From contig JBCCHT010000018.1 of NCBI GenBank assembly GCA_039028615.1, positions 96,001 through 160,000 on the forward strand: 64,000 bases of DNA. Reading direction: 5' to 3'. Under the pieces are notes generated by a model. That model was not told where the DNA came from. It did not search any database and worked only from the letters and a program-made list of their open reading frames with translations. The DNA comes from Myxococcota bacterium. GTDB lineage: Bacteria > Myxococcota_A > Polyangia > Nannocystales > Nannocystaceae. The translations under genes were made by a program, and so were the position numbers. Below, in pieces: positions 1-64,000 of the stretch (positions are counted from its first letter, which is position 1; each line of letters opens with the position of its first letter).

Positions 1-846
1 AGCAAGGAAACCGCCGACCGACGCCCCACCGCGTGGCAAGCGTTTCGGTCCGCGCTCCCCTACGAGTCGTTCCCCGCGTCGCCGCGACGGGGCACGGTCG
101 TGGCCGACGACGCGGGCGGGATTCGCTACTGGGCCTACATCCCCGAAGAGGCCAAGCGCCGCCCGCTACCGGTCCTGTATCACTTGCACGGGGCCGGTGT
201 TCGCTGGACCTGGGTCCGCCGCGACGTCACCTGGATCGCCCAGCAACAGGAGCTCGCCGTCGAGGCGACGCAGGGCGTGCCCATGGTGGTCATCGCCCCG
301 TACGACCCGACCCACTTCAGCATGTGGGCCGACGATGTCCGCGGGTCGCACTCCACCGCGCACCTCGTCACCGAGGTGCTTCGCCGGCATGTCGAGTCCA
401 CGTACGATGTCCTGCGGGGCCGGGCCAACACGCACATCCAGGGCTTTTCCATGGGTGGGTTCGGGGCGGCCACGCTGGGTCTGAAGCACCAGGATCTGTA
501 CGGCACCGTCGGGATCTTCGATGGGGCCATGCACGACTGGTCGACCTTCACCGAAGGCCATCCCACGCTCGCCGCCGAGCAATTCGGCGGAGACCCCGAC
601 GTGTTCGCCCGCTGGTCCCCCTGGGCGTGGGCCCGCCGGGCCGACCTGTCCTGCACCCCGGTGTTCATCGCCGAGGGATTGATGGCCAACTTCAACCGTC
701 GCTACCGCGACCACCTGCGCGGGTTGGGGGGCGACGTCGAGTACGTCATCACCAACCGCCTGCACGACCTCCGCGGGCTGCAAAGAGACACCGGACTGGC
801 CGTGTACCAGTTCATGGCCAGCGCCCGCGCAGCTCGTCGACCCTAG
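1..846 (+). CDS. Putative esterase (alpha/beta hydrolase), probably 5'-truncated by the window edge
   Basis: PVLYHLHG and GFSMGG nucleophile motifs; the frame is open back to base 1. Confidence 0.75.
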   Translation, partial: SKETADRRPTAWQAFRSALPYESFPASPRRGTVVADDAGGIRYWAYIPEEAKRRPLPVLYHLHGAGVRWTWVRRDVTWIAQQQELAVEATQGVPMVVIAPYDPTHFSMWADDVRGSHSTAHLVTEVLRRHVESTYDVLRGRANTHIQGFSMGGFGAATLGLKHQDLYGTVGIFDGAMHDWSTFTEGHPTLAAEQFGGDPDVFARWSPWAWARRADLSCTPVFIAEGLMANFNRRYRDHLRGLGGDVEYVITNRLHDLRGLQRDTGLAVYQFMASARAARRP

Positions 847-983
847 CTTCTTCCCCAGGACGACGAGCATGGGGCTCGTCGCCCACCTTCAACCGAACAC
901 TCCGGTGGCCGTGCGCCGAGCCGCCGTAGGCAGTGACAGTAGACACTTTGATTCGAGCCCCGCGGGGCTCGGGAGATCCTCCC

Positions 984-2087
984 ATGCGACACACGATTCC
1001 TTTCTTCCTCGCCTTGGCCGTGGGCTGCCAGTCCGACGCAGACGACACCAGCATCGAGGACACCGACGTCGGCGAGACCGGCATCGAAGACACCGACACC
1101 GATGCGACGGGGGCCGACGAGACCGGCGAAGAGCCGGACGTCGCGTACGACGGCTACGACTACCTCTCCCACTACGCGGTGATGCCCGACGGGCTGAACA
1201 TGCACTACCTCGACGAAGGCGAGGGCGACCCGATCGTCATGGTGCACGGCCTGCCGACCCAGGCGTATATGTGGCGCCGCGTGATCCCGACGGTGGCCGA
1301 CAAGGGCCGCGTCATCGCGCCCGATCTCATCAACTTCGGCCTCTCCGACAAGACCGATCCCGTCACCCCGGGGCAGGAGGTCGAGTACCTCACCGCGCTC
1401 ATCGACGAGCTCGAGCTGGAGAACGTCACGCTCGTGCTGCACGACTGGGGCGTCGCCATCGGTCTGGCCTACGCCGCGAACCACACCGACAACATCAAGG
1501 GCGTGGTCTTCTTCGAGGGTCCGTTCTCGCCGCTTCCCGGCCTGGCGGGCATTCCCGAGTGGTTCGTGCCCAACATGCTCGACCCGGTCACCGCTCGGCC
1601 GAACCTCGTCGACGACAACTGGCTCATCGAAGGCTTCTTGCTCGATCCCGCGGGCGGGGCGACGTCGCGGATCTACACCGAGGCCGAAAAGGAGGTCTAC
1701 CGTGCGCCCTTCACCACGCCGGAGGAGCGCGAGCAGATCTTGCTCTTCCCGCAGTACCTACCCTTCCTCGACACCACGGGTCACCCCGTGCTCGACCCCG
1801 ACGGCCCGGGCGGTGAGCCACCGATGCCTGCGCCCGAGATCGAGATCTCGATGGGCAACGCCCAGTTCCTGCAGACCGCCGATGTGCCCAAGCTGTTCAT
1901 CTACGGCATGCCGGGCACGTGGGCCAACGGCAACGGTGCGATGCTGGCAGGCAGCCTCGAGTCCTCCATGCTCAACTTGAGCTCGGTGCAGGTCGGTCGC
2001 GAGGACACGCCCAACTACCACTACATCGCCGAGGACACCCCCGACGAGCTGGCGGACGCGGTCGTGACCTTCGTGCAGGGTCTGTGA
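984..2087 (+). CDS. Haloalkane dehalogenase-like alpha/beta hydrolase, lipoprotein
   Basis: Lipobox LAVGC, acidic linker, HGLPT, APDLINFG, VLHDWG nucleophile, FFEGP, HYIAED His. Confidence 0.8.
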   Translation: MRHTIPFFLALAVGCQSDADDTSIEDTDVGETGIEDTDTDATGADETGEEPDVAYDGYDYLSHYAVMPDGLNMHYLDEGEGDPIVMVHGLPTQAYMWRRVIPTVADKGRVIAPDLINFGLSDKTDPVTPGQEVEYLTALIDELELENVTLVLHDWGVAIGLAYAANHTDNIKGVVFFEGPFSPLPGLAGIPEWFVPNMLDPVTARPNLVDDNWLIEGFLLDPAGGATSRIYTEAEKEVYRAPFTTPEEREQILLFPQYLPFLDTTGHPVLDPDGPGGEPPMPAPEIEISMGNAQFLQTADVPKLFIYGMPGTWANGNGAMLAGSLESSMLNLSSVQVGREDTPNYHYIAEDTPDELADAVVTFVQGL

Positions 2088-2441
2088 GCGATGGCGTTCC
2101 TCGGCACGGTCCGCGACCCGACCGTACGTCGGTCGGTCGCGGGCACGTGGTGGGGTCTCGCATCAGCGCTCGAACGAGCAGCCGCCAGTGCCACAGACCA
2201 AGAACCCATCACGCAGCTGTCGGTACGACTCTTGGGTCCTTCCGCAGGGCGGGCACCCGAGTCCCTTCGTGAAGTCGACGAAGACCGGCTCGATCGGCGG
2301 AGGCGGTACGAAGGGCGGCAGCGGAGCAGGGAGCGCCCACGGACCCGCGTCGGGGATGGGCATGGCCGCAGATGGCTCGAGCGTGCCCGGCGGAGCGGCG
2401 ATCGACCATGGGCGAGTCTGACGATGTGCCCCGGCCCTCGG

Positions 2442-3368
2442 CTACGACCCGCGTCGAACACCCTCGGCCGGCCGTCGCGGCTCCTGCCATGAGTCGGACG
2501 CAGCACGCTCCCGATGCGGCCCAAAGCCCTCGTAGAGGTGATCCATCAGCGCTCGAATCCTTCGGTTGTCTCGCAGGTCCGAAAGCGTGAGCGCCCACAG
2601 GTCCCGAGTCGCGGAGTCGAGCGGAGCATCCAGTCGCACCAGGTTCGGATCGCCATCGCCGTCGTCGCGCGTGAGCACCGAGACCCCGATGCCCTCACCG
2701 ACCGCGTGCCGCCACACGGCGTAGTCGTTGGAACGCAGCACGACTCGAGCCCCGGGGGCGTGCTTGCCCATCCAGCTCCGCATCCACGACGATTCATCGG
2801 AAGGGTCGACGCCGACCCACGGGTACGTGCTCAACGGAGCATCGGGGCCCACCCGCTGTACGAGGCGGTACGCGGCATAAGCCCCGAACGCCACGCGGCT
2901 CACCTTGCGACCGAACAAGTGCTCGGCCGGGCGATCGCCGACTCTCAACACGACGTCGGCGTCACGGCGCGACAGCGACACATTGCTGATCGCGGTACCG
3001 ATGGTGAGCTCGACGTCGGGATACCGCAGTAAGAAGCCATCGAAGATCTCTGCGAACCCGGTGAACAGAAAGCTCAGCGTCGACAGTCGCAGCGGGCCGC
3101 GCAGGGCGGCATCGCGGCCGAGCACATGGGCGTGAGCGCTGACGACTTCTTCTTCGACTCGCGTTGCAGTCTCGGCCAGCTCCGCGCCCGCGGTGGTCGG
3201 TACCCACCCGTCCGGCGTCCGGTCGAAGAGGCGAACCCCGAGCGCCTCCTCTTCGTCGCGAATCCGTCGCCCGACCGTTGTCCGTGCCACGCCGAGCGCG
3301 GTCGCGGCTCCCGTCAGCGTTCCCGTGCGAGCGACGGCCAGAACGAAGCGCAGCGCGTCCCAGTTCAT
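2442..3368 (-). CDS. LysR-family transcriptional regulator
   Basis: MNWDALRFVLAVARTGTLTGAA HTH, LFDRT motif; divergent from the NAD(P)-binding gene. Confidence 0.92.
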   Translation of the reverse strand: MNWDALRFVLAVARTGTLTGAATALGVARTTVGRRIRDEEEALGVRLFDRTPDGWVPTTAGAELAETATRVEEEVVSAHAHVLGRDAALRGPLRLSTLSFLFTGFAEIFDGFLLRYPDVELTIGTAISNVSLSRRDADVVLRVGDRPAEHLFGRKVSRVAFGAYAAYRLVQRVGPDAPLSTYPWVGVDPSDESSWMRSWMGKHAPGARVVLRSNDYAVWRHAVGEGIGVSVLTRDDGDGDPNLVRLDAPLDSATRDLWALTLSDLRDNRRIRALMDHLYEGFGPHRERAASDSWQEPRRPAEGVRRGS

Positions 3369-3458
3369 GCGTTCATTTTCGCACGCTTGAAGGCCTCTTT
3401 TGCACCTTGGCGGAGCGTATGCGCACGACCATGGTGAAGGCGAAGAGAGCCAAAAATC

Positions 3459-4097
3459 ATGAAAATTACGCTATTTGGGGCCACTGGAGGCGTCGGGGGA
3501 GAGTTGCTCCGGCAAAGCGTGGACGCGGGCCATGAGGTCACCGCCCTGGTACGCACGCCGTCGAAGCTCCCCGCCGACCTGCGCTCGCGCGTGCAGGTGG
3601 TCGAGGGCGATGCGCTCGACCCGGCCGATGTCGAGCGGGCCTTGGCCGGAGGCACCGAAGCGGTGCTCTTTGCCCTGGGTGCGAGCCGCAAGTCTCCGCC
3701 GAACCTGTGCACCGAGGTCACCCGACACATCCTGGCCGCGATGCCGAAGCACGGGGTCGACCGCTTCATCTGGTGTGGTGGAGGCAGCGCGCCGATGCCC
3801 GACGAGCAGCGGAACTTGGGCGCGCGGATCGTGACGTGGACGGGCGAGAAGTTCTTCGGCTTCCTTCACCACGACAAGGTCCACCAGCTCGAGCTGCTCG
3901 ACGACAGCCGCAGCATCCGATGGTTCGGGGTTCGTCCCATCGCGATCAAAAAGGGGCCGCGCACCGAGTCCTATCGCATGGGCTACGACGACTTCGGCAT
4001 GTTCTCCAGCATCACCTATGCCGACTGCGCTCACGCGATGATGAGCATGCTGGCCGGCGAGCGCTGGCTGCATCAGGCACCCATCGTCCGCTACTGA
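3459..4097 (+). CDS. NAD(P)H-binding oxidoreductase (flavin reductase/BLVRB-like)
   Basis: MKITLFGATGGVG Rossmann motif, ITYADCA. Confidence 0.85.
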   Translation: MKITLFGATGGVGGELLRQSVDAGHEVTALVRTPSKLPADLRSRVQVVEGDALDPADVERALAGGTEAVLFALGASRKSPPNLCTEVTRHILAAMPKHGVDRFIWCGGGSAPMPDEQRNLGARIVTWTGEKFFGFLHHDKVHQLELLDDSRSIRWFGVRPIAIKKGPRTESYRMGYDDFGMFSSITYADCAHAMMSMLAGERWLHQAPIVRY

Positions 4098-4103
4098 TGC
4101 GAG

Positions 4104-5033
4104 CTAGGCACGCAGGCCCTCGGCCACGACTCGCTCGATGAAGTCGGCCACGGTCGTGACCTTGACCGACAGCTGCCGATGCTTGGGGTACACGAGGCTG
4201 ACCGGCATCCGCTGCCACACCTGCCACCTGGGGAGAAGCCGCACCAGCTGTCCCTCGCGGATGGCCGGGCTCGCGAGGAAATCGAACACCGCGATCACGC
4301 CTTCACCCAGCCGCGCCAGCTCCACCAGGGCGTCGCCGCTGTCCAGCGTCACGTTGCCCGACAGCGGGACCGCGCGGCGTTGATCGTCGCGCTGAAACTG
4401 CCAGGTCCGCATCGTGTTGCCACGGTGAGAGCCATAGAAGTAGATGTTGTGCTTGGCGAGGTCTTCGGGACGTCGCGGGCGCCCGTGGCGTTGGATGTAG
4501 CTCGGGGAGGCGCAGAGCATCCCCTGGCTGTGGGCGATGGTGCGTTGCACCAAGCGGCGGTCCGAGCCCCGCGGGTCGGCGCCCATGCGCACCGCGAGAT
4601 CGATGCGTTCACCCACCACGTCGACCCGGCGATCGGTCAGCTCCAGGCGGACCTCGAGGTCGGGATGGCGTCGCAGCAGCTCGGGCAGGGCGGGGACGAT
4701 GACCCGCCGCCCCAGTTCGGCGGGCACGCTCGCCAGCACGGTGCCGCGCGGCCCGGCCTGGGCTTCGGTCAGCTCGGTCTCGGCTTCCTCGATGTCGGCG
4801 ACGATCTGCCGACAGCGTTGGTAGAAGCGCCGACCTTCCTCGGTGATCGCGACCTTGCGGGTGGTTCGATCGAACAGCCGCACCCCGAGCCGTTCCTCGA
4901 GTCGCGAGATCGTCTTGCTCACCCCCGAAGGCGAGATGCCCAGCTGGCGTGCCGCCTCGCTGAAGCTCTCGGTCTCGGCGACGCGAACGAGAACGGGAAT
5001 GCCGGCGAGGGCCTCGGTCGACGCGGTGCTCAC
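4104..5033 (-). CDS. LysR-family transcriptional regulator (CrgA-like)
   Basis: SFSEAARQLGISPSGVSK...LEERLGVRLFDRTTR. Confidence 0.93.
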   Translation of the reverse strand: MSTASTEALAGIPVLVRVAETESFSEAARQLGISPSGVSKTISRLEERLGVRLFDRTTRKVAITEEGRRFYQRCRQIVADIEEAETELTEAQAGPRGTVLASVPAELGRRVIVPALPELLRRHPDLEVRLELTDRRVDVVGERIDLAVRMGADPRGSDRRLVQRTIAHSQGMLCASPSYIQRHGRPRRPEDLAKHNIYFYGSHRGNTMRTWQFQRDDQRRAVPLSGNVTLDSGDALVELARLGEGVIAVFDFLASPAIREGQLVRLLPRWQVWQRMPVSLVYPKHRQLSVKVTTVADFIERVVAEGLRA

Positions 5034-5108
5034 CTGTGAATCATTTCATAAATCTTATTCTGTTCGACCCCATTATCACCGAATGGGAAACAACCTACGT
5101 TGGCGTCC

Positions 5109-6086
5109 ATGGACATCCCCAACACCATGAAAGCCCTCGAGATCACCAGCTGGGACGGCCCTTCGGCGGCCCACGTCGTGGAGGCACCCGTGCCCACCCC
5201 CGGCCCCGGCCAGCTGCTGCTGAAGATCGGCGCCGCCGCCATCAACTTCGCCGACACCATGCAGTCGCGCGGGCGCTACCCGGGCGGGCCGCAGGCACCC
5301 TACCTCGCGGGCTACGAGGCCTCGGGCGAGGTGGTGGCCGCGGGCGAGGGCACCAAGTTCAAGCCCGGCGACCAGGTCATCGGCTTTGGCCGTGGAGCCT
5401 TCGCCGACTACATGGTGTGCCAGGACGCGATGGCGCGACCGCTGCCCAAGGGCTGGACGCCGACCAAGGGCGCCGCGCTGTGGACGAGCTGGTACACGGC
5501 GGCGGGAGCCCTGCATCACCTCGGGCAGGTGCAGGAAGGCGAGACCGTGCTGATCCATGCGGCGGCGGGAGGCGTGGGCCAGGCCGCGGTTCGGCTGGCC
5601 AAGCACCTCGGCGCGCGAGTCATCGCGACCGCGTCGTCGGCCGAGAAACTCGCGGCCGCGCAGCGCCTCGGCGCCGACGTGCTGATCAACTACCGCACCG
5701 AGGACTTCGTGCAGGCGGTCAAGGACGCCACCGACGGGCGCGGTGCCGACCTGATCTTGGAGATGGTGGGGGGCGAGACCTTCCGTCGCAACTTCGAGGC
5801 GGTCATCCCCCAGGGGCGCATCGTCGTCTACGGTCTGTCGAGCGGCGAGCGAGCGTCGATCGACAATCACCAGCTCGTGTTCGAGTACCCGGTCAAGCTG
5901 ATGGGGCTCAACATGGGCAAGCGCCCCGAGTACTTCGCTCCGCTCTTCGGCCTCATCGAGCAGTGGATCGCCGAGGGGGTGATCGATCCCGAAGAGCCCG
6001 AGCGTCACTCACTCGAGGCTCTGCCTACCGTGCTCGCGAACCTCGAGGCTCGCAAGACGGCGGGCAAGCAGGTCTTCGTCCCGTGA
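5109..6086 (+). CDS. NADPH:quinone oxidoreductase (MDR family)
   Basis: INFAD, GYEASG, VLIHAAAGGVG, GKQV motifs. Confidence 0.9.
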   Translation: MDIPNTMKALEITSWDGPSAAHVVEAPVPTPGPGQLLLKIGAAAINFADTMQSRGRYPGGPQAPYLAGYEASGEVVAAGEGTKFKPGDQVIGFGRGAFADYMVCQDAMARPLPKGWTPTKGAALWTSWYTAAGALHHLGQVQEGETVLIHAAAGGVGQAAVRLAKHLGARVIATASSAEKLAAAQRLGADVLINYRTEDFVQAVKDATDGRGADLILEMVGGETFRRNFEAVIPQGRIVVYGLSSGERASIDNHQLVFEYPVKLMGLNMGKRPEYFAPLFGLIEQWIAEGVIDPEEPERHSLEALPTVLANLEARKTAGKQVFVP

Positions 6087-6100
6087 ATCGGCGACGTCGA

Positions 6101-7192
6101 CTACGCGAGCGAGACGAGCTGCTTCATGATGTTGCCGACTGCGGGCTGCAGGGCGCCGGTCATCTGGTCGGGGCTGCCCGAGCCGCAGTTGGACAGCGCG
6201 ACCACACCGAAGCCGAGCGCGGGGCACAGCTCGACCACCGCCGCACATCCGGGGAGCCCTCCGTTCTTCTGCAGCATGGTCTGGCCGCCCGCCTGGTAGC
6301 TCGTCCACGCGAAGCCCTGTCCCGCTCCACCCGAGGTCGTGGTCCACTGCGCTTGGGCCTGGGCCATGCCCTTGGTGAGGGCGCTGGGGACGGACTGGCC
6401 GTTGATGGTCGTGACCCCGAGGTTGGCCATGATGAAGTTCAGCATGTCGCTGACGTTGGACAGCGTGCGACCGGCCGTGCCCCATGGGGTCCAGGGCGAC
6501 TGTGGGACTGCGTCGTAGCTGCCGCTTTCGAACTTGTAGAACGTGGCGACATCGGCATTCGGCGGCGGGGTGTGGCCGCTCGAGCTCATCGATAGGGGAG
6601 AGAACAGGTTGGTGTCGTACCAGCTGTCGGCGGCGGTAGAGCTCGAGTAGTCGCTGATGCCCGCGGCGGAGATGAGGATCTGGCCGAGAAGGCCGATGCT
6701 CGAGTCCGAGTAGTCGTTGGCGGCGGGAAGCGAGCCGGGGTCGGGGCGATCGTCGATGAACTGGATGAACTGGGTCTGGTCCGAGTCTTGGGCGGGGGTG
6801 CTGGGGTTGATGCCCGCGGTGAACGTCGCCAGCTGCTCGTAGGTGATCTTCTGCTGCCACGATTGCAACGAGTAGGCCGAGGGCACCGCATCTTCGATGT
6901 TCGACTCGTAGAAGGTCTTGGCGTCGATGCCCTGCTGGTAGGGCGACGCGCCTAGCAGGCTGGTGGTGAATACCTTGGTCACCGAGCCGATCTGAAACAG
7001 CGTGCTCTCGGTGGGAGCCGAGCCTCCGATCGACGAGACGCCGAACGGAAAGAAGTACGGCGTGCCGCCAATGTAGACCCCGACCGCCGCGCCCACGGTG
7101 AGCGTGGCCGAGGGGGTGTCAGAGTAGATGAGCGGAGAGATGGCGTCGTCGACGATGCTCTCGACGCTGGTGCTCGAGGGGGAGGAGGTCAT
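6101..7192 (-). CDS. Serine hydrolase, beta-lactamase class C-like
   Basis: FQIGSVTK (SxxK), YSD, KNGG; start placed at MTSSPSS. Confidence 0.85.
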   Translation of the reverse strand: MTSSPSSTSVESIVDDAISPLIYSDTPSATLTVGAAVGVYIGGTPYFFPFGVSSIGGSAPTESTLFQIGSVTKVFTTSLLGASPYQQGIDAKTFYESNIEDAVPSAYSLQSWQQKITYEQLATFTAGINPSTPAQDSDQTQFIQFIDDRPDPGSLPAANDYSDSSIGLLGQILISAAGISDYSSSTAADSWYDTNLFSPLSMSSSGHTPPPNADVATFYKFESGSYDAVPQSPWTPWGTAGRTLSNVSDMLNFIMANLGVTTINGQSVPSALTKGMAQAQAQWTTTSGGAGQGFAWTSYQAGGQTMLQKNGGLPGCAAVVELCPALGFGVVALSNCGSGSPDQMTGALQPAVGNIMKQLVSLA

Positions 7193-7419
7193 GAGTCGTT
7201 CCTTTGGTGTGCGAGTCGGGCGGGTTTGAGCGACCGCGCCTCGTCCGTTCGAGTCAGTCGGTCCCGCGTCGCGTTTGATCACAAATAGGCGCTCTCGGGC
7301 CCAATTCGGCCGCAGATGGGAAGACCGCGAGGGATGGTGTCCGGTTGGCGACCGCTCGGTGCGGTGGCGGGCGCGCCCCTGCGACGACGCGACTGCGGGG
7401 GTAACCAAGCTCGAGCGCC

Positions 7420-7956
7420 GTGCGTACCCCGAGCGTGCTGAACGTGCGCGCGTGCTCGATTCGTTTCGCAACGCTCTCGCTCATGCTGGTCATGGCCTGC
7501 GGCGACACCAACGGTGGCGACGATGGTCTGCCGGCCGCGGCCGAGGATCCTGATCCGCTGGTCGTACCCACCAACAGCGACGACCTGTTGGAGTGGTTGG
7601 TCGCCGAGCCCTACCTCGACTGGCCCAGCGAATCCGGGATCCATCGATCGACCGGGCCTCACTTCGGAGACGTCCAGACCTGGGTGACGCCCGCGCTGCT
7701 CGATTCGCTCGAAGCCGGGAATGCCGAGCACCCGGCCGGCTCCGCGACGGTCAAAGAGCTCTACGGCAGCGGCAGTGAGCGCCGCGGGTGGTCGGTCTCG
7801 GTCAAGCTCGCCGACCTCAGCCAGGGCGGCGAGCAGTGGTACTGGTACGAGTGGTTCAACGGCAGCATCGTCGCCTCGGGCGATGGCATCTCGGTTTGCA
7901 CGGGCTGCCACTCGGGCGGCCAGGACTTCGTGCTGACGCCGATCCCGTTGCAGTAG
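7420..7956 (+). CDS. Lipoprotein with cytochrome P460-like c-type heme domain (start uncertain)
   Basis: Lipobox VMAC, PAGSATVKELY, WYWYE, C-terminal CTGCH followed by DFV. Confidence 0.7.
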   Translation: MRTPSVLNVRACSIRFATLSLMLVMACGDTNGGDDGLPAAAEDPDPLVVPTNSDDLLEWLVAEPYLDWPSESGIHRSTGPHFGDVQTWVTPALLDSLEAGNAEHPAGSATVKELYGSGSERRGWSVSVKLADLSQGGEQWYWYEWFNGSIVASGDGISVCTGCHSGGQDFVLTPIPLQ

Positions 7957-8008
7957 TCGCTCGTCGTCTCGGTCCGGCTACAGGCGTCGGGTCGCGTATC
8001 ATCCGGCG

Positions 8009-9268
8009 ATGGCCGATGAACTGCGCGCTCGCATCGATGCACGACTCGATCGGTACCCGGGCGACATCATGCCGTTCGCTCCGTACATGCCGGTGCCGGC
8101 TCCCTTGCACTCGTTCGAGGAGCACAAGGCCATCGCGATCCGCGAGATGAACGAGCGGCTCGCCGCGGCCAAGGCCTCGATTCGCACGCCGCCCGATCCT
8201 TCGCTCATCTCCATCAAGTCCTGGCAGTTCGGCTTCACGGGCAGTGAGTCCGACGACGCGGCCACTCGGAGCGCACGTGATGGGCTGTACCTGCGCCTGC
8301 AGTCTCATCGTGGTGACTACGTCTCGTCGGAGCAGTGGCGTGGGTTCTTCGAGGCCATCGACAATCCAAAGCGGTGGGTCGAGTTCGGCGAGGCGGCCGA
8401 AGCCGAAGGGTGGACTGTCGAGGCCAACGCATGTTTCGCGGCTGCCCGCTGGCTCGATCCCGGTGTCGAGGAGCGCATCGCGACGGCGATCGCCGGGCGT
8501 TCGAACGATGCTCTCCCCGCTCGCCTCGTCCGTCAGCCCGACGCGGGCCTCGCCACGCAGCCCTTCATGCAGCGTCACTGGCTGGCTTGGGACATGAAGA
8601 ACTACGGGCGCCTCGATCTCCCCACGCTCATGCGCTGGGCCTGCGATCCCAACTTCTCTGTGCGTGCCCGGATCTATCGTTCGCTCGGTCAACGCCCGCA
8701 TCCCGCATCGATCCAGACGCTGCACGAGGGGCGCTTCGATCCCCATCCCTTTGCTCGCGCCCAAGCCCTACGTTCGCTCGGCTGGTGTGCCGACCCGACC
8801 GCGCTCGAGTTCCTGCGTACGATGGCGGCGTCCGATCCCGACGCAGAGGTCCGTCGCACCGCGGCCAAGGCCGCCCAGCGCATCGAGGGGTATTGGTGGT
8901 TCTACGGCGAGTGGAATGCGATCGCGGGGTCTGCGGAGCGCATGCTCGAGGTTGCCCGGTTCCTCGTCGACAAAGGCTTGCCCGCGTTCGTGTACAACAT
9001 CGTGGTCCTGTGCGATCGGGGCGACGACGGTGCGCTCGGTGAGCTCGTCGATTCGATCGAAGCCGACGCCCTCGAGCGCGACCGCGAGGACGAAGAACTC
9101 TACGCGCGCTCGCAGTACCACCACTGGTTTTCCGAGGCCCAAGAGCACGAGGCTCGGCGAGACTCACTCACCGATGAGGAGGCCCGGTCCGACGCGCGCC
9201 AGCCGGGAGCGGCGGGATTCGAGGGTCGGCGCACTCTCCGTCATCGCGGGCTGGCCGTCCCCTCATGA
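8009..9268 (+). CDS. HEAT-repeat protein
   Basis: DPNFSVRA, DPHPFARAQALRSLG, DPDAEVRRTAAKA repeats. Confidence 0.7.
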   Translation: MADELRARIDARLDRYPGDIMPFAPYMPVPAPLHSFEEHKAIAIREMNERLAAAKASIRTPPDPSLISIKSWQFGFTGSESDDAATRSARDGLYLRLQSHRGDYVSSEQWRGFFEAIDNPKRWVEFGEAAEAEGWTVEANACFAAARWLDPGVEERIATAIAGRSNDALPARLVRQPDAGLATQPFMQRHWLAWDMKNYGRLDLPTLMRWACDPNFSVRARIYRSLGQRPHPASIQTLHEGRFDPHPFARAQALRSLGWCADPTALEFLRTMAASDPDAEVRRTAAKAAQRIEGYWWFYGEWNAIAGSAERMLEVARFLVDKGLPAFVYNIVVLCDRGDDGALGELVDSIEADALERDREDEELYARSQYHHWFSEAQEHEARRDSLTDEEARSDARQPGAAGFEGRRTLRHRGLAVPS

Positions 9269-9369
9269 CCTCGACGGTCGGGCCCGACCCGAGGTTTGCT
9301 GCCCTCGCATGACGTCGCCTGCCGGATGCGACTCGGGCGCGCCCGCGTTGGCCACGCGCGACAACCAAT

Positions 9370-9404
9370 AAAAAAACCCTTGGCACCGGGGGAGGTACCA
9401 AGGG
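9370..9404 (-). terminator. Intrinsic terminator of the candidate sRNA
   Basis: CCCTTGGTACC-TCCCCC-GGTGCCAAGGG-TTTTTTT on the minus strand. Confidence 0.85.
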
Positions 9405-9534
9405 AAGGGGTCGGGGTGTTCCCTACAAGGCAGAGAGAGTTGGGCCCGCTGTCGGGGGAGACTGAGAGCCCACCGCCTCGTGGAAATCGTTGTCTTGCGT
9501 CGTTCGCTACCGTTCGTCCCTCGCCAGGGACAGC
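9370..9534 (-). ncRNA. Candidate sigma54-dependent small RNA with two UCCCCC-loop hairpins (Pxr-like architecture)
   Basis: Sigma54 promoter upstream, three hairpins with G-U pairs valid only on the minus strand, intrinsic terminator with U7. Confidence 0.7.
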
Positions 9535-9543
9535 CCCTTAGAA

Positions 9544-9559
9544 TGCGAGCGGTGTGCCA
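9544..9559 (-). promoter_or_regulatory. Sigma54 (-24/-12) promoter
   Basis: TGGCACACCGCTCGCA, exact GG-N10-GC spacing. Confidence 0.72.
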
Positions 9560-9649
9560 CGGGGTGCACGCGCCTGGCATTCTTTTAAAGTGTTTTGAGA
9601 TCAAAGAGATGCTTGGGGCTCGGCGGAACCATGACCGGGGGCCACAGCC

Positions 9650-9733
9650 GTCAATCCGATGACAAACCGACGGAGGTTCGACGGCTTGTCAGAAACTTGA
9701 CGCCGGATGTCGGGAAATCGTCGACACTTTGAC
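9650..9733. promoter_or_regulatory. Three GTC(A/G)-N6-TGAC palindromes, putative enhancer-binding-protein sites
   Basis: GTCAATCCGATGAC 9650-9663, GTCAGAAACTTGAC 9688-9701, GTCGACACTTTGAC 9720-9733. Confidence 0.55.
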
Positions 9734-9924
9734 GGCTAGGGGGAAACCTGGTGTGAAGTTCAATACCGCCCTCCCTTGCATCCAGCTCAACGTTCGGGCC
9801 GAACCGATTGAATTAGGGCGAGAAGGCTCGAATTCGATCGGTTCGGGCGCCGGCGACATTCGCGATCGACGGAAGAGATCGTCGGGCCGGTCCGGCCGTT
9901 GGCAGGGCAAGACGCCACCTTGCC

Positions 9925-10704
9925 ATGTCGAACACGCATACCGCGCCAACCTACTGGGGGGGCCCGACCGTGGGTCCGACCCCGAACTGGGCGGACTCCG
10001 CTCTCGCCGTCGTCCGAGGAACGGCGGCCTCTCCCCGCTGTCTAGCTCACGTGATGCGCACTCCAGAACAGGACGAAGCTCGCAGCGACGAGTCCCTCAT
10101 GGAGGCGTTTCGCCTCGGCGATGCCGACGCCTTCGAGGTGCTCGTCACACGCCATAGCCGCGGGCTGTACAACTTCTTGCTGCGGAGCGTCCATTCGCCT
10201 GCCCGCGCCGAGGAGCTGCTGCAGGACGTGTTGTTCCGAGTGATCCGCTCCAAGGACCGCTACATGCGTTCGGCCCGGTTCACCACCTGGGTCTATACGA
10301 TTGCGCGTAACCTGTGCGTGGACGAAAGCCGTCGCGCCCGGTTCCGCGATCACGAGTCGCTCGATGCGCCGCTGCGCGGCCGCAAGGCGCACGAGAGTTC
10401 TTCGAACATGCTGTCGACCTTGGCCAGCACCACCCCTTCGCCCGACCTGGGCGCGGACAGCCCTCGCCTGCGGGAGCGGCTCAACCGCGCCGTGCATCGG
10501 CTGCCGGTCGATCAGCGCGAGGTCTTTGTGATGCGGCTGATGGCGGGTATGTCCTTCCGAGAGATCGGCGAGACGGTGGGCGCCCCCGAAAATACGGTGA
10601 AGAGCCGCATGCGTTATGCGCTCGACAAGCTCCGCGACGAGCTGGCCGACCTGCGTCACGCGGTATGCTCGGTAGTGTCCGAGGAAAGCCTCGCCCATGG
10701 CTGA
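9925..10704 (+). CDS. ECF RNA polymerase sigma factor (true start may be ~10051/10054)
   Basis: GDADAFEVLV, AEELLQD, FTTWVYTIARN, EIGETVGAPENTVKSRMRYA. Confidence 0.92.
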   Translation: MSNTHTAPTYWGGPTVGPTPNWADSALAVVRGTAASPRCLAHVMRTPEQDEARSDESLMEAFRLGDADAFEVLVTRHSRGLYNFLLRSVHSPARAEELLQDVLFRVIRSKDRYMRSARFTTWVYTIARNLCVDESRRARFRDHESLDAPLRGRKAHESSSNMLSTLASTTPSPDLGADSPRLRERLNRAVHRLPVDQREVFVMRLMAGMSFREIGETVGAPENTVKSRMRYALDKLRDELADLRHAVCSVVSEESLAHG

Positions 10705-11806
10705 GTGGAGTCCCGCGCAGCTCGATCGCCTCGAGGATGCCCTCGAGGAACTCGAGCAGGAGGGTGGCCTCGAGCGTTGGCTCGAGGACGAGCCCGGCGT
10801 GGGCGATCCTCTGCGGGAGCGGCTGACGGACTATCGCGACATCCTGGTGGCCAGCCGCGAGGCGCTGCCCATGGAAGAGGTGCCGTCGGGCTTGCTCGAT
10901 GGAGTGTTCGAAGAGGCGCGACGCGCCGCGGCCACGCCCGCGGTGGCGGCGGCCAAGGAACCCTGGTGGCGGCGCCTGCGACGGAGCTTCTTGGTGCCCA
11001 CCGTGGCCCTAGCCGGCACGGCGGCGCTGGTGTTTTGGATCGGTCGCCCCGAGAGCCAGCCCACGAGCGCGGACATGCCTTCACCCGAGTCGGCCGAGGC
11101 CGCCGCGGCGCAGCCCGTCGAGCGAGCCGAGAAGACGCGCAAGCGAGGCGATCGGGCGGTCGCACCCGCCGATGCCGAAGGCGACGCCGAGCAGAGCCTC
11201 GAAGAAGAAGAGCAGGCCAAGGCCGAAGCCGAGCCGGACGAGCCGCCGCCGCCGCCCGCCGCCGTTCCGCAGTCGGCCGCGCCCACCCGCGCCCAGACCT
11301 ACGACGAAGGCGAGCTCGGGGTGAAGATCGACGGCAAGCTCGACGACGCCAAGGGAGCCGACACCGACAAGACGGGCAAGGTCCTCGGCGGCGTGCCGAC
11401 GGAGCCCGAGGTCGTGCCCGGCTCGGGCTCGGCGGGTCGCTGGGACTTGATCACTGCGGGCGATCAGGCGCGGCAGGCCGGCGACTGCGTGGGCGCGCGG
11501 CAGAGCTACGCGGTCGCGCTCGAGGACGATGAAGCCGCCGTACGGGCGCGGGCCTACGCGGGCATGGGCCTATGCGATGCCCAGCAGGGCAACTCCGCCG
11601 CCGCCGATTCGAACTACGAGCGGGCGCGGGAGCTCGACGGTGCATCCATCGACGACTTCCTCGACTCGCAGCGCGATCACGGTCCGCCCAAGACGAGTCG
11701 GCCCAAGCGCAGCAAGAAGAAGAAGGCCAAGCCTCGCTCGAAGTCGAGTTCGTCCAAGACGAACAAGGCGATCAACATGGACCAGATGAGCGACCCCTTC
11801 GGCTGA
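10697..11806 (+). CDS. Putative anti-sigma factor (TM helix plus C-terminal TPR-like region)
   Basis: Overlaps the sigma gene stop; N-terminal helical domain, WWRR then a TM segment, low-complexity linker, TPR-like helices. Confidence 0.7.
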   Translation: MAEWSPAQLDRLEDALEELEQEGGLERWLEDEPGVGDPLRERLTDYRDILVASREALPMEEVPSGLLDGVFEEARRAAATPAVAAAKEPWWRRLRRSFLVPTVALAGTAALVFWIGRPESQPTSADMPSPESAEAAAAQPVERAEKTRKRGDRAVAPADAEGDAEQSLEEEEQAKAEAEPDEPPPPPAAVPQSAAPTRAQTYDEGELGVKIDGKLDDAKGADTDKTGKVLGGVPTEPEVVPGSGSAGRWDLITAGDQARQAGDCVGARQSYAVALEDDEAAVRARAYAGMGLCDAQQGNSAAADSNYERARELDGASIDDFLDSQRDHGPPKTSRPKRSKKKKAKPRSKSSSSKTNKAINMDQMSDPFG

Positions 11807-11818
11807 GTCAGCCGCGGG

Positions 11819-12829
11819 TCACAGCCACTGGTCGAAGCACGTCGCCATGTGTCGAGCCCCGCGTCGGCTCGTCATGATGGTGAAGTGATTGCGTCGCGGC
11901 ACGATCAGCGACTCGCAGGGACCGTGGAACTGCGCGGCCAGGCGCACCGCTTCGCTGGGCGGCGCAATGGCATCCCAGGCGCCGTTGACCAGGGCCACGG
12001 GGAGCTTCGACAGTCGCGCCGCGCAGCGTAGAGGACCCAGCTCGTCGATGGCCTCCTGGATGATCGGCTCGGTGACGCGGTCGAACAGATCGATCTCGCG
12101 GGCACCCAATGACGACGGCACCTCGGGCAGCCGGATGCGGGCTCGCAGCGAGCGGAGCAGGGCATGCGGCGGCACCTGGGCCCAGCCTTCGAGGGCTTCG
12201 GGGTTGAGGGTGGAGACGAACTCGCGCAGACGGGCGCGGCCGTTCATCGACACGGTGACCGGGGTCGAGACCAGGCCGATCGCCCTGGCGAGGCCGGTGT
12301 CGGCGGCGGCTCGCAGGGCACACGAGCCGCCGAGGCTCACGCCCATCACCCCGAGGCGATCGGGCAGCACCTCGGGTCGATCGGCGAGCCAATTGAACGC
12401 CGCGGTGGCCGTGTGGGCGAGGCCGGTGCCGCTGAGCGGGAAGGGGTGTCGCCCGTGGCCATCGAGGTCGACGTGCAGCACGCCGATCTCTCGCTCGAGC
12501 AAGGCCTCGATGAAGAACAGGTAGGCCAGCGGCATCCATGCCGAGGTGCCGTGCATCAGCAGCACGCAGGGGCGTGGCTCGGGCGTGGCGGGCAGGTACA
12601 GGATGCCGGGGGTGTGGGCATCGGCGACGGGAATGTCGACCTCGTGCGCTCGAATGCCCGGCAGACGCGCGGCGAGCTTGGGCGTGGCGTCGACCGCGGT
12701 GGGCAGCGCGGTTACGGTGCGGAGGACCAGCCGAATCGAGGCGGTAATCAGGGAGCGGGGCGCGTAGCGTCGCGGAGCGAGCGAGGTCGTGGGCTCGGGC
12801 ATGATGAGCGGACGGGCCCCACGATACAC
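11819..12829 (-). CDS. Alpha/beta hydrolase
   Basis: LMHG, DLDGHG, GVSLGG, GAWD, NH catalytic motifs. Confidence 0.85.
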   Translation of the reverse strand: MYRGARPLIMPEPTTSLAPRRYAPRSLITASIRLVLRTVTALPTAVDATPKLAARLPGIRAHEVDIPVADAHTPGILYLPATPEPRPCVLLMHGTSAWMPLAYLFFIEALLEREIGVLHVDLDGHGRHPFPLSGTGLAHTATAAFNWLADRPEVLPDRLGVMGVSLGGSCALRAAADTGLARAIGLVSTPVTVSMNGRARLREFVSTLNPEALEGWAQVPPHALLRSLRARIRLPEVPSSLGAREIDLFDRVTEPIIQEAIDELGPLRCAARLSKLPVALVNGAWDAIAPPSEAVRLAAQFHGPCESLIVPRRNHFTIMTSRRGARHMATCFDQWL

Positions 12830-12940
12830 GAGCGCGCCCTATTGAACCTTCGGCGCGTCGATCGGGGATGGTCGCGCTCGGCGCTTTGTTCTATTTTACG
12901 CCCCTCTTCACGTTCCCAACCTGCGGGGGTTCTGAAAACA

Positions 12941-14785
12941 ATGTCCGATAAAACCCTGGGCCAGATGGTGCTCGAGCGCATCGCCAGCAGCCCCAACGAT
13001 CCCGCCGTCCGTGCTCGTCGGGAGCCGGGCGGGCCCTACCAAGATACCAGCTGGAAGCAGCTGGGCGATCGCATGGAGAAGATCGCGGCCGGCCTCCTCA
13101 CGGCAATGCCGGAGCCGCTCGCCGACGATTGCCACATCGCGATCCTCGGCAACTCCAGCGAGGACTGGATCGCCTGCGACTTTGCCTGCCTGGCCATCGG
13201 CCTGCGCACCGTGCCCGTGTACGCGACCCTGCTCGTCGACGAGGTGGGCTACGTGCACGTGGACACCAGCTGCGTCGTTTCCATCGTCGACAACGCCGCG
13301 CAGCTCGAGAAGATCCGCGAGATTCGCAACGGCTTCACCTTCTTCGAAAAGGAGTACGGCGCCGACCAGGTGCTGGTGAAGCACATCGTGGTCATCGATC
13401 CCACCGGGCTCGAGCCGGCCGACGACTGGGAGAGCCTGGCCGACCTCGAAAAGCGTGGCGCCGAGAAGCTCGAGGAGACCAAGGCCGACCGCGAGCGTCG
13501 GGCCTCGGCCGTCAAACGCCCGGACACGGCGACCTACACCTATACGTCGGGCACCACGGGGCCGCCCAAGGCGGTGATCCAGACCCATCACAATCACATG
13601 TCGATGGTCGAGAACATCGAGGCCACCGGCATCCTGACCAACGCGGTCGCCGACGGGGGCTTGTTCCTGTTCTTGCCGCTCGCTCACAGCTTCGGGCGAC
13701 TCATCGAGATCTCCGGGCCCTACTACGGGGCGCCGATCGTGATCGCCGAGATCCCCACGCTGGGCGACGACCTTCGCGACACCCGGCCCGGCTTCATTCC
13801 TGCTGCGCCGCGTGTGTACGAGAAGATGAAGTCACGCGTGGAGACGCTGGTGGCGGGGGCGCCTCCGCTGCGCCAGAAGCTGTTCCACGCCGCGATCAAT
13901 GCGGGCAAGGCCACGATCCCGTATCGCGCGGTGGGCAAGCCGCTGCCCTTTTTCACCAACCTGAAGTTCAGGCTCGCCGATAAGGTCGTGCTGTCGAAGC
14001 TGCGAGCGCGGCTGGGCATGGACCGGGCGCACACGCTGCTTTCGGGTTCGGCTCCGCTGTCGGTGCCCGTGCACGAGTTCTTCTTGGCGATCGGGCTGAG
14101 CTTGCTCGAGGCGTATGGGCTCACCGAGACGTGCCCGGGCCTCACCACCAACCTGCCGGATCGCTTCAAGCTCGGCACGGTGGGGCGGGCGTTCCCGGGG
14201 GTGCAGATCAAGATCGCCGAGGACGGGGAGATCCTGGCCAAGGGGGCGAACATCACCAGCGGCTATCTCAATCGGCCGGATGCGACGGGCGATGCGTTCG
14301 ATGATGATGGCTGGTTCCATACGGGCGACCTCGGCTCGATGGATGGGGACGGGTTCGTCAAGATCACTGGGCGCAAGAAAGAGCTGATGAAGACGTCGGG
14401 CGGCAAGTACATTGCGCCGGCGAAGCTCGAGGGGCGGCTGAAGTTGCTGCCGCTGATCCAAGAGGTCGTCACGGTGGCGGATACGCGGAACTATGTGACG
14501 GCGTTGGTGGCGATCGACCCGGAGGAGCTCAAGGAGTGGTCGGAGCAGACGGGGAATCCGAACGACATGCAGAGCAAGGCGCTCAATGATGCGGTGCAGA
14601 AGCATGTGGATGAGGTGAACTCGAGTCTCGCGAAGTTTGAGACGATCAAGTACTTTACTTTGATTCCGCCGTTGACGGTGGAGGATGGGTTTCTTACGGC
14701 TTCGTTGAAGGTGAAGCGGAAGGTCGTGTACGAGCGGCACGAGGAGGAGATTGACGCGATGTATAAGAAGACCAAGGCGTCCTGA
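12941..14785 (+). CDS. Long-chain fatty acid--CoA ligase (AMP-binding)
   Basis: YTSGTTGPPK, YGLTET, GWFHTGDLG, GRKKELMKTSGGKYIAP. Confidence 0.93.
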   Translation: MSDKTLGQMVLERIASSPNDPAVRARREPGGPYQDTSWKQLGDRMEKIAAGLLTAMPEPLADDCHIAILGNSSEDWIACDFACLAIGLRTVPVYATLLVDEVGYVHVDTSCVVSIVDNAAQLEKIREIRNGFTFFEKEYGADQVLVKHIVVIDPTGLEPADDWESLADLEKRGAEKLEETKADRERRASAVKRPDTATYTYTSGTTGPPKAVIQTHHNHMSMVENIEATGILTNAVADGGLFLFLPLAHSFGRLIEISGPYYGAPIVIAEIPTLGDDLRDTRPGFIPAAPRVYEKMKSRVETLVAGAPPLRQKLFHAAINAGKATIPYRAVGKPLPFFTNLKFRLADKVVLSKLRARLGMDRAHTLLSGSAPLSVPVHEFFLAIGLSLLEAYGLTETCPGLTTNLPDRFKLGTVGRAFPGVQIKIAEDGEILAKGANITSGYLNRPDATGDAFDDDGWFHTGDLGSMDGDGFVKITGRKKELMKTSGGKYIAPAKLEGRLKLLPLIQEVVTVADTRNYVTALVAIDPEELKEWSEQTGNPNDMQSKALNDAVQKHVDEVNSSLAKFETIKYFTLIPPLTVEDGFLTASLKVKRKVVYERHEEEIDAMYKKTKAS

Positions 14786-14886
14786 GGGGCGGGTCTTTTC
14801 GCGGGATTCGGGCGGGGTTGGCGGGAGCTGGCCTCGCTCGAGTTGATTTTGGGGGTGGGTTTTTTGGCGCTTTGCGGACGGGTGGG

Positions 14887-15550
14887 TGCTTGGAGGGGGG
14901 TCGAGTTGGTTCGAGCGGAGGGCTCGCCTGTTGACGGCTGGAACCCTCCCCGGACGTGCTCGGCGGCCGTGGTAGCAGGGTGTTTCGCGAAGGCTGTACG
15001 GGGCCGCCTCCGCGCGACCGGGCCCCCTCCATCCTACGCGGCTTCGCTTCAGCCCTCCCCGCACTCGGTCTCGCGTTCGGAAAGTGGTGTGGGTCCTGCC
15101 CGATCGTAGGCAGATCCTCGAACGGGCGAGGGAGGGTTTAGCCTTCTGCGTACTTGGTCTCGAGTTCGAAGGGCGGTGTGGGTCTTGCTCGGTCGCAAGT
15201 AGACTTGCTTTGCGGTTGCTCGGTGGTGGTTGGGCGAAGGGGGCTTGCTTGGAGGGCGTTGTGGTTGGTTCGAGCGGAGGGCTCGCCTGTTGATGGCTGG
15301 AACCCTCCCCGGACGTGCTCGGCGGCCGTGGTAGCGGGGTGTTTCTCGGAGGCTGTACGGGGCCGCCTCCGCGCGACCGGGCCCCCTCCATCCTACGCGG
15401 CGTCGCTTCAGCCCTCCCCGCACTCGGTCTCCCGTTCGGAAAGTGGTGTGGGTCCTGCCCGATTGTAGGCAGATCCTCGAATGGGCAAGGGAGGGTTCAG
15501 CCTGCGCGTACTTGGTCTTCTGTTCGGATGGTGGTGTGGGTCCTGCCCGA
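14887..15550. repeat. Direct duplication of ~300 bp with a 359-bp offset
   Basis: ~14887-15190 is nearly identical to ~15246-15550. Confidence 0.9.
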
Positions 15551-15700
15551 TTGTAGGCAGATCCTCGAATGGGCAAGGGAGGGTTCAGTCTGCGCGTACT
15601 TGGTCTTCTGTTCGGATGGTGGTGTGGGTCCTGCCCGATCGTGGGCAGGCTTCTGAACGGGCAGGGGGTTCAGCCATCGCGCACTCGGTCTCAATTGGAG
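15084..15700. repeat. 88-bp REP-like repeat units
   Basis: GTGGTGTGGGTCCTGCCCGAT at 15084, 15443, 15531, 15619 (degenerate copy ~15173); each carries a CTGCC..GGCAG hairpin. Confidence 0.85.
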
Positions 15701-15780
15701 CGGGGGGGGGGTGGGTTGTGCCTGATTGTGGGGGGTTCCCGAGTGGGCGCGGGTTGGTGTCGCTATGTCGACGAGGGCGT

Positions 15781-16425
15781 TTAGAAGAGGGAGAGGTTGG
15801 GTTGTTTGGTGGCGCCCCAGCTGCGGCGGGCTTCGGGGGGGAGGGTGCCGTAGCGTTGTTGGTAGGCGGAGAGGAAGGTCTTGGTGGCGGGGTTGAGGTA
15901 GCCGCCGCCTTTGATGGGGCCGAACTCTTGGGTGTAGCGGGTGGCGATGACGTGGAAGGCTCGGTCGCGGGCGTCTTTGGCGATGATGGAGGCGGCGGCT
16001 ACGGCGAGGTGGGCGGACTCGCCGTCGTTGAGGGCTTGGAGGTTGGGGTAGTGGGCGCGGAGGGGGGCGAACATGGTGGCGCCGTCGCAGATGATGCGGG
16101 CGTGGCGGGGGGCCTTTAGGGCGTCGAGGAGCTCGAGGACGACGCGGCGTTCTAGGGCGTTGAGGAGGCCGCGGTAGGTGTAGTGGTCGATCTCTTCGAC
16201 TTCGACGGTGCGGAGGCGGTGGTGGGGGACGATGGTGATGATCTGGGCGGCGAGGTCTTGGCGACGTTGGCGGGCTTCGTTGCCGCTGCCGAAGCGCTTG
16301 GAGTCGGCGACGCCGAGTTTGGCGAGGGCCTTTTCGGCGGGTTTGTCGACGGCGACGACGGCGATGGTCATGGGGCCGAGGATGGGGCCGCGGCCGGCTT
16401 CGTCGGCACCGAAGACGAGGGTCAC
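15781..16425 (-). CDS. rnhB: Ribonuclease HII
   Basis: GADEAGRGPILGP, DSK, AAASIIAK, GGGY; GTG start overlaps the upstream stop (GTGA). Confidence 0.92.
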   Translation of the reverse strand: MTLVFGADEAGRGPILGPMTIAVVAVDKPAEKALAKLGVADSKRFGSGNEARQRRQDLAAQIITIVPHHRLRTVEVEEIDHYTYRGLLNALERRVVLELLDALKAPRHARIICDGATMFAPLRAHYPNLQALNDGESAHLAVAAASIIAKDARDRAFHVIATRYTQEFGPIKGGGYLNPATKTFLSAYQQRYGTLPPEARRSWGATKQPNLSLF

Positions 16426-19424
16426 TGGGTGGCCTCGTGCTCGGCGTCGGCGGCTTCGATCAGGGCATCGATGGCGGTGAGGACGGCGCTTCGCAGGCGC
16501 AGGGCCTCGGCCCGAGGGGCACTGCTGGCGGCGCGATCGAGGCGGGCGCGGGCTTGCTCGACGGCGCGGGTGAGCTGGCGGGCGCGCTGGGCCCAGGCGC
16601 GGGCGACGGGGCGCAAGGCTTCGCGGAAGGCGGAGCGCATGGAGGCTTCGCCGCCGCCGATCTTGGAGCCGTGCTCGCGCAGCAAGGCGGGGAGGAAGCC
16701 GGCGTGCAGGAGGCCCTCGACGTGGCCCTGGGCCCAGGGGACGAGCTGCTGGTCGAGGACGTGGGCGGCAGCGGGGTCTTCGTGTCCGAGCGGGGCCAAG
16801 GCGCGGCGCAGGGCGGTCATGCTGCCCTCGCGGAAGGCGGCGGCGAGGTAGTCGGCGTCTTGCGGATCGAGGGGGCCCTTGGCGAGGCCTTTGCCCGCGA
16901 CGAGCACGCCGAGGCTGAGGCCTTCGCGGGTGAGCTGGTCGTCGACGCCGAGCAGTTCTTGCTCGATGGAATCGCCGAAACGCAGCAGCAGGGGATGGGC
17001 GGCGACTCGCTCGCCGCGGATGCCCTCGAGGGCGGCGTCGGCTTGCTCTTCGAGGGCTTTGACGGCGACGGTGACAGACTCGCGAGCGGCTCGCAGGGCC
17101 TCGCTGAGCCGACGGGCGGTGAGGCTGCGCTTGAGCTCGCGGGCGCGCTGAAGGAAGTGGCGCTCGAGCGCTTTTTCGACGTCTTCGAAGGGGTCGGGGC
17201 CCTTGCTCTCGCCGCTGCGGTGCTCGAGGGCATCGCGGGCACACAGGGGCACGACCTCCACGAGGACCTCGCCGAGTTGTTGACGCAGGTAGTCGGCCAG
17301 CTCGGTCTTCTCGTCGTCTTCGAGGGTGTCGACTTTGTTGAGCACGCCGAGTACTTGGCGTCCGCCCGCGCGGAGGCTGGCGAGCATGCCGGCCTCGGTG
17401 GCGGCACCGCTGCGGGTGGCGGAGAAGATCCACACCACGGCGTCGGCCTCGTCGAGGAACTCGCGGGCGACCTGCTCGTGGAAGGCGTCGAGGGCGTTGA
17501 GGCCGGGAGTGTCGACGACGGCGGCTTCGCCCACGCGACCGCCCGTGCGCTCGATCTCCACGTGGCGGATGCGAGCGGCGGCGGCATCGTCGAGGCCGTG
17601 CAGGAAGGACTCGACGTCTTCGGCGGGCAGGGTGGCGATGCGACCGTCGCGGTAGTGCACCTGGGCGCCGCTGGGGCCCCGACGAAACACGTTGATCGTG
17701 CTGGTGGTGGGCAGCACGCCCATGGGCGCGACGGCCTGGCCGAGCAGGGCGTTGACGAAGGTGCTCTTGCCCGCCGAAAACTCGCCCATGATCGCGATGG
17801 TCAGCGGTCGGGCGAGGCGCTCGCGGGCGGCGACGACCTGGGCCATGGCGGTCTGTACCCCGGCCAGCGAGACCCCGAGGATTCGATTGGGTACACCCGC
17901 GAGCAGGGTGGTGGCGGAGCCGAGGCGATCTTCGAGCCGGGCCGCCTCGCCGCTCTGCGACAGGGCGGCGAGCAAGGTGCGGGCGCGCGGCAAGGTGGGC
18001 GACTCGATCAACGCTTCGACGAGCAGGTCTTGCGCGAGCTCGTCTTGCTTCTCGAGCTGACAGCGCTCGGCTGCGGCCAGGGCACGCTGGCTGGCGAGCA
18101 CGGTGCCGCGGGCATCGGGGTCGCGCACGGGGCTGGCGGGATCGGGGCCCGCGGGGCCGCCGAGATCGGGGTCGGCCCGGAAGCGCGGGGGCATGCCGGG
18201 CTGGAAGTCTTCGGTGGAGGGCTCGCCGCCCGCGATGCGGTGCCGCGCGCGGACGAGTCGTAGCTCCTCGGGGGCGGTGCCCTCTTCGCGGCGCAGGCGA
18301 TCGAAGATGGGGTCGCGCACGGGCGGCGGAAACCAATCGAGCCGCAGCGCGACGTGGGCGAGCTCTTGGAGGTAGCGGTCGCGGACGGCTCGCGGCGCTT
18401 GTTGGGCGGCGTTGGCCAGCGCCTCGACGACTTCGCGGCGACGATCGGGTTGATCGGCTAGGTCGTGCGACTCGTCGTTGGCCAGCTCGACCAAGGCCCA
18501 GCGCCGTCGATGCTCGGGGTTGGTGGGGTCGGCCTGGAGGTGCCGCATGGCGACGGTGGACAGGTCGTCGCCGCCGTCGTCGGGCAGGCCCACGGTGAGC
18601 CCGACCATGAGCCGGGTCTCGTCGAGGGCGGGGTCGTCTCCCATGGCCTCCAGGCGCGCCTGAGCACCCACCGCATCGCCCTTGGCGGCGAGGACCCGAA
18701 TCCACAGCTCGGCCGCGAGCGCGTCGCCTTCGTCGTGCTCGAGCGCTTCTTCGACCCACCGCTCGGCCTCGGGGGCTTGGTCGGCGGCCAGCAGCAGGGT
18801 GATGCCATGGCGCAGCAACATCGCGCGCAGCGGGGCCCCCAGCTCGGGGGGCAGCTGGGTGCGAGCCTTGTGGAACTCGCGGAGGGCACGGTCCTGCTCG
18901 CCGCGCCGAAGCTGAGCCACGCCGCCGAGCAGGTGCAGCATGAGCCGAGTCTCGTGGGCGTCGGTCTTGGGGATGTCGGCCAGGCCGCGGGTGGCCCGTC
19001 GCAAGGCATCCAGCGCGGGCTCGGGGCGGTCTTCGTACAGGTCGTGCGCGCCCTGCAGCAGGTTGCGCGGGGTAGAGCCGAGGGCGTCGTCGCCCAGCGC
19101 GGCGATGACATCGGCGAGCGGCCGCAGCGGTCGACCGCCCATGATCAAGTCGTGCACGAAGGTCAGGCCCAGGGCGTAGCGCAGGTGCGGCTGACCGGGG
19201 TGGGCTTCGACCAGCGAACGCAGCGTGCTGCGAGCGGCCGACAGCTCGCCCGCCAGGCGCTGGGTCCGGGCGGTGGCCAGCGGCTCGCGCAGCTCCTCGG
19301 GCACGGTGGGTGTGCCCGAGACCTCGGCCACCAGCTCACCCACGCGGCGGGCCCAGCCGCCCAGTGCATCGCCTACGGAACGTAGCCGTGCTCCCGGTTT
19401 GCCCTGCTCCTGCTCGTCGCTCAT
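16422..19424 (-). CDS. Bacterial dynamin-like GTPase with long N-terminal TPR-like region
   Basis: G1 GEFSAGKS, G2 PTT, G3 DTPG, G4 NKVD. Confidence 0.85.
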   Translation of the reverse strand: MSDEQEQGKPGARLRSVGDALGGWARRVGELVAEVSGTPTVPEELREPLATARTQRLAGELSAARSTLRSLVEAHPGQPHLRYALGLTFVHDLIMGGRPLRPLADVIAALGDDALGSTPRNLLQGAHDLYEDRPEPALDALRRATRGLADIPKTDAHETRLMLHLLGGVAQLRRGEQDRALREFHKARTQLPPELGAPLRAMLLRHGITLLLAADQAPEAERWVEEALEHDEGDALAAELWIRVLAAKGDAVGAQARLEAMGDDPALDETRLMVGLTVGLPDDGGDDLSTVAMRHLQADPTNPEHRRRWALVELANDESHDLADQPDRRREVVEALANAAQQAPRAVRDRYLQELAHVALRLDWFPPPVRDPIFDRLRREEGTAPEELRLVRARHRIAGGEPSTEDFQPGMPPRFRADPDLGGPAGPDPASPVRDPDARGTVLASQRALAAAERCQLEKQDELAQDLLVEALIESPTLPRARTLLAALSQSGEAARLEDRLGSATTLLAGVPNRILGVSLAGVQTAMAQVVAARERLARPLTIAIMGEFSAGKSTFVNALLGQAVAPMGVLPTTSTINVFRRGPSGAQVHYRDGRIATLPAEDVESFLHGLDDAAAARIRHVEIERTGGRVGEAAVVDTPGLNALDAFHEQVAREFLDEADAVVWIFSATRSGAATEAGMLASLRAGGRQVLGVLNKVDTLEDDEKTELADYLRQQLGEVLVEVVPLCARDALEHRSGESKGPDPFEDVEKALERHFLQRARELKRSLTARRLSEALRAARESVTVAVKALEEQADAALEGIRGERVAAHPLLLRFGDSIEQELLGVDDQLTREGLSLGVLVAGKGLAKGPLDPQDADYLAAAFREGSMTALRRALAPLGHEDPAAAHVLDQQLVPWAQGHVEGLLHAGFLPALLREHGSKIGGGEASMRSAFREALRPVARAWAQRARQLTRAVEQARARLDRAASSAPRAEALRLRSAVLTAIDALIEAADAEHEATQ

Positions 19425-19530
19425 CGGCAGGGAGCTTAGCAGCCGGGGCCGCGGGCGCAGAGGCTCCGTGCACCATGGGCCCGATCCCGCCCGGGCGGGC
19501 ACGGTCTGGGCCTGCTACCGTTGGTTTTCG

Positions 19531-20241
19531 ATGCGCATGCACGTGGGCACCAGCGGCTTCAGCTACGACGAGTGGGTCGGGCCCTTCTATCCGGCGCAGC
19601 TCGGGTCCGATCGGCGGCTGGCCTACTACGGCGAGCGCTTCTCCACGGTGGAGATCAACAACACTTTCTATCGCATGCCCAAGCGCGAGGTGCTCGAGCG
19701 CTGGTCGGCGGCGGTGCCCGACTCGTTTCGCTTCGTGATCAAGGCGTCGCGGGCCATCACCCACAAGGGTCGGTTGGCCGGGGTCGAGGACTCGGTGGAG
19801 TACCTTTTGGGGCAGCTGCAGTCGCTGGGCGACAAGTGCGGGCCCATCCTGTTCCAGACGCCGCCCTACCTGCGCAAGGGCGTCGAGCGGCTGAGCAACT
19901 TCGTCGCGCTATTGCCCGAGGGCGTGCGCGCGGCGTTCGAGTTTCGCCACGAGAGCTGGGACGACCCCGAGGTCCACGAGGTCTTGGCCAAGGGTGGCCA
20001 CGCGGTGTGCATCGGCGAGCTCGACGAGGTGAACCCGAAGCGCTCGCTACCCCGCACCGCGCCGTGGGCCGTGCTGCGCCTGCACGTGCGCAGCTATACC
20101 GACGAGCAGCTCGAGGCATGGGCCGAGCGCATCGCCGAGACCTGGGACGAAGCGTTCGTGTTCTTCAAGCACGAGACCACGGGGCCACAGCTCGCCAAGC
20201 GGATGATCGCCATCGCCCAGCAGCGGGGGATCGAGGCCTGA
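19531..20241 (+). CDS. DUF72 family protein
   Basis: VGTSGFSY, VEINNTFY, FEFRHESW, FVFFKHE. Confidence 0.9.
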   Translation: MRMHVGTSGFSYDEWVGPFYPAQLGSDRRLAYYGERFSTVEINNTFYRMPKREVLERWSAAVPDSFRFVIKASRAITHKGRLAGVEDSVEYLLGQLQSLGDKCGPILFQTPPYLRKGVERLSNFVALLPEGVRAAFEFRHESWDDPEVHEVLAKGGHAVCIGELDEVNPKRSLPRTAPWAVLRLHVRSYTDEQLEAWAERIAETWDEAFVFFKHETTGPQLAKRMIAIAQQRGIEA

Positions 20242-20244
20242 GCG

Positions 20245-20544
20245 TTGCCCGTCCAGCTCAAGATGCACGCCTTCCGCAACGACGAGTGGGAGACGCTCGA
20301 CACCTGCTGGAGTAGCCCGCTGTCGTTCTGGTCGCAGAAGAGCTTGCGCATCGAGCCGCCCCTGCCCCTGCGCGTCGTCGTACTCGGCGCCGTGATCGCC
20401 GAGTCCGAGCAGGGGTGGATCAACTACGGCGGGCTCAGTGCCATGTTCATCCAAGCGGTGCAGGCACGCGGGCGAGCGGGGCAGCGGGTTCGTGCCGAGA
20501 TCCACGACGAGCCGGTCACCGAAGAAGAGATCGACGAGGAGTAG
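20245..20544 (+). CDS. Hypothetical protein
   Basis: Tightly packed ORF with coding-like codon use. Confidence 0.55.
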   Translation: MPVQLKMHAFRNDEWETLDTCWSSPLSFWSQKSLRIEPPLPLRVVVLGAVIAESEQGWINYGGLSAMFIQAVQARGRAGQRVRAEIHDEPVTEEEIDEE

Positions 20545-20565
20545 TCGCGACTCGGTTGCGGTGGT

Positions 20566-21012
20566 ATGCGGGGGGCCGTGTTCGAGCGCAAGATCCACAC
20601 CGAGATCGTCATCGCTGCCTCCCCCGAGAAGATCTGGGCTGCCCTGGCCGATCTGAAGACCTGGTCGGAGTGGAACAAGGTCGTGCTCGGCGTCGACTTG
20701 AAGGGTCCCCTGCAAGAGGGCACCAAGGGTCGGCTGTCCATCCGCACCCCGGCGGGCAAGACCAAGCTGAGCGTCACGCTCGTGACCGTGCGCGAGAACG
20801 AAGAGCTGGCGTGGCAGGGCGGTGTGTCCGGGTTGGTCACCGGTTGCCACGGCTTCCGGCTCGAGCCCACCGAGGGCGGCACCCGGCTGATTCACACCGA
20901 GGTGTTCCGCGGTTTCTTCGTGCCCCCGCTCATCGGCATGGTGCGCAAGGGCATGGACAAGGGCTACCAGCAGCTCAACCGCGGCCTGAAGAAGCACGTC
21001 GAGTCGAACTGA
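20566..21012 (+). CDS. SRPBCC (polyketide cyclase/dehydrase-like) protein
   Basis: IAASPEKIWAALAD..WSEWN, GGTRLIHTEVF. Confidence 0.85.
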   Translation: MRGAVFERKIHTEIVIAASPEKIWAALADLKTWSEWNKVVLGVDLKGPLQEGTKGRLSIRTPAGKTKLSVTLVTVRENEELAWQGGVSGLVTGCHGFRLEPTEGGTRLIHTEVFRGFFVPPLIGMVRKGMDKGYQQLNRGLKKHVESN

Positions 21013-21018
21013 TCGGCG

Positions 21019-22512
21019 TCACTCGTCGGGCTGCACGTGGCGCTTGACCGTGCGTCGATCGAGCTCGGTGCGGCGGGCGACCTCTTCGTAGGTGCCGTGC
21101 CGGGCGTAGAGTAGGCGGCAGTAGTCTCGCACCAGGGTTCGGGCCGGGAGTGCGCCCGCGTCGATCGCCTGGTGCAGACGTGTGCGGTCGTCGTGACCGA
21201 GGCCGGCGTGGTCACCTTCGTAGTGGCGGGTCATCAGCACTCGCCGCACGCATTGCTCGAGCTCGCGGACGTTGCCGGGCCAGGCGTAGTCGCGCGGCAG
21301 GTCGCTGGCGATGGCGGCCGCGATCTCGTCGACCAGCTCGGGCGCGGGCTGGCCCAGGGTGCGCTCCAGCACCGTGCCGATGAGCAGGGGCAGCTCCTGC
21401 GGATCTTCGGCCAGGCGCTGCTGCAGACTCGGCATCTCGATGACGTCCGAACAGAGCCGATAGTAGAAGTCGTTGCGGAAGCTGCCGCGGGCGCGCTCGG
21501 TGGCCAGGTCGCGATTGGTGGCGGCGATGACTCGCCCGGAAAAGCGCTGCGCCTGGTGGCTACCCACGGGCGAGAACTCGCGCTCTTGCAGCACGCGGAG
21601 CAGCTTGATCTGCACGGGCACGCCGATCTCTCCGATCTCGTCGAGGAAGATCGCACCGTGCGGGCTACAGCGACTGAAGGCCCCCGCGTGGCGCTCCACC
21701 GCCCCCGTGAACGCCCCTTTGACGTGGCCGAACAGCTCCGACTCGAGCAGGCCGGCCGAGAACTGCGACAGGTTCACGGACACGAAGGCCTCGGTGAAGC
21801 TCTCCAAGAATCGGTGCTTGCGAGGGTCGTAGGGGATGAAGCCCGCGCGACCGATGGCGGCGGCGGCCGTGCCCTTCCCCGTGCCGGTCTCGCCCAGCAC
21901 GATGGTGGAGAAGTCCTCCATGCGATTCCACAGCCAGCGATCGTAGCGACCGATGTCGTGGGTGAAGATGTTGTTCCACAGCGCCTGTCGAAGGGCGCGC
22001 ATGCAGGGGCTGCGACCGGGCAGCGAGCGATCGATGAAGCGAAAGGCGCGACGCATCTGAAAGAGCACGGCCACCATGCGCACCGCGTCCTCGCGCGGCA
22101 TGCCGTGTCCCTCGAGGAAGGTGAGCAGGCGCGGGCCGAAGGCGGCGGGGCAGGGTTGGGCGCCCGCGTCCAGCTGGGCTTCGATGTGCTCGTCGATCTG
22201 CGCGGCGAAGTGGTGGAAGCACGAGAACAACATCGCGCGCTCGACCAAGGGGCGGACGGTGGCCGAGCGCTCGTGCAGTCGCAGCGAACCCTCGGTCATC
22301 AACGGCTCGAGTCGGCCGTCCACCTCGGCGACGACGCGGTCGAGTAGCGCCTGCCGTCCCGTGGCTCCGGTGACCTCGGCCAGCTCGATGTCGATCTCGT
22401 GCCGACGGTCGCCGAAGGGGTTGGAGAACACCGCCTCCGACACCCGCTCGAGGAAGGCGCGATTTTCGCCTTCGATGTCCGCATGTACATCCAATGCACA
22501 TTGACCATGCAT
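21019..22512 (-). CDS. Sigma54-dependent enhancer-binding transcriptional regulator
   Basis: GETGTGKG, ESELFGHVKGAFTGA, FLDEIGE, WPGNVREL, C-terminal HTH; no receiver domain. Confidence 0.92.
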   Translation of the reverse strand: MHGQCALDVHADIEGENRAFLERVSEAVFSNPFGDRRHEIDIELAEVTGATGRQALLDRVVAEVDGRLEPLMTEGSLRLHERSATVRPLVERAMLFSCFHHFAAQIDEHIEAQLDAGAQPCPAAFGPRLLTFLEGHGMPREDAVRMVAVLFQMRRAFRFIDRSLPGRSPCMRALRQALWNNIFTHDIGRYDRWLWNRMEDFSTIVLGETGTGKGTAAAAIGRAGFIPYDPRKHRFLESFTEAFVSVNLSQFSAGLLESELFGHVKGAFTGAVERHAGAFSRCSPHGAIFLDEIGEIGVPVQIKLLRVLQEREFSPVGSHQAQRFSGRVIAATNRDLATERARGSFRNDFYYRLCSDVIEMPSLQQRLAEDPQELPLLIGTVLERTLGQPAPELVDEIAAAIASDLPRDYAWPGNVRELEQCVRRVLMTRHYEGDHAGLGHDDRTRLHQAIDAGALPARTLVRDYCRLLYARHGTYEEVARRTELDRRTVKRHVQPDE

Positions 22513-22596
22513 CTAGTGGACTGAGCTGGCAACGGGAGCCGGCTTCTCTATGATCGAAGATCAATAAAAACAAAGAGTTGAAGGCACGCCCCCGGG

Positions 22597-22612
22597 CGGC
22601 ATGGACGGTGCT
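22597..22612 (+). promoter_or_regulatory. Putative sigma54 promoter of the MFS/acyltransferase gene
   Basis: CGGCATGGACGGTGCT (GG-N10-GC); IHF-like AAACAAAGAGTTG upstream; divergent from the EBP gene. Confidence 0.5.
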
Positions 22613-22624
22613 TTGTCCTGGGGC

Positions 22625-24478
22625 ATGAGCACGCCTGCCCCTGGTCTGCTGAGGTCCCGTCGCTTCGCGCCGTTCTTCTTCACCCAGCTTCTGGGTGCGC
22701 TCAACGACAACCTGCTGCGCAACGCGATGATCGTGATGGTCACCTTCGGTCTGGTCGACCTGGGCGGCCTCGATGCGCAGACGATGGTCAACCTGAGCGC
22801 GGGCTTGTTCATCCTGCCCTTCTTCTTGCTCTCGGCCACGGCAGGTCAGCTCGCCGACACCCTCGACAAGGCCCGACTCATCCGCGGCCTCAAGCGACTC
22901 GAGATCGCGTTGATGGTGGTCGCCTCGATCGGCCTGGCCACGGGCAGCATCGTATTGTTGCTGGTGACCCTCATGCTCATGGGCGCTCAGTCGGCGCTCT
23001 TCGGTCCGGTGAAGTACTCGATCTTGCCGCAGCACCTGCGGTCGAACGAGCTGGTCGCGGGCAACGGCTGGGTCGAGATGGGCACCTTCATGGCGATCAT
23101 GGGCGGCACCATCCTCGGCGGCATGCTCATGACCCGCGGCACCATGGCGGTGTCGGTGGCCTTGATCGCGGTGGCGACCTTGGGGTGGTGGACGAGCCGC
23201 AGCATTCCCGAGGCGCCCTCGCAGGTGCCCGCCGCCAAGGTGCGCTGGAACCCGGTCGCTCAGACGCGGCAGGTGATGCGCTTGGCTCGAGCCGACCGGG
23301 GGATCTTCGATGCCATCTTGGGCGGCTCCTGGTTCTGGCTCTACGGCGCGATGCTGCTGGCGTTGTTGCCCGCGGTCGGGACCGAGATCTTGGGCGGCGA
23401 TGCGGGGGTGGTCACGGCGCTGCTGGTGACCTTCTCGGTGGGCATCGCCGCGGGCTCGCTATTGTGCGACCGACTCTCGGGCGGCACCATCGAGCTCGGC
23501 CTGGTCGCGCTGGGAGCCGCCTTGGGCGGGGTGTTCGGCCTCCACCTGTTCTTCGTGCTGTCGGGCCTCGAGGCGCCCGTGGGCACCATCGGCGCGGGCG
23601 CGGTGCCCTGGATGGTCTACGCCGACCTCGTGGGTCTGGGCGCGGCGGGAGGCCTGTTCATCGTGCCGCTGTACGCCTTGATGCAGCACCGCGCCAAGCC
23701 GGCCGAGCGCTCGCAGGTCATCGCCGCCAACAACGTCGTCAACGCCTTGTTCGTGGTGGTCGCTTCGGGCGGCGCGATCGCCCTGCGAGCCATGGGCCTG
23801 GGCACCACGGGCATCTTGTTGTTGGTCGCCCTGGGCAACGTGGCCGTGGCCGTCATCGCTTATCGCAAGCTCCCCGACCTCACCCTGCGCCTGGTCATCA
23901 GCGCCATGATCCGCGTGATGTATCGGCTGCGTGTCACCGGTCTCGACCGCATCCCCGAGCAGGGGCCCGCGGTGCTGGTCTGCAACCACATCAGCTTCGT
24001 CGACGCGCTGCTCATCGGCGGGCTCTCGCGGCGACCGGTCCGCTTCGTCATGGACCACCAGATCTTCCGCAACCGCGTGCTGTCCTGGTTCTTCCGCACG
24101 GTGGGCACGGTGCCCATCGCCCCCCGCCACGTCGACCTCGACGTCTATCACTCGGCCCTCGACCGCGTGGCCGAGCTGCTCGAGGCGGGCGAGCTAGTGT
24201 GCATCTTCCCCGAGGGCAAGATCACCTACACGGGCGAGCTCAACGAGTTCCGCCAGGGCGTGGAGCGCATCGTGGCCCGGACCCCCGTGCCCGTGATCCC
24301 CATGGCCTTGCGTGGCCTGTGGGGCAGCGTGTTCAGCCGCAAGGACGGGCCCGCCATGCGCAAGCTGCCGCGACGCTTCCGGGCGCGCGTGGAGCTGTGC
24401 TGCGGGGAGTCGATGGCGCCGCAGCAGGCCAGCGCAGGGGCGCTGCAGCAGCGCGTGCAGCAGATGCTGGCCGCGTAG
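22625..24478 (+). CDS. MFS transporter (LplT-like) fused to a PlsC-type acyltransferase
   Basis: RRFAPFFFTQLLGALNDN, FGPVKYSILP, NHISFVD, IFPEG. Confidence 0.9.
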   Translation: MSTPAPGLLRSRRFAPFFFTQLLGALNDNLLRNAMIVMVTFGLVDLGGLDAQTMVNLSAGLFILPFFLLSATAGQLADTLDKARLIRGLKRLEIALMVVASIGLATGSIVLLLVTLMLMGAQSALFGPVKYSILPQHLRSNELVAGNGWVEMGTFMAIMGGTILGGMLMTRGTMAVSVALIAVATLGWWTSRSIPEAPSQVPAAKVRWNPVAQTRQVMRLARADRGIFDAILGGSWFWLYGAMLLALLPAVGTEILGGDAGVVTALLVTFSVGIAAGSLLCDRLSGGTIELGLVALGAALGGVFGLHLFFVLSGLEAPVGTIGAGAVPWMVYADLVGLGAAGGLFIVPLYALMQHRAKPAERSQVIAANNVVNALFVVVASGGAIALRAMGLGTTGILLLVALGNVAVAVIAYRKLPDLTLRLVISAMIRVMYRLRVTGLDRIPEQGPAVLVCNHISFVDALLIGGLSRRPVRFVMDHQIFRNRVLSWFFRTVGTVPIAPRHVDLDVYHSALDRVAELLEAGELVCIFPEGKITYTGELNEFRQGVERIVARTPVPVIPMALRGLWGSVFSRKDGPAMRKLPRRFRARVELCCGESMAPQQASAGALQQRVQQMLAA

Positions 24479-24493
24479 TCGGAGGCGGCCGTC

Positions 24494-25552
24494 GTGCTAT
24501 GGTCCGCGGCCGAAATGGACGTGCCCGTGCCCTCGACTCGGATTGCCCGCAAGACCTCCTGGCTCCTGTTCGCGATGCTCGCGGTGGGCTGTGACCGAGG
24601 CGAGTCCGCGGAGGCCAAGCCCACCGCGGCCCAAGCCAAGCCGACTGCAGGCGACGCGAAAACCGAGGGCGAGGCGAAGGGCACGCCCGCGGGATCGGAC
24701 GCCAAGGCGAACGCGGGCACGCCCGTGGCCAAGCCCGACCACTGCGATGCGGCCTACGGCAAGACGCTCGAGGCCGAGATGCAGGCGTGGTGTCCGTTGA
24801 ACGAGAAGGTGCTCACCATCGACGTGCCCGACGCTCCGTGGCCGTCCGAGCCCGCTGCACTCTCTCGGACGCTGCTGCCGCTCGAGATGACCAAGGCAGG
24901 GGTGGTGGTCGGCTGGGGACCCCCTGGGCCGGTCTCCGGGGTGGCGACGCGCATGGCCGAGTTCAGTCGGGGACAGTCCGCGGCGGTGGCCCATGGCGCG
25001 GAGCCGCAGGCGGGCTGGGGGCTGCGGATCGCAGGCGACGTTGCGCGGGCCGATGTGGCGGTGCTGATGCAGGCGCTGGTCGATGCCAAGCAACCCAAGG
25101 TGGAGCTCGCTCTGGCCACGCCGATGACGGGTGAGCCGCCGAAGCCTCGCGACGCAGCTCTGCTCACCGAACTCGGGGGTCGCATCACGGCCAAGGACGT
25201 CGGCACGCGCACGATGGTGCTGGCCAAGGAAATGGCCGGCCGCATGCCGCCGTGCCCCGAGCTGCAAGAGTCCTTCAACTCCGCGGCCACCGTGCCGCCG
25301 GAGAAGCGCTGCGGGATGCTGGCCCAGGGCTTCGCCAATGGTCTGGTCCAGTGTGGCTGCCAGAAGGAAGACGAGGTGCTCACCTTGCTCTTCGGTCTGA
25401 CGCTGGGCTTGGAGCCGCCGACTCGGCTGGGCACGGTGGCCGAGGCGACCCTCGATCCCGCCGGGCCGTCGCGCGCGGGGGCGACGTGGGCCGAGATCGT
25501 CGCGGGTCTCGACCAGGCCGCGCTCGCCAATCTCTGGGTCGCGCCCGAGTAA
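24494..25552 (+). CDS. Hypothetical lipoprotein
   Basis: Lipobox LAVGC, Ala/Lys-rich linker, paired Cys. Confidence 0.65.
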   Translation: MLWSAAEMDVPVPSTRIARKTSWLLFAMLAVGCDRGESAEAKPTAAQAKPTAGDAKTEGEAKGTPAGSDAKANAGTPVAKPDHCDAAYGKTLEAEMQAWCPLNEKVLTIDVPDAPWPSEPAALSRTLLPLEMTKAGVVVGWGPPGPVSGVATRMAEFSRGQSAAVAHGAEPQAGWGLRIAGDVARADVAVLMQALVDAKQPKVELALATPMTGEPPKPRDAALLTELGGRITAKDVGTRTMVLAKEMAGRMPPCPELQESFNSAATVPPEKRCGMLAQGFANGLVQCGCQKEDEVLTLLFGLTLGLEPPTRLGTVAEATLDPAGPSRAGATWAEIVAGLDQAALANLWVAPE

Positions 25553-26029
25553 AAAGGTCGCTCGCTTGCGCGACGACTTCGTGTCGTTCGCGTTGCAAAC
25601 ACGCGCGTTGAGAAGGCGTGTTCGATCGAACGATCGACCGCGTTTCATGCCGGGAATTCGCATGGGCGTAGCGCGTTGATGCGCCCCCGATCGCAATCGA
25701 TCCCAGGCCCTTTGGCCGTCTCGCACGACCCTTCGTGACGTCCCTCGCGGGGTGCAGCACCGCCCGTGGATAGGGGAGTTGCCGCTGAAACCTTCGATCC
25801 GATCGCTATCCCCACGGGCGGTTGCGAATTCCACCAAAAGCAACAGTTGTAGCCACCGCGACTCCACCGTTTGGGACGGTTTTTTGCGTGACGTTTCCGG
25901 GTGCCAAAGGCCTTGTACAACGCTCAAACGGTCCTCTAGGTTCCGCCGCGCCTCCCGCCCCGGTATCCGTCAGTGCGCAGGAGAGGCGCCGGATACCGTG
26001 CGCAAAAACCAACAAAACGACACCTGCTC

Positions 26030-27040
26030 ATGAAGACTCAGATCACGTTCATTGCCGCCCTCGCCGCCCTCGCCGGAGCCTGTGACCAGGGAGACGCCGA
26101 GCCCCAGGCCGTCTCGATCGAGGACGTCGCCGAGCACCGCTCGGCCGAGCTGCCCGCCAACGTCAAGGACACCGACGACTACTTCATCGCCCGCCAGGAC
26201 ATGCGGCGCTGCGCCTACCCGGCCTGCGGCGGCTACTTCCTCGACGCCGTCAACTACAACCTGATGGTCTGCCCCGACGGCAGCGTCGACAGCGAGTGCT
26301 ACGTCTCCGACCTCGACACCCCGGTGGGCATCACCGTCGAGACCGGCGACCTGGTGCACGGCTGGTTCGGCACCCACGACGTCAACGGCTCCACCTGGGC
26401 CAACTTCGAGTCGGACTTCGTCTACGAGTCCACCGCGGAGGAGCCCTGGCCCGTCGGCGGTCACGACCTCATCTACAACACGGGCGTTGTCTGCGTGACC
26501 ACGCCGTGCCCGAGCCAGGCCCTGGCGCACCTCAACCACGACTGGACCCTCAACGACTTCGGGTTCTTCTTCTGGGGCAACGACGCCGCCGAGGACCAGC
26601 TGCTCGAGGACGCTTTCTGGGCCGAGTACGGCGCCGACACCAGCGAGGCCGGCGGCGGCGCGCTGACCTTCGGTGACTTCTGGATCATCTTCGGCAACGT
26701 CTTCTACTCGGTCTACGACGTCTACACGCTGAAGGTCGCCGACGCCCCCGTGTGCGTCGTGCACGATCTCGACAACACCGCCACCGCCTGGACCTTCGCC
26801 AGCGAGGCCGCGGCTCAGGATCTCATCGCCGCCCTCGAGGGCACCGTCACCATCTACGACGGCACCTGCGGCGAGCAGCTCCTGTTCTGCCCCGCCGTCT
26901 ACATGCCGGTCAACGGTGAGATCGACGCCAACGGCAACGTCTGCGAAGACCACGGCAACGCCTGCGAGTTCCGCTCCGCCGTGATCAACGCGGCCGGCGA
27001 CTCCAAGGCCTCGGGCGAGTACTCCGACGGCCCCTGCTGA
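26030..27040 (+). CDS. Cys-rich lipoprotein (DUF6748-like)
   Basis: Lipobox LAGAC, DMRRCAYPACGGYF, GVVCVTTPCPS; strongly C-ending codons. Confidence 0.7.
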   Translation: MKTQITFIAALAALAGACDQGDAEPQAVSIEDVAEHRSAELPANVKDTDDYFIARQDMRRCAYPACGGYFLDAVNYNLMVCPDGSVDSECYVSDLDTPVGITVETGDLVHGWFGTHDVNGSTWANFESDFVYESTAEEPWPVGGHDLIYNTGVVCVTTPCPSQALAHLNHDWTLNDFGFFFWGNDAAEDQLLEDAFWAEYGADTSEAGGGALTFGDFWIIFGNVFYSVYDVYTLKVADAPVCVVHDLDNTATAWTFASEAAAQDLIAALEGTVTIYDGTCGEQLLFCPAVYMPVNGEIDANGNVCEDHGNACEFRSAVINAAGDSKASGEYSDGPC

Positions 27041-27076
27041 TTCCTTTTCTTTGCCTCGTTTCGTCCCATCCCAAAT

Positions 27077-27136
27077 GTGCGACCCGTGACCCCTGCGGGT
27101 CGCACCGCGGCGGCCGCCTCTCTCGAGAGGCGGCCG
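27077..27136. terminator. Two tandem hairpins between convergent genes
   Basis: GTGCGACCCG..CGGGTCGCAC and CGGCCGCCTCT-CTCG-AGAGGCGGCCG. Confidence 0.55.
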
Positions 27137-27157
27137 TTGTCGTTTCGAACGCGGGAC

Positions 27158-28753
27158 TCAGCGCTTACGCTGCTTGTTCGGTCGCAGCCGCGGCACCATG
27201 GGGCGCGTGAGCGCAAAGGCCAGCAGCACGAGGTCGTCGTCGATGATCCGCGGGTAGGCGTGGATGTCGACGGGGTGTGTCAGCGAGACCCAGCTCCCGC
27301 GCCCGGGCAGCTTGCCGTCGAGCGCCTGGGCCAAGGCGGTGGGCGTGGCGGTGGTGACCCACAGCCAGGTGGCGGCGGCGGGCTGCACGACCTGGAGATA
27401 GAGCTTCTCGAGGACGTTGGGCGTCGAGGCTCGCCACGCGGCCAGCACGAGGAAGACGGCGATCGCGACGAGGTCGACCACCAGGGAGCCGGACACCAGC
27501 AGCACGAGGCTGACGGTGAGCACGGCGAGGATCGGCAGGGCCTGCTTCCATCGCACGGCGCGATGGGTGCGGATGGAGTGCATGACCGCGGTGGCGGCTT
27601 CGTCGAGGGTGGGCCGATAGTCGGCGGGCAGGCCCTCGCCCAGGACCTTGCCGTAGTGCGTGGCCCAGCGCTCGGCCATGGCGACGAACAGGGTGACGAT
27701 GCCCGGGGCCACGCGGGCAGCCTGCTGCAGGGCGGCGAGGAAGCTGGGCGCATGGGTCGACGCGCGCTTGCCCAGGCGTAGACCGAGCTCGGCCTCGGAC
27801 ACGGCACGCAGGCTGGAGCCCATGGCGACGAAGCGCTCGAGCTCGGGCCACTCCCGCACGGCGTGACGCCAGCCGGGGAGCTCGTCGAGCAGGGTACGGC
27901 GGTGCAGCAGCGCGCCGTCGCGGTACTCGGTGTCGTGCTCGGCGATGAGGTCCCCGTAGCGATCGCTGAGCTTTTGGAACTGTCGCGGGGCGGTCCAGAC
28001 CACGGCACAGCTGACCTCCAGCAACAGCGTGGCGAACAAGGGCTCGCCCGCGAGGCGATCGGTGTCGGTGGCCAGCAGCAAGTCGGCCGCTTCGGCTTCG
28101 CGATCCTCGTCGAGGGCTTCGTGCACCGCACACGCGAGGTCGACGACCTGCTCGCCCACGGAAGGCTCGGCGGGGGGGCGGTCTTCGTCGTAGAGAGGAT
28201 GGTCCTGGCCACCGAAGTCGCCGCCGGGGGTCTCCATCTCGAACTCACCCGCGACGGCGTCTTGCGTTGCCACCGAGCCCGGGTTCATGTCGCGCCACGG
28301 GTCGGCATCGAGATCGGCGACGGGCGGCTCGCCGGGCGTTCGCTCGGGCGGCGGGCTCTGGACGGGCGTGCTCGGTTCGAGGGGGGCCGCGGCTTCGTCT
28401 GCAGGGGCCGGCTCGGCGTTCGCGTTCGCTGGTTCACTGGCCTCGGCGGGGGTCTGCTCGTCAGAGCTGGCCTCGCCTTCGGCGTCCGCCTCGGCTTCGG
28501 CGGTGTCGGCTACCGCCTGCCGGATCACGTCGCCGGCCTGACGCCACGCATCGAACCATGCCTCTCGCTCCCGCAGCCGATCGTAAGCCTCGCGGATGCG
28601 CCGGAACTCGGCCGGGTGCCGATCGGGCTTGTAGATCTTGATCCTCCGCAGATAGGCGCGGCGGATCTGCTCGGTCTTGGCCCCGGGCCGTACGTCGAGC
28701 AGGACGTACGGATCGTCCGACTCCGGCAGCGGATTGGGCGGCGGGCGGCTCAT
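27158..28753 (-). CDS. J-domain co-chaperone with C-terminal TM segments
   Basis: DPYVLL..IRRAYLRRIKIYKPDRHPAEFRRIREAY; ATGA overlap with the Hsp70 gene. Confidence 0.8.
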   Translation of the reverse strand: MSRPPPNPLPESDDPYVLLDVRPGAKTEQIRRAYLRRIKIYKPDRHPAEFRRIREAYDRLREREAWFDAWRQAGDVIRQAVADTAEAEADAEGEASSDEQTPAEASEPANANAEPAPADEAAAPLEPSTPVQSPPPERTPGEPPVADLDADPWRDMNPGSVATQDAVAGEFEMETPGGDFGGQDHPLYDEDRPPAEPSVGEQVVDLACAVHEALDEDREAEAADLLLATDTDRLAGEPLFATLLLEVSCAVVWTAPRQFQKLSDRYGDLIAEHDTEYRDGALLHRRTLLDELPGWRHAVREWPELERFVAMGSSLRAVSEAELGLRLGKRASTHAPSFLAALQQAARVAPGIVTLFVAMAERWATHYGKVLGEGLPADYRPTLDEAATAVMHSIRTHRAVRWKQALPILAVLTVSLVLLVSGSLVVDLVAIAVFLVLAAWRASTPNVLEKLYLQVVQPAAATWLWVTTATPTALAQALDGKLPGRGSWVSLTHPVDIHAYPRIIDDDLVLLAFALTRPMVPRLRPNKQRKR

Positions 28754-30513
28754 CCTTTGAACCGGTCGATCACGGCCAACAGCTCGCCGCGCGCGGTGGC
28801 GATGTTGGCCGGGTCTTGTTCTTCGAGGGCGAGACGGAAGATCCGCATGGCGGCACCCAGGCGCTCACGGGCGGGCCCTCGCAGCTCGGTGTAGAGGCTC
28901 TCGGCGCGGGCGAGGGCCGTGGTGTTGGGCAGGGCCTCGCGCGGGTGGAACTTGAGCTTCTCGAGCGCCTGACGGGCGGTGGTGACCTGCTCGGGGCTCA
29001 TGCGACCGGGCGAGCGCTGGATGAGCAGAGTGGAGGTCTCGCTCGTCGACACGATGGTCATGTCGACCTCGAGGATGCCGTTGAGGTCGTAGGTGAACCG
29101 AACGTCGATGGCCTCGTCGCCCGCGGTGCCGGCGGGGATGCCCTGCAGGGAGTACTCGCCGAGCTTGGTGTTGTCGCGGCACAGCGAGTGCTCGCCCTGG
29201 AACACCTCGACGCGGATCTGGGTCTGGCCGTCGGCCGCGGTCACGAAGCGCTCGACTCGACTGGCGGGCAGCACGGTGCCGCGCTCGAGGATGGGCGAGA
29301 ACACGTCGTCGAGGCGCCGACGCCCGTGGCTCTCGACGGTGGAGACGCCGAGCGAGAACGGGGCCACGTCGGTGGCGACCATGTCGTCGAGCTGCTCGTC
29401 GCCGGCCTTGAGCGCGACCTGAACCGCGGCCCCCTGCGCGACGGCTTCGTCGGGCGAGATGTTGCGCAGGGCCTCGCGACCGAAGAGGGACTTGGCGAGT
29501 TCACCGATGACCGGCATGCGGGTGGCCCCGCCGACGAGCACGACCTCGTCGATTTGGCCGGGCTCGAGATCGGCGTCGCGCAGCGCCCGGCGAATGGGCG
29601 GGTGCAGGCGCTGGAGCAGCGGCTGCCACAGCTCGCGGGCCTCGTCGAGACCGAGGCTGAGCATCAGCGGCGCGGTGGGGCGATGCGGACCCGGGCGCGG
29701 CACTTCGAGCTGCACGGTGTCCGTCTTGGACAGCGCGCACTTGGCCTTTTCGCACGACTCCCAAAAGCGGGCCCGGGCGTGCAGCACGGCGCGGGGATCG
29801 ACGTCCCATTGCTCCTTGGCGCGCGCGGCCAGGCCTTCGAACAAGCACTCGACGAAGTCTTCGCCGCCCAGCTGGGCATCGCCGGCCGAGGCCTGGATCT
29901 CGATGACGCCCTCGATGATCTCGAGCACGCTGACGTCGAAGGTACCGCCGCCCAGATCGAGCACCGCGATTCGACACTCGCGGTCGCGGTGCTGGAGCCC
30001 GTAGGCCAGGGCGGCGGCGGTGGGCTCGTTGATGAGTCGCTCGACGTTGAGCCCCGCGATCTCGCACGCGTCGCGGGTGGCCCGGCGCTGCAGCTCGCCG
30101 AAGTACGCGGGCACGGTGACCACCGCCTCTTCGACCGGCAGGCCCAGGGCCGCCTCGGCATCGCGCTTGAGCTGGCGCAGGACCAGGGCGGACAGCTCCT
30201 CGGGCCGAAACGCCTGGTTGCCGTAGCGGAACACCCGGTCGGTGCCCATGTCGCGCTTGAAGTTGCGGAAGGTTCGGTCGGGATGGGTCAGGGCTCGGGC
30301 CCGCGCCGAGGCGCCGACCAGGATCGTCCCGTCGTCGTCGATGCTGATCGCACTCGGGGTCTGCCGCTCGCCGAGGCCGTTGGGCAAGATCTCCGCCTGG
30401 CCTTCGCGGAGAACACCGACCAGCGAGTTCGTGGTCCCCAAGTCGATTCCGATGCGCGCACCCGTCAAATCGTCCAAAGCGTAGCATCGCGCGCGGGTCG
30501 GCTCGAAGCACAC
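28750..30513 (-). CDS. hscC: Hsp70-family chaperone, HscC-like (start may be ~30470)
   Basis: IGIDLGTTNS, VTVPAYF, DLGGGTFD, VLVGGATRMP, RFTYDLNGILEV, LKFHPRE. Confidence 0.85.
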   Translation of the reverse strand: MCFEPTRARCYALDDLTGARIGIDLGTTNSLVGVLREGQAEILPNGLGERQTPSAISIDDDGTILVGASARARALTHPDRTFRNFKRDMGTDRVFRYGNQAFRPEELSALVLRQLKRDAEAALGLPVEEAVVTVPAYFGELQRRATRDACEIAGLNVERLINEPTAAALAYGLQHRDRECRIAVLDLGGGTFDVSVLEIIEGVIEIQASAGDAQLGGEDFVECLFEGLAARAKEQWDVDPRAVLHARARFWESCEKAKCALSKTDTVQLEVPRPGPHRPTAPLMLSLGLDEARELWQPLLQRLHPPIRRALRDADLEPGQIDEVVLVGGATRMPVIGELAKSLFGREALRNISPDEAVAQGAAVQVALKAGDEQLDDMVATDVAPFSLGVSTVESHGRRRLDDVFSPILERGTVLPASRVERFVTAADGQTQIRVEVFQGEHSLCRDNTKLGEYSLQGIPAGTAGDEAIDVRFTYDLNGILEVDMTIVSTSETSTLLIQRSPGRMSPEQVTTARQALEKLKFHPREALPNTTALARAESLYTELRGPARERLGAAMRIFRLALEEQDPANIATARGELLAVIDRFKG

Positions 30514-30610
30514 GCGGACCCGCGTCGAACGGCCCGCTGGTTCAAAGGGCCTGAGTGCAGCCGGATGCCGCCTTGGTACGCCGATCGTTCGGGTTTTTCG
30601 TGGCCGCGAG

Positions 30611-31450
30611 TTGGCCGGGTCCGCATCGACCGACTATCGTCGGGCAACCGTGACGCGGGCCACGCTTCGTTACACGATCGACAACGGGATCAAGCCAGTC
30701 AACAAGACGGTGGGTCCGGGAGGGCGGCTTCGCGAGCGCAGCGGGGGCCTCGAGGACGACCACGAGGTCGAGGTCGCCGACGGACGCGCGGCGGCGGACT
30801 CGCTGGTCCTCGACCGCGAGGGGTTCGAGCTGGTCTCCCATCCGACGGCGGTGTCCGACTTCTGGGACGAGCCCGCCCGCCGTGCCGTCTACGACGCGGA
30901 GGTCGAGCGGCTCGTCGCCGATCGAACCGGAGCCTCGCGCGTCGTGGTCTTCGATCACACCGTGCGCTCCACCGACCCCTCCAAGCACGAGGCTCACCAC
31001 GCGCGCGAGCCGGTGCAGTTGATCCACAACGACTACACGGAGTGGTCGGGACCGCAGCGCGTTCGCGATGTGCTGCCGGACGAAGCGGAGGCTCTGCTCT
31101 CACGTCGCTTCGCCATCGTGCAGGTGTGGCGACCGACGGGGCCGCCCATCGAGCAGTTTCCCCTGGCGCTGTGCGACGCGCGGTCGCTCGACGCCGCCGA
31201 TCTCATCGCGGCCGAGCGACGCCATCCCAACCGCGTCGGCGAGATCTATCAAGTGTCGTACTCACCGCGTCATCGCTGGTACGGCTTCGCGGGCATGCGG
31301 CGCGACGAGGCGCTGGTGTTCAAGGTGTTCGACTCGCGTCGCGACGTCGCCCGGTTCACGGCGCACACCTCGTACGCCGACCCGAGCACTCCGGCGGAGC
31401 CTGCCCCGCGCGAGAGCATCGAGGTACGCACCCTGGCGTTCTTCGACTGA
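30611..31450 (+). CDS. CmcJ/NvfI-like oxidoreductase
   Basis: LDREGF, FDHTVR, HNDYT, QVWRP, PLALCD, AHTS, RESIEVR. Confidence 0.8.
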   Translation: MAGSASTDYRRATVTRATLRYTIDNGIKPVNKTVGPGGRLRERSGGLEDDHEVEVADGRAAADSLVLDREGFELVSHPTAVSDFWDEPARRAVYDAEVERLVADRTGASRVVVFDHTVRSTDPSKHEAHHAREPVQLIHNDYTEWSGPQRVRDVLPDEAEALLSRRFAIVQVWRPTGPPIEQFPLALCDARSLDAADLIAAERRHPNRVGEIYQVSYSPRHRWYGFAGMRRDEALVFKVFDSRRDVARFTAHTSYADPSTPAEPAPRESIEVRTLAFFD

Positions 31451-31604
31451 TCACCGCCTTAGCTCACGTCTGCGGGGCGATCCCGCCCGCCGCTGGATCC
31501 GCGAGTTCAGCCTCCAATCACCCTGTAGCTGGCTCCTGAGCCCATTTTTGGCGCGGTCTTGCCAAGCCTCCGGGGCTGGTCTAGGGATCGCCCCCCAACA
31601 ACCC

Positions 31605-31650
31605 CTCCTTGCTCCCGCCTGCGTGCGGGGGCCCACCAGTCCGAAAGGAG
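31605..31650 (+). promoter_or_regulatory. S6:S18 ribosomal protein leader (autoregulatory RNA)
   Basis: CTCCTT can pair with the AAGGAG SD; internal hairpin; CCG just before the SD, as in known rpsF leaders. Confidence 0.7.
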
Positions 31651-31655
31651 TGCCC

Positions 31656-32237
31656 ATGGCCGAAGCAACTGCTAAGGGCGTCGTGCGCTCGGTATCCTCC
31701 AAGCAGGGAACCCAGCGCGAGTACGAGTCCGTCATCATCCTCCGTCCTTCCACCGGCAAGCCCGAGATCAGCCAGCTCATCGAGCGGATCCAGGGCATGT
31801 TCGGCGACTTCAGTGGTCGCCTGATCAAGATCGACAGCTGGGGCACGCGCATGCTCGCGTTCCCGGTCCGCCACGAGCGCAAGGGCATCTACCTGTACTG
31901 GCGCTTCCTGGGCGGCTCCGACATCGTCGCCGAGTTCGAGCGTCTGATGGGTCTGTCCGACAAGGTCATGCGCTGCTACACGATCAAGATCGACGAGGAC
32001 GTCGATCCCGAGGCCCGGCCCAGCGAGGTCACCGAGGAGCTCCTCGATGCCGCCGCCGACCCCGGCCCCGACCCCGAAGAGGTCGCCCGCCTCGCCGCTG
32101 AGGAAGCGGCCCGCAAGGCCGCCGAGGAGGCTGCTGCCGCCGAGGCCGAGGCTGCCAAGGCCGCCGAGCAGGCCGCCGCTGCCGCCGAGCAGTCCGCCGA
32201 CACCCCGACCCAAGCCGCACAGGAGACCGAAGGATGA
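31656..32237 (+). CDS. rpsF: 30S ribosomal protein S6 with acidic Ala-rich tail
   Basis: [33 protein letters not shown]. Confidence 0.93.
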
Positions 32238-32506
32238 GCGAAGAACGAGGAAGAGATCGCGGTGACCGTGGTGATCGCGGCGAGCGTGGCGAGGGCAGCA
32301 GCCGTCGCAAGCGCTTCGCGATGGTCGCGGACAAGAACTTGGTGCTGGACTACAAAAACCCCCAGCTGCTCAAGAACTTCTTGACCGACCGCGGCAAGAT
32401 CGTCCCCGCTCGCATCTCCGGGCTCTCCGCCCGTCAGCAGCGGCAGCTCACCAAGGCCATCAAGCGCGCGCGCATGCTGGCCCTGCTTCCCTACACCTCG
32501 GCCTGA
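32234..32506 (+). CDS. rpsR: 30S ribosomal protein S18 (Cys-free form)
   Basis: [39 protein letters not shown]. Confidence 0.96.
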
Positions 32507-32525
32507 GGCCGACGAGGAGCCCGTC

Positions 32526-32972
32526 ATGATCAGCGTCATTCTGAAGCAAGACGTCGACAACCTCGGTCGGGCCGGTGAGATCGTCCAGGTCAAGCCCGGT
32601 TATGGCCGTAACTTCCTCATTCCGCGCGGCATGGCTCTGCTGGCCACGCGCGGCAATGTGGCGCAGCACGAGCACCACCGCCGTGCCATCGAGGCCGAGC
32701 AGGCCCGCATCCACGAGAAGCAGCGCGAGATCGCTGCCGTGCTCGAGAAGACCAAGGTCTCGATCGCGCGCAAGGCCGGCAAGGACGGCAAGCTCTTTGG
32801 CTCGGTCGGTTCGCGCGACATCGTCGACGCGCTCGCGATGCAGAACCTCGAGCTCGATCGTCGCCTGGTCAAGCTCGACGATCCGATCCGCGAGACCGGT
32901 AGCTTCGACGTGGTCGTGCGCTTCAGCGCCGACATCCAGGTCGAGCTGAAGGTCAACGTCATCGGTATCTGA
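32526..32972 (+). CDS. rplI: 50S ribosomal protein L9
   Basis: VILKQDVDNLG, VKPGYGRNFLIP, KLFGSV. Confidence 0.97.
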   Translation: MISVILKQDVDNLGRAGEIVQVKPGYGRNFLIPRGMALLATRGNVAQHEHHRRAIEAEQARIHEKQREIAAVLEKTKVSIARKAGKDGKLFGSVGSRDIVDALAMQNLELDRRLVKLDDPIRETGSFDVVVRFSADIQVELKVNVIGI

Positions 32973-32997
32973 AATCGAGCCTCGCTCGATGACAGCC

Positions 32998-33035
32998 ACG
33001 AAGGCCGGTCGCAAGACCGGCCTTCGTTCGTTTCG
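32998..33035 (+). terminator. Terminator hairpin after rplI
   Basis: ACGAAGGCCGGTC-GCAA-GACCGGCCTTCGT followed by a T-rich run. Confidence 0.75.
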
Positions 33036-33103
33036 AAGCTGCGACTCGCTCCTACATCGGCATTGGGCCGCCCGCCTCGACGCGGGGCTGCTAAGCTCGA
33101 CGC

Positions 33104-33568
33104 ATGGCTTCAAAGAAGAAAATACAGCCGAGCCCGCCGCCCAGCGGTCCCGCGCTGTGCAAACCGGTCTTGGGCGCCCTGTTGATGTCGATGCCCGCGG
33201 CGGGCTGCGGCGACGACTCGGGCTCCGAGAGCACCAGCAGCAGCGCGAGTACCAGCACCACGGGCGACGGCACCACGGACATCGCGCCCATGCCCGGCCC
33301 CACCGACACCAACCTTCCGCCGATGGAGCCGCCCACGGGTGATACCGCGGCCGAGGTCGGGGAGACGACCGGAGACGACAGCACCTCGGATGGCTCACCG
33401 ATGCCGCCGCCCACCGGGGATGACACGGGCACGACGGGCGAGGACACGGGCACGACGGGCGAGGACACGGGCACGAGCGAAGGCAGCGAGTCGGGTGACA
33501 TCCCGCCGATGCCTCCCCCCATGCCGCCGCCTCCGATGCCCGCGCCGATGCCCGATCCCGGCGACTAG
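33104..33568 (+). CDS. Low-complexity Pro/Met/Thr/Asp-rich putative lipoprotein
   Basis: AAGC lipobox-like motif, repeated PM motifs, 21-bp DTGTTGE repeats. Confidence 0.65.
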   Translation: MASKKKIQPSPPPSGPALCKPVLGALLMSMPAAGCGDDSGSESTSSSASTSTTGDGTTDIAPMPGPTDTNLPPMEPPTGDTAAEVGETTGDDSTSDGSPMPPPTGDDTGTTGEDTGTTGEDTGTSEGSESGDIPPMPPPMPPPPMPAPMPDPGD

Positions 33569-33595
33569 CCGCCCGCACCGTCACTCGAGCCACTC

Positions 33596-34615
33596 GTGAA
33601 GCGAAAGCTCGTTCGTTCGCGCAAGGGACGGTCGCGTACGCGGCCGTCCGCGTCGGCCGTGGCTCCGTCGTGGCAGCGCTGGGTCGCGGACAACCTGCTG
33701 CGCGGCGTGGACGGGCCCGATCTCGTCGACGGGCTCGTCGGCGGTGGTGTGCCCCCAGGGTTGGCGCGGCGCACCGTGGCCGAGATCGCGGCTTCGCCCG
33801 GGCTGGCAGCGGCGCGCGAGAGTCAGCGTCGGGCCAACCGCACGGCGCAGGTCGTTCGCCTCGACACCGAGCTCCGCGGCGGCGCCGTGCTGCGCAGGGA
33901 AGCGCCGGGCGCCGACGAGTTCTTTGCCAACGACTGGGCGCTGGGACGCCCGGCGATCTTCACCGACGTCATTCCTCGATGGCATCGACGCTGGACCCCC
34001 GAGTACCTGCGCGAGCGCTATGGCGACGTGGAGGTGCAGGCGTGTCTGGGTCGCGACCGTGATCCGCGACCGGACGCGAACTGGCAGCGACACGCCATCA
34101 CGCTGACCTTCGGCGAGTACATCACCCGGGTGCTGGAGACCGAGTCGGGCAACGACCTGTACCTGATCGCCAACAACCACAACACCGCCCGCCCGGAGCT
34201 GCAGTCGTTGTGGGAGGACCTGGTGCTGCCCGAGGGGTGGTTCAACGAGCCGAAGCTCGCCAACGGTTCGGCGCTGTGGGTGGGGCCCGCTGGCACTCAT
34301 ACCCCGCTGCACCACGACACCTCGAACATCTTGTTCTGTCAGGTCTACGGGAGAAAGCGGATCGTGCTCGCGCCTCCGGGCGCGCCCGCGCTGCTCGATG
34401 CGGCCGACGGGGTCTACAGCGGCATGACGGCGGAACAGGCGCTGGCGGCCGATCTCGGGGCGGTGGAGGTCGTCGTCGAGCCCGGCGAAGCGTTGTTCAT
34501 CCCGGTGGGCTGGTGGCACGACGTGCTCGCGCTCGATGTCTCGGTGAGCCTGGCGATCAACGCCTTTGCGCGGCCGAACGTGTTTTCTTGGTACACACCC
34601 GGCGCGCTGCGTTGA
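33596..34615 (+). CDS. JmjC/cupin-like Fe(II)/2OG oxygenase
   Basis: LWVGPAGTHTPLHHD, QVYGRK, PGEALFIPVGWWHDV. Confidence 0.88.
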   Translation: MKRKLVRSRKGRSRTRPSASAVAPSWQRWVADNLLRGVDGPDLVDGLVGGGVPPGLARRTVAEIAASPGLAAARESQRRANRTAQVVRLDTELRGGAVLRREAPGADEFFANDWALGRPAIFTDVIPRWHRRWTPEYLRERYGDVEVQACLGRDRDPRPDANWQRHAITLTFGEYITRVLETESGNDLYLIANNHNTARPELQSLWEDLVLPEGWFNEPKLANGSALWVGPAGTHTPLHHDTSNILFCQVYGRKRIVLAPPGAPALLDAADGVYSGMTAEQALAADLGAVEVVVEPGEALFIPVGWWHDVLALDVSVSLAINAFARPNVFSWYTPGALR

Positions 34616-34631
34616 GGTATATCGAAGGACG

Positions 34632-35201
34632 ATGTCCTTCTTCGACGACGAGGCCAATGTCGACCAGTACCTGCAAATGGCCGAGGGCTACGATGGCGCC
34701 GCCCTGGTCGAGGTGCTGGGTCGCCACTTGCAGCCCGGGGCCTCCGTACTCGAGCTCGGGATGGGCCCGGGCAAGGACCTGGCGCTGCTGAGCGACGCGG
34801 GCTTCGAGCCGACGGGCTCTGATGCGTCGGAGGTCTTCGTGCGTCGCTACATGGATGGCGGTGGGGCTCACCCGGTGTTGTTGCTCGACGCGGTCACCCT
34901 CGACACCGACGAGCGCTTCCATGCGATCTACTCGAACAAGGTGCTGCAGCACCTGACCCGCGCCGACTTTCGAGCCTCGTTGTCGCGACAGGCCGAGCTG
35001 ATCCCCACGGGCGGGGTCATGCTGCACTCGCTGTGGTACGGCACGGCCGACGAAGAGCACGGCGGGCTCCGCTTCACCCAGCACGACGAGGCGAGCATTC
35101 GAACGTCGTTGCCCGACTCGCTCGAGCTGGTCGCCCACGAGCGCTACACGGAGATGGACGCCGACGACTCGATCTGGGTCGTGCTTCAGAAGCGGCCGTG
35201 A
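34632..35201 (+). CDS. Class I SAM-dependent methyltransferase
   Basis: VLELGMGPG, GSDAS, IYSNKVLQH. Confidence 0.85.
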   Translation: MSFFDDEANVDQYLQMAEGYDGAALVEVLGRHLQPGASVLELGMGPGKDLALLSDAGFEPTGSDASEVFVRRYMDGGGAHPVLLLDAVTLDTDERFHAIYSNKVLQHLTRADFRASLSRQAELIPTGGVMLHSLWYGTADEEHGGLRFTQHDEASIRTSLPDSLELVAHERYTEMDADDSIWVVLQKRP

Positions 35202-35740
35202 AGGGCCAGCGTGCCGCCACCGCGGGTGGGGGCGGCCGCCAGCCGTAGTCGCATGGCCCGACGATGGCGTAGCAGCGGCACCGCGCCCACCGTCATGTAG
35301 GCCATGCCCATCGCCTGCATGAAGCCGAAGTTCACCAGGGCCACGGTGAAGCCTCCGCACTTGCAGACCCCGGCTGCAGCCATGGGCCCGAGGCCGGGGA
35401 TCAGCATGAGCTTGGCCGCCCGCATCGCGGAGCGCTCGGAGAGCTGGAGCACGCCGTCCTCGATGCGTTTGTCGATCATCACCGCCGCGGTCAGGGTGCC
35501 GCCGAGGTAGGCCAGCCCGAACAGCACGCCGCCGCCGATGAGGAAGCCACGCTTTCTCTTGATCGCGCTGTTGGAGAGCTTCTTGCCGGGGAACCGATGG
35601 ACGGGAGGCGGATCGAGCTGAGGTTGATGGCTCGGGGCGACGACGGTCGGGGTCGGCGTCGTGGCCTGGGCCGGCGGTGACGGAGTCGACACGAAGGCGC
35701 CCGCGGCCAGTGCCAGCGAGCCCAAGGCAGACAGCGCCAT
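35186..35740 (-). CDS. Hypothetical exported/membrane protein
   Basis: Signal peptide, Pro-rich linker, LIPGLGP, C-terminal GRF. Confidence 0.6.
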   Translation of the reverse strand: MALSALGSLALAAGAFVSTPSPPAQATTPTPTVVAPSHQPQLDPPPVHRFPGKKLSNSAIKRKRGFLIGGGVLFGLAYLGGTLTAAVMIDKRIEDGVLQLSERSAMRAAKLMLIPGLGPMAAAGVCKCGGFTVALVNFGFMQAMGMAYMTVGAVPLLRHRRAMRLRLAAAPTRGGGTLALHGRF

Positions 35741-35742
35741 GG

Positions 35743-36420
35743 CTAGAACCTCAGCCCCACCGAGACCTGGGCACCGCGGCTCGAGGCCATGCCGGTCACG
35801 TTGAGCCGCTCGAGTCGCTTGGCGCGACCGAGCCGCGCGATGCCGAGGACGACGAGCCCCGCCCCGAGCCCCTGCGTCAGCCCAGCCACGCCCGCGGCCC
35901 AGGCCCGCGTGGCGGTGTCGGCTCGGGCGATGGCCAAGCCGGGGCCGATCCCGGGGATCAGCAGCGCTCGACCGAATCGGCGGCGGTCGTCGGCCCGTGC
36001 CGATTCGTCGACATCGAGGGTGTCGGGGTCATCGACCATGTCGCGGGCACGATCGATGGCCAGCGCGCCCGCCAACGACGTGAACAGGTACGACACACCG
36101 CTGACCATGGCGCCGCTGATGATCAGGCCGCGGCCGCTCTTGCGATCCTTGCGGACCTGATCGGCGCGCTCCCACTGCCGCAGCTGCTCGGGCGTGGGCG
36201 GAGGCGGAGGCGCGGGCTTGGGCGGCGGCGGGGTTGCAGCCGGCTCCGAGGTCACCTCGACGGTGACCTCGGTCGTGGTGGTGGACGTGGGCTCGGCGGC
36301 GACGGCCACGGTGCGCAGGTTGGCGACCGTGGCCGGGGTGGCCGACGCAGACAGGGGCAGCGCGAGCGTCATCAACGACGCCGCGCCCGTAAGGGCTAGT
36401 CGATTCATGGGGACCTGCAC
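35743..36420 (-). CDS. Hypothetical exported/membrane protein, paralog of the neighbour
   Basis: Signal peptide, Pro-rich linker, LIPGIGP, C-terminal LRF. Confidence 0.62.
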   Translation of the reverse strand: MQVPMNRLALTGAASLMTLALPLSASATPATVANLRTVAVAAEPTSTTTTEVTVEVTSEPAATPPPPKPAPPPPPTPEQLRQWERADQVRKDRKSGRGLIISGAMVSGVSYLFTSLAGALAIDRARDMVDDPDTLDVDESARADDRRRFGRALLIPGIGPGLAIARADTATRAWAAGVAGLTQGLGAGLVVLGIARLGRAKRLERLNVTGMASSRGAQVSVGLRF

Positions 36421-36539
36421 GCCGGGCGTGCTCGTGGGCGGTAGTGCCGGTCCCCGGTCGGACGATCATGGGTCCAACGAATCTCGGAGTTTCGCGTCGG
36501 GCCTGAATATTCGGCGTGAACGCGACGTCGTCGGCGATT

Positions 36540-38066
36540 TCAGCGAGGGTCGTGCACGACGATGGTGGCGCTGACCTTGGCCTTGCGGTCGCGTTCGGTG
36601 CGGGCCACGACGCGCGTGTCGGGCAGGCCGAAGCGGTCGATGGCATGCGAGACCACGCGGCGTCCCGCATCGGGCGAGCGCGGTACCCAGACCTCGATGG
36701 TCGAGCGGGAGAACACGCCCGCGAGGAAGCCGACCTCGCTCACCAGCGCCGACTCGGCCTCGGGCGACAGCCGTCGACCGCGAACCTCGTGGGTGAGCAG
36801 GACCTCGCCCATCGGCTCGTTCGTCGTCGAGGTGGACGAAGTGTTCGAGACCGGCTGCGGCCGAACGCCCGAGGACTGTCGCGCGAGGTCGGCGATGACC
36901 GCCGCGCTCAAGGGGATCCGCTCGGGCGGCGGGGTGGTCAGCAAGCCGACGTCGCGCCATAGATCCCAGGTGCGGTGAAACAGCACGTCGAGGTTGACGG
37001 CGCCGCGCCCCGACAGGCCGGCTGCCTGCGCGCTGGCGTGCAGATCGGTGAACTCCATCCAGCCCAGGGCATCGATGAGGTCGACCGCCTCCGGGGCCCC
37101 GGACGCTTCGGACAGTGCTCGGGCGGCGGCGGGGGGATCGAGCGCGAGGGTCTCGACACCGCCCAGCCACACGCGCGACCACTCGACCAGATCGGCCTGG
37201 CGTCGCTCGAGCACGCCCGCGGGGGCCACTGCGACCACGGGCACGAGGTGGGTGGCATCGGCGGTGGAGATCACCAGATCGCGGGCATCGATCTGCCGCG
37301 ACCGACGACGCTCGACCGCCCGCAATGGGTACCGACGCGACTTGTTGCTGGGTTCGACCAGTCGCACGCGGGACGCGGGCAGCCCCGCCTGGTCGAGGAC
37401 GAACAAGCCCAGCAGCGAGGGCGAGGAACCGGCCTCTCCCTGCAACCGAAGCTCGCCGCGTGGCAGGTGATCGAGCATGGCGGACGTACCCACGACCGCA
37501 TCGCGACCGCGGGACCAGGCCACGACCTGGAACACCTGGGGAGACAGGGCTCGCAGTCGCTCGTACGAGGCCACGAAGGCGGGCAGCGGCATCAGGGCGA
37601 TGTCGGCTCCTCGCTCGTCGCTCCCGCCTCGACCCAGCCGCACTTCGATCGCCTCGGGGGAGGTGACGGAGGCAAAGGTGACGGGCAGCCCCGCCTTGCC
37701 GAACGCGTGCTCGGTATTCGGCTTCAGCCCACCGTTGGCCAGCACGCCCGGGGCCAGGACCTCCCAGTCCAGCGCCACGACCTTGAGCGGCTCGCGGGGG
37801 GCCACGGGCTCGGCCGGGTCGGCGTTCGTCGTGCTCGCCGTCGCGACCACTTCGCCATCGGCCGTGGCCTCGACTGCAGGCGTCGTGCCTTCGGCGTTGG
37901 GCTCGGGCTCGGCCGTGGCTTCCGCTTCGGCTTCGACCTCGGAGGCACTGGCGGTGGCGACCTCGACCGGAGGCCAGGCGGGGCGAGGCCGGGTGACGGC
38001 CAGACCGGTCACCACTCCCAGCATGCTCACCAATCCCAGGAAGACTGCTACGCGTCGCATTACCAC
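36540..38066 (-). CDS. Substrate-binding-protein-like (SsuA/NMT1-type) protein with extra C-terminal domain
   Basis: N-terminal TM, PGVLANGG, WSRGRDAVV. Confidence 0.55.
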   Translation of the reverse strand: MVMRRVAVFLGLVSMLGVVTGLAVTRPRPAWPPVEVATASASEVEAEAEATAEPEPNAEGTTPAVEATADGEVVATASTTNADPAEPVAPREPLKVVALDWEVLAPGVLANGGLKPNTEHAFGKAGLPVTFASVTSPEAIEVRLGRGGSDERGADIALMPLPAFVASYERLRALSPQVFQVVAWSRGRDAVVGTSAMLDHLPRGELRLQGEAGSSPSLLGLFVLDQAGLPASRVRLVEPSNKSRRYPLRAVERRRSRQIDARDLVISTADATHLVPVVAVAPAGVLERRQADLVEWSRVWLGGVETLALDPPAAARALSEASGAPEAVDLIDALGWMEFTDLHASAQAAGLSGRGAVNLDVLFHRTWDLWRDVGLLTTPPPERIPLSAAVIADLARQSSGVRPQPVSNTSSTSTTNEPMGEVLLTHEVRGRRLSPEAESALVSEVGFLAGVFSRSTIEVWVPRSPDAGRRVVSHAIDRFGLPDTRVVARTERDRKAKVSATIVVHDPR

Positions 38067-39289
38067 CTCGACCCGTCGAACCCGCGGGCTTCGGGATATT
38101 CGGATTTGATCATCGGTTTGAGGACGTCGATGGGAATGGCGAGGTTGAGGTTCTCGCCCCAGAGCTTGGCCACGGTGACGCCAATGACGTCGCCATGCTC
38201 GTCGAAGACCGGCCCGCCCGAGTTGCCCGGAGACACGGGAGCCGACATCTGGATGTAGCGCTTGCCTTCGTACAGGCGCCGCGAAGAGACCAGGCCGTCG
38301 GTCATGGTGTGCTCGAGGCCGATGGGGTTACCGATCACCACGACCGGCTTGCCGACGACGATGTCGGCGGAGACCCCCAGCACCACGGGCTTGGGCTGCA
38401 CCTCGGACTTCATGCGCAGCAACGCGAGGTCCATCTCGGGGTTGGTCTCGAGCAGCTCGACGCCTTCGGCCTTGCTGCCGTCGAAGAGCTTGATCTCGAT
38501 CGTCTCCGCCTCGGCGACGACGTGATTGTTGGTGGCGATCGTGCCGCGCTCGTCGATGACGAAGCCGGTACCGACCCCCGAACCATGGTCGGTCTCGACA
38601 TTGATGGTGACCACCGAGGGGGCCCAGCTCTCGAACAACTCGGCCGGGTCGAGCACGGTTCGCTCGCTGTCGTCGGCCGGCGCGGGGGTGTACTCGGCTC
38701 CTTCGGCGACGACGGTGGGGGGTTTTTCGGTCTCGGGGTCTTCGGCCGGAGCTTCTGCGTCTTCGGCCGGCACCACTTCGGCGGCGGCGGCTTCGGCTGG
38801 GTCGAGGCCTGCGGTCCAGCGCGTGGCCCAGGCGACGTGGCGCCACCCGTGGTCCTCGAAACAAGTGGCCTGCGCCCCCAGCGGGGTCTGCAGGATGCTC
38901 GTGCCGAGGACGACGGACGCGGTCGCGCCCAGCATCCAGGTGGTGGCGAGCACGTCGGACAGCAGCCCGGGACGGGAGGACCCGTCGGTGGGCAGTAGCC
39001 GGTCGGCCAGCAATAGCGGCACGATGGCCGCCACGAATCCGGCGACACCCAGCTGAATCCACAAGTTGTGAGTCACGAGCCCGACCAGGCTCATCAGTGT
39101 CACTCCCGAGACCACCGCGCCCACGACGACGGCCAGGAGCTTGATCGGCCCCGTCAGCCACACCATCGTGGGTCGGTCCGGGGAGCGTTCGGGCGGGGTC
39201 GGTCGACCCGCGTCCTTGGCTTCCATCGGCACCTCCTGAATCGGGGCAACCGACGAGGCCGGAGGGTATTTCCCCACCGCGCAGGTCAA
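38060..39289 (-). CDS. Membrane-anchored trypsin-like (HtrA-type, no PDZ) serine protease
   Basis: GTGF, TNNHV, DLALL, PGNSGGP; several N-terminal TM helices. Confidence 0.88.
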
Positions 39290-39502
39290 TTCACCCTGAC
39301 GGCCAATTGGCGCCCCGGGGTCGTTGGAGAGGGCTGTCCGGGCATTCGGTCATCTCGATACGCGTATCTTTTGCGGATCGAATCTCGCCGACCGATCGGT
39401 CCACCCCGGTGGAGCCGATCGCGCTCGGCGTTGGCTCTCATTGGCCCGCAGAGTCTGCCGATTGCGTGCTCTGGGGTCGGGTGCAACACTCCGCGAACAG
39501 CG

Positions 39503-40447
<945 letters not shown>

Positions 40448-40691
40448 CGCGTACAGTCACGAACACGTAACGGTGCTCATCTCACGCGGCGGACTCCGCG
40501 TGTAACCTCGGCGGAGCATGCAACGTCCTCGACGTGGGCCGGCTTTCGTTCCAGTGGGCCCTTGGTGGGCTGCTTGACAAAGGGCAGACCCGTCGACAAT
40601 GCTCCGCTCTACCCTGCCCAACCACTCGAGGGGTTGGAAGGGCGCGGCGGACTCACCCCCGGACGTTCTCCCTAGTCCCCGCCTAGACATC

Positions 40692-42005
40692 ATGTCTGTC
40701 TCTCTCGACGTCGCCAAGGCTCATTGCTCCCCGGGCGATCTGTGGGTTCCTTCGGCCGATCTCGCGGAGCGTTATCCGCTGATTCGAGCCGCTACACGGG
40801 CTCTGACGGCACCTTTGGAGATCGAGGACTACGGTCTCCAGTCGATGCCCGACGCCAGTCCGCCCAAGTGGCACCTGGCCCATACGACCTGGTTTTTCGA
40901 GACCTTCGTGCTCGCGCGGCAGGTCCCGGACTATCAGCCCTTTCATCCGCGCTACGGGTATCTGTTCAACTCGTACTACGAGACGGTGGGTAGCTTTCAC
41001 CCCCGTCCGCAACGCGGACTGCTGACACGGCCGACTGTTGCCGAGGTGCAACGGTACCGGGACCACGTCGACCACCACATGCAGGCGCTGCTCGATCGAG
41101 GGATCACCGATCCGTCGGTCGCCGCCATCGTGGAGGTCGGCCTCAACCACGAGCAGCAGCACCAAGAGCTGATCCTCACCGATCTCAAGCACGGCCTCTC
41201 GTGCAATCCGCTGCGGCCCGTGTATCGCGACGTGAAGTCGGCCGCCGCCGCGGTCGATCCTTCGCTGCCGCTTTCGTGGCTCGAGCACCCGGGCGGCCTG
41301 GTCGACGTGGGGCACGGCGGCAACGGCTTCGGCTTCGACAACGAGTTCCCCCGCCACCGCGTGTACCTGCGCCCGTTCTCCATCGCTTCGCGACTGGTGA
41401 CCAACGGCGAGTACCTCGAGTTCATGGCCGACGGCGGCTACCGTCGCCCCGAGCTGTGGCTATCCGCGGGCTGGGACGTGGTGCGTCGGCAAGGCTGGCA
41501 GGCACCGCTGTACTGGGAGCGAGCCGCCGAGGGTGAGCCGTGGCACGTGTTCACGCTGGGCGGCATGCGACCGGTCGATCCCGCCGGACCGGCGTGCCAC
41601 CTGAGCCTGTACGAGGCCGATGCCTTCGCGAGCTGGAAGGGCGCCCGCTTGCCCACCGAGGCCGAGTGGGAGATCGCATGCAGCCCGCGTCCCGTACGGG
41701 GCAACTTCGTCGAGAGCGAGGCCTTTCACCCCGTGCCGCTGCGAGGGGCCACCGGTCCCGGTCCGCATCAGGCCTTCGGTGACGTGTGGGAGTGGACGGC
41801 GAGCGCCTACGCGCCCTATCCCGGCTTCCGCCCGCTCGACGGTTCGCTCGCCGAGTACAACGGCAAATTCATGTGCAACCAGCTCGTGCTACGAGGCGGC
41901 TCCTGTGCCACCCCGGCTTCGCACGCGCGCGCCAGCTACCGGAACTTCTTCCCGCCCGAAACTCGCTGGCAATTCTCGGGCCTTCGTCTGGCAAAAGACT
42001 CATGA
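40692..42005 (+). CDS. egtB: Ergothioneine sulfoxide synthase
   Basis: SPPKWHLAHTTWFFE, FNSYY, HEQQHQE, FGE-like domain, YRNFF. Confidence 0.93.
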   Translation: MSVSLDVAKAHCSPGDLWVPSADLAERYPLIRAATRALTAPLEIEDYGLQSMPDASPPKWHLAHTTWFFETFVLARQVPDYQPFHPRYGYLFNSYYETVGSFHPRPQRGLLTRPTVAEVQRYRDHVDHHMQALLDRGITDPSVAAIVEVGLNHEQQHQELILTDLKHGLSCNPLRPVYRDVKSAAAAVDPSLPLSWLEHPGGLVDVGHGGNGFGFDNEFPRHRVYLRPFSIASRLVTNGEYLEFMADGGYRRPELWLSAGWDVVRRQGWQAPLYWERAAEGEPWHVFTLGGMRPVDPAGPACHLSLYEADAFASWKGARLPTEAEWEIACSPRPVRGNFVESEAFHPVPLRGATGPGPHQAFGDVWEWTASAYAPYPGFRPLDGSLAEYNGKFMCNQLVLRGGSCATPASHARASYRNFFPPETRWQFSGLRLAKDS

Positions 42006-42991
42006 ACTCCGCAGCCGCCAAACTCGAGCCCCTCGACCTCGATCTCGTCGACAACGAGCCCGCCATCGAGCAGTTTCGGCACGACGTGCTGGATGCCCTG
42101 AGCCGCTCCTCGCAAAAGGAGCTGCCCACCCAGTACCTCTACGACGAGCGCGGATCGGCCCTGTTCGACCAGATCTGCGAGCTCCCCGAGTACTACCCCA
42201 CGCGCACCGAGATGGCGATCATGGAGCGCGACGCCGCGGCCATGGCCAAGGCCATCGGCCCCGGGGCGCTGGTCATCGAGTACGGCAGCGGGAGCAGCAT
42301 CAAGACCCGTCGCCTGCTCGAGCAGCTGCCCGACCCGGCCGGCTGCGTGCTGGTCGACATCTCGCGCGAGCACCTGCTGCGCTCGGCCGAGAACCTCGCC
42401 GCGCTCTTTCCCCATGTCGAGGTGCTGCCGGTCTGTGCCGACTTCACCCAGCCCTTCGACATCCCCACGCCGCGCGCCACGGTGCAGCGCCGCGTCGTCT
42501 ACTTCCCCGGCTCGACCATCGGCAACTTCCTGCCCAGCCACGCCTCGCGCCTGCTCGCGCAGATGGCCGACCAGGTCGGTCCCGACGGCGGCCTGCTGAT
42601 CGGCACCGATCTCCGCAAGGACCCGGCCGTGCTCGAGGCCGCCTACAACGACGCGCAGGGGGTTACCGCCGCGTTCAACCTGAACCTGCTGCGGCGCATC
42701 AATCGTGAGCTCGGGGCCGACTTCGACCTCGACGGCTTCGAGCACAAGGCCGTGTACGACGAAGAGCTCGGGCGCATCGAGATGCTGCTCATCAGCCGTC
42801 GCGTGCAGGTGGTGACCGTCGCCGGTCGGCGCTTCTCCTTCGATCGCGGCGAGACGATCCGAACCGAGTACTCGCACAAGTACGCGGTCGAGGGCTTCGC
42901 TCGCATGGCGAGCAAGGTCGGCTTCGTGCAGCCGCAGGTCTGGACCGACCCGAACGACTTGTTCGCGGTGCACCTGCTGCGCCGCGGCTGA
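42002..42991 (+). CDS. egtD: L-histidine N-alpha-trimethyltransferase
   Basis: YDERGSALF, EYYPTRTE, EYGSGS, GSTIGN, TEYSHKY; ATGA overlap with egtB. Confidence 0.94.
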   Translation: MNSAAAKLEPLDLDLVDNEPAIEQFRHDVLDALSRSSQKELPTQYLYDERGSALFDQICELPEYYPTRTEMAIMERDAAAMAKAIGPGALVIEYGSGSSIKTRRLLEQLPDPAGCVLVDISREHLLRSAENLAALFPHVEVLPVCADFTQPFDIPTPRATVQRRVVYFPGSTIGNFLPSHASRLLAQMADQVGPDGGLLIGTDLRKDPAVLEAAYNDAQGVTAAFNLNLLRRINRELGADFDLDGFEHKAVYDEELGRIEMLLISRRVQVVTVAGRRFSFDRGETIRTEYSHKYAVEGFARMASKVGFVQPQVWTDPNDLFAVHLLRRG

Positions 42992-43014
42992 TCACCGCGG
43001 CGCCCTCGGGGCGT

Positions 43015-43659
43015 TTAGCCGGCCGCGTTGGCTCGCAGCGCGGACGCGATCTCGATGAGCTCATCGGGATCGTGGCGCTTGCGGTAGCCGTCGAGGAACA
43101 CCTTGGCTCGGATCACCCCGTCGGCGTCGAGCACCAGCGTGCCCGGGTGCGGGATCTCGTTCTCTCCGTCTTCCAGACCGTAGGCGCGGATGGTGGCGCT
43201 ACCCTCGTCGGAGAGCAGGGGAAAGCCGATGTCCTTCATCTCGGAGAAGTCGGCCAGGGTCTCGACCGGGTCGTAGCTCACCGCGACGAGGGTGATGCCG
43301 GCGGCCTCGAGGCGGGGCAGGGCGTCGTGCAGCTTGACCAGCTGCCGTTTGCAGAAGGGTCACCAGTCGGCCGAGCGATAGAACACGATGGCGACGAGGC
43401 GGTCCTTGCCCAGCCACTCGTCGAGGCTGCGGGTCTTGCCGCTCTGGTCGGCCAAGGAAAACGCGGGAGCACGCTCGCCCACCGCGACGCCGGGGCCCTC
43501 GGTGGGGACGGGGGCGGCGGGAGTGCCGGCCGCCGCTTCGTCGTCCTGGCTTTGAACGCCGTTCGGAGAGGCAGACGCGGGAGAGCCCGCGGCGGAGGGC
43601 GGTGACGAGCAGGCGCCCAGGGCGAGGGCGAGGAGAGTCGGCGGGAGAAGTAGGCGCAT
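43015..43659 (-). CDS. AhpC/TSA-family (peroxiredoxin-like) lipoprotein with in-frame UGA, probable selenoprotein (UxxC)
   Basis: FYRSADW-TGA(43362-43360)-PFCKRQL continues in frame into ORF 43015-43281; lipobox LGAC. Confidence 0.85.
43326..43347 (-). promoter_or_regulatory. Putative bacterial SECIS hairpin
   Basis: CG-GCAGCT-GGTCA-AGCTGC-A-CG; loop starts ~20 nt after the UGA and begins with GGU. Confidence 0.65.
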
Positions 43660-43750
43660 CGGCAAAACGTCGCTCACCCAGCCATACGCCGGTTTCGCGC
43701 CACGGTTTCATCCCCGCGGCCAATGAGGCGGTCTCGCGCATTCGCGAGGA

Positions 43751-44320
43751 GTGAGCACGCTCTCGGATTGTTTGCTCGCGCCGCGTCCGATCGGCGGCGC
43801 TCACCGTCGAGGGACCTTCGTGCCCCGCCCGATGAAGACCGACATGACCGCGACGACCGCCGTCGCTCTGCTCACTGTGGCCGCTGTGCTCGCGTGTGCG
43901 AGCGGCCAGGGGCGAGACCGGGGGGTGGCGGCGAATCGCGGTCAGGAGGCGGCTGAGGAGCCCACATGCCCCGATGACGAGGCGGTCGTCGAGCACGACC
44001 GAGCGCCTGTGATCGCATCAGCCTCCGCATCGGACGAGGCCGAGCCCTGCGCGGCGGTCGAGTGGTGGTTCCAAGCGCCGTGGCCCACGCCCGCCGCCGA
44101 CTCCGTCAACTGCCTCGTCACCACGCTCCCGGAGGACACCCGAGGCTTCGTGTGGAGCAACAACTGGTACGTGCAGCCCGACTCCGACCATCACTGCCCC
44201 GTCGGCAACTTCGATGGTGCGAACTGCTACGTGGGCTCGGCCCCCGCGGGAACGGCTGCGTTCGTGTGGGAGGGCAAGGCCTACTTCACGCCGCAGCGGC
44301 GCCCGGAGGCGCGCGGCTGA
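43751..44320 (+). CDS. Hypothetical Cys/Trp-containing lipoprotein (start probably 43832 or later)
   Basis: VLAC lipobox; repeated FVW and DxxNC motifs. Confidence 0.55.
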   Translation: MSTLSDCLLAPRPIGGAHRRGTFVPRPMKTDMTATTAVALLTVAAVLACASGQGRDRGVAANRGQEAAEEPTCPDDEAVVEHDRAPVIASASASDEAEPCAAVEWWFQAPWPTPAADSVNCLVTTLPEDTRGFVWSNNWYVQPDSDHHCPVGNFDGANCYVGSAPAGTAAFVWEGKAYFTPQRRPEARG

Positions 44321-44481
44321 CCGCTTGATTTTCCGAGGGAGCTCGCGTCTGGGGAGCCGCGAGCTCGATGCCCTCGCCGCGGGCTTCCCCCTGGGCACGC
44401 CTCGTTTGGGTGGCGGCTCGGTCGGGAGAAGTCCGTGGCGAGGGCCCTACGGGCCCGTGCGAGGGAGAGAAGACTGAAGGC

Positions 44482-45168
44482 TCAGACGGTGGGCCAGACC
44501 CGGCGGATCTCTTCGCAAGCGGCTCCGATGTCTCGCCATCGGCGGCGGTATCCATGCGGAGCGGTGAGCACTCGGCCCGCGAACACGTCGACCACGATGC
44601 AGGCGTCTTCGCTGACCTTGCCGCGGTCGCTCATCTGCTGCATCGCATACATGCGCAGCAGGGTCGCGACATATTGCGCGGAGGCTTCGGTGTGCGGATG
44701 ACTCTTGGGGAAGTGCAGCTTGATCGCGCCCACCACCGGGCGGCCGCGCGAGTCGTCGCCCTCGAGCACGATGTCGGGATAGACGCTCACGTCGACGCCT
44801 TCGACCTCGAGCTTCACGTGCTGCGGCAGCGTGATGGCATTGAGCCCGCGAAGATCGATGAGCGGCTCGAGATCGAGGAAGCGCAGCACCGCCTCGGCAC
44901 AGCCGTGGGCGCGATGCATCGCATAGCTCGACTCATAGGGGCCTTCGACGATCTGTTCGGCGCGCGCCAGCAGTGCACCGCGATCGATGCGGCCGACGAT
45001 GAAGTCGACGATGGCGGCACGCGCATGCTCGTAATAGGCCCCGATATATGAACAAGGGTACTTTTGCCGCTCGATGATGCACTGACGCCTCAATGGGGGC
45101 GACACGAGATACTCACCGAGTTTGTTGGCAGATATGCGTGGATTCAATCGAACGATCTGCTCGGACAT
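44482..45168 (-). CDS. Hypothetical protein, possible PD-(D/E)xK-like fold
   Basis: GGAGG SD; VSVYPDIVL...GAIKLHF. Confidence 0.7.
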   Translation of the reverse strand: MSEQIVRLNPRISANKLGEYLVSPPLRRQCIIERQKYPCSYIGAYYEHARAAIVDFIVGRIDRGALLARAEQIVEGPYESSYAMHRAHGCAEAVLRFLDLEPLIDLRGLNAITLPQHVKLEVEGVDVSVYPDIVLEGDDSRGRPVVGAIKLHFPKSHPHTEASAQYVATLLRMYAMQQMSDRGKVSEDACIVVDVFAGRVLTAPHGYRRRWRDIGAACEEIRRVWPTV

Positions 45169-45221
45169 GGATCCTCCATGGCCCGCTAAAACTGCGAACT
45201 ATCGCGAACTACGTTGATCTA

Positions 45222-45250
45222 AACGTACGCTGAGCACCTGTTCAGGTCAA
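45222..45250 (-). promoter_or_regulatory. Sigma70-type promoter with an overlapping Myxococcus-type LexA box
   Basis: TTGACC-N17-TACGTT; CTGAGCACCTGTTCAGG (45230-45246) matches CTRHAMRYBYGTTCAGS at 16/17. Confidence 0.68.
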
Positions 45251-45427
45251 GAAAATGATCACGATTCAATGGGAACATTCTTCACATGCTCGATCCTGAC
45301 AGTGACTGTCAGGATCCGAAATCGCGCTGGGTTCGAATGTGCTTCGGCCCGGCTTCGCCCCCAGTGAGTGGGAGGCGGGCCGGGCCGAAGTGTGGCGACT
45401 TTGTTCGTCGCGCGAAAACCAGACTCG

Positions 45428-46831
45428 CTACGCGAGCAGCTGCGGCAGCGGATCCTTGGGCAGCGAGGGGTCGCCGAAGTCGTCGAGGTCGCCCCCGGAC
45501 GCGTTGCGCAGGCCCGCCGCGGTACCGATCATGTTGAGCAGCTGGCAGTGCGTGCCGACGCCGTCGGCCCGCACGTACTGCCCGGTGCGGAAGTACTCGT
45601 TGGCCGAGCCGCCCAGGATGTAGGGCAGGTTGAGCGACGAGTGGCTGGGACCCTGCGACTGGTCGTTGTGCCACACGGCCACGCCCGCATCGAGCAGCCG
45701 ACCCTGCGGCAAGGGGTAGTTGGCCAGGCGCTCCATGAGGTAGCGGAAGGTCTGGGCGAACTGCCGGTCGACCATCGAATGCAGCAGGTCGGAGTCGGGA
45801 ATGATCGCTCCGTCGGCACCGTGCGACTCTCGGCGGTGCGAGATGTAGTGGTAGTTCTCCATCGCCTCGCCCGTGTCGAGGTTGCGATAGCGCGTGGTGC
45901 CGTCGTTGCCGTTGCCGATCTGGATCGACACCGAGCGGGTATAGCCACAGGCCACGGAGAGCACCGCGACGTCGATGTGGGCTCGCACGGCGGCGAGCAC
46001 TTGGTCGCCGTCGGTGCTCTCGTAGCCCGCCGCGGCTCCGTCGAGCGCAGCCTCTTCGTCGGCGGTGAGCATGCATGACAGCGTGCCCTCGAGGTCGCGA
46101 ATGGCCGAGCGGTGGAGCTCGAGCCGGTCGAGGTCGTTGGCCGACAGCCGGGGGTTGGCCATGAGCGCGGCCATCTGCTCGCGGACGAGGTCGTTGACGC
46201 TCTGGCGACGCTCGACCAGCATGTCGCTCAGGCTCTCGCCGTCGATGCCCGTGACCAGCGCGTAGGCGTTGACCGGGTTGTGCAGCGGAGCACGGCGGTC
46301 GCCCGCGGCCCGGTAGGACTGGCACGCGCCGCCCATCCAGCCCGCGTTGAGGCCGGCGTACAGGAACAGCGACTCGCGCCCGTCGGGGTTGAGCTCGCGA
46401 CCGATGCGGTTGTCGATGGACTCGCCGGCCGCGTCGGCCTCACCACCCGAGCCGATGACGGTGGGACCCATCGCGGTCAGGCCTTGCAGCACGCCGCGAG
46501 CATGGCCGTCACCGTAGTCGAAGGGCGCCGCGTCGACCCCGACGGCGAGGACGTCGTTGAGGTAGCCGTCGAGTTCTTCGAGGGTTCGACCGGCGACGCT
46601 CTGCGGGCTGAGCAAGCCCTCGGAGCTGGGCCAGAAGCGCTCCGGCTCGTCACCGACGTCGGTGCTCTGCGCGGACGCGACCCCGTTGGCCTGCCGCATG
46701 AAAATGGCAAAGGGCTGCACCAGGGCCTCGCCCGCAGTCGCTTCCTTGGCCGATCGCAGCCCCTCCAGGAAGGGGAGCGAAAGAGAGAGGCCTCCAAGGC
46801 CCTTGAGGACCGTTCGACGATGCATCTTCAT
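45428..46831 (-). CDS. DUF1552 family protein
   Basis: HRRTVLKGLG..LPFLE Tat-like start, SIDN, YHYISH, HSSLNLPYILGG. Confidence 0.88.
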   Translation of the reverse strand: MKMHRRTVLKGLGGLSLSLPFLEGLRSAKEATAGEALVQPFAIFMRQANGVASAQSTDVGDEPERFWPSSEGLLSPQSVAGRTLEELDGYLNDVLAVGVDAAPFDYGDGHARGVLQGLTAMGPTVIGSGGEADAAGESIDNRIGRELNPDGRESLFLYAGLNAGWMGGACQSYRAAGDRRAPLHNPVNAYALVTGIDGESLSDMLVERRQSVNDLVREQMAALMANPRLSANDLDRLELHRSAIRDLEGTLSCMLTADEEAALDGAAAGYESTDGDQVLAAVRAHIDVAVLSVACGYTRSVSIQIGNGNDGTTRYRNLDTGEAMENYHYISHRRESHGADGAIIPDSDLLHSMVDRQFAQTFRYLMERLANYPLPQGRLLDAGVAVWHNDQSQGPSHSSLNLPYILGGSANEYFRTGQYVRADGVGTHCQLLNMIGTAAGLRNASGGDLDDFGDPSLPKDPLPQLLA

Positions 46832-48558
46832 TACTGCATCTCCTCTGTGGAGCGGGTGAGGAAGGGGCGGGAGGTGGCGAACTCGACCAGCAGTTCCTTG
46901 ACGCTGGCGTCTTCGACCGACGCGGTGGCCAAGCGATCGACCAGCGCCTCGTCGAGGTCATCGTAGGGTCGGCCCATCGTGTATTCCGTCCAGTGTTCGA
47001 GATAGCACTGGTGGACTTGCTCGTCGGTGGCCATGGCTTCGGCCAGGTCGACGGCGTTGCTGACCTCGACGGCGCCGCTGGCCAGCGCCACCGTGGCGCT
47101 GGCGTCGACGGTCTGCCCGTTGTCCTCGGTGCGGAAGGCTCCGGTCGAGTCGTAGTTCTCGTAGGGGAAGCCGAAGGGGTTGATGAGCGGCTTGTGACAG
47201 CCCAGGCACTCGGTGCCGGGCGCCTCGGTGTGGGCGATGACCGTCTCGCGGTTGGTCGCATCGGGGTCACCCTCGGGCACGGGGGGGACCGTGTCGGGGG
47301 GCGCGGCGATGGAGTGACACGCGATGTGCCGCGCGAGGTAGGCCCCGCGGTGAATCGGGTCGGGGTGGACCGAGGTCGCGTTGGCGACGAGGAACCCGAT
47401 CTGGGTGAACAGGCCGCGGCGCTCGTTGGGATCGAGGTCGACGCGGGTGAACTCATCGCCGAAGTCTCCGCTCAACCCGTAGATCGCAGCGAGGTCCGCG
47501 TTGACGTAGGTCTCGGTGGAGGTCAGCAGGTCACCCCACGAGCCGTCGTTGTCGAAGACGGTGTGGGCGAGGAACAGGTCGTGCTCTTGCACCGCGAGGT
47601 CGCCGAGGTTCTCGGGCGCATCGGGGTAGAAGGCGGGCGACGGCGCGGTCTGCTGGAACTTCTCGACCTCGAGCAGGGTGTGGTGGAACTTCTGCACCAC
47701 CATATGGGCCCGGGGGTTCTCGAGCAGGCGACGGGCTTGCTCTTGCACGCGGTCGGGATCTTCGAGCTCGCCCGCCTCGGCCAGATCGAGCAGTTCGTCG
47801 TCGGGCATGGTGTCGAGCAGGAAGTAGGAGATCCGCGACGCGACCTCCCAGGAGTTCAGCGGGATGACGCCGTCGACGATCTCCTCGCTGGTCTCGGACC
47901 GGTACAGGAAGTTGGGCGACTGGAGGATGGCCTCGAGTACGAGTCGGACGCCCGCGGCGAAGCCCGTGGTCTCTTCGTAGAGCTCGGGGCCGCGGTTGAA
48001 CAGCTCGACGTACTGGGTCGCTTCGGCGTCGGTCAGGGGGCGACGGAAGGCGCGGCGACCAAAGTTGCGGATGAACTCCGCCGCGCGGGTCGTCTCGTCG
48101 CCCGTATCCGGAGCGATGAACTCGAGGATGCTGGGGTCGGAGGCCGCGATCTCGGCCATATCGACCGCCGCGCGCTGATACCCGGACCACAACGCCTCGT
48201 CGACCTCGAGCGAAGTCGCGTTGTTGTCGAACAGGAACCCGCCCTCACGGGCATCCGCCCGGAAGTCGGCCGACAAACCCGAGGGCTCGTCGAGGTCGAA
48301 TAGATCTTGGACCGTGTTCTCCCACTGCACGTGGGTCAGCCGGAAGAACCGCGTGGTGGGAACCGGAAGCTCCTCCTCGGGGCCGAGCCCATCGGGGCCC
48401 TCGCCGTCGTCGTCACCACCATCGTCGGCGCCACCCTCACCGCCCGAAGCGACGCCGCCGTTCAACTCTTGGATCCCCGTATAGCAGCCGGTACTCACCC
48501 CTAGGGCCAGTACTAGCGCTGGGCCGATCGCGTACTTGTCACGCTTTGCCATTGTCAC
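46831..48558 (-). CDS. DUF1592-family protein (DUF1587/1595/1592/1588-type) with CxxCH
   Basis: RLTHVQWENTVQDL, FGRRAFRRPL, SPNFLYR, PIHRG, CLGCH. Confidence 0.9.
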   Translation of the reverse strand: MTMAKRDKYAIGPALVLALGVSTGCYTGIQELNGGVASGGEGGADDGGDDDGEGPDGLGPEEELPVPTTRFFRLTHVQWENTVQDLFDLDEPSGLSADFRADAREGGFLFDNNATSLEVDEALWSGYQRAAVDMAEIAASDPSILEFIAPDTGDETTRAAEFIRNFGRRAFRRPLTDAEATQYVELFNRGPELYEETTGFAAGVRLVLEAILQSPNFLYRSETSEEIVDGVIPLNSWEVASRISYFLLDTMPDDELLDLAEAGELEDPDRVQEQARRLLENPRAHMVVQKFHHTLLEVEKFQQTAPSPAFYPDAPENLGDLAVQEHDLFLAHTVFDNDGSWGDLLTSTETYVNADLAAIYGLSGDFGDEFTRVDLDPNERRGLFTQIGFLVANATSVHPDPIHRGAYLARHIACHSIAAPPDTVPPVPEGDPDATNRETVIAHTEAPGTECLGCHKPLINPFGFPYENYDSTGAFRTEDNGQTVDASATVALASGAVEVSNAVDLAEAMATDEQVHQCYLEHWTEYTMGRPYDDLDEALVDRLATASVEDASVKELLVEFATSRPFLTRSTEEMQ

Positions 48559-49201
48559 CCGTGCCCAATAGTTCCGACGAACAGCCCTTTTGTCCCGGGC
48601 AATTCCTAAGTGATTCCATGATTCAACCCGATTTCTTGGGGCTATGACTTACGTTCCGAACGAGGCCCGAATTGGGCTGTAGTGCCAGTGGGATCGGCCA
48701 CCAACCGATCCCGTAGATCGCCCTGAAACACCCGTTCCGCGGGCGTTTTTTCGGGGGTTTGCAGACGACGGGAGCAAAGATTTTGGGGGGCCGCGACCCC
48801 CCTACTTCGGCCCATCGGATGGGGTGGCAATCTGCCACTGATGATCAGAGGTGGGGAGCCTCGCCCCAGTCGATCTTCACACTGTCGATTTCGCAGTCCG
48901 AAACGCCCTGCGGGGACCGGGGTCGGTCGCCGAAACGGCTCCCGACGGCAGTCGAACTCGGACTCGTCCCGCCGCGTGGGGACGGCGGGGGTGCCCCGTG
49001 GATGCGCCCGCGTGATCGTAGCCAGGGTGTTAGCACGCGATCCCTCGCGCGCTCGCATTACGGTGTTCGCCGCGCCGTGATCCATCGCGTTGCCGCAGGG
49101 GTTGCAAAGGAGCCGACGCCCAACCATGCGATGATCGACGCCTTATGTTGACTTACTTTGGTTCGATCGTCCCCGTGGTCCAACGCCTCCGTCCTGGGGC
49201 C

Positions 49202-49987
49202 ATGGCGGGGTTGGTGGTGGTCTTGGGGAGTGCATGTCCGACGGAGGACGGCACCGCGGACGCGACGGGCAACGGGTCGGACGGGGGTGGGGGCTCGACC
49301 GTCGCCAGCGAACCGAGCGGCTCGAACACCTCGAGCGACTCGAATACCTCGGGGGTCTCCGATCCTACGGGGGACACGGGCCCGGGCGCGACCAGCCAGG
49401 GCGACAGCCTCGACGACGGCACGGTGACCGGCGACGACTTCACGGGCGCGCTGCCGTGCATGGGCGACTCGGTGGCTCCGCAGGCATCGACCCAGACGGT
49501 GACCCTGACCGTGGTCAACGACACGGCGCAGCCCGTCTTCGTCGCGGGGAAACCATCGGGGTGCACCCCCTTCGACGTGCTGCGCGACGGCCTCTCGCTG
49601 AGCTTCGAGCACAGCTATTTCTGCGGCTGCGAGTGCCCCAACCCCGGCATGGCGGGGCTGCAGGCGGTGGAGCTGCTGCCCGAAGGATCGTTTCAGATCA
49701 CCTGGGATGCGCGGGCGATGGTCACCTTCAATCGGCGCGAGGAGTGCTTCGAGGACGGCTCGTGCTTCGAAGACGAGGACGGCGCGCTGCAGCCGGTAGA
49801 GCCGGGCTCGGTCACCGTGCGTGTGCCCCTGTTCGGAGAGGCCGGCTCCACGTCGCAGGGCGAAGCCCGGCTGCCCTTCCAGGAAGCCTGCTGGTCGCAG
49901 ATGTCCTTCGACGTCGTCTTCGATCTCGGCAAAGACGACGTCGACCTGATGGTCCCGCTCAGCGGCGTGACCATCAACGAGCGGTGA
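49202..49987 (+). CDS. Hypothetical lipoprotein
   Basis: GSAC lipobox, Ser/Thr/Gly linker, CGCEC. Confidence 0.6.
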   Translation: MAGLVVVLGSACPTEDGTADATGNGSDGGGGSTVASEPSGSNTSSDSNTSGVSDPTGDTGPGATSQGDSLDDGTVTGDDFTGALPCMGDSVAPQASTQTVTLTVVNDTAQPVFVAGKPSGCTPFDVLRDGLSLSFEHSYFCGCECPNPGMAGLQAVELLPEGSFQITWDARAMVTFNRREECFEDGSCFEDEDGALQPVEPGSVTVRVPLFGEAGSTSQGEARLPFQEACWSQMSFDVVFDLGKDDVDLMVPLSGVTINER

Positions 49988-49994
49988 GGCGCCG

Positions 49995-51830
49995 CTACTC
50001 GACGGTGACCGACTTGGCCAGGTTTCGCGGCTGGTCGACGTCGGTCCCCTTGAGCACGGCCACGTGATAGGCGAGCAGCTGCAAGGGGATGGTGGCGAGG
50101 ATCGGCTGGAACACCTCGTCGACGTCGGGGAGCAGGATGACGTCGTTGGCGATGTCGGCGATGTGGCTGTCGCCCACCGTGGCCAGCGCGATGATCTTGC
50201 CGCCGCGGGCCCGCACCTCTTCGAGGTTGGACACGACCTTCTCGTAGCCGGGGCCGCTGAGGGCCACGCCGACCACGGGGAGCTCTTCGTCGACCAGCGC
50301 GATGGGGCCGTGCTTCATCTCGCCGCTGGCGTAGCCCTCGGCGTGCACGTACGAGATTTCCTTGAGCTTCAGCGCGCCCTCGAGAGCCACGGGGAAGCCG
50401 AGGCCGCGACCGAGGTAGAGGAAGTCCCGGGCGTTCATGTAGCGGCGCGCGACGACCTGCATGGCCGACAGCTGCCCCAGCACGTTGGCGGCGTGCTCGG
50501 GCACGGCCGAGAGCCCCTCGAGCAGCTCGCGGATGCGCGCCTCGGGCAGGTGACCGCTGCGCTTGCCGAGGTGAATGGCCAGCAGCGTCAGCATGGTGAG
50601 CTGGCTGGTGAACGCCTTGGTCGAGGCCACGCTGATCTCGGGCCCCGCGTGGGTGTAGACCACATGGTGCGCCGCGCGGGCGATGGACGAGCCCACCACG
50701 TTGCAGATGGTGAGGGTGCGAGCGCCGAGGCGTCGGGCCTCTTGTAGCGCGGCCAGGGTGTCGGCCGTCTCGCCCGACTGGGAGATCGCCACGACGAGGT
50801 CGTTGTCGCCGATGATCGGCTCTCGGTAGCGGAACTCGGAGGCCAGATCGACCTCGACCGGGATCCGAGCGAGGCGCTCGATCATGTACTTGCCGGCCAA
50901 GCCCGCGTGCCACGAGGTGCCGCAGGCGACGATGGTCACCTTGTTGAGGTTGCCGACGTCGAGGTCGAGCCCGTCGAGGTTCACGTCGGCTTCGCCCATC
51001 TGGATGCGGCCGGCCAGCGTGTCGCTGATGACCTGGGGCTGCTCGTGGACCTCCTTGAGCATGAAGTGGCGATAGCCCTGGCGCTCGGCCGCGACCGGGC
51101 TCCAGTCGATCCATCGCTCGGGGCGCTCCACCGGCTTGCCCTCGGCGTCGTGCACGGTGATGCCCGTGCGGGTGACCAGGGCGGTGTCGCCATCGTCGAG
51201 GTCGACCACGCGGCGGGTGTGGCTGAGCATGGCCGCGACGTCGGAGCCCACGAAGTTCTCGCCGCCGTCCTCGTCTTCGCCCAGGCCGATCAGCAACGGG
51301 GCGTTGTTGCGGGCGGCCACGATCTCGCCCTGGTGGTCGTCGTGCAGCACGCAGATGGCCCAGGTGCCACGCACGCCTTCGAGGGCTCGGGCCACCGCGG
51401 CTCGCAGATCACCGCCGTGCTTTTGGACCTGCTGCTCGACGAGGTGGGCGAAGATCTCGCTGTCGGTGTCGCTGCCGAAGGTCCGGCCCGACTCGCTGAG
51501 CCGCGCCCGCAGCTCCATGTGGTTTTCGATGATGCCGTTGTGCACCACGGAGACCTTGCCCTGGCGGTGCGGGTGGGCATTTTGCTCGGACGGCGGACCA
51601 TGGGTGGCCCAGCGGGTGTGGCCGATGCCCGTCGTGCCGCCGACCGGCTCACGCTCGAGCAACGAGGCCAGGTGCTTGAGCTTGCCCTCGGCCCGCGCGA
51701 TCCGGGTGGAGCTGCCGTCTTGCACGGCGACGCCCGCCGAGTCGTAGCCCCGATATTCGAGACGCCGCAGGCCCTCCAGCAAAAGGGGAGCCGCTTGTTG
51801 GTGACCGGTATAGCCGACGATTCCGCACAT
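49995..51830 (-). CDS. glmS: Glutamine--fructose-6-phosphate aminotransferase
   Basis: MCGIVG, LEYRGYDSAG, HTRWATHG, PRNLAKSVTVE. Confidence 0.98.
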   Translation of the reverse strand: MCGIVGYTGHQQAAPLLLEGLRRLEYRGYDSAGVAVQDGSSTRIARAEGKLKHLASLLEREPVGGTTGIGHTRWATHGPPSEQNAHPHRQGKVSVVHNGIIENHMELRARLSESGRTFGSDTDSEIFAHLVEQQVQKHGGDLRAAVARALEGVRGTWAICVLHDDHQGEIVAARNNAPLLIGLGEDEDGGENFVGSDVAAMLSHTRRVVDLDDGDTALVTRTGITVHDAEGKPVERPERWIDWSPVAAERQGYRHFMLKEVHEQPQVISDTLAGRIQMGEADVNLDGLDLDVGNLNKVTIVACGTSWHAGLAGKYMIERLARIPVEVDLASEFRYREPIIGDNDLVVAISQSGETADTLAALQEARRLGARTLTICNVVGSSIARAAHHVVYTHAGPEISVASTKAFTSQLTMLTLLAIHLGKRSGHLPEARIRELLEGLSAVPEHAANVLGQLSAMQVVARRYMNARDFLYLGRGLGFPVALEGALKLKEISYVHAEGYASGEMKHGPIALVDEELPVVGVALSGPGYEKVVSNLEEVRARGGKIIALATVGDSHIADIANDVILLPDVDEVFQPILATIPLQLLAYHVAVLKGTDVDQPRNLAKSVTVE

Positions 51831-51963
51831 GAGCTTGGCTGCGCGCCAGCATAGGCCGAAACGCAGCGCGGGCCCAGCCTCCCGAGGAGGTCGGGCCGGT
51901 CCGAGACCGGTCGCCGCACCTCGGGAATCCGAGCCCGCGTTCGCGCGTAGGGGGCAGGTTTGT

Positions 51964-52464
51964 CTACCGCACCGTGATATCGATCTCGTCGATGATCTGA
52001 GGCTCGATGATGCGGTGATCGGCCCCGTGGAGCCGAGCCATGATCACGTGCGGCCCAGGATCGGCCTCCACCACGACTTCGCCCGTGGAGGTGGTGATCG
52101 TGCCGATCGGGTTGCTCATGAAGTCGTCGAGGTACACGTGCACGTGACCTTCGCGCGGGCCGTGGTACGCGTCCCCGTCGGCGAGCGGGTCGTTCCCTGC
52201 CACCAGCGGGGGGTCGAAGTCGAGCTCGAGGTTGTCGTGATCATGATCGTGGTCGTGATCGTGATCGTCGTGGTCACCGCCCGCTTCGCCCGTGAGCGTG
52301 AAGTGCTCGATGGTGAACGTGAGCGTGACGGTGTCGCCCGAGTCGAGCTCGGTCACGTCCGCTTCCGCCATGAGGGTGGGTGCCGGCTCTTCCTCTTCGG
52401 GGGTGTCGCACCCGAAGGCACTGGTCGCGAGAACGACGGCGAACAACGAACTGACAATACGCAT
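51964..52464 (-). CDS. His-rich putative metal-binding lipoprotein
   Basis: AFGC lipobox, DHDDHDHDHDHDHD, GHVHVYLD, HGADH. Confidence 0.7.
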   Translation of the reverse strand: MRIVSSLFAVVLATSAFGCDTPEEEEPAPTLMAEADVTELDSGDTVTLTFTIEHFTLTGEAGGDHDDHDHDHDHDHDNLELDFDPPLVAGNDPLADGDAYHGPREGHVHVYLDDFMSNPIGTITTSTGEVVVEADPGPHVIMARLHGADHRIIEPQIIDEIDITVR

Positions 52465-52618
52465 GGCGGTCCCTATCCTTCCGCTCCCGGCATAGCTCAA
52501 GCGTGAGTCACGCACAAGGCGACGTGCGGTCGCACCCGTTTCACGAGGGTTTGCGATGCCCAACTCAGGACTGTTCATTCAATTGTGTTGGGATGCACAC
52601 GGGCCGTAGCCTGGGAAC

Positions 52619-54556
52619 GTGGCTTCGCTTCGGTTCGCGTTTTTTGGTTTCGCACTCGTACCGCTGTTCATCGCGTCGTGCTTCAACCCTCCCGTTGGCG
52701 GCGGCGGCACCGAGACCGATGACGCAACGACCGGTGGGTGTACGCCGAACGTCGTGCGCGAGTGCACCTGCCCCGACGGCGCGATGGGGCTCGAGACCTG
52801 CGTCGGCGGCATCGACTTCAGCGACTGCCAGTGCGACGCGCTCGCCACCACCACCACCGATGCGACCGCCGACGAGACCGCGGCCCCCGAGTGTCTCAAC
52901 GACGAGGACTGCGCCGATCAGGCATCCGAGTGCGTGGGCGCGACCTGTGACGGGGGTGTGTGCGTCGTGGAAAACCTGGCCGCAGGGACCGCCTGTGGTG
53001 ACTCGGCCGATGGCGAGTGCGACGGCGCCGACACCTGCGATGGACGCGGCGCATGCAGCACCAACGTCGCCGCCGATGGCGTCGAGTGCAGCACCTGCGA
53101 AGGCGACGTGTGCAGCTGCGTCGAAGGGGCGTGCGGGGAGTGCCCCGGGTTCGCAGCGACCAACGAGTTCCTGACCCCGCGCTCGATCGCGGGCTGGGAG
53201 CTCGAGGGCGGCTGGGGGTTGTTCACCGCCGCGCCCGCCACCTTCGCGAGCGCGGCCGTTACCTTTACCGGTCAGGTCTTCGGCACCGACGGCAACCGGG
53301 TCTCGCCCTATCCCGGGGCGCAGCTCGAGGCCTCGCTCGCCCGCACGCGGCCGACCGTGCTGCCGGCCGAGCTCGAGTTCCAGTCATGGCACGTCGACGA
53401 AGGCGGGATCATCGGGCCACAGCCCGCGGCCTTCGATAGCAAGCGGGTCAGCGTCTCCACCGACGGCGGCGAGACCTGGACGGTCCTGGCCGACTGCAGC
53501 GACGGCAGCGAGGTGCCGCCCGCGTTCTGTGGTCCGCGTCTCGACGAACGATCGGCCACCGACTGGGACGCGATCGCGTTGCCCGTGCCGCCCGAGCTCG
53601 TGGGCGAGATGGGCATCGTGGAGTTCGCCTACGACACCCTCGACGAATGCTGCGACGTCGAGCGGGGCTGGTACATCGACTCGCTCAACTTCGCGACCGA
53701 GTGCGACTGCATCTCCGACGCGGCCTGTGCTGCCTACGACAGCGATTGTGGGATCGCCGAGTGCTTCAACACCGGGGCGTGTGCCTTCATGTCCGAGCCG
53801 CAGGGCACCAAGTGCGGCGACGCGACCAGCAGCTGGTGCGACGGCGCGGATACCTGCAACTCGACCGGCCAGTGCCTGACCAACGTGCGGCCGTCCGTCA
53901 CCTCGACCTGTGAGGACTGCGCGTCGGGTTCGTGCACGGTCTGCGAGGCGGGGACCTGTGGCGACTGCAGTGCCACCGTCAACGAGTTCGACGGGCCCTC
54001 GGCCATCGACGGCTGGACCATCACCTCGTTGCAAGACGGTGAGCCCGCGGGGTGGGGCGTGTACCCGGTCGTACCGCGTGCCCAGAACTTCGACCCGATG
54101 ATGATCGACGGCGGCGTGCTGCAAGGGGCGCCCGCGCTCGGCAACGACGGCAACCGCGTGCGCGACTACCCGGGCGCGCACGTCGAAGAGTCGACCATCG
54201 TCTCGCCGGTCGACGTCGTCCCGGAGACCCTGACCTTCGACTCGTGGCACGTCGACGAAGGTGGATCCGGCGGGCAGTTCGACACCAAGATCATCGAGAT
54301 CTCGACGGACGGGGGTGCCGACTGGGAGACGCTGGTCAACTGCACGGCAGAGGCCGACGGCACGCCGTTCTTGTTCTGCCTCCCCGAACCGGTGGGGCGG
54401 GCGATGGACGACTGGGATCCGATCTCGATCGACCTCGGTCCCTGGGCAGGGCAGATGGGGCAGCTGCGCCTGACCTATTCTACGGGGGATTCTTGTTGCG
54501 GCTTCGAGCGAGGTTGGTTCATCGACAACCTCAACTTCGCCGTGCCGTGCGACTGA
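52619..54556 (+). CDS. Cys-rich lipoprotein with an internally duplicated module
   Basis: IASC lipobox; CDGADTC, GNRV, SWHVDEG, STDGG, CC..ERGW.ID.LNFA each occur twice. Confidence 0.75.
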   Translation: MASLRFAFFGFALVPLFIASCFNPPVGGGGTETDDATTGGCTPNVVRECTCPDGAMGLETCVGGIDFSDCQCDALATTTTDATADETAAPECLNDEDCADQASECVGATCDGGVCVVENLAAGTACGDSADGECDGADTCDGRGACSTNVAADGVECSTCEGDVCSCVEGACGECPGFAATNEFLTPRSIAGWELEGGWGLFTAAPATFASAAVTFTGQVFGTDGNRVSPYPGAQLEASLARTRPTVLPAELEFQSWHVDEGGIIGPQPAAFDSKRVSVSTDGGETWTVLADCSDGSEVPPAFCGPRLDERSATDWDAIALPVPPELVGEMGIVEFAYDTLDECCDVERGWYIDSLNFATECDCISDAACAAYDSDCGIAECFNTGACAFMSEPQGTKCGDATSSWCDGADTCNSTGQCLTNVRPSVTSTCEDCASGSCTVCEAGTCGDCSATVNEFDGPSAIDGWTITSLQDGEPAGWGVYPVVPRAQNFDPMMIDGGVLQGAPALGNDGNRVRDYPGAHVEESTIVSPVDVVPETLTFDSWHVDEGGSGGQFDTKIIEISTDGGADWETLVNCTAEADGTPFLFCLPEPVGRAMDDWDPISIDLGPWAGQMGQLRLTYSTGDSCCGFERGWFIDNLNFAVPCD

Positions 54557-54730
54557 CGGCGTCGCGACGGGAGGTGATGCGGCCGGGCCGACGACGACTC
54601 GTTTGGGGGCGAGACGTCTGGGGGCGGGTCAGTCCGAGTCGACGACGACCCGGCCGTTGGGGGCAAGACGTGGGAAAAAACGAGGAGGCGCCGGGTCGGG
54701 TCGACGGCGACCCGGCGAGAGGGTGGGAGG

Positions 54731-55111
54731 CTAGACGGCGGGCTGCGCTGCGGCGGGGTAGGCCGCGTTGGGCTGAGCGGCACCCGACACGATGGACTGC
54801 ATGGCGGCACCGACCTCTTGCTGCGAGGCCTTTTGTCCCTTGTGCACGGTCAGCAGGAAGATCAGCATCGGGATGAGGATGCCGAGCAAGACCAGCGAGA
54901 GCACGAAGACCATCTGCAGGCCCATGCTGGGGAAGGCGCCCTGGATGATGAGCTTGTTCTTGCGGAAGAACACGGTGGCTCCGACCGCGGACGACTTCTC
55001 TGCCACCAGGATGCTCTTGCCACGCATGCTGAACTTGTAGCCGGGCAGCATCGCGGTGAGCGTGGGGATGACGGACTGGGGATCGATGGGCTGGGAGATT
55101 GCGACCTTCAT
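54731..55111 (-). CDS. Hypothetical membrane protein
   Basis: ORF with a hydrophobic C-terminal segment and coding-like codon use. Confidence 0.6.
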   Translation of the reverse strand: MKVAISQPIDPQSVIPTLTAMLPGYKFSMRGKSILVAEKSSAVGATVFFRKNKLIIQGAFPSMGLQMVFVLSLVLLGILIPMLIFLLTVHKGQKASQQEVGAAMQSIVSGAAQPNAAYPAAAQPAV

Positions 55112-55236
55112 TGTTTCTTCGTCCTCGGGGGGCAAGACGAAGCGAAGCGGCCCAGGTTGCACGCTGGCTGCGACAACCAGGGGAAACCGTCGTCAGGGGA
55201 TCGGCGATCGCGGGCTACGGGCGCACCGCGGACATG

Positions 55237-55277
55237 AAAATGGCCGTACATGCCCGAATTCGGGCACGTACGGCCAT
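55237..55277 (-). terminator. Long hairpin after pyrF, likely terminator
   Basis: 38-nt near-perfect palindrome centred on GAATTC; its one mismatch is G-U on the minus strand; followed by TTT. Confidence 0.55.
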
Positions 55278-55300
55278 CAGGGGTCGTGTCGGGAGCGGGC

Positions 55301-56011
55301 CTACAGTGCGGCCGCGATCTCGCCGACGATGGCATCGGCCGCGGCGGCGGGGTCGTCCGCCGTGCGGATGGGTCGGCCCACCACCAGGTGCGTCGCCCCG
55401 TCGGCGATGGCTCGGGCGGGGGTCATCACTCGCTTCTGATCGCCGACGTCGGCCCCCGCGGGACGAATGCCCGGCACCACGCGGAACAGGTTCGGGGCCA
55501 CCTCGACCACGCCCTCGAGCTCTTGCCCGCTGCACACGATGCCCGCACACCCGGCTTCGCGGGCACACGCCGCGCGCTTGACCACCAGCTCGGCCGGCGT
55601 GCGAGTGTGCCCCGCTTCCTCGCAGGCCTTCAGGTCTTGGCTGGTCAGCACGGTGACGGCCAGGATGCCCATCGAGTCGCCCGCCTCTTCCACGCAGGCG
55701 CGCAGGTGATCGACGCCGCTGCCCGCATGCACGGTGATGAAGCGAACCCCGAGGTTCTTCGCGCTGTTGATCGCCCCGCGCATCGTGTTGGGGATGTCGT
55801 GCAGCTTGAGGTCGAGGAAGATCTCGAGCTCGGGGTGGGCCTTTCGGATCTGGCGGACCACGTTGGGTCCCTCGGCGACGAACAGCTGGAGGCCGATCTT
55901 CAGCATGCCGACGTGGCCGGCCAGACGTCCCGCCAAGGCGAGCGCTTCGGCTTCGGTCGAGACATCGAGCGCGGCGATCAATCGTTCCCGGGCGTTCGGC
56001 GAGGAGCTCAT
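55301..56011 (-). CDS. pyrF: Orotidine-5'-phosphate decarboxylase
   Basis: LIAALD, FLDLKLHDIPNT, VTVLTS, PGIRP, VVGRPI. Confidence 0.96.
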   Translation of the reverse strand: MSSSPNARERLIAALDVSTEAEALALAGRLAGHVGMLKIGLQLFVAEGPNVVRQIRKAHPELEIFLDLKLHDIPNTMRGAINSAKNLGVRFITVHAGSGVDHLRACVEEAGDSMGILAVTVLTSQDLKACEEAGHTRTPAELVVKRAACAREAGCAGIVCSGQELEGVVEVAPNLFRVVPGIRPAGADVGDQKRVMTPARAIADGATHLVVGRPIRTADDPAAAADAIVGEIAAAL

Positions 56012-56078
56012 GCCCGGGCTTTTAGCAGGAGTTGGTGCGGTTGCGTGGGATCGACCCGCGGGGCATGCTCGCGTCGAA

Positions 56079-57890
56079 ATGGCGGAACAGCCCCACGGAG
56101 CCGATCCGCTCGACGAAACGATCGGCAGCGACGATCCCGCGGTGACCGATCCCACGCTGGACGCGGGCGAAGCCACTCCCGCTGCAGCCGCCGCGCTCGC
56201 GAGCGCCGAGCCCCCGACGGTGTTGGGTCGCCATCGGCTGGTGCGCAAGCTCGGCGAAGGTGGCATGGGCATCGTGCACCTCGCCCACGACGAGCAGCTC
56301 GATCGCCCCGTCGCGATCAAGCTGCTCCAGCCCGAGGGCGACTCGCGGCGACTGCTGCGAGAGGCCCGCTCGATGGCACGGCTGTCGCACCCGCACATCG
56401 CCGCCGTCTACGACGTGGGCACCACCGACGACGGCCAGGTCTACGTGGCCATGGAGTACGTCGAGGGGCCCACTCTGCGCACGTGGCTGAAGGCGTCGCA
56501 CCCCTGGGCCGAGCGCTACGAGGTCTTGCTGCAGGCGGCACGCGGTCTGGCGGCGGCCCATGCCGCGGGCGTGGTGCATCGCGATTTCAAGCCCGACAAC
56601 GTGATCGTGGGCGATGACGGCCGGGTGCGGGTGCTGGACTTTGGTCTCGCCAAGCTCGCGCCGCGCACGATGAGCACCAACGCCTCGACCACCGAGACTC
56701 AAGCGGGATCGATCGTCGGCACGCCACGCTACATGGCGCCCGAGCAGCTGCGGACGCAGCCCGCGGGGCCGGCCGCCGACCAGTTTGCCCTGTGCGTCAC
56801 CGCGTACGAGATGGCCTACGACGATCGCCCGTTTCTCGGCGAGGTGTTTGCCGATCTCGTGGTCTCCGTGCTGACCCAGCCGCCCCGCGAACCGAAGGGC
56901 ACCCCCGAGGTCCCCGATGCGCTGTGGCCCGTGCTGCTGCGGGGCTTCGCCGTCGATCCCGAGCAGCGGCACTCCGACATGCAAGCGCTGGTCAGTGCGC
57001 TCGAAGCCGTGGCGGGGGCACCCGAGTCGAACGGCTCCGTCACCTCGCGCCCGGCCCTGCGGGACGCCCGGGAAGACGCCCGCAACCGGCTGACCACCGC
57101 CTTTGCCGAGGATCTCATCGACGCCGACGAGATCGACGAACGCCTCGAGCGACTCGAGAACGCCCAAGACCGCGGCAGCGTCGAGGCCTTGGTTCTCGAC
57201 CTCGTGCCCGCGGGGGAGGCCCTCGTGCCGCTGGCGGGCACCGAGCCCTCGGACGCCCTGGCCTTTCGCAAGGCGGTCGAGCCGGCGATCCGCGAAGAGG
57301 AGCAGGCCCTCGCTCTCGCCGTGCCCGAGACCGGTCGCATCGTTGCCGCCTTCTCCGGCTCGCGGCGGGGTGGCAACTGGGTGCCCGCGCGGCTCAACAA
57401 GGTCATCGCCGTGTGCGGGGCGGCCACGCTCGATCTACGCGAGGCCAAGCTGCCCCCCGGGGAGATCGAGATCCGCGTCCGCGTGGTCTTTGGAGGCCTC
57501 GAGATCATCGCCCCGCCCGGAGTCGAGGTGCGGCTCGAGTGCACCTCGCTGTTCGCGGGCGCCGGCCAAGAAGACCCCACCGAGCCGCCCGATCCCAACG
57601 CCACCATCGTGCGGGTGACCGGTGTCGTCATGTTCGGTGGGCTCACCGTCGAAGAGCGTTTTCCCGGCGAGCGAGCTTCGGCCGCGCGCAAGCGTCGGCG
57701 GGCACATCGGCGGGCGCTGACCAAGGCCGCCAAGGCGAAGGCTAAGGCGCTCGGTCCCGCCAAGCACGACTCCGACGACAGCCATCGCCAGCGGCGCAAA
57801 CGCGACGACTCCGACGACAGTCATCGCCAGCGACGCAAACGACACGATTCCGACGACAGCCATCGCAAGCGCAAGAAGAAGCGTCGCTGA
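56079..57890 (+). CDS. Ser/Thr protein kinase with DUF1707-like and LiaF/DUF2154-like C-terminal domains
   Basis: LGEGGMG, VAIK, HRDFKPDN, DFG, GTPRYMAPE; DEIDERL; ATLDLREA..VVFGGLEI. Confidence 0.88.
   Translation: MAEQPHGADPLDETIGSDDPAVTDPTLDAGEATPAAAAALASAEPPTVLGRHRLVRKLGEGGMGIVHLAHDEQLDRPVAIKLLQPEGDSRRLLREARSMARLSHPHIAAVYDVGTTDDGQVYVAMEYVEGPTLRTWLKASHPWAERYEVLLQAARGLAAAHAAGVVHRDFKPDNVIVGDDGRVRVLDFGLAKLAPRTMSTNASTTETQAGSIVGTPRYMAPEQLRTQPAGPAADQFALCVTAYEMAYDDRPFLGEVFADLVVSVLTQPPREPKGTPEVPDALWPVLLRGFAVDPEQRHSDMQALVSALEAVAGAPESNGSVTSRPALRDAREDARNRLTTAFAEDLIDADEIDERLERLENAQDRGSVEALVLDLVPAGEALVPLAGTEPSDALAFRKAVEPAIREEEQALALAVPETGRIVAAFSGSRRGGNWVPARLNKVIAVCGAATLDLREAKLPPGEIEIRVRVVFGGLEIIAPPGVEVRLECTSLFAGAGQEDPTEPPDPNATIVRVTGVVMFGGLTVEERFPGERASAARKRRRAHRRALTKAAKAKAKALGPAKHDSDDSHRQRRKRDDSDDSHRQRRKRHDSDDSHRKRKKKRR
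57765..57869 (+). repeat. 39-bp coding tandem repeat (~2.7 copies)
   Basis: Encodes (H/D)DSDDSHRQRRKR. Confidence 0.85.
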
Positions 57891-57936
57891 GCGGGCCGGG
57901 TTGCCGCCGCGCCGCATGCCGGGCAAGCTGCGCCGC

Positions 57937-59091
57937 ATGAGCGACGCCGATCCCTGGCAAGCGGTCTCCGATGTGCTCGAGCAGGGCATCCGCGACGGCG
58001 TCTTCCCCGGGGCCGTCGCCCTGTGCTGGCACGCGGGCGCCACCCTCTATCACGAGGCCCACGGCTCGCTCGCCAGCCACGAGAGCGCCTCCGTCAAGGA
58101 TCGCCCCGTCGAGCGCGACACCGTCTACGACCTCGGCTCGCTCACCAAGATCCTGTGCACCACCACGCTCTGCGCCCAGCTCGTCTCGCAGGGCAAGCTG
58201 TCGCTCGACGACGACGTGCCCGAGCCGTGGAACGCCGCCTGCCCCGGCGCCACACTGGCCGACCTGCTCGAGCACTGCGCTGGCCTGGCCGCCCACCGCG
58301 AGTACTTCACGCGGGTCGAGCCCTTCGATGACGACAAGGTCCTGCACCACGTCATCAACACGCCCCTCGAGTATCCGCTGCGCGAGCAATCGGTCTATAG
58401 CGACCTCGGCTTCATCATCTTGGGCAAGTGGCTCGAGCGCGTGCTCGACCTGCCGCTCGACGAAGCGTTTGCCGATCGCATCGCCTACCGCCTGGGCCTC
58501 GATGCCGGGGTGATCCCCAAGCTCGGCTTTCGGCGGCAAGTCAGCCGGGCCGCGATGGGGTGGAAGTACGAGCGCTTGGTCGCGCCGACCGAGGTCTACG
58601 AGTCGAGCCTGCATCCCGACGGCGCGCCGTCGTACCTGGAGCTGCGCAAGCCCGATGGCATTGCCCATGGGTCGGTGCACGACGACAACTGCTTCGTCAT
58701 GGGTGGTGTGGCCGGGCACGCGGGGCTCTTTGGTACGGCCGATGCGGTGTTCGAGGTCGCGTGTGCGTGGGCGGAGAATCGGGTGCCCGACGTCAGCTCG
58801 AAGGTCCGCGAGCGGTTCTGGGTGCCGAGCACGGTGCCGGGCTCGACGCGGCGGCTCGGCTTCGATGGGATTCCCGGGGATGGGAGCGGGACCACGGGTT
58901 CCGCGATGTCCGAGCACACGGTCGGGCATACCGGCTTTCCCGGGGTGACGGTGTGGATCGATCCCGCCGCCGACGGTGGTCCGAGGATCGCGATCCTGCT
59001 GACGAATCGCGTGCATCTGGGGCGGTACAACCCGGCCGGGATCCGGGGCGTGCGACAGGCCTTCCACGAAGCCGCCGTCAAGCTGCGATAG
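57937..59091 (+). CDS. Serine hydrolase, beta-lactamase family
   Basis: YDLGSLTK, YSDLGF, VHDDN, GHAGLF, GHTGF. Confidence 0.88.
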   Translation: MSDADPWQAVSDVLEQGIRDGVFPGAVALCWHAGATLYHEAHGSLASHESASVKDRPVERDTVYDLGSLTKILCTTTLCAQLVSQGKLSLDDDVPEPWNAACPGATLADLLEHCAGLAAHREYFTRVEPFDDDKVLHHVINTPLEYPLREQSVYSDLGFIILGKWLERVLDLPLDEAFADRIAYRLGLDAGVIPKLGFRRQVSRAAMGWKYERLVAPTEVYESSLHPDGAPSYLELRKPDGIAHGSVHDDNCFVMGGVAGHAGLFGTADAVFEVACAWAENRVPDVSSKVRERFWVPSTVPGSTRRLGFDGIPGDGSGTTGSAMSEHTVGHTGFPGVTVWIDPAADGGPRIAILLTNRVHLGRYNPAGIRGVRQAFHEAAVKLR

Positions 59092-59213
59092 AGCGCCAGC
59101 GGGGCTTCGTGGGCGCCACCCATCGGTATGCGCGGGGGTCCAGCTCTTGCCCCAACTGAAAAGCGGCCGCGCGGGAGACCCGGGCGACCGCCACCATTCG
59201 CTACGGCTCGATC

Positions 59214-60464
59214 TCAGGCCTGATAGGCCTCGATCGCCGCGTGCACCTCGGCGTCCGCCAAGATGTGGTCGGTCCTCTTCGCCAACGCGAACAGGTGCTT
59301 CACCAGGCCCTCGTCGGCCTCGATCCCGCGCGACTCGAGCCAGAACACCACGTTGGACTCGCCCGACATGAAGCCGATCTCGATCGCTTGGCGCTTGCCG
59401 AACCAGCCCGCGGGAACACCCGAGTACACCCGATCGGCCAGCGCTTCGTCGCCCTTGTTGATCGCCTTGATCACCGCGGCCGCATGCACGCCCGTGGCGG
59501 TACGGAAGGCGTCGTCACCCACCAGCGGGTACTGCATGGGGATCTCGACGCCGAGCGCCTCGCCGACCTTGCGGCACCAGGGCACGAGCTGGCTGAGGTC
59601 GTAGCCCTCGAGCTCACCGAGGAGCTTGAGGTTCATGAGCGTCTGGTCGAGGGCGGCATTGCCGACGCGCTCGCCCACGCCCAGCGCAGTACCGTGGATG
59701 CGGTCGGCACCGGCTCGAATCGCCCGCAGGTTGTTCGGTACCCCGAGCCCACGGTCGTTGTGCCCGTGCCAGTCGATGCCGACGTGGGTGGCCGAGATGG
59801 ACTCGAGCAGCATGCGGGTGAAGCCGATGAGGTCGGTGACCCCGTCGGGCACGGCATGGCCCACCGTGTCGCACAGGCACAGCCGCTGGACGCCGTGCTC
59901 GACGGCGGCGCGGAACAGCTGGTCGAGGATCTTGGGCGGCGTGCGGGTGGTGTCCTCGGTGACGAAGGTCATCGGGAGACCCCGCTTGGCGCACAGGTCG
60001 GCGGCCATGACGGTGCGCTCGAGCAGCAGGCCGACGTCCCAGTTCTCGGCGTAGAGCCGGATGGGGCTGCTGCCCAAGAACGCGTACACGGTGATGGACT
60101 TGCCGGTCTTGTCGGCGATGTCCGCCACCGCGTTGATGTCGGCGGGATGCGTACGCGCGGCGCAGGCGTACTCGATGCCGAGCTTCTCTTGCTCGGCGAA
60201 CTCGATGAGGGCGGTGACGTCGGCCACCGCCCGCTTGCCCGCGCCGGGCAGACCCAGGTCGACCGAGTCGATGCCGAGGCTGGCCGTGAGCCGAAGGATC
60301 TCCTTCTTGTCCTCGATGTCGGGATCCCGAACCGAGGGAGACTGGATGCCATCGCGCAGCGTCTCGTCGAAGAAGCTGAGCTTGCGGCGCAGCGGGGACA
60401 AGGGCCCCCGCCGGTTGCGGACGTTCCAGTCGTAGATGAGCTCTTCGGGGTTGGCCTCGGTCAC
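59214..60464 (-). CDS. LeuA-like DRE-TIM acyltransferase (2-isopropylmalate/homocitrate synthase family), no regulatory domain
   Basis: DETLRDGIQ, CDTVG, HGHNDRG, GERVGNA. Confidence 0.85.
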   Translation of the reverse strand: MTEANPEELIYDWNVRNRRGPLSPLRRKLSFFDETLRDGIQSPSVRDPDIEDKKEILRLTASLGIDSVDLGLPGAGKRAVADVTALIEFAEQEKLGIEYACAARTHPADINAVADIADKTGKSITVYAFLGSSPIRLYAENWDVGLLLERTVMAADLCAKRGLPMTFVTEDTTRTPPKILDQLFRAAVEHGVQRLCLCDTVGHAVPDGVTDLIGFTRMLLESISATHVGIDWHGHNDRGLGVPNNLRAIRAGADRIHGTALGVGERVGNAALDQTLMNLKLLGELEGYDLSQLVPWCRKVGEALGVEIPMQYPLVGDDAFRTATGVHAAAVIKAINKGDEALADRVYSGVPAGWFGKRQAIEIGFMSGESNVVFWLESRGIEADEGLVKHLFALAKRTDHILADAEVHAAIEAYQA

Positions 60465-60503
60465 GACGCGGCTCCTGGGTGCTGCTGGTTGCCTGCGTTG
60501 AGG

Positions 60504-61703
60504 CTAGACGGCTTCGACGACGAGCGCGATGCCCTGGCCGCCACCAATACAGGCCGAGCAGACGCCGTAGCGCCCCTTGCGGCGACGCAGCTCATGCACC
60601 AGGTGGGCGGTAATCCGGGCTCCGGAGGCCGCCAGGGGGTGTCCGAGGGCGATGGCGCCACCGTCGACGTTGGTCTTGTGACGGTCGAGGCCGAGCTCTT
60701 TTTCACACGCGAGATACTGGGGCGCGAACGCCTCGTTGATCTCCACGAGATCCATGTCGTCGAGGCCGAGGCCCGAGCGCTCGAGCGCGCCCTGGATGGC
60801 CGGCACGGGACCGATGCCCATGATGGTGGGATCGACGCCCGCGGTGTGCCACTGCACGAGCCGCGCGAGCGGGGTGAGGTTGTGCTTCTTGACCGCTTCG
60901 CCGCTGGCCACGATGAGCGAGCCCGCGCCGTCGCAGATGCCCGACGCGTTGCCGGCGGTGACGGTGCCGTTCTTCTTGAAGACCGGCGGCAGCTTGGCCA
61001 TCTTCTCGAGGGTGGCGGTGGGGCGAGCGTGCTCGTCGACGTCGAAGACCTCGGGGCCCTTGCGGCTCTTGAGCTCCATCGGCGCCATCTCTTCTTTGAA
61101 GCGACCGGCCTGCTGGGCCTCGCCCCACAGCTTCTGGCTGCGCAGGCCGTACTCGTCGCACTGCTCGCGGGAGATCTCGAACTTCTCGGCGAGGTTCTCC
61201 GCGGTGTTGGCCATGGCACAGCCGGCGTGCGGGTCGTACAGCGAGGACCACAGCGTGTCCTCGAGCTCGGGGCTCTTGCCGAGCTTGATGCCGAAGCGGA
61301 TGCCACGGGCCGCGTAGGGGGCCTGGCTCATGTTCTCGGTGCCACCGGTCAGCACGACCTCGGCGTCGTGCAGGAGGATCTCCTGCGCGCCGTTGACCAC
61401 GGCCTGGAAGCCCGAGCCGCACAGGCGGTTGACGGTGAGGGCGGGGGTGGGGATGGGCACGCCAGCCTTGAGGCCAATGTGGCGAGCCATGTACAGCGCG
61501 TCGGCCGAGGTCTGGGCGACGTTGCCGAAGACCACGTGGTCGATGATGTCGGGGGCGACGTTACCGGCTTCGAGCGCGGCCTTGGCTGCAACGACCCCGA
61601 GGTCGATGGCGCTGTGGTTCTTGAGCTTGCCGCCGAAGGTCCCGAAGGGGGTGCGCTTGGCAGCAACGATGAAAACGTCTCGCGAGAGAGCTTTGGCGGG
61701 CAT
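60504..61703 (-). CDS. Acetyl-CoA C-acyltransferase (thiolase)
   Basis: NRLCGSG, NEAFA, GHPLAASG, CIGGGQG. Confidence 0.95.
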   Translation of the reverse strand: MPAKALSRDVFIVAAKRTPFGTFGGKLKNHSAIDLGVVAAKAALEAGNVAPDIIDHVVFGNVAQTSADALYMARHIGLKAGVPIPTPALTVNRLCGSGFQAVVNGAQEILLHDAEVVLTGGTENMSQAPYAARGIRFGIKLGKSPELEDTLWSSLYDPHAGCAMANTAENLAEKFEISREQCDEYGLRSQKLWGEAQQAGRFKEEMAPMELKSRKGPEVFDVDEHARPTATLEKMAKLPPVFKKNGTVTAGNASGICDGAGSLIVASGEAVKKHNLTPLARLVQWHTAGVDPTIMGIGPVPAIQGALERSGLGLDDMDLVEINEAFAPQYLACEKELGLDRHKTNVDGGAIALGHPLAASGARITAHLVHELRRRKGRYGVCSACIGGGQGIALVVEAV

Positions 61704-61911
61704 GCGTTTCTCCAACCATTCCCGGCCACGACCGGGCCGAGTATGTGAACGCTCCGACGAACTGGCCCAGCTGTGGGCTCGCGCCGAAGCCATCGCACTG
61801 TAGTGCAAGGCACTCCGCGCTGCCGGCGTTCGCCGGCCCGCTTCGCCCCGAAGTCGTGGATTTTCCTCACGGTTTGAGGCACCGTGCGGAAGTGCGGTTC
61901 AATCGAGGCGC

Positions 61912-62748
61912 GTGAGCGAGCCAATGCCATCGTCCATGTTCGGCCCGAAGCGACGGCGTTGGGCTCGTCGTGGTGTCACGATCGCGGTGACGTGTGGCCT
62001 ATGGAGCCTGGCGCCGGAGGCGAGTGCTGCACCCGAGTCGGCCGACGCTGCACAACAGCAGCCCGCCGCTGCGAAAGAGCAGCCGAGCCCGAGCGAGAGC
62101 CCGACTCGCTTGTCGCGGTATCTCACTCGCGACGTTCGACCGGGTCCACACTTTGTCGATCACGGGGTGCTGCAAGCCACCGTCGCGGGCGGGTGGCCGC
62201 ACCTTTATCGAATCGGTCTGTCGCTCGGTGTGCTCGACCACATCACCGTGGGGGCCACCGCTCACTGGGTGCCGGGTCAGAGCGCCCCGCGGTGGTCGCC
62301 CGACATTGCGATCGCGTTTTATCGGGGGCGTTCGTTCGAGGTCGGGGCGTGGCACATGTGGTCGCTCTATCCTCCGCCCGTCGATGACCTCGATCCAGCG
62401 ACGCCTTCGTATCAGCGGGAGGCGCAGTGGATTCTGGGGACGGCGAGCTTTGGGCAGGCGGCGCTGACGGCTGGGGTCGATGTGGGGACGGTGCGGGAGC
62501 GGGTGGATGATCCGGGGATGGATCCGAACGATGACTCTACGAATCCGTCGATCATTCGGTGGCGGTTTGGTGGGGGGATGCATCTGCGGGCGGGGACTCG
62601 GCGGTGGGGGTTTACGGCGCAGGTGTTGGTGCCGCAGGTGATGGCGGAGATTCGGTTCGATATTCGGTTCGGGTTGTTCGAGATGCGGCGTAAGGGGGGG
62701 TGGAAGTTGCGGCGGAGTATTGCGGATTGGGATCGGCCGTTGGGGTGA
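61912..62748 (+). CDS. Hypothetical exported protein (possible beta-barrel)
   Basis: Signal-like N-terminus, amphipathic beta-strand pattern. Confidence 0.6.
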   Translation: MSEPMPSSMFGPKRRRWARRGVTIAVTCGLWSLAPEASAAPESADAAQQQPAAAKEQPSPSESPTRLSRYLTRDVRPGPHFVDHGVLQATVAGGWPHLYRIGLSLGVLDHITVGATAHWVPGQSAPRWSPDIAIAFYRGRSFEVGAWHMWSLYPPPVDDLDPATPSYQREAQWILGTASFGQAALTAGVDVGTVRERVDDPGMDPNDDSTNPSIIRWRFGGGMHLRAGTRRWGFTAQVLVPQVMAEIRFDIRFGLFEMRRKGGWKLRRSIADWDRPLG

Positions 62749-62759
62749 GACGGGCGGCC

Positions 62760-63345
62760 CCGGTGAGGGCTCTTGCGAGTGGGTGGAGCGGCAACGGTTG
62801 TGGGGAGCGGGCACGGTTGGCTTCGAAGGGGCCTGGTGAGGGCTGGGTTGTGGGGAGCGGGGCTGTCGGGTTGGAGGGGTGAGTGGGGCGGTTCGGTGAG
62901 GGCTGGGTTGTGGGGAGCGGGGACCGTCGGCTTCGATGGGGGGGAAGGGGGCCCTGTTGACGCCAGACGCCTACCCCGGACGTGCTCGGCGGCGATGGGG
63001 AAATCGGGTGCTTGTAGGAGCGCATAGTCGCCGCCTCCGCGCGACCGGGGGCCCCTTCCGGCTACGCGGGTGCCCCTCACGGCTAGAAGGAGGGGGTTGG
63101 TCGGGCTCCTGATACGGCCTGCTGTGTAGGGCGGTGGTGCTCGAAGGGTGTGGGGCGGTGCGGTATCGAGTGGGGTAGGTCGCGATGTGGGGCGGTGATG
63201 TTCGAGGGGGGTCGAGGGGGCCGCCGCTTTAGGGCGGTGGTGCTCGAAGGGTGTGGGGCGGCTCGATGTGGGGTGGTGTTGTTCGAGGGGGGTCGAGGGG
63301 GCCGCCGCGTTAGGGCGATGGTGTTCGAAGGGGGTGGGGCAGAGG
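62760..63345. repeat. G-rich repeat cluster (~60-bp and ~81-bp units) containing one copy of the dispersed ~115-bp element
   Basis: GGTGAGGGCTGGGTTGTGGGGAGCGGGG twice; TGTTCGAGGGGGGTCGAGGGGGCCGCCGC at 63199 and 63280; element at 62953-63069. Confidence 0.8.
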
Positions 63346-63470
63346 GGTGGTGGCCCGTGGGTGGGCCGGGGTGACGGCCCATTGGTGGGCCACTTGGGGG
63401 AGTGGGGTGGGGCAAGTATGCGAGATCAGGTGGGGGGAGGGGCGGCGCGGATTCTGCTTTGGGTGGGGGC

Positions 63471-63827
63471 ATGGTTCGTTTCTACGTCCTCCTGTTGTTG
63501 CGCCTGTTGGTTCTGTGTTCGGTCACGGGGCTCGCTGGGTTGGCGAGTGGTTCGGCTCGGGCTGCGAGTGTGCCGGTCTTTGGTTTCGTGGTGCCGGCGT
63601 TGTCGGGGCAGCTCAACCTCAATACGGCTTCGGCCGAGCGCCTCGAGTTGTTGCCGGGGGTAGGGCCCGCGACGGCGGCGAAGATCATCGCGTACCGTGA
63701 GCGGAGGCCCTTTGCCAACATTCGTCAGGTCATGCGGATCAAGGGGATCGGGCGCAAGCGCTTCGATGCCTGGCGGCCCTACCTGGTGGTGGAAGGGGAG
63801 ACCACGCTGCACGTGGCTTCGCCGTGA
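63471..63827 (+). CDS. comEA: ComEA-family helix-hairpin-helix DNA-binding protein
   Basis: LNLNTASAERLELLPGVGPATAAKII..IKGIG. Confidence 0.85.
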   Translation: MVRFYVLLLLRLLVLCSVTGLAGLASGSARAASVPVFGFVVPALSGQLNLNTASAERLELLPGVGPATAAKIIAYRERRPFANIRQVMRIKGIGRKRFDAWRPYLVVEGETTLHVASP

Positions 63828-64000
63828 CCGCCTGTTCTCGTGCTTGCCTTGCTCCAACTCCCCTCGGGGCGCGGGTCGTCACCCGCCCTCGTCGGGGGGA
63901 TGGACGCATGGCGGCTCGACAACCTGCTAAGGTGCCCGCGCCATGCTTCGCACGCGCACGCGCTGGGCTCTGGTCGTCGGCTTTGTCGTCTTGGCCGGGT

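Follow-up and report, generated by a model that had tools for sequence, protein, structure and literature searches.

The spacer upstream of an ECF sigma factor gene in the window (the whole 64,000-nt stretch analysed here, from a genome of 12.3 Mb and 68% GC) had been read in an initial annotation as an sRNA gene with a sigma54 promoter and twin UCCCCC loops, either analogous to Pxr of Myxococcus or representing a new family of RNAs pairing with Shine-Dalgarno sequences. This raises the questions of whether the element belongs to a real RNA family, which regulator could switch it on, and what the RNA could act upon.

Layout, fold and strand of the RNA element

The components of the initial description are found on the minus strand as claimed: the promoter TGGCAC-ACCGCTC-GCA at 9559-9544, the 5' hairpin GTCCCT-GGCG-AGGGAC at 9531-9516, the long stem at 9486-9419 with its GTC-TCCCCC-GAC cap at 9462-9451, and the 11-bp terminator stem at 9404-9377 with a TCCCCC loop, followed by U7 at 9376-9370. 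The features of the locus, apart from the upstream palindromes considered below, are as follows.

9370..9533, minus strand: predicted sRNA gene of about 164 nt, its start deduced from the sigma54 spacing (±2 nt)
9544..9559, minus strand: sigma54 -24/-12 promoter TGGCAC-N7-GCA, read from the sequence, with GG and GC 10 nt apart
9516..9531, minus strand: 5' hairpin GTCCCT-GGCG-AGGGAC, invariant in 8 of 8 genus-level sequences
9487..9515, minus strand: A-rich linker, containing a G-Y-A-R-C-like stretch right 3' of the 5' hairpin that is conserved family-wide
9419..9486, minus strand: long interrupted central stem, with compensatory changes
9451..9462, minus strand: apical element GUC-UCCCCC-GAC, the family's conserved core UCUCCCCCG and the likely seed
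9459-9454, minus strand: UCCCCC loop of the central stem, within the apical element
9370..9404, minus strand: intrinsic terminator (11-bp stem 9404-9377, UCCCCC loop 9393-9388, U7 9376-9370)
9579..9600, no strand assigned: AT-rich tract between the palindromes and the promoter, seen in the sequence; the genus homologues are AT-rich at the same place
9925..10704, plus strand: divergent ECF sigma factor gene (Pfam Sigma70_r2/r4_2; NCBIfam NF009166 above cut-off; synteny)
10697..11806, plus strand: gene overlapping the ECF stop, which follows the ECF gene in the genus homologues as well

The fold of the element at 9370..9533 has a z-score of -3.56, none of 200 shuffles folding as well; of 1000 dinucleotide shuffles, 12 give a pair of hairpin loops with CCCC. 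Its MFE structure comprises six G-U pairs (four internal and two near helix ends), and not the four non-Watson-Crick pairs previously counted. In 28 of 33 sequences, a more stable fold is obtained for the reverse complement; as folding energy leaves the strand undecided, the minus-strand orientation rests on the promoter and the U-run. The AT-rich tract could possibly be a DNA-bending site of the IHF type.

Here and below, the promoter, the palindromes, the fold with its covariation, the synteny, the co-occurrence with an activator, and the position and loss of the flagellar cluster were established from sequence and genome comparison. On this basis, it is very probable that the RNA is transcribed.

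Conservation of the RNA in the Nannocystaceae

The RNA was matched in all same-genus genomes (n = 5; in one, the 3' half only, at a contig start) and in three metagenome contigs. The initial annotation had suggested covariation among homologues as a check, and in the eight full-length genus-level sequences 98.6% of the cells pair, with 6 of 37 pairs changed on both sides. This level of pairing and covariation is reached by none of 500 shuffles, a comparison inflated by the relatedness of the sequences, and slid registers yield 33-50%.

Diverged members in other genera were located by walking upstream of the ECF orthologues, and a CM was built from the promoter, the 5' hairpin and the central stem. 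It matches 30 of 73 Nannocystaceae genomes at E<=3.6e-6, with one copy in each; together with a partial copy found by BLAST in one further genome (G003), the RNA carriers total 31 of 73. A looser search for the promoter and the loop was noisy, hence its hits were retained only if confirmed by synteny or the CM. No paralogues of the RNA were found in the source genome by BLAST, the CM or a promoter scan. Outside the family, the CM has hits in 17 of 131 genomes with E-values from 4e-5 to 3e-3; among the 14 of these 17 hits that were inspected, none adjoins an ECF gene and none has the full layout.

The layout held constant across genera consists of the promoter, a 6-bp 5' hairpin, a short stretch 3' of this hairpin, the central stem and the terminator. 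All 22 aligned members have TGG and GCA in the promoter, with a variable spacer between them, and the 5' hairpin of other genera is an equivalent one of different sequence. The central stem ends in a 3-bp helix whose hexaloop reads UCCCCC in 29 of 33 members and is a C-rich variant in the remaining 4, so that the expected conservation of promoter and loop in relatives is borne out, and the U-G wobble closing the C-rich loop is kept in 20 of 22. Since the stems covary while UCUCCCCCG, including the wobble, stays fixed, selection acts on the sequence of UCUCCCCCG itself.

The twin loops, prominent in the initial annotation, require a qualification. They are real in the source genus, where the terminator-loop UCCCCC is present in 9 of 9 genus-level sequences, but this loop is absent from all 25 members of other genera; to judge from this distribution, the twin loop is a derived, genus-specific trait, and of the C-rich loops only the central one is shared by the whole family. 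Most members of the genus carry a third motif, similar to UCUCC(C), in the 3' bulge of the central stem, and genus g15 has an extra UCUCCC copy in the 5' hairpin. The extra copies in these two genera arose at different places, which would also suit binding by a protein; members outside genera g1 and g15 mostly have a single motif.

Among named records, those nearest to the adjacent ECF sigma factor come from Nannocystaceae. One of them, Paraliomyxa miuraensis (record L038), carries the same RNA and groups with the source genome in the ECF tree, which was built by a quick method and is poorly resolved. Rfam does not list the locus at E<=10, nor does any of six homologue loci match; hence the RNA belongs to no family described there. 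The suggestion of a structured sRNA family with a C-rich loop and a sigma54 promoter in myxobacteria other than Cystobacterineae is thereby upheld for the Nannocystaceae. We regard the predicted sRNA as a real family, conserved in the Nannocystaceae and uncatalogued, whose design, with a C-rich loop and sigma54 control, follows a known one.

A separate feature is seen in genus g10 (L039, L040, L154, L155, L159), where the inverted repeat GATCCACTTTGGATC or a close variant of it is situated 32-16 nt upstream of the promoter.

Upstream palindromes and a FleQ-like activator

Upstream of the promoter there are three palindromes, which, like any link to a flagellar master regulator, were absent from the initial annotation.

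9719..9734, no strand assigned: palindrome 1, CGTCA-N6-CGACG, likely activator site
9687..9702, no strand assigned: palindrome 2, CGTCA-N6-TGACA, likely activator site
9649..9664, no strand assigned: palindrome 3, TGTCA-N6-TGACG, likely activator site

Within 300 nt upstream of 32 promoters, 71 sites of the CGTCA-N6-TGACG type were observed, compared with 1.4 in shuffles. Genome-wide, the palindrome is no commoner than other spacings; as it shows no such enrichment, it appears to be locus-specific, which suggests a dedicated regulator. From one ECF locus to another, the palindrome and the sigma54 site come and go as a pair, the ECF gene itself being kept. The CGTCA-N6-TGACG pattern fits the FleQ consensus GTCaNTAAAtTGAC as quoted in the accessible part of PMC6120874, where, however, the consensus is called unreliable in P. 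fluorescens, the strain of that study. Among 130 half-site readings, the first base is a C 102 times and a T 20 times, and a PWM of the palindrome gives scores of at least 12 for 64 of 65 training sites.

The source genome (G000) encodes 39 bEBPs, one of which (C44:13647-15221) ends in the helix NRTTLVEKLRK, in our view resembling the helix of FleQ; FleQ and FlrA are among the top PDB matches of this protein. Its orthologues (identity of at least 56%, compared with at most 48% for paralogues) occur in 35 of 73 family genomes. All 31 genomes with the RNA carry the activator, and none of the 38 genomes lacking the activator has the RNA. Three activator-bearing genomes (G010, G011 and G068) have no RNA match, their ECF-orthologous locus not having been recovered, and one more (G086) has the activator, the promoter and the palindrome, but a diverged RNA without the loop. 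The latter genome is the sole activator-bearing one of 11 genomes in genus g14, and its ECF locus is the only one of 10 in this genus with the promoter and the palindrome. The layout recurs in a record of Enhygromyxa salina (L053), whose genome also holds the activator. Because related genomes are not independent cases and the ECF tree, a quick one, has poor resolution, we treat the co-occurrence as support rather than proof.

The sequences of L053 (from 2525 downwards, minus strand) and G086 (L348) both keep the sigma54 site and the palindrome in the gap between the ECF gene and mutM; the approximately 65 nt behind the promoter comprise two small hairpins and a U-run and lack UCUCCCCC, and would be either a decaying or a replaced RNA.

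The activator gene has palindromes near it as well: in 4 of 7 loci one is situated 84-99 nt upstream of the receiver domain of the activator, and the sigma54 promoter that comes first behind the gene is accompanied by one, unusually close, in only 2 of 4 genomes. Within the genus, the activator is 79-83% identical; it has a canonical receiver domain with its aspartate and a GAFSGA loop variant common to flagellated orthologues. Given this identity and the shared loop variant, the protein does not look decayed. Activation of the RNA gene by the FleQ-like protein appears quite likely from these comparisons. Of the 131 genomes from other families, 45 also encode FleQ-type helices; since no convincing RNA match was obtained there, the RNA looks specific to the Nannocystaceae.

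In the source genome, a gene for a 146-aa lipoprotein-like product is preceded by another sigma54 promoter, which has one strong palindrome (score 18.8; C37:95770-95830; L230); this gene is a possible second target of the activator. The pilin promoter was rejected as such a target, as the strong site of the source genome is not conserved at that position in 16 loci; used as a control, the pilin promoter adjoining a PilR-like gene has a different upstream motif. The latter, approximately GTGAC...AATTGTC, recurs by eye at the pilin sigma54 promoter in genera g1, g10 and g13 (G000:C47:48138 region; L358-L374) and is a candidate PilR site.

Loss of the flagellar cluster

The position of the activator gene in other genomes connects it with the flagellum. 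In G014, it heads a cluster running through flgB and fliA to csrA-fliW, with approximately 32 kb of flagellar genes between the activator and csrA-fliW (FlgB, FliA, CsrA and FliW were identified by NCBIfam, the other gene names come from sequence and order). Twenty of the 27 genes of this cluster have no match in the source genome, where the activator, csrA and fliW are side by side.

This three-gene arrangement (G000:C44:12884-15221; L229:4885-7222) looks like the remnant of a deleted flagellar cluster. The full cluster of G014 (C1:802000-841999; L266-L267) has several flagellins nearby. In genus g15, genome G019 (C32:84000-94000; L270) has the activator, flhG-like, fliA-like, csrA and fliW genes together, as named from sequence, with flagellins on other contigs, and this arrangement is an intermediate state of the cluster.

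Genes of the flagellin family were found in 26 of 73 family genomes (one by a weak match) and in none of 6 genomes of the source genus; nine RNA-bearing genomes, some of them 72-88% complete, have no flagellin match. The csrA gene is present in 63 of 73 genomes, most of them without flagellin. Thus, the RNA tracks the activator, and neither flagellin nor csrA. The retention of the RNA and the activator in the absence of flagellin makes it likely that the RNA has one or more important targets outside the flagellum. With 26 of 73 genomes retaining flagellin-family genes and at least one retaining a full cluster, the Nannocystaceae record stages of flagellum loss, in a group that is usually regarded as gliding.

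As in FleQ-type regulons, a GTCA-N6-TGAC site accompanies a sigma54 promoter at the RNA locus, and a bEBP of the flagellar cluster co-occurs with this site. The system resembles those of FleQ and FlrA in the palindrome, in the sigma54 promoter and in the activator gene heading a flagellar cluster. It differs from them in the canonical receiver domain with its aspartate, in that the best-conserved site drives an RNA gene, and in that the pair of activator and RNA is kept after the loss of flagellar genes. The RNA probably depends on a flagellar master activator that has survived the loss of the flagellum. The unusual part is this circuit, where a regulator of a lost organelle is kept and an RNA gene is what the best-conserved of its sites drives; the design of the RNA itself, with a C-rich loop and sigma54, is already known in kind.

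Comparison with Pxr and other regulatory RNAs

Pxr is the only studied myxobacterial sRNA found in the literature searched (on myxobacterial, C-rich, sigma54/flagellar and FleQ-linked sRNAs; mostly open-access main texts), and the RNA of the Nannocystaceae is undescribed there. The similarity noted by the initial annotation is visible in a number of traits: both RNAs are myxobacterial, have a sigma54 promoter, several stems and a C-run loop on a long stem, and occur in hosts without Hfq. Family membership, on the other hand, fails in tests by model, synteny and enhancer. With the Pxr model RF01812 (gathering score 80 bits) the RNA locus is not listed, while control pxr scores 113.8 bits, and vice versa, our CMs do not list pxr, taken from two Myxococcus genomes via a published primer. 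The best RF01812 hit elsewhere in the source genome has 26.9 bits and no promoter, and was dismissed as noise.

The gene pxr sits directly downstream of pxrR (nla19), according to the accessible text of PMC5568312 and PMC5684412; our pxr control likewise follows a bEBP gene, whereas the RNA loci scanned contain no bEBP. Upstream of the two pxr genes, the best scores of the palindrome PWM are 0.8 and -4.4. The loop of SL1, needed for the function of Pxr as stated in the portion of PMC5684412 at hand, reads UUCCCCCCCA in the Myxococcus locus examined; the C-rich loop of our RNA belongs to the second stem and has a different sequence, and the alignment to Pxr is not significant. The two RNAs thus differ in locus (pxrK-pxrR there, ECF/mutM here), upstream site and host family, and in that Pxr, which blocks fruiting-body development and is processed to short forms, is linked to a developmental activator and the present RNA to a flagellar one. 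The likeness to Pxr appears to be one of design only, and the RNAs form separate families.

Among C-rich RNAs of other phyla, 6C RNA of Actinobacteria has C-rich loops for which chaperone-independent pairing with G-rich mRNA has been proposed (accessible part of PMC6486639). Our RNA shares with it the GC-rich host and, in the source genus (9 of 9 sequences, as opposed to 0 of 25 others), two C-rich loops; it differs in having no Rfam 6C match, in phylum, in sigma54 control and in the second loop, which is not family-wide. In CJnc190 of Campylobacter and RepG of Helicobacter, a C/U-rich loop pairs with G-rich ribosome-binding regions (as described in the available portion of PMC8687705). RepG, like our RNA, has a free-standing gene, but the sequences of both are unrelated to it and their targets are proven. 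The RNA also recalls FlmE and FlmR of C. jejuni, the former cut from flgE mRNA and the latter FliA-dependent (PMC11187230, seen in part), as an sRNA connected to the sigma54 tier of flagellar regulation, but it has its own sigma54 promoter off the flagellar cluster and persists without flagellin.

Possible mode of action and alternative explanations

The reading that we prefer is that the FleQ-like master activator would bind the three palindromes upstream of the sigma54 promoter, which would then transcribe the predicted structured RNA of 164 nt, and that the exposed UCUCCCCC loop of this RNA would pair with G-rich mRNAs without Hfq and repress them in trans. Taken as a whole, this chain has a slightly better than even chance of being correct; base-pairing as the mode of action is, considered by itself, moderately likely. 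The C-rich loop, complementary to GGGGGAGA, is predicted to be unpaired; the 3-bp helix beneath it is weak and might open. Hfq was found in none of five genomes tested. Pairing with repression is favoured because similar loops pair free of chaperones in 6C RNA, CJnc190 and RepG. Searches for seed complements near start codons gave no conserved target in the source genome, where the starts come from a rough gene caller, and no gene in common among four other genomes (G012, G009, G014 and G036; 60 of 260 matches looked at); hence the anti-Shine-Dalgarno action proposed initially gains no support from them. The leaders of the csrA, flagellin, ECF and activator genes show unremarkable pairing with the RNA.

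The same promoter and activator could instead yield an RNA that binds a protein recognizing C/U-rich single strands, as its decoy, and possibly feeds the CsrA-FliW module. We consider this rather unlikely, as a single motif is the rule outside g1 and g15, despite the two to four UCUCCC-type copies per RNA in the source genus, the additional 5'-hairpin copies in g15, the lack of a conserved mRNA target in our searches, and the retention of csrA and fliW beside the activator gene. As to CsrA in particular, sponges of the CsrB/RsmZ type display many GGA motifs in loops, whereas our RNA has 0-3 such motifs, none of them in a predicted hairpin loop; being few and outside loops, they make a CsrA sponge unlikely. 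CsrA was also rejected as the partner because the distribution of csrA does not track the RNA. That the locus produces no free regulatory RNA at all, but a short-peptide mRNA, a leader or a mere terminator for the convergent gene, is hardly credible. An ATG, TTG or GTG codon just before TCT CCC CCG in some members would agree with a peptide, but others have AAG, CAG, TCG or ACG at that place, and the third codon positions never vary. There is no same-strand gene 3' of the terminator that a leader could serve, the neighbour being convergent (mutM; the HEAT-repeat gene here). Where two genes converge, a stem-loop may simply terminate transcription, but then the promoter, the palindromes and the central stem would be needless.

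The palindromes, in turn, could bind a different regulator, of the MrpC/CRP type or another bEBP, or serve the ECF promoter, with the activator co-occurring through shared descent, as kin are not independent. The GTC-N8-GAC spacing equals that of TGTYN8RAC of MrpC (available text of PMC4320627), and MrpC sites overlap bEBP sites at the mrpC promoter; however, MrpC binding needs TGT (both points from the accessible part of PMC10701913), whereas C predominates over T at the first base of our half-sites (102 against 20 of 130). The joint gain and loss of palindrome and sigma54 site beside a persistent ECF gene, the exception in g14 and the palindrome before the activator gene itself also speak against a different regulator, and we regard it as quite unlikely. 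A remote homologue or functional equivalent of Pxr gating multicellular development seems very improbable: the shared sigma54 promoter, the C-run loop on a long stem and the lack of Hfq in both hosts are outweighed by the absence of a cross-match between RF01812 and our CMs, the ECF neighbour in place of pxrR, the missing palindrome upstream of pxr (best score 0.8), and a marginal, low-complexity local alignment equalled by 25 of 500 shuffles. Moreover, P. miuraensis, a carrier of the RNA, is reported as lacking a distinct fruiting body (in the part of PMC9960870 available), and neither genus g17 nor the ECF loci of named Nannocystis records gave an RNA match; the P. miuraensis report and the Nannocystis loci make a developmental gate less likely. 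The flagellar link points to a motility or lifestyle circuit rather than to a developmental gate of the Pxr type.

Returning to the activator-driven, pairing RNA, we tentatively suggest, at somewhat less than an even chance, that non-swimming myxobacteria kept the flagellar master activator chiefly to make this RNA. The RNA would have been a non-flagellar output of an ancestral swim-or-settle switch, and then, as the cluster shrank to activator-csrA-fliW, its main surviving output, gaining further C-rich loops. If so, the RNA targets would show what the ancestral flagellar regulator controlled outside the flagellum at the move to surface gliding. With a cultured carrier, P. miuraensis, and a specific candidate activator, the family is directly testable.

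The ECF locus and its flanks

The RNA gene is divergent from the same ECF gene in every member whose contig extends far enough. The initial annotation had placed it opposite an ECF sigma/anti-sigma pair; the ECF part is supported by domains and synteny, but the product of 10697..11806 has no match in Pfam or NCBIfam, so that its anti-sigma role is suggested by position. On the other side, a HEAT-repeat gene (8009-9268, plus strand) converges on the RNA terminator; it is not beside the RNA in the genus homologues, and in other genera the position of the convergent neighbour is held by mutM.

The ECF loci of named Nannocystis records contain neither the promoter nor the palindrome nor the RNA, and the CM search gave no match in genus g17. 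Several loci (L044, L045, L049, L052 and L233) have a second, paralogous ECF copy without the upstream promoter, palindrome or RNA. At L065, the ECF gene is preceded by a sigma54-like site without a palindrome and then by a long near-perfect hairpin of short tandem repeats, which is a different element at the equivalent place. Directly upstream of the ECF start in the window, at 9876-9902 (plus strand), there is an AGATC-N16-CGTTG motif, and a similar one (AGATC/GGATC, N15-18, CGTTG/CGTTC) occurs in 22 of 40 ECF loci, its position having been checked in part of them; this motif is possibly an autoregulated promoter of the ECF gene.
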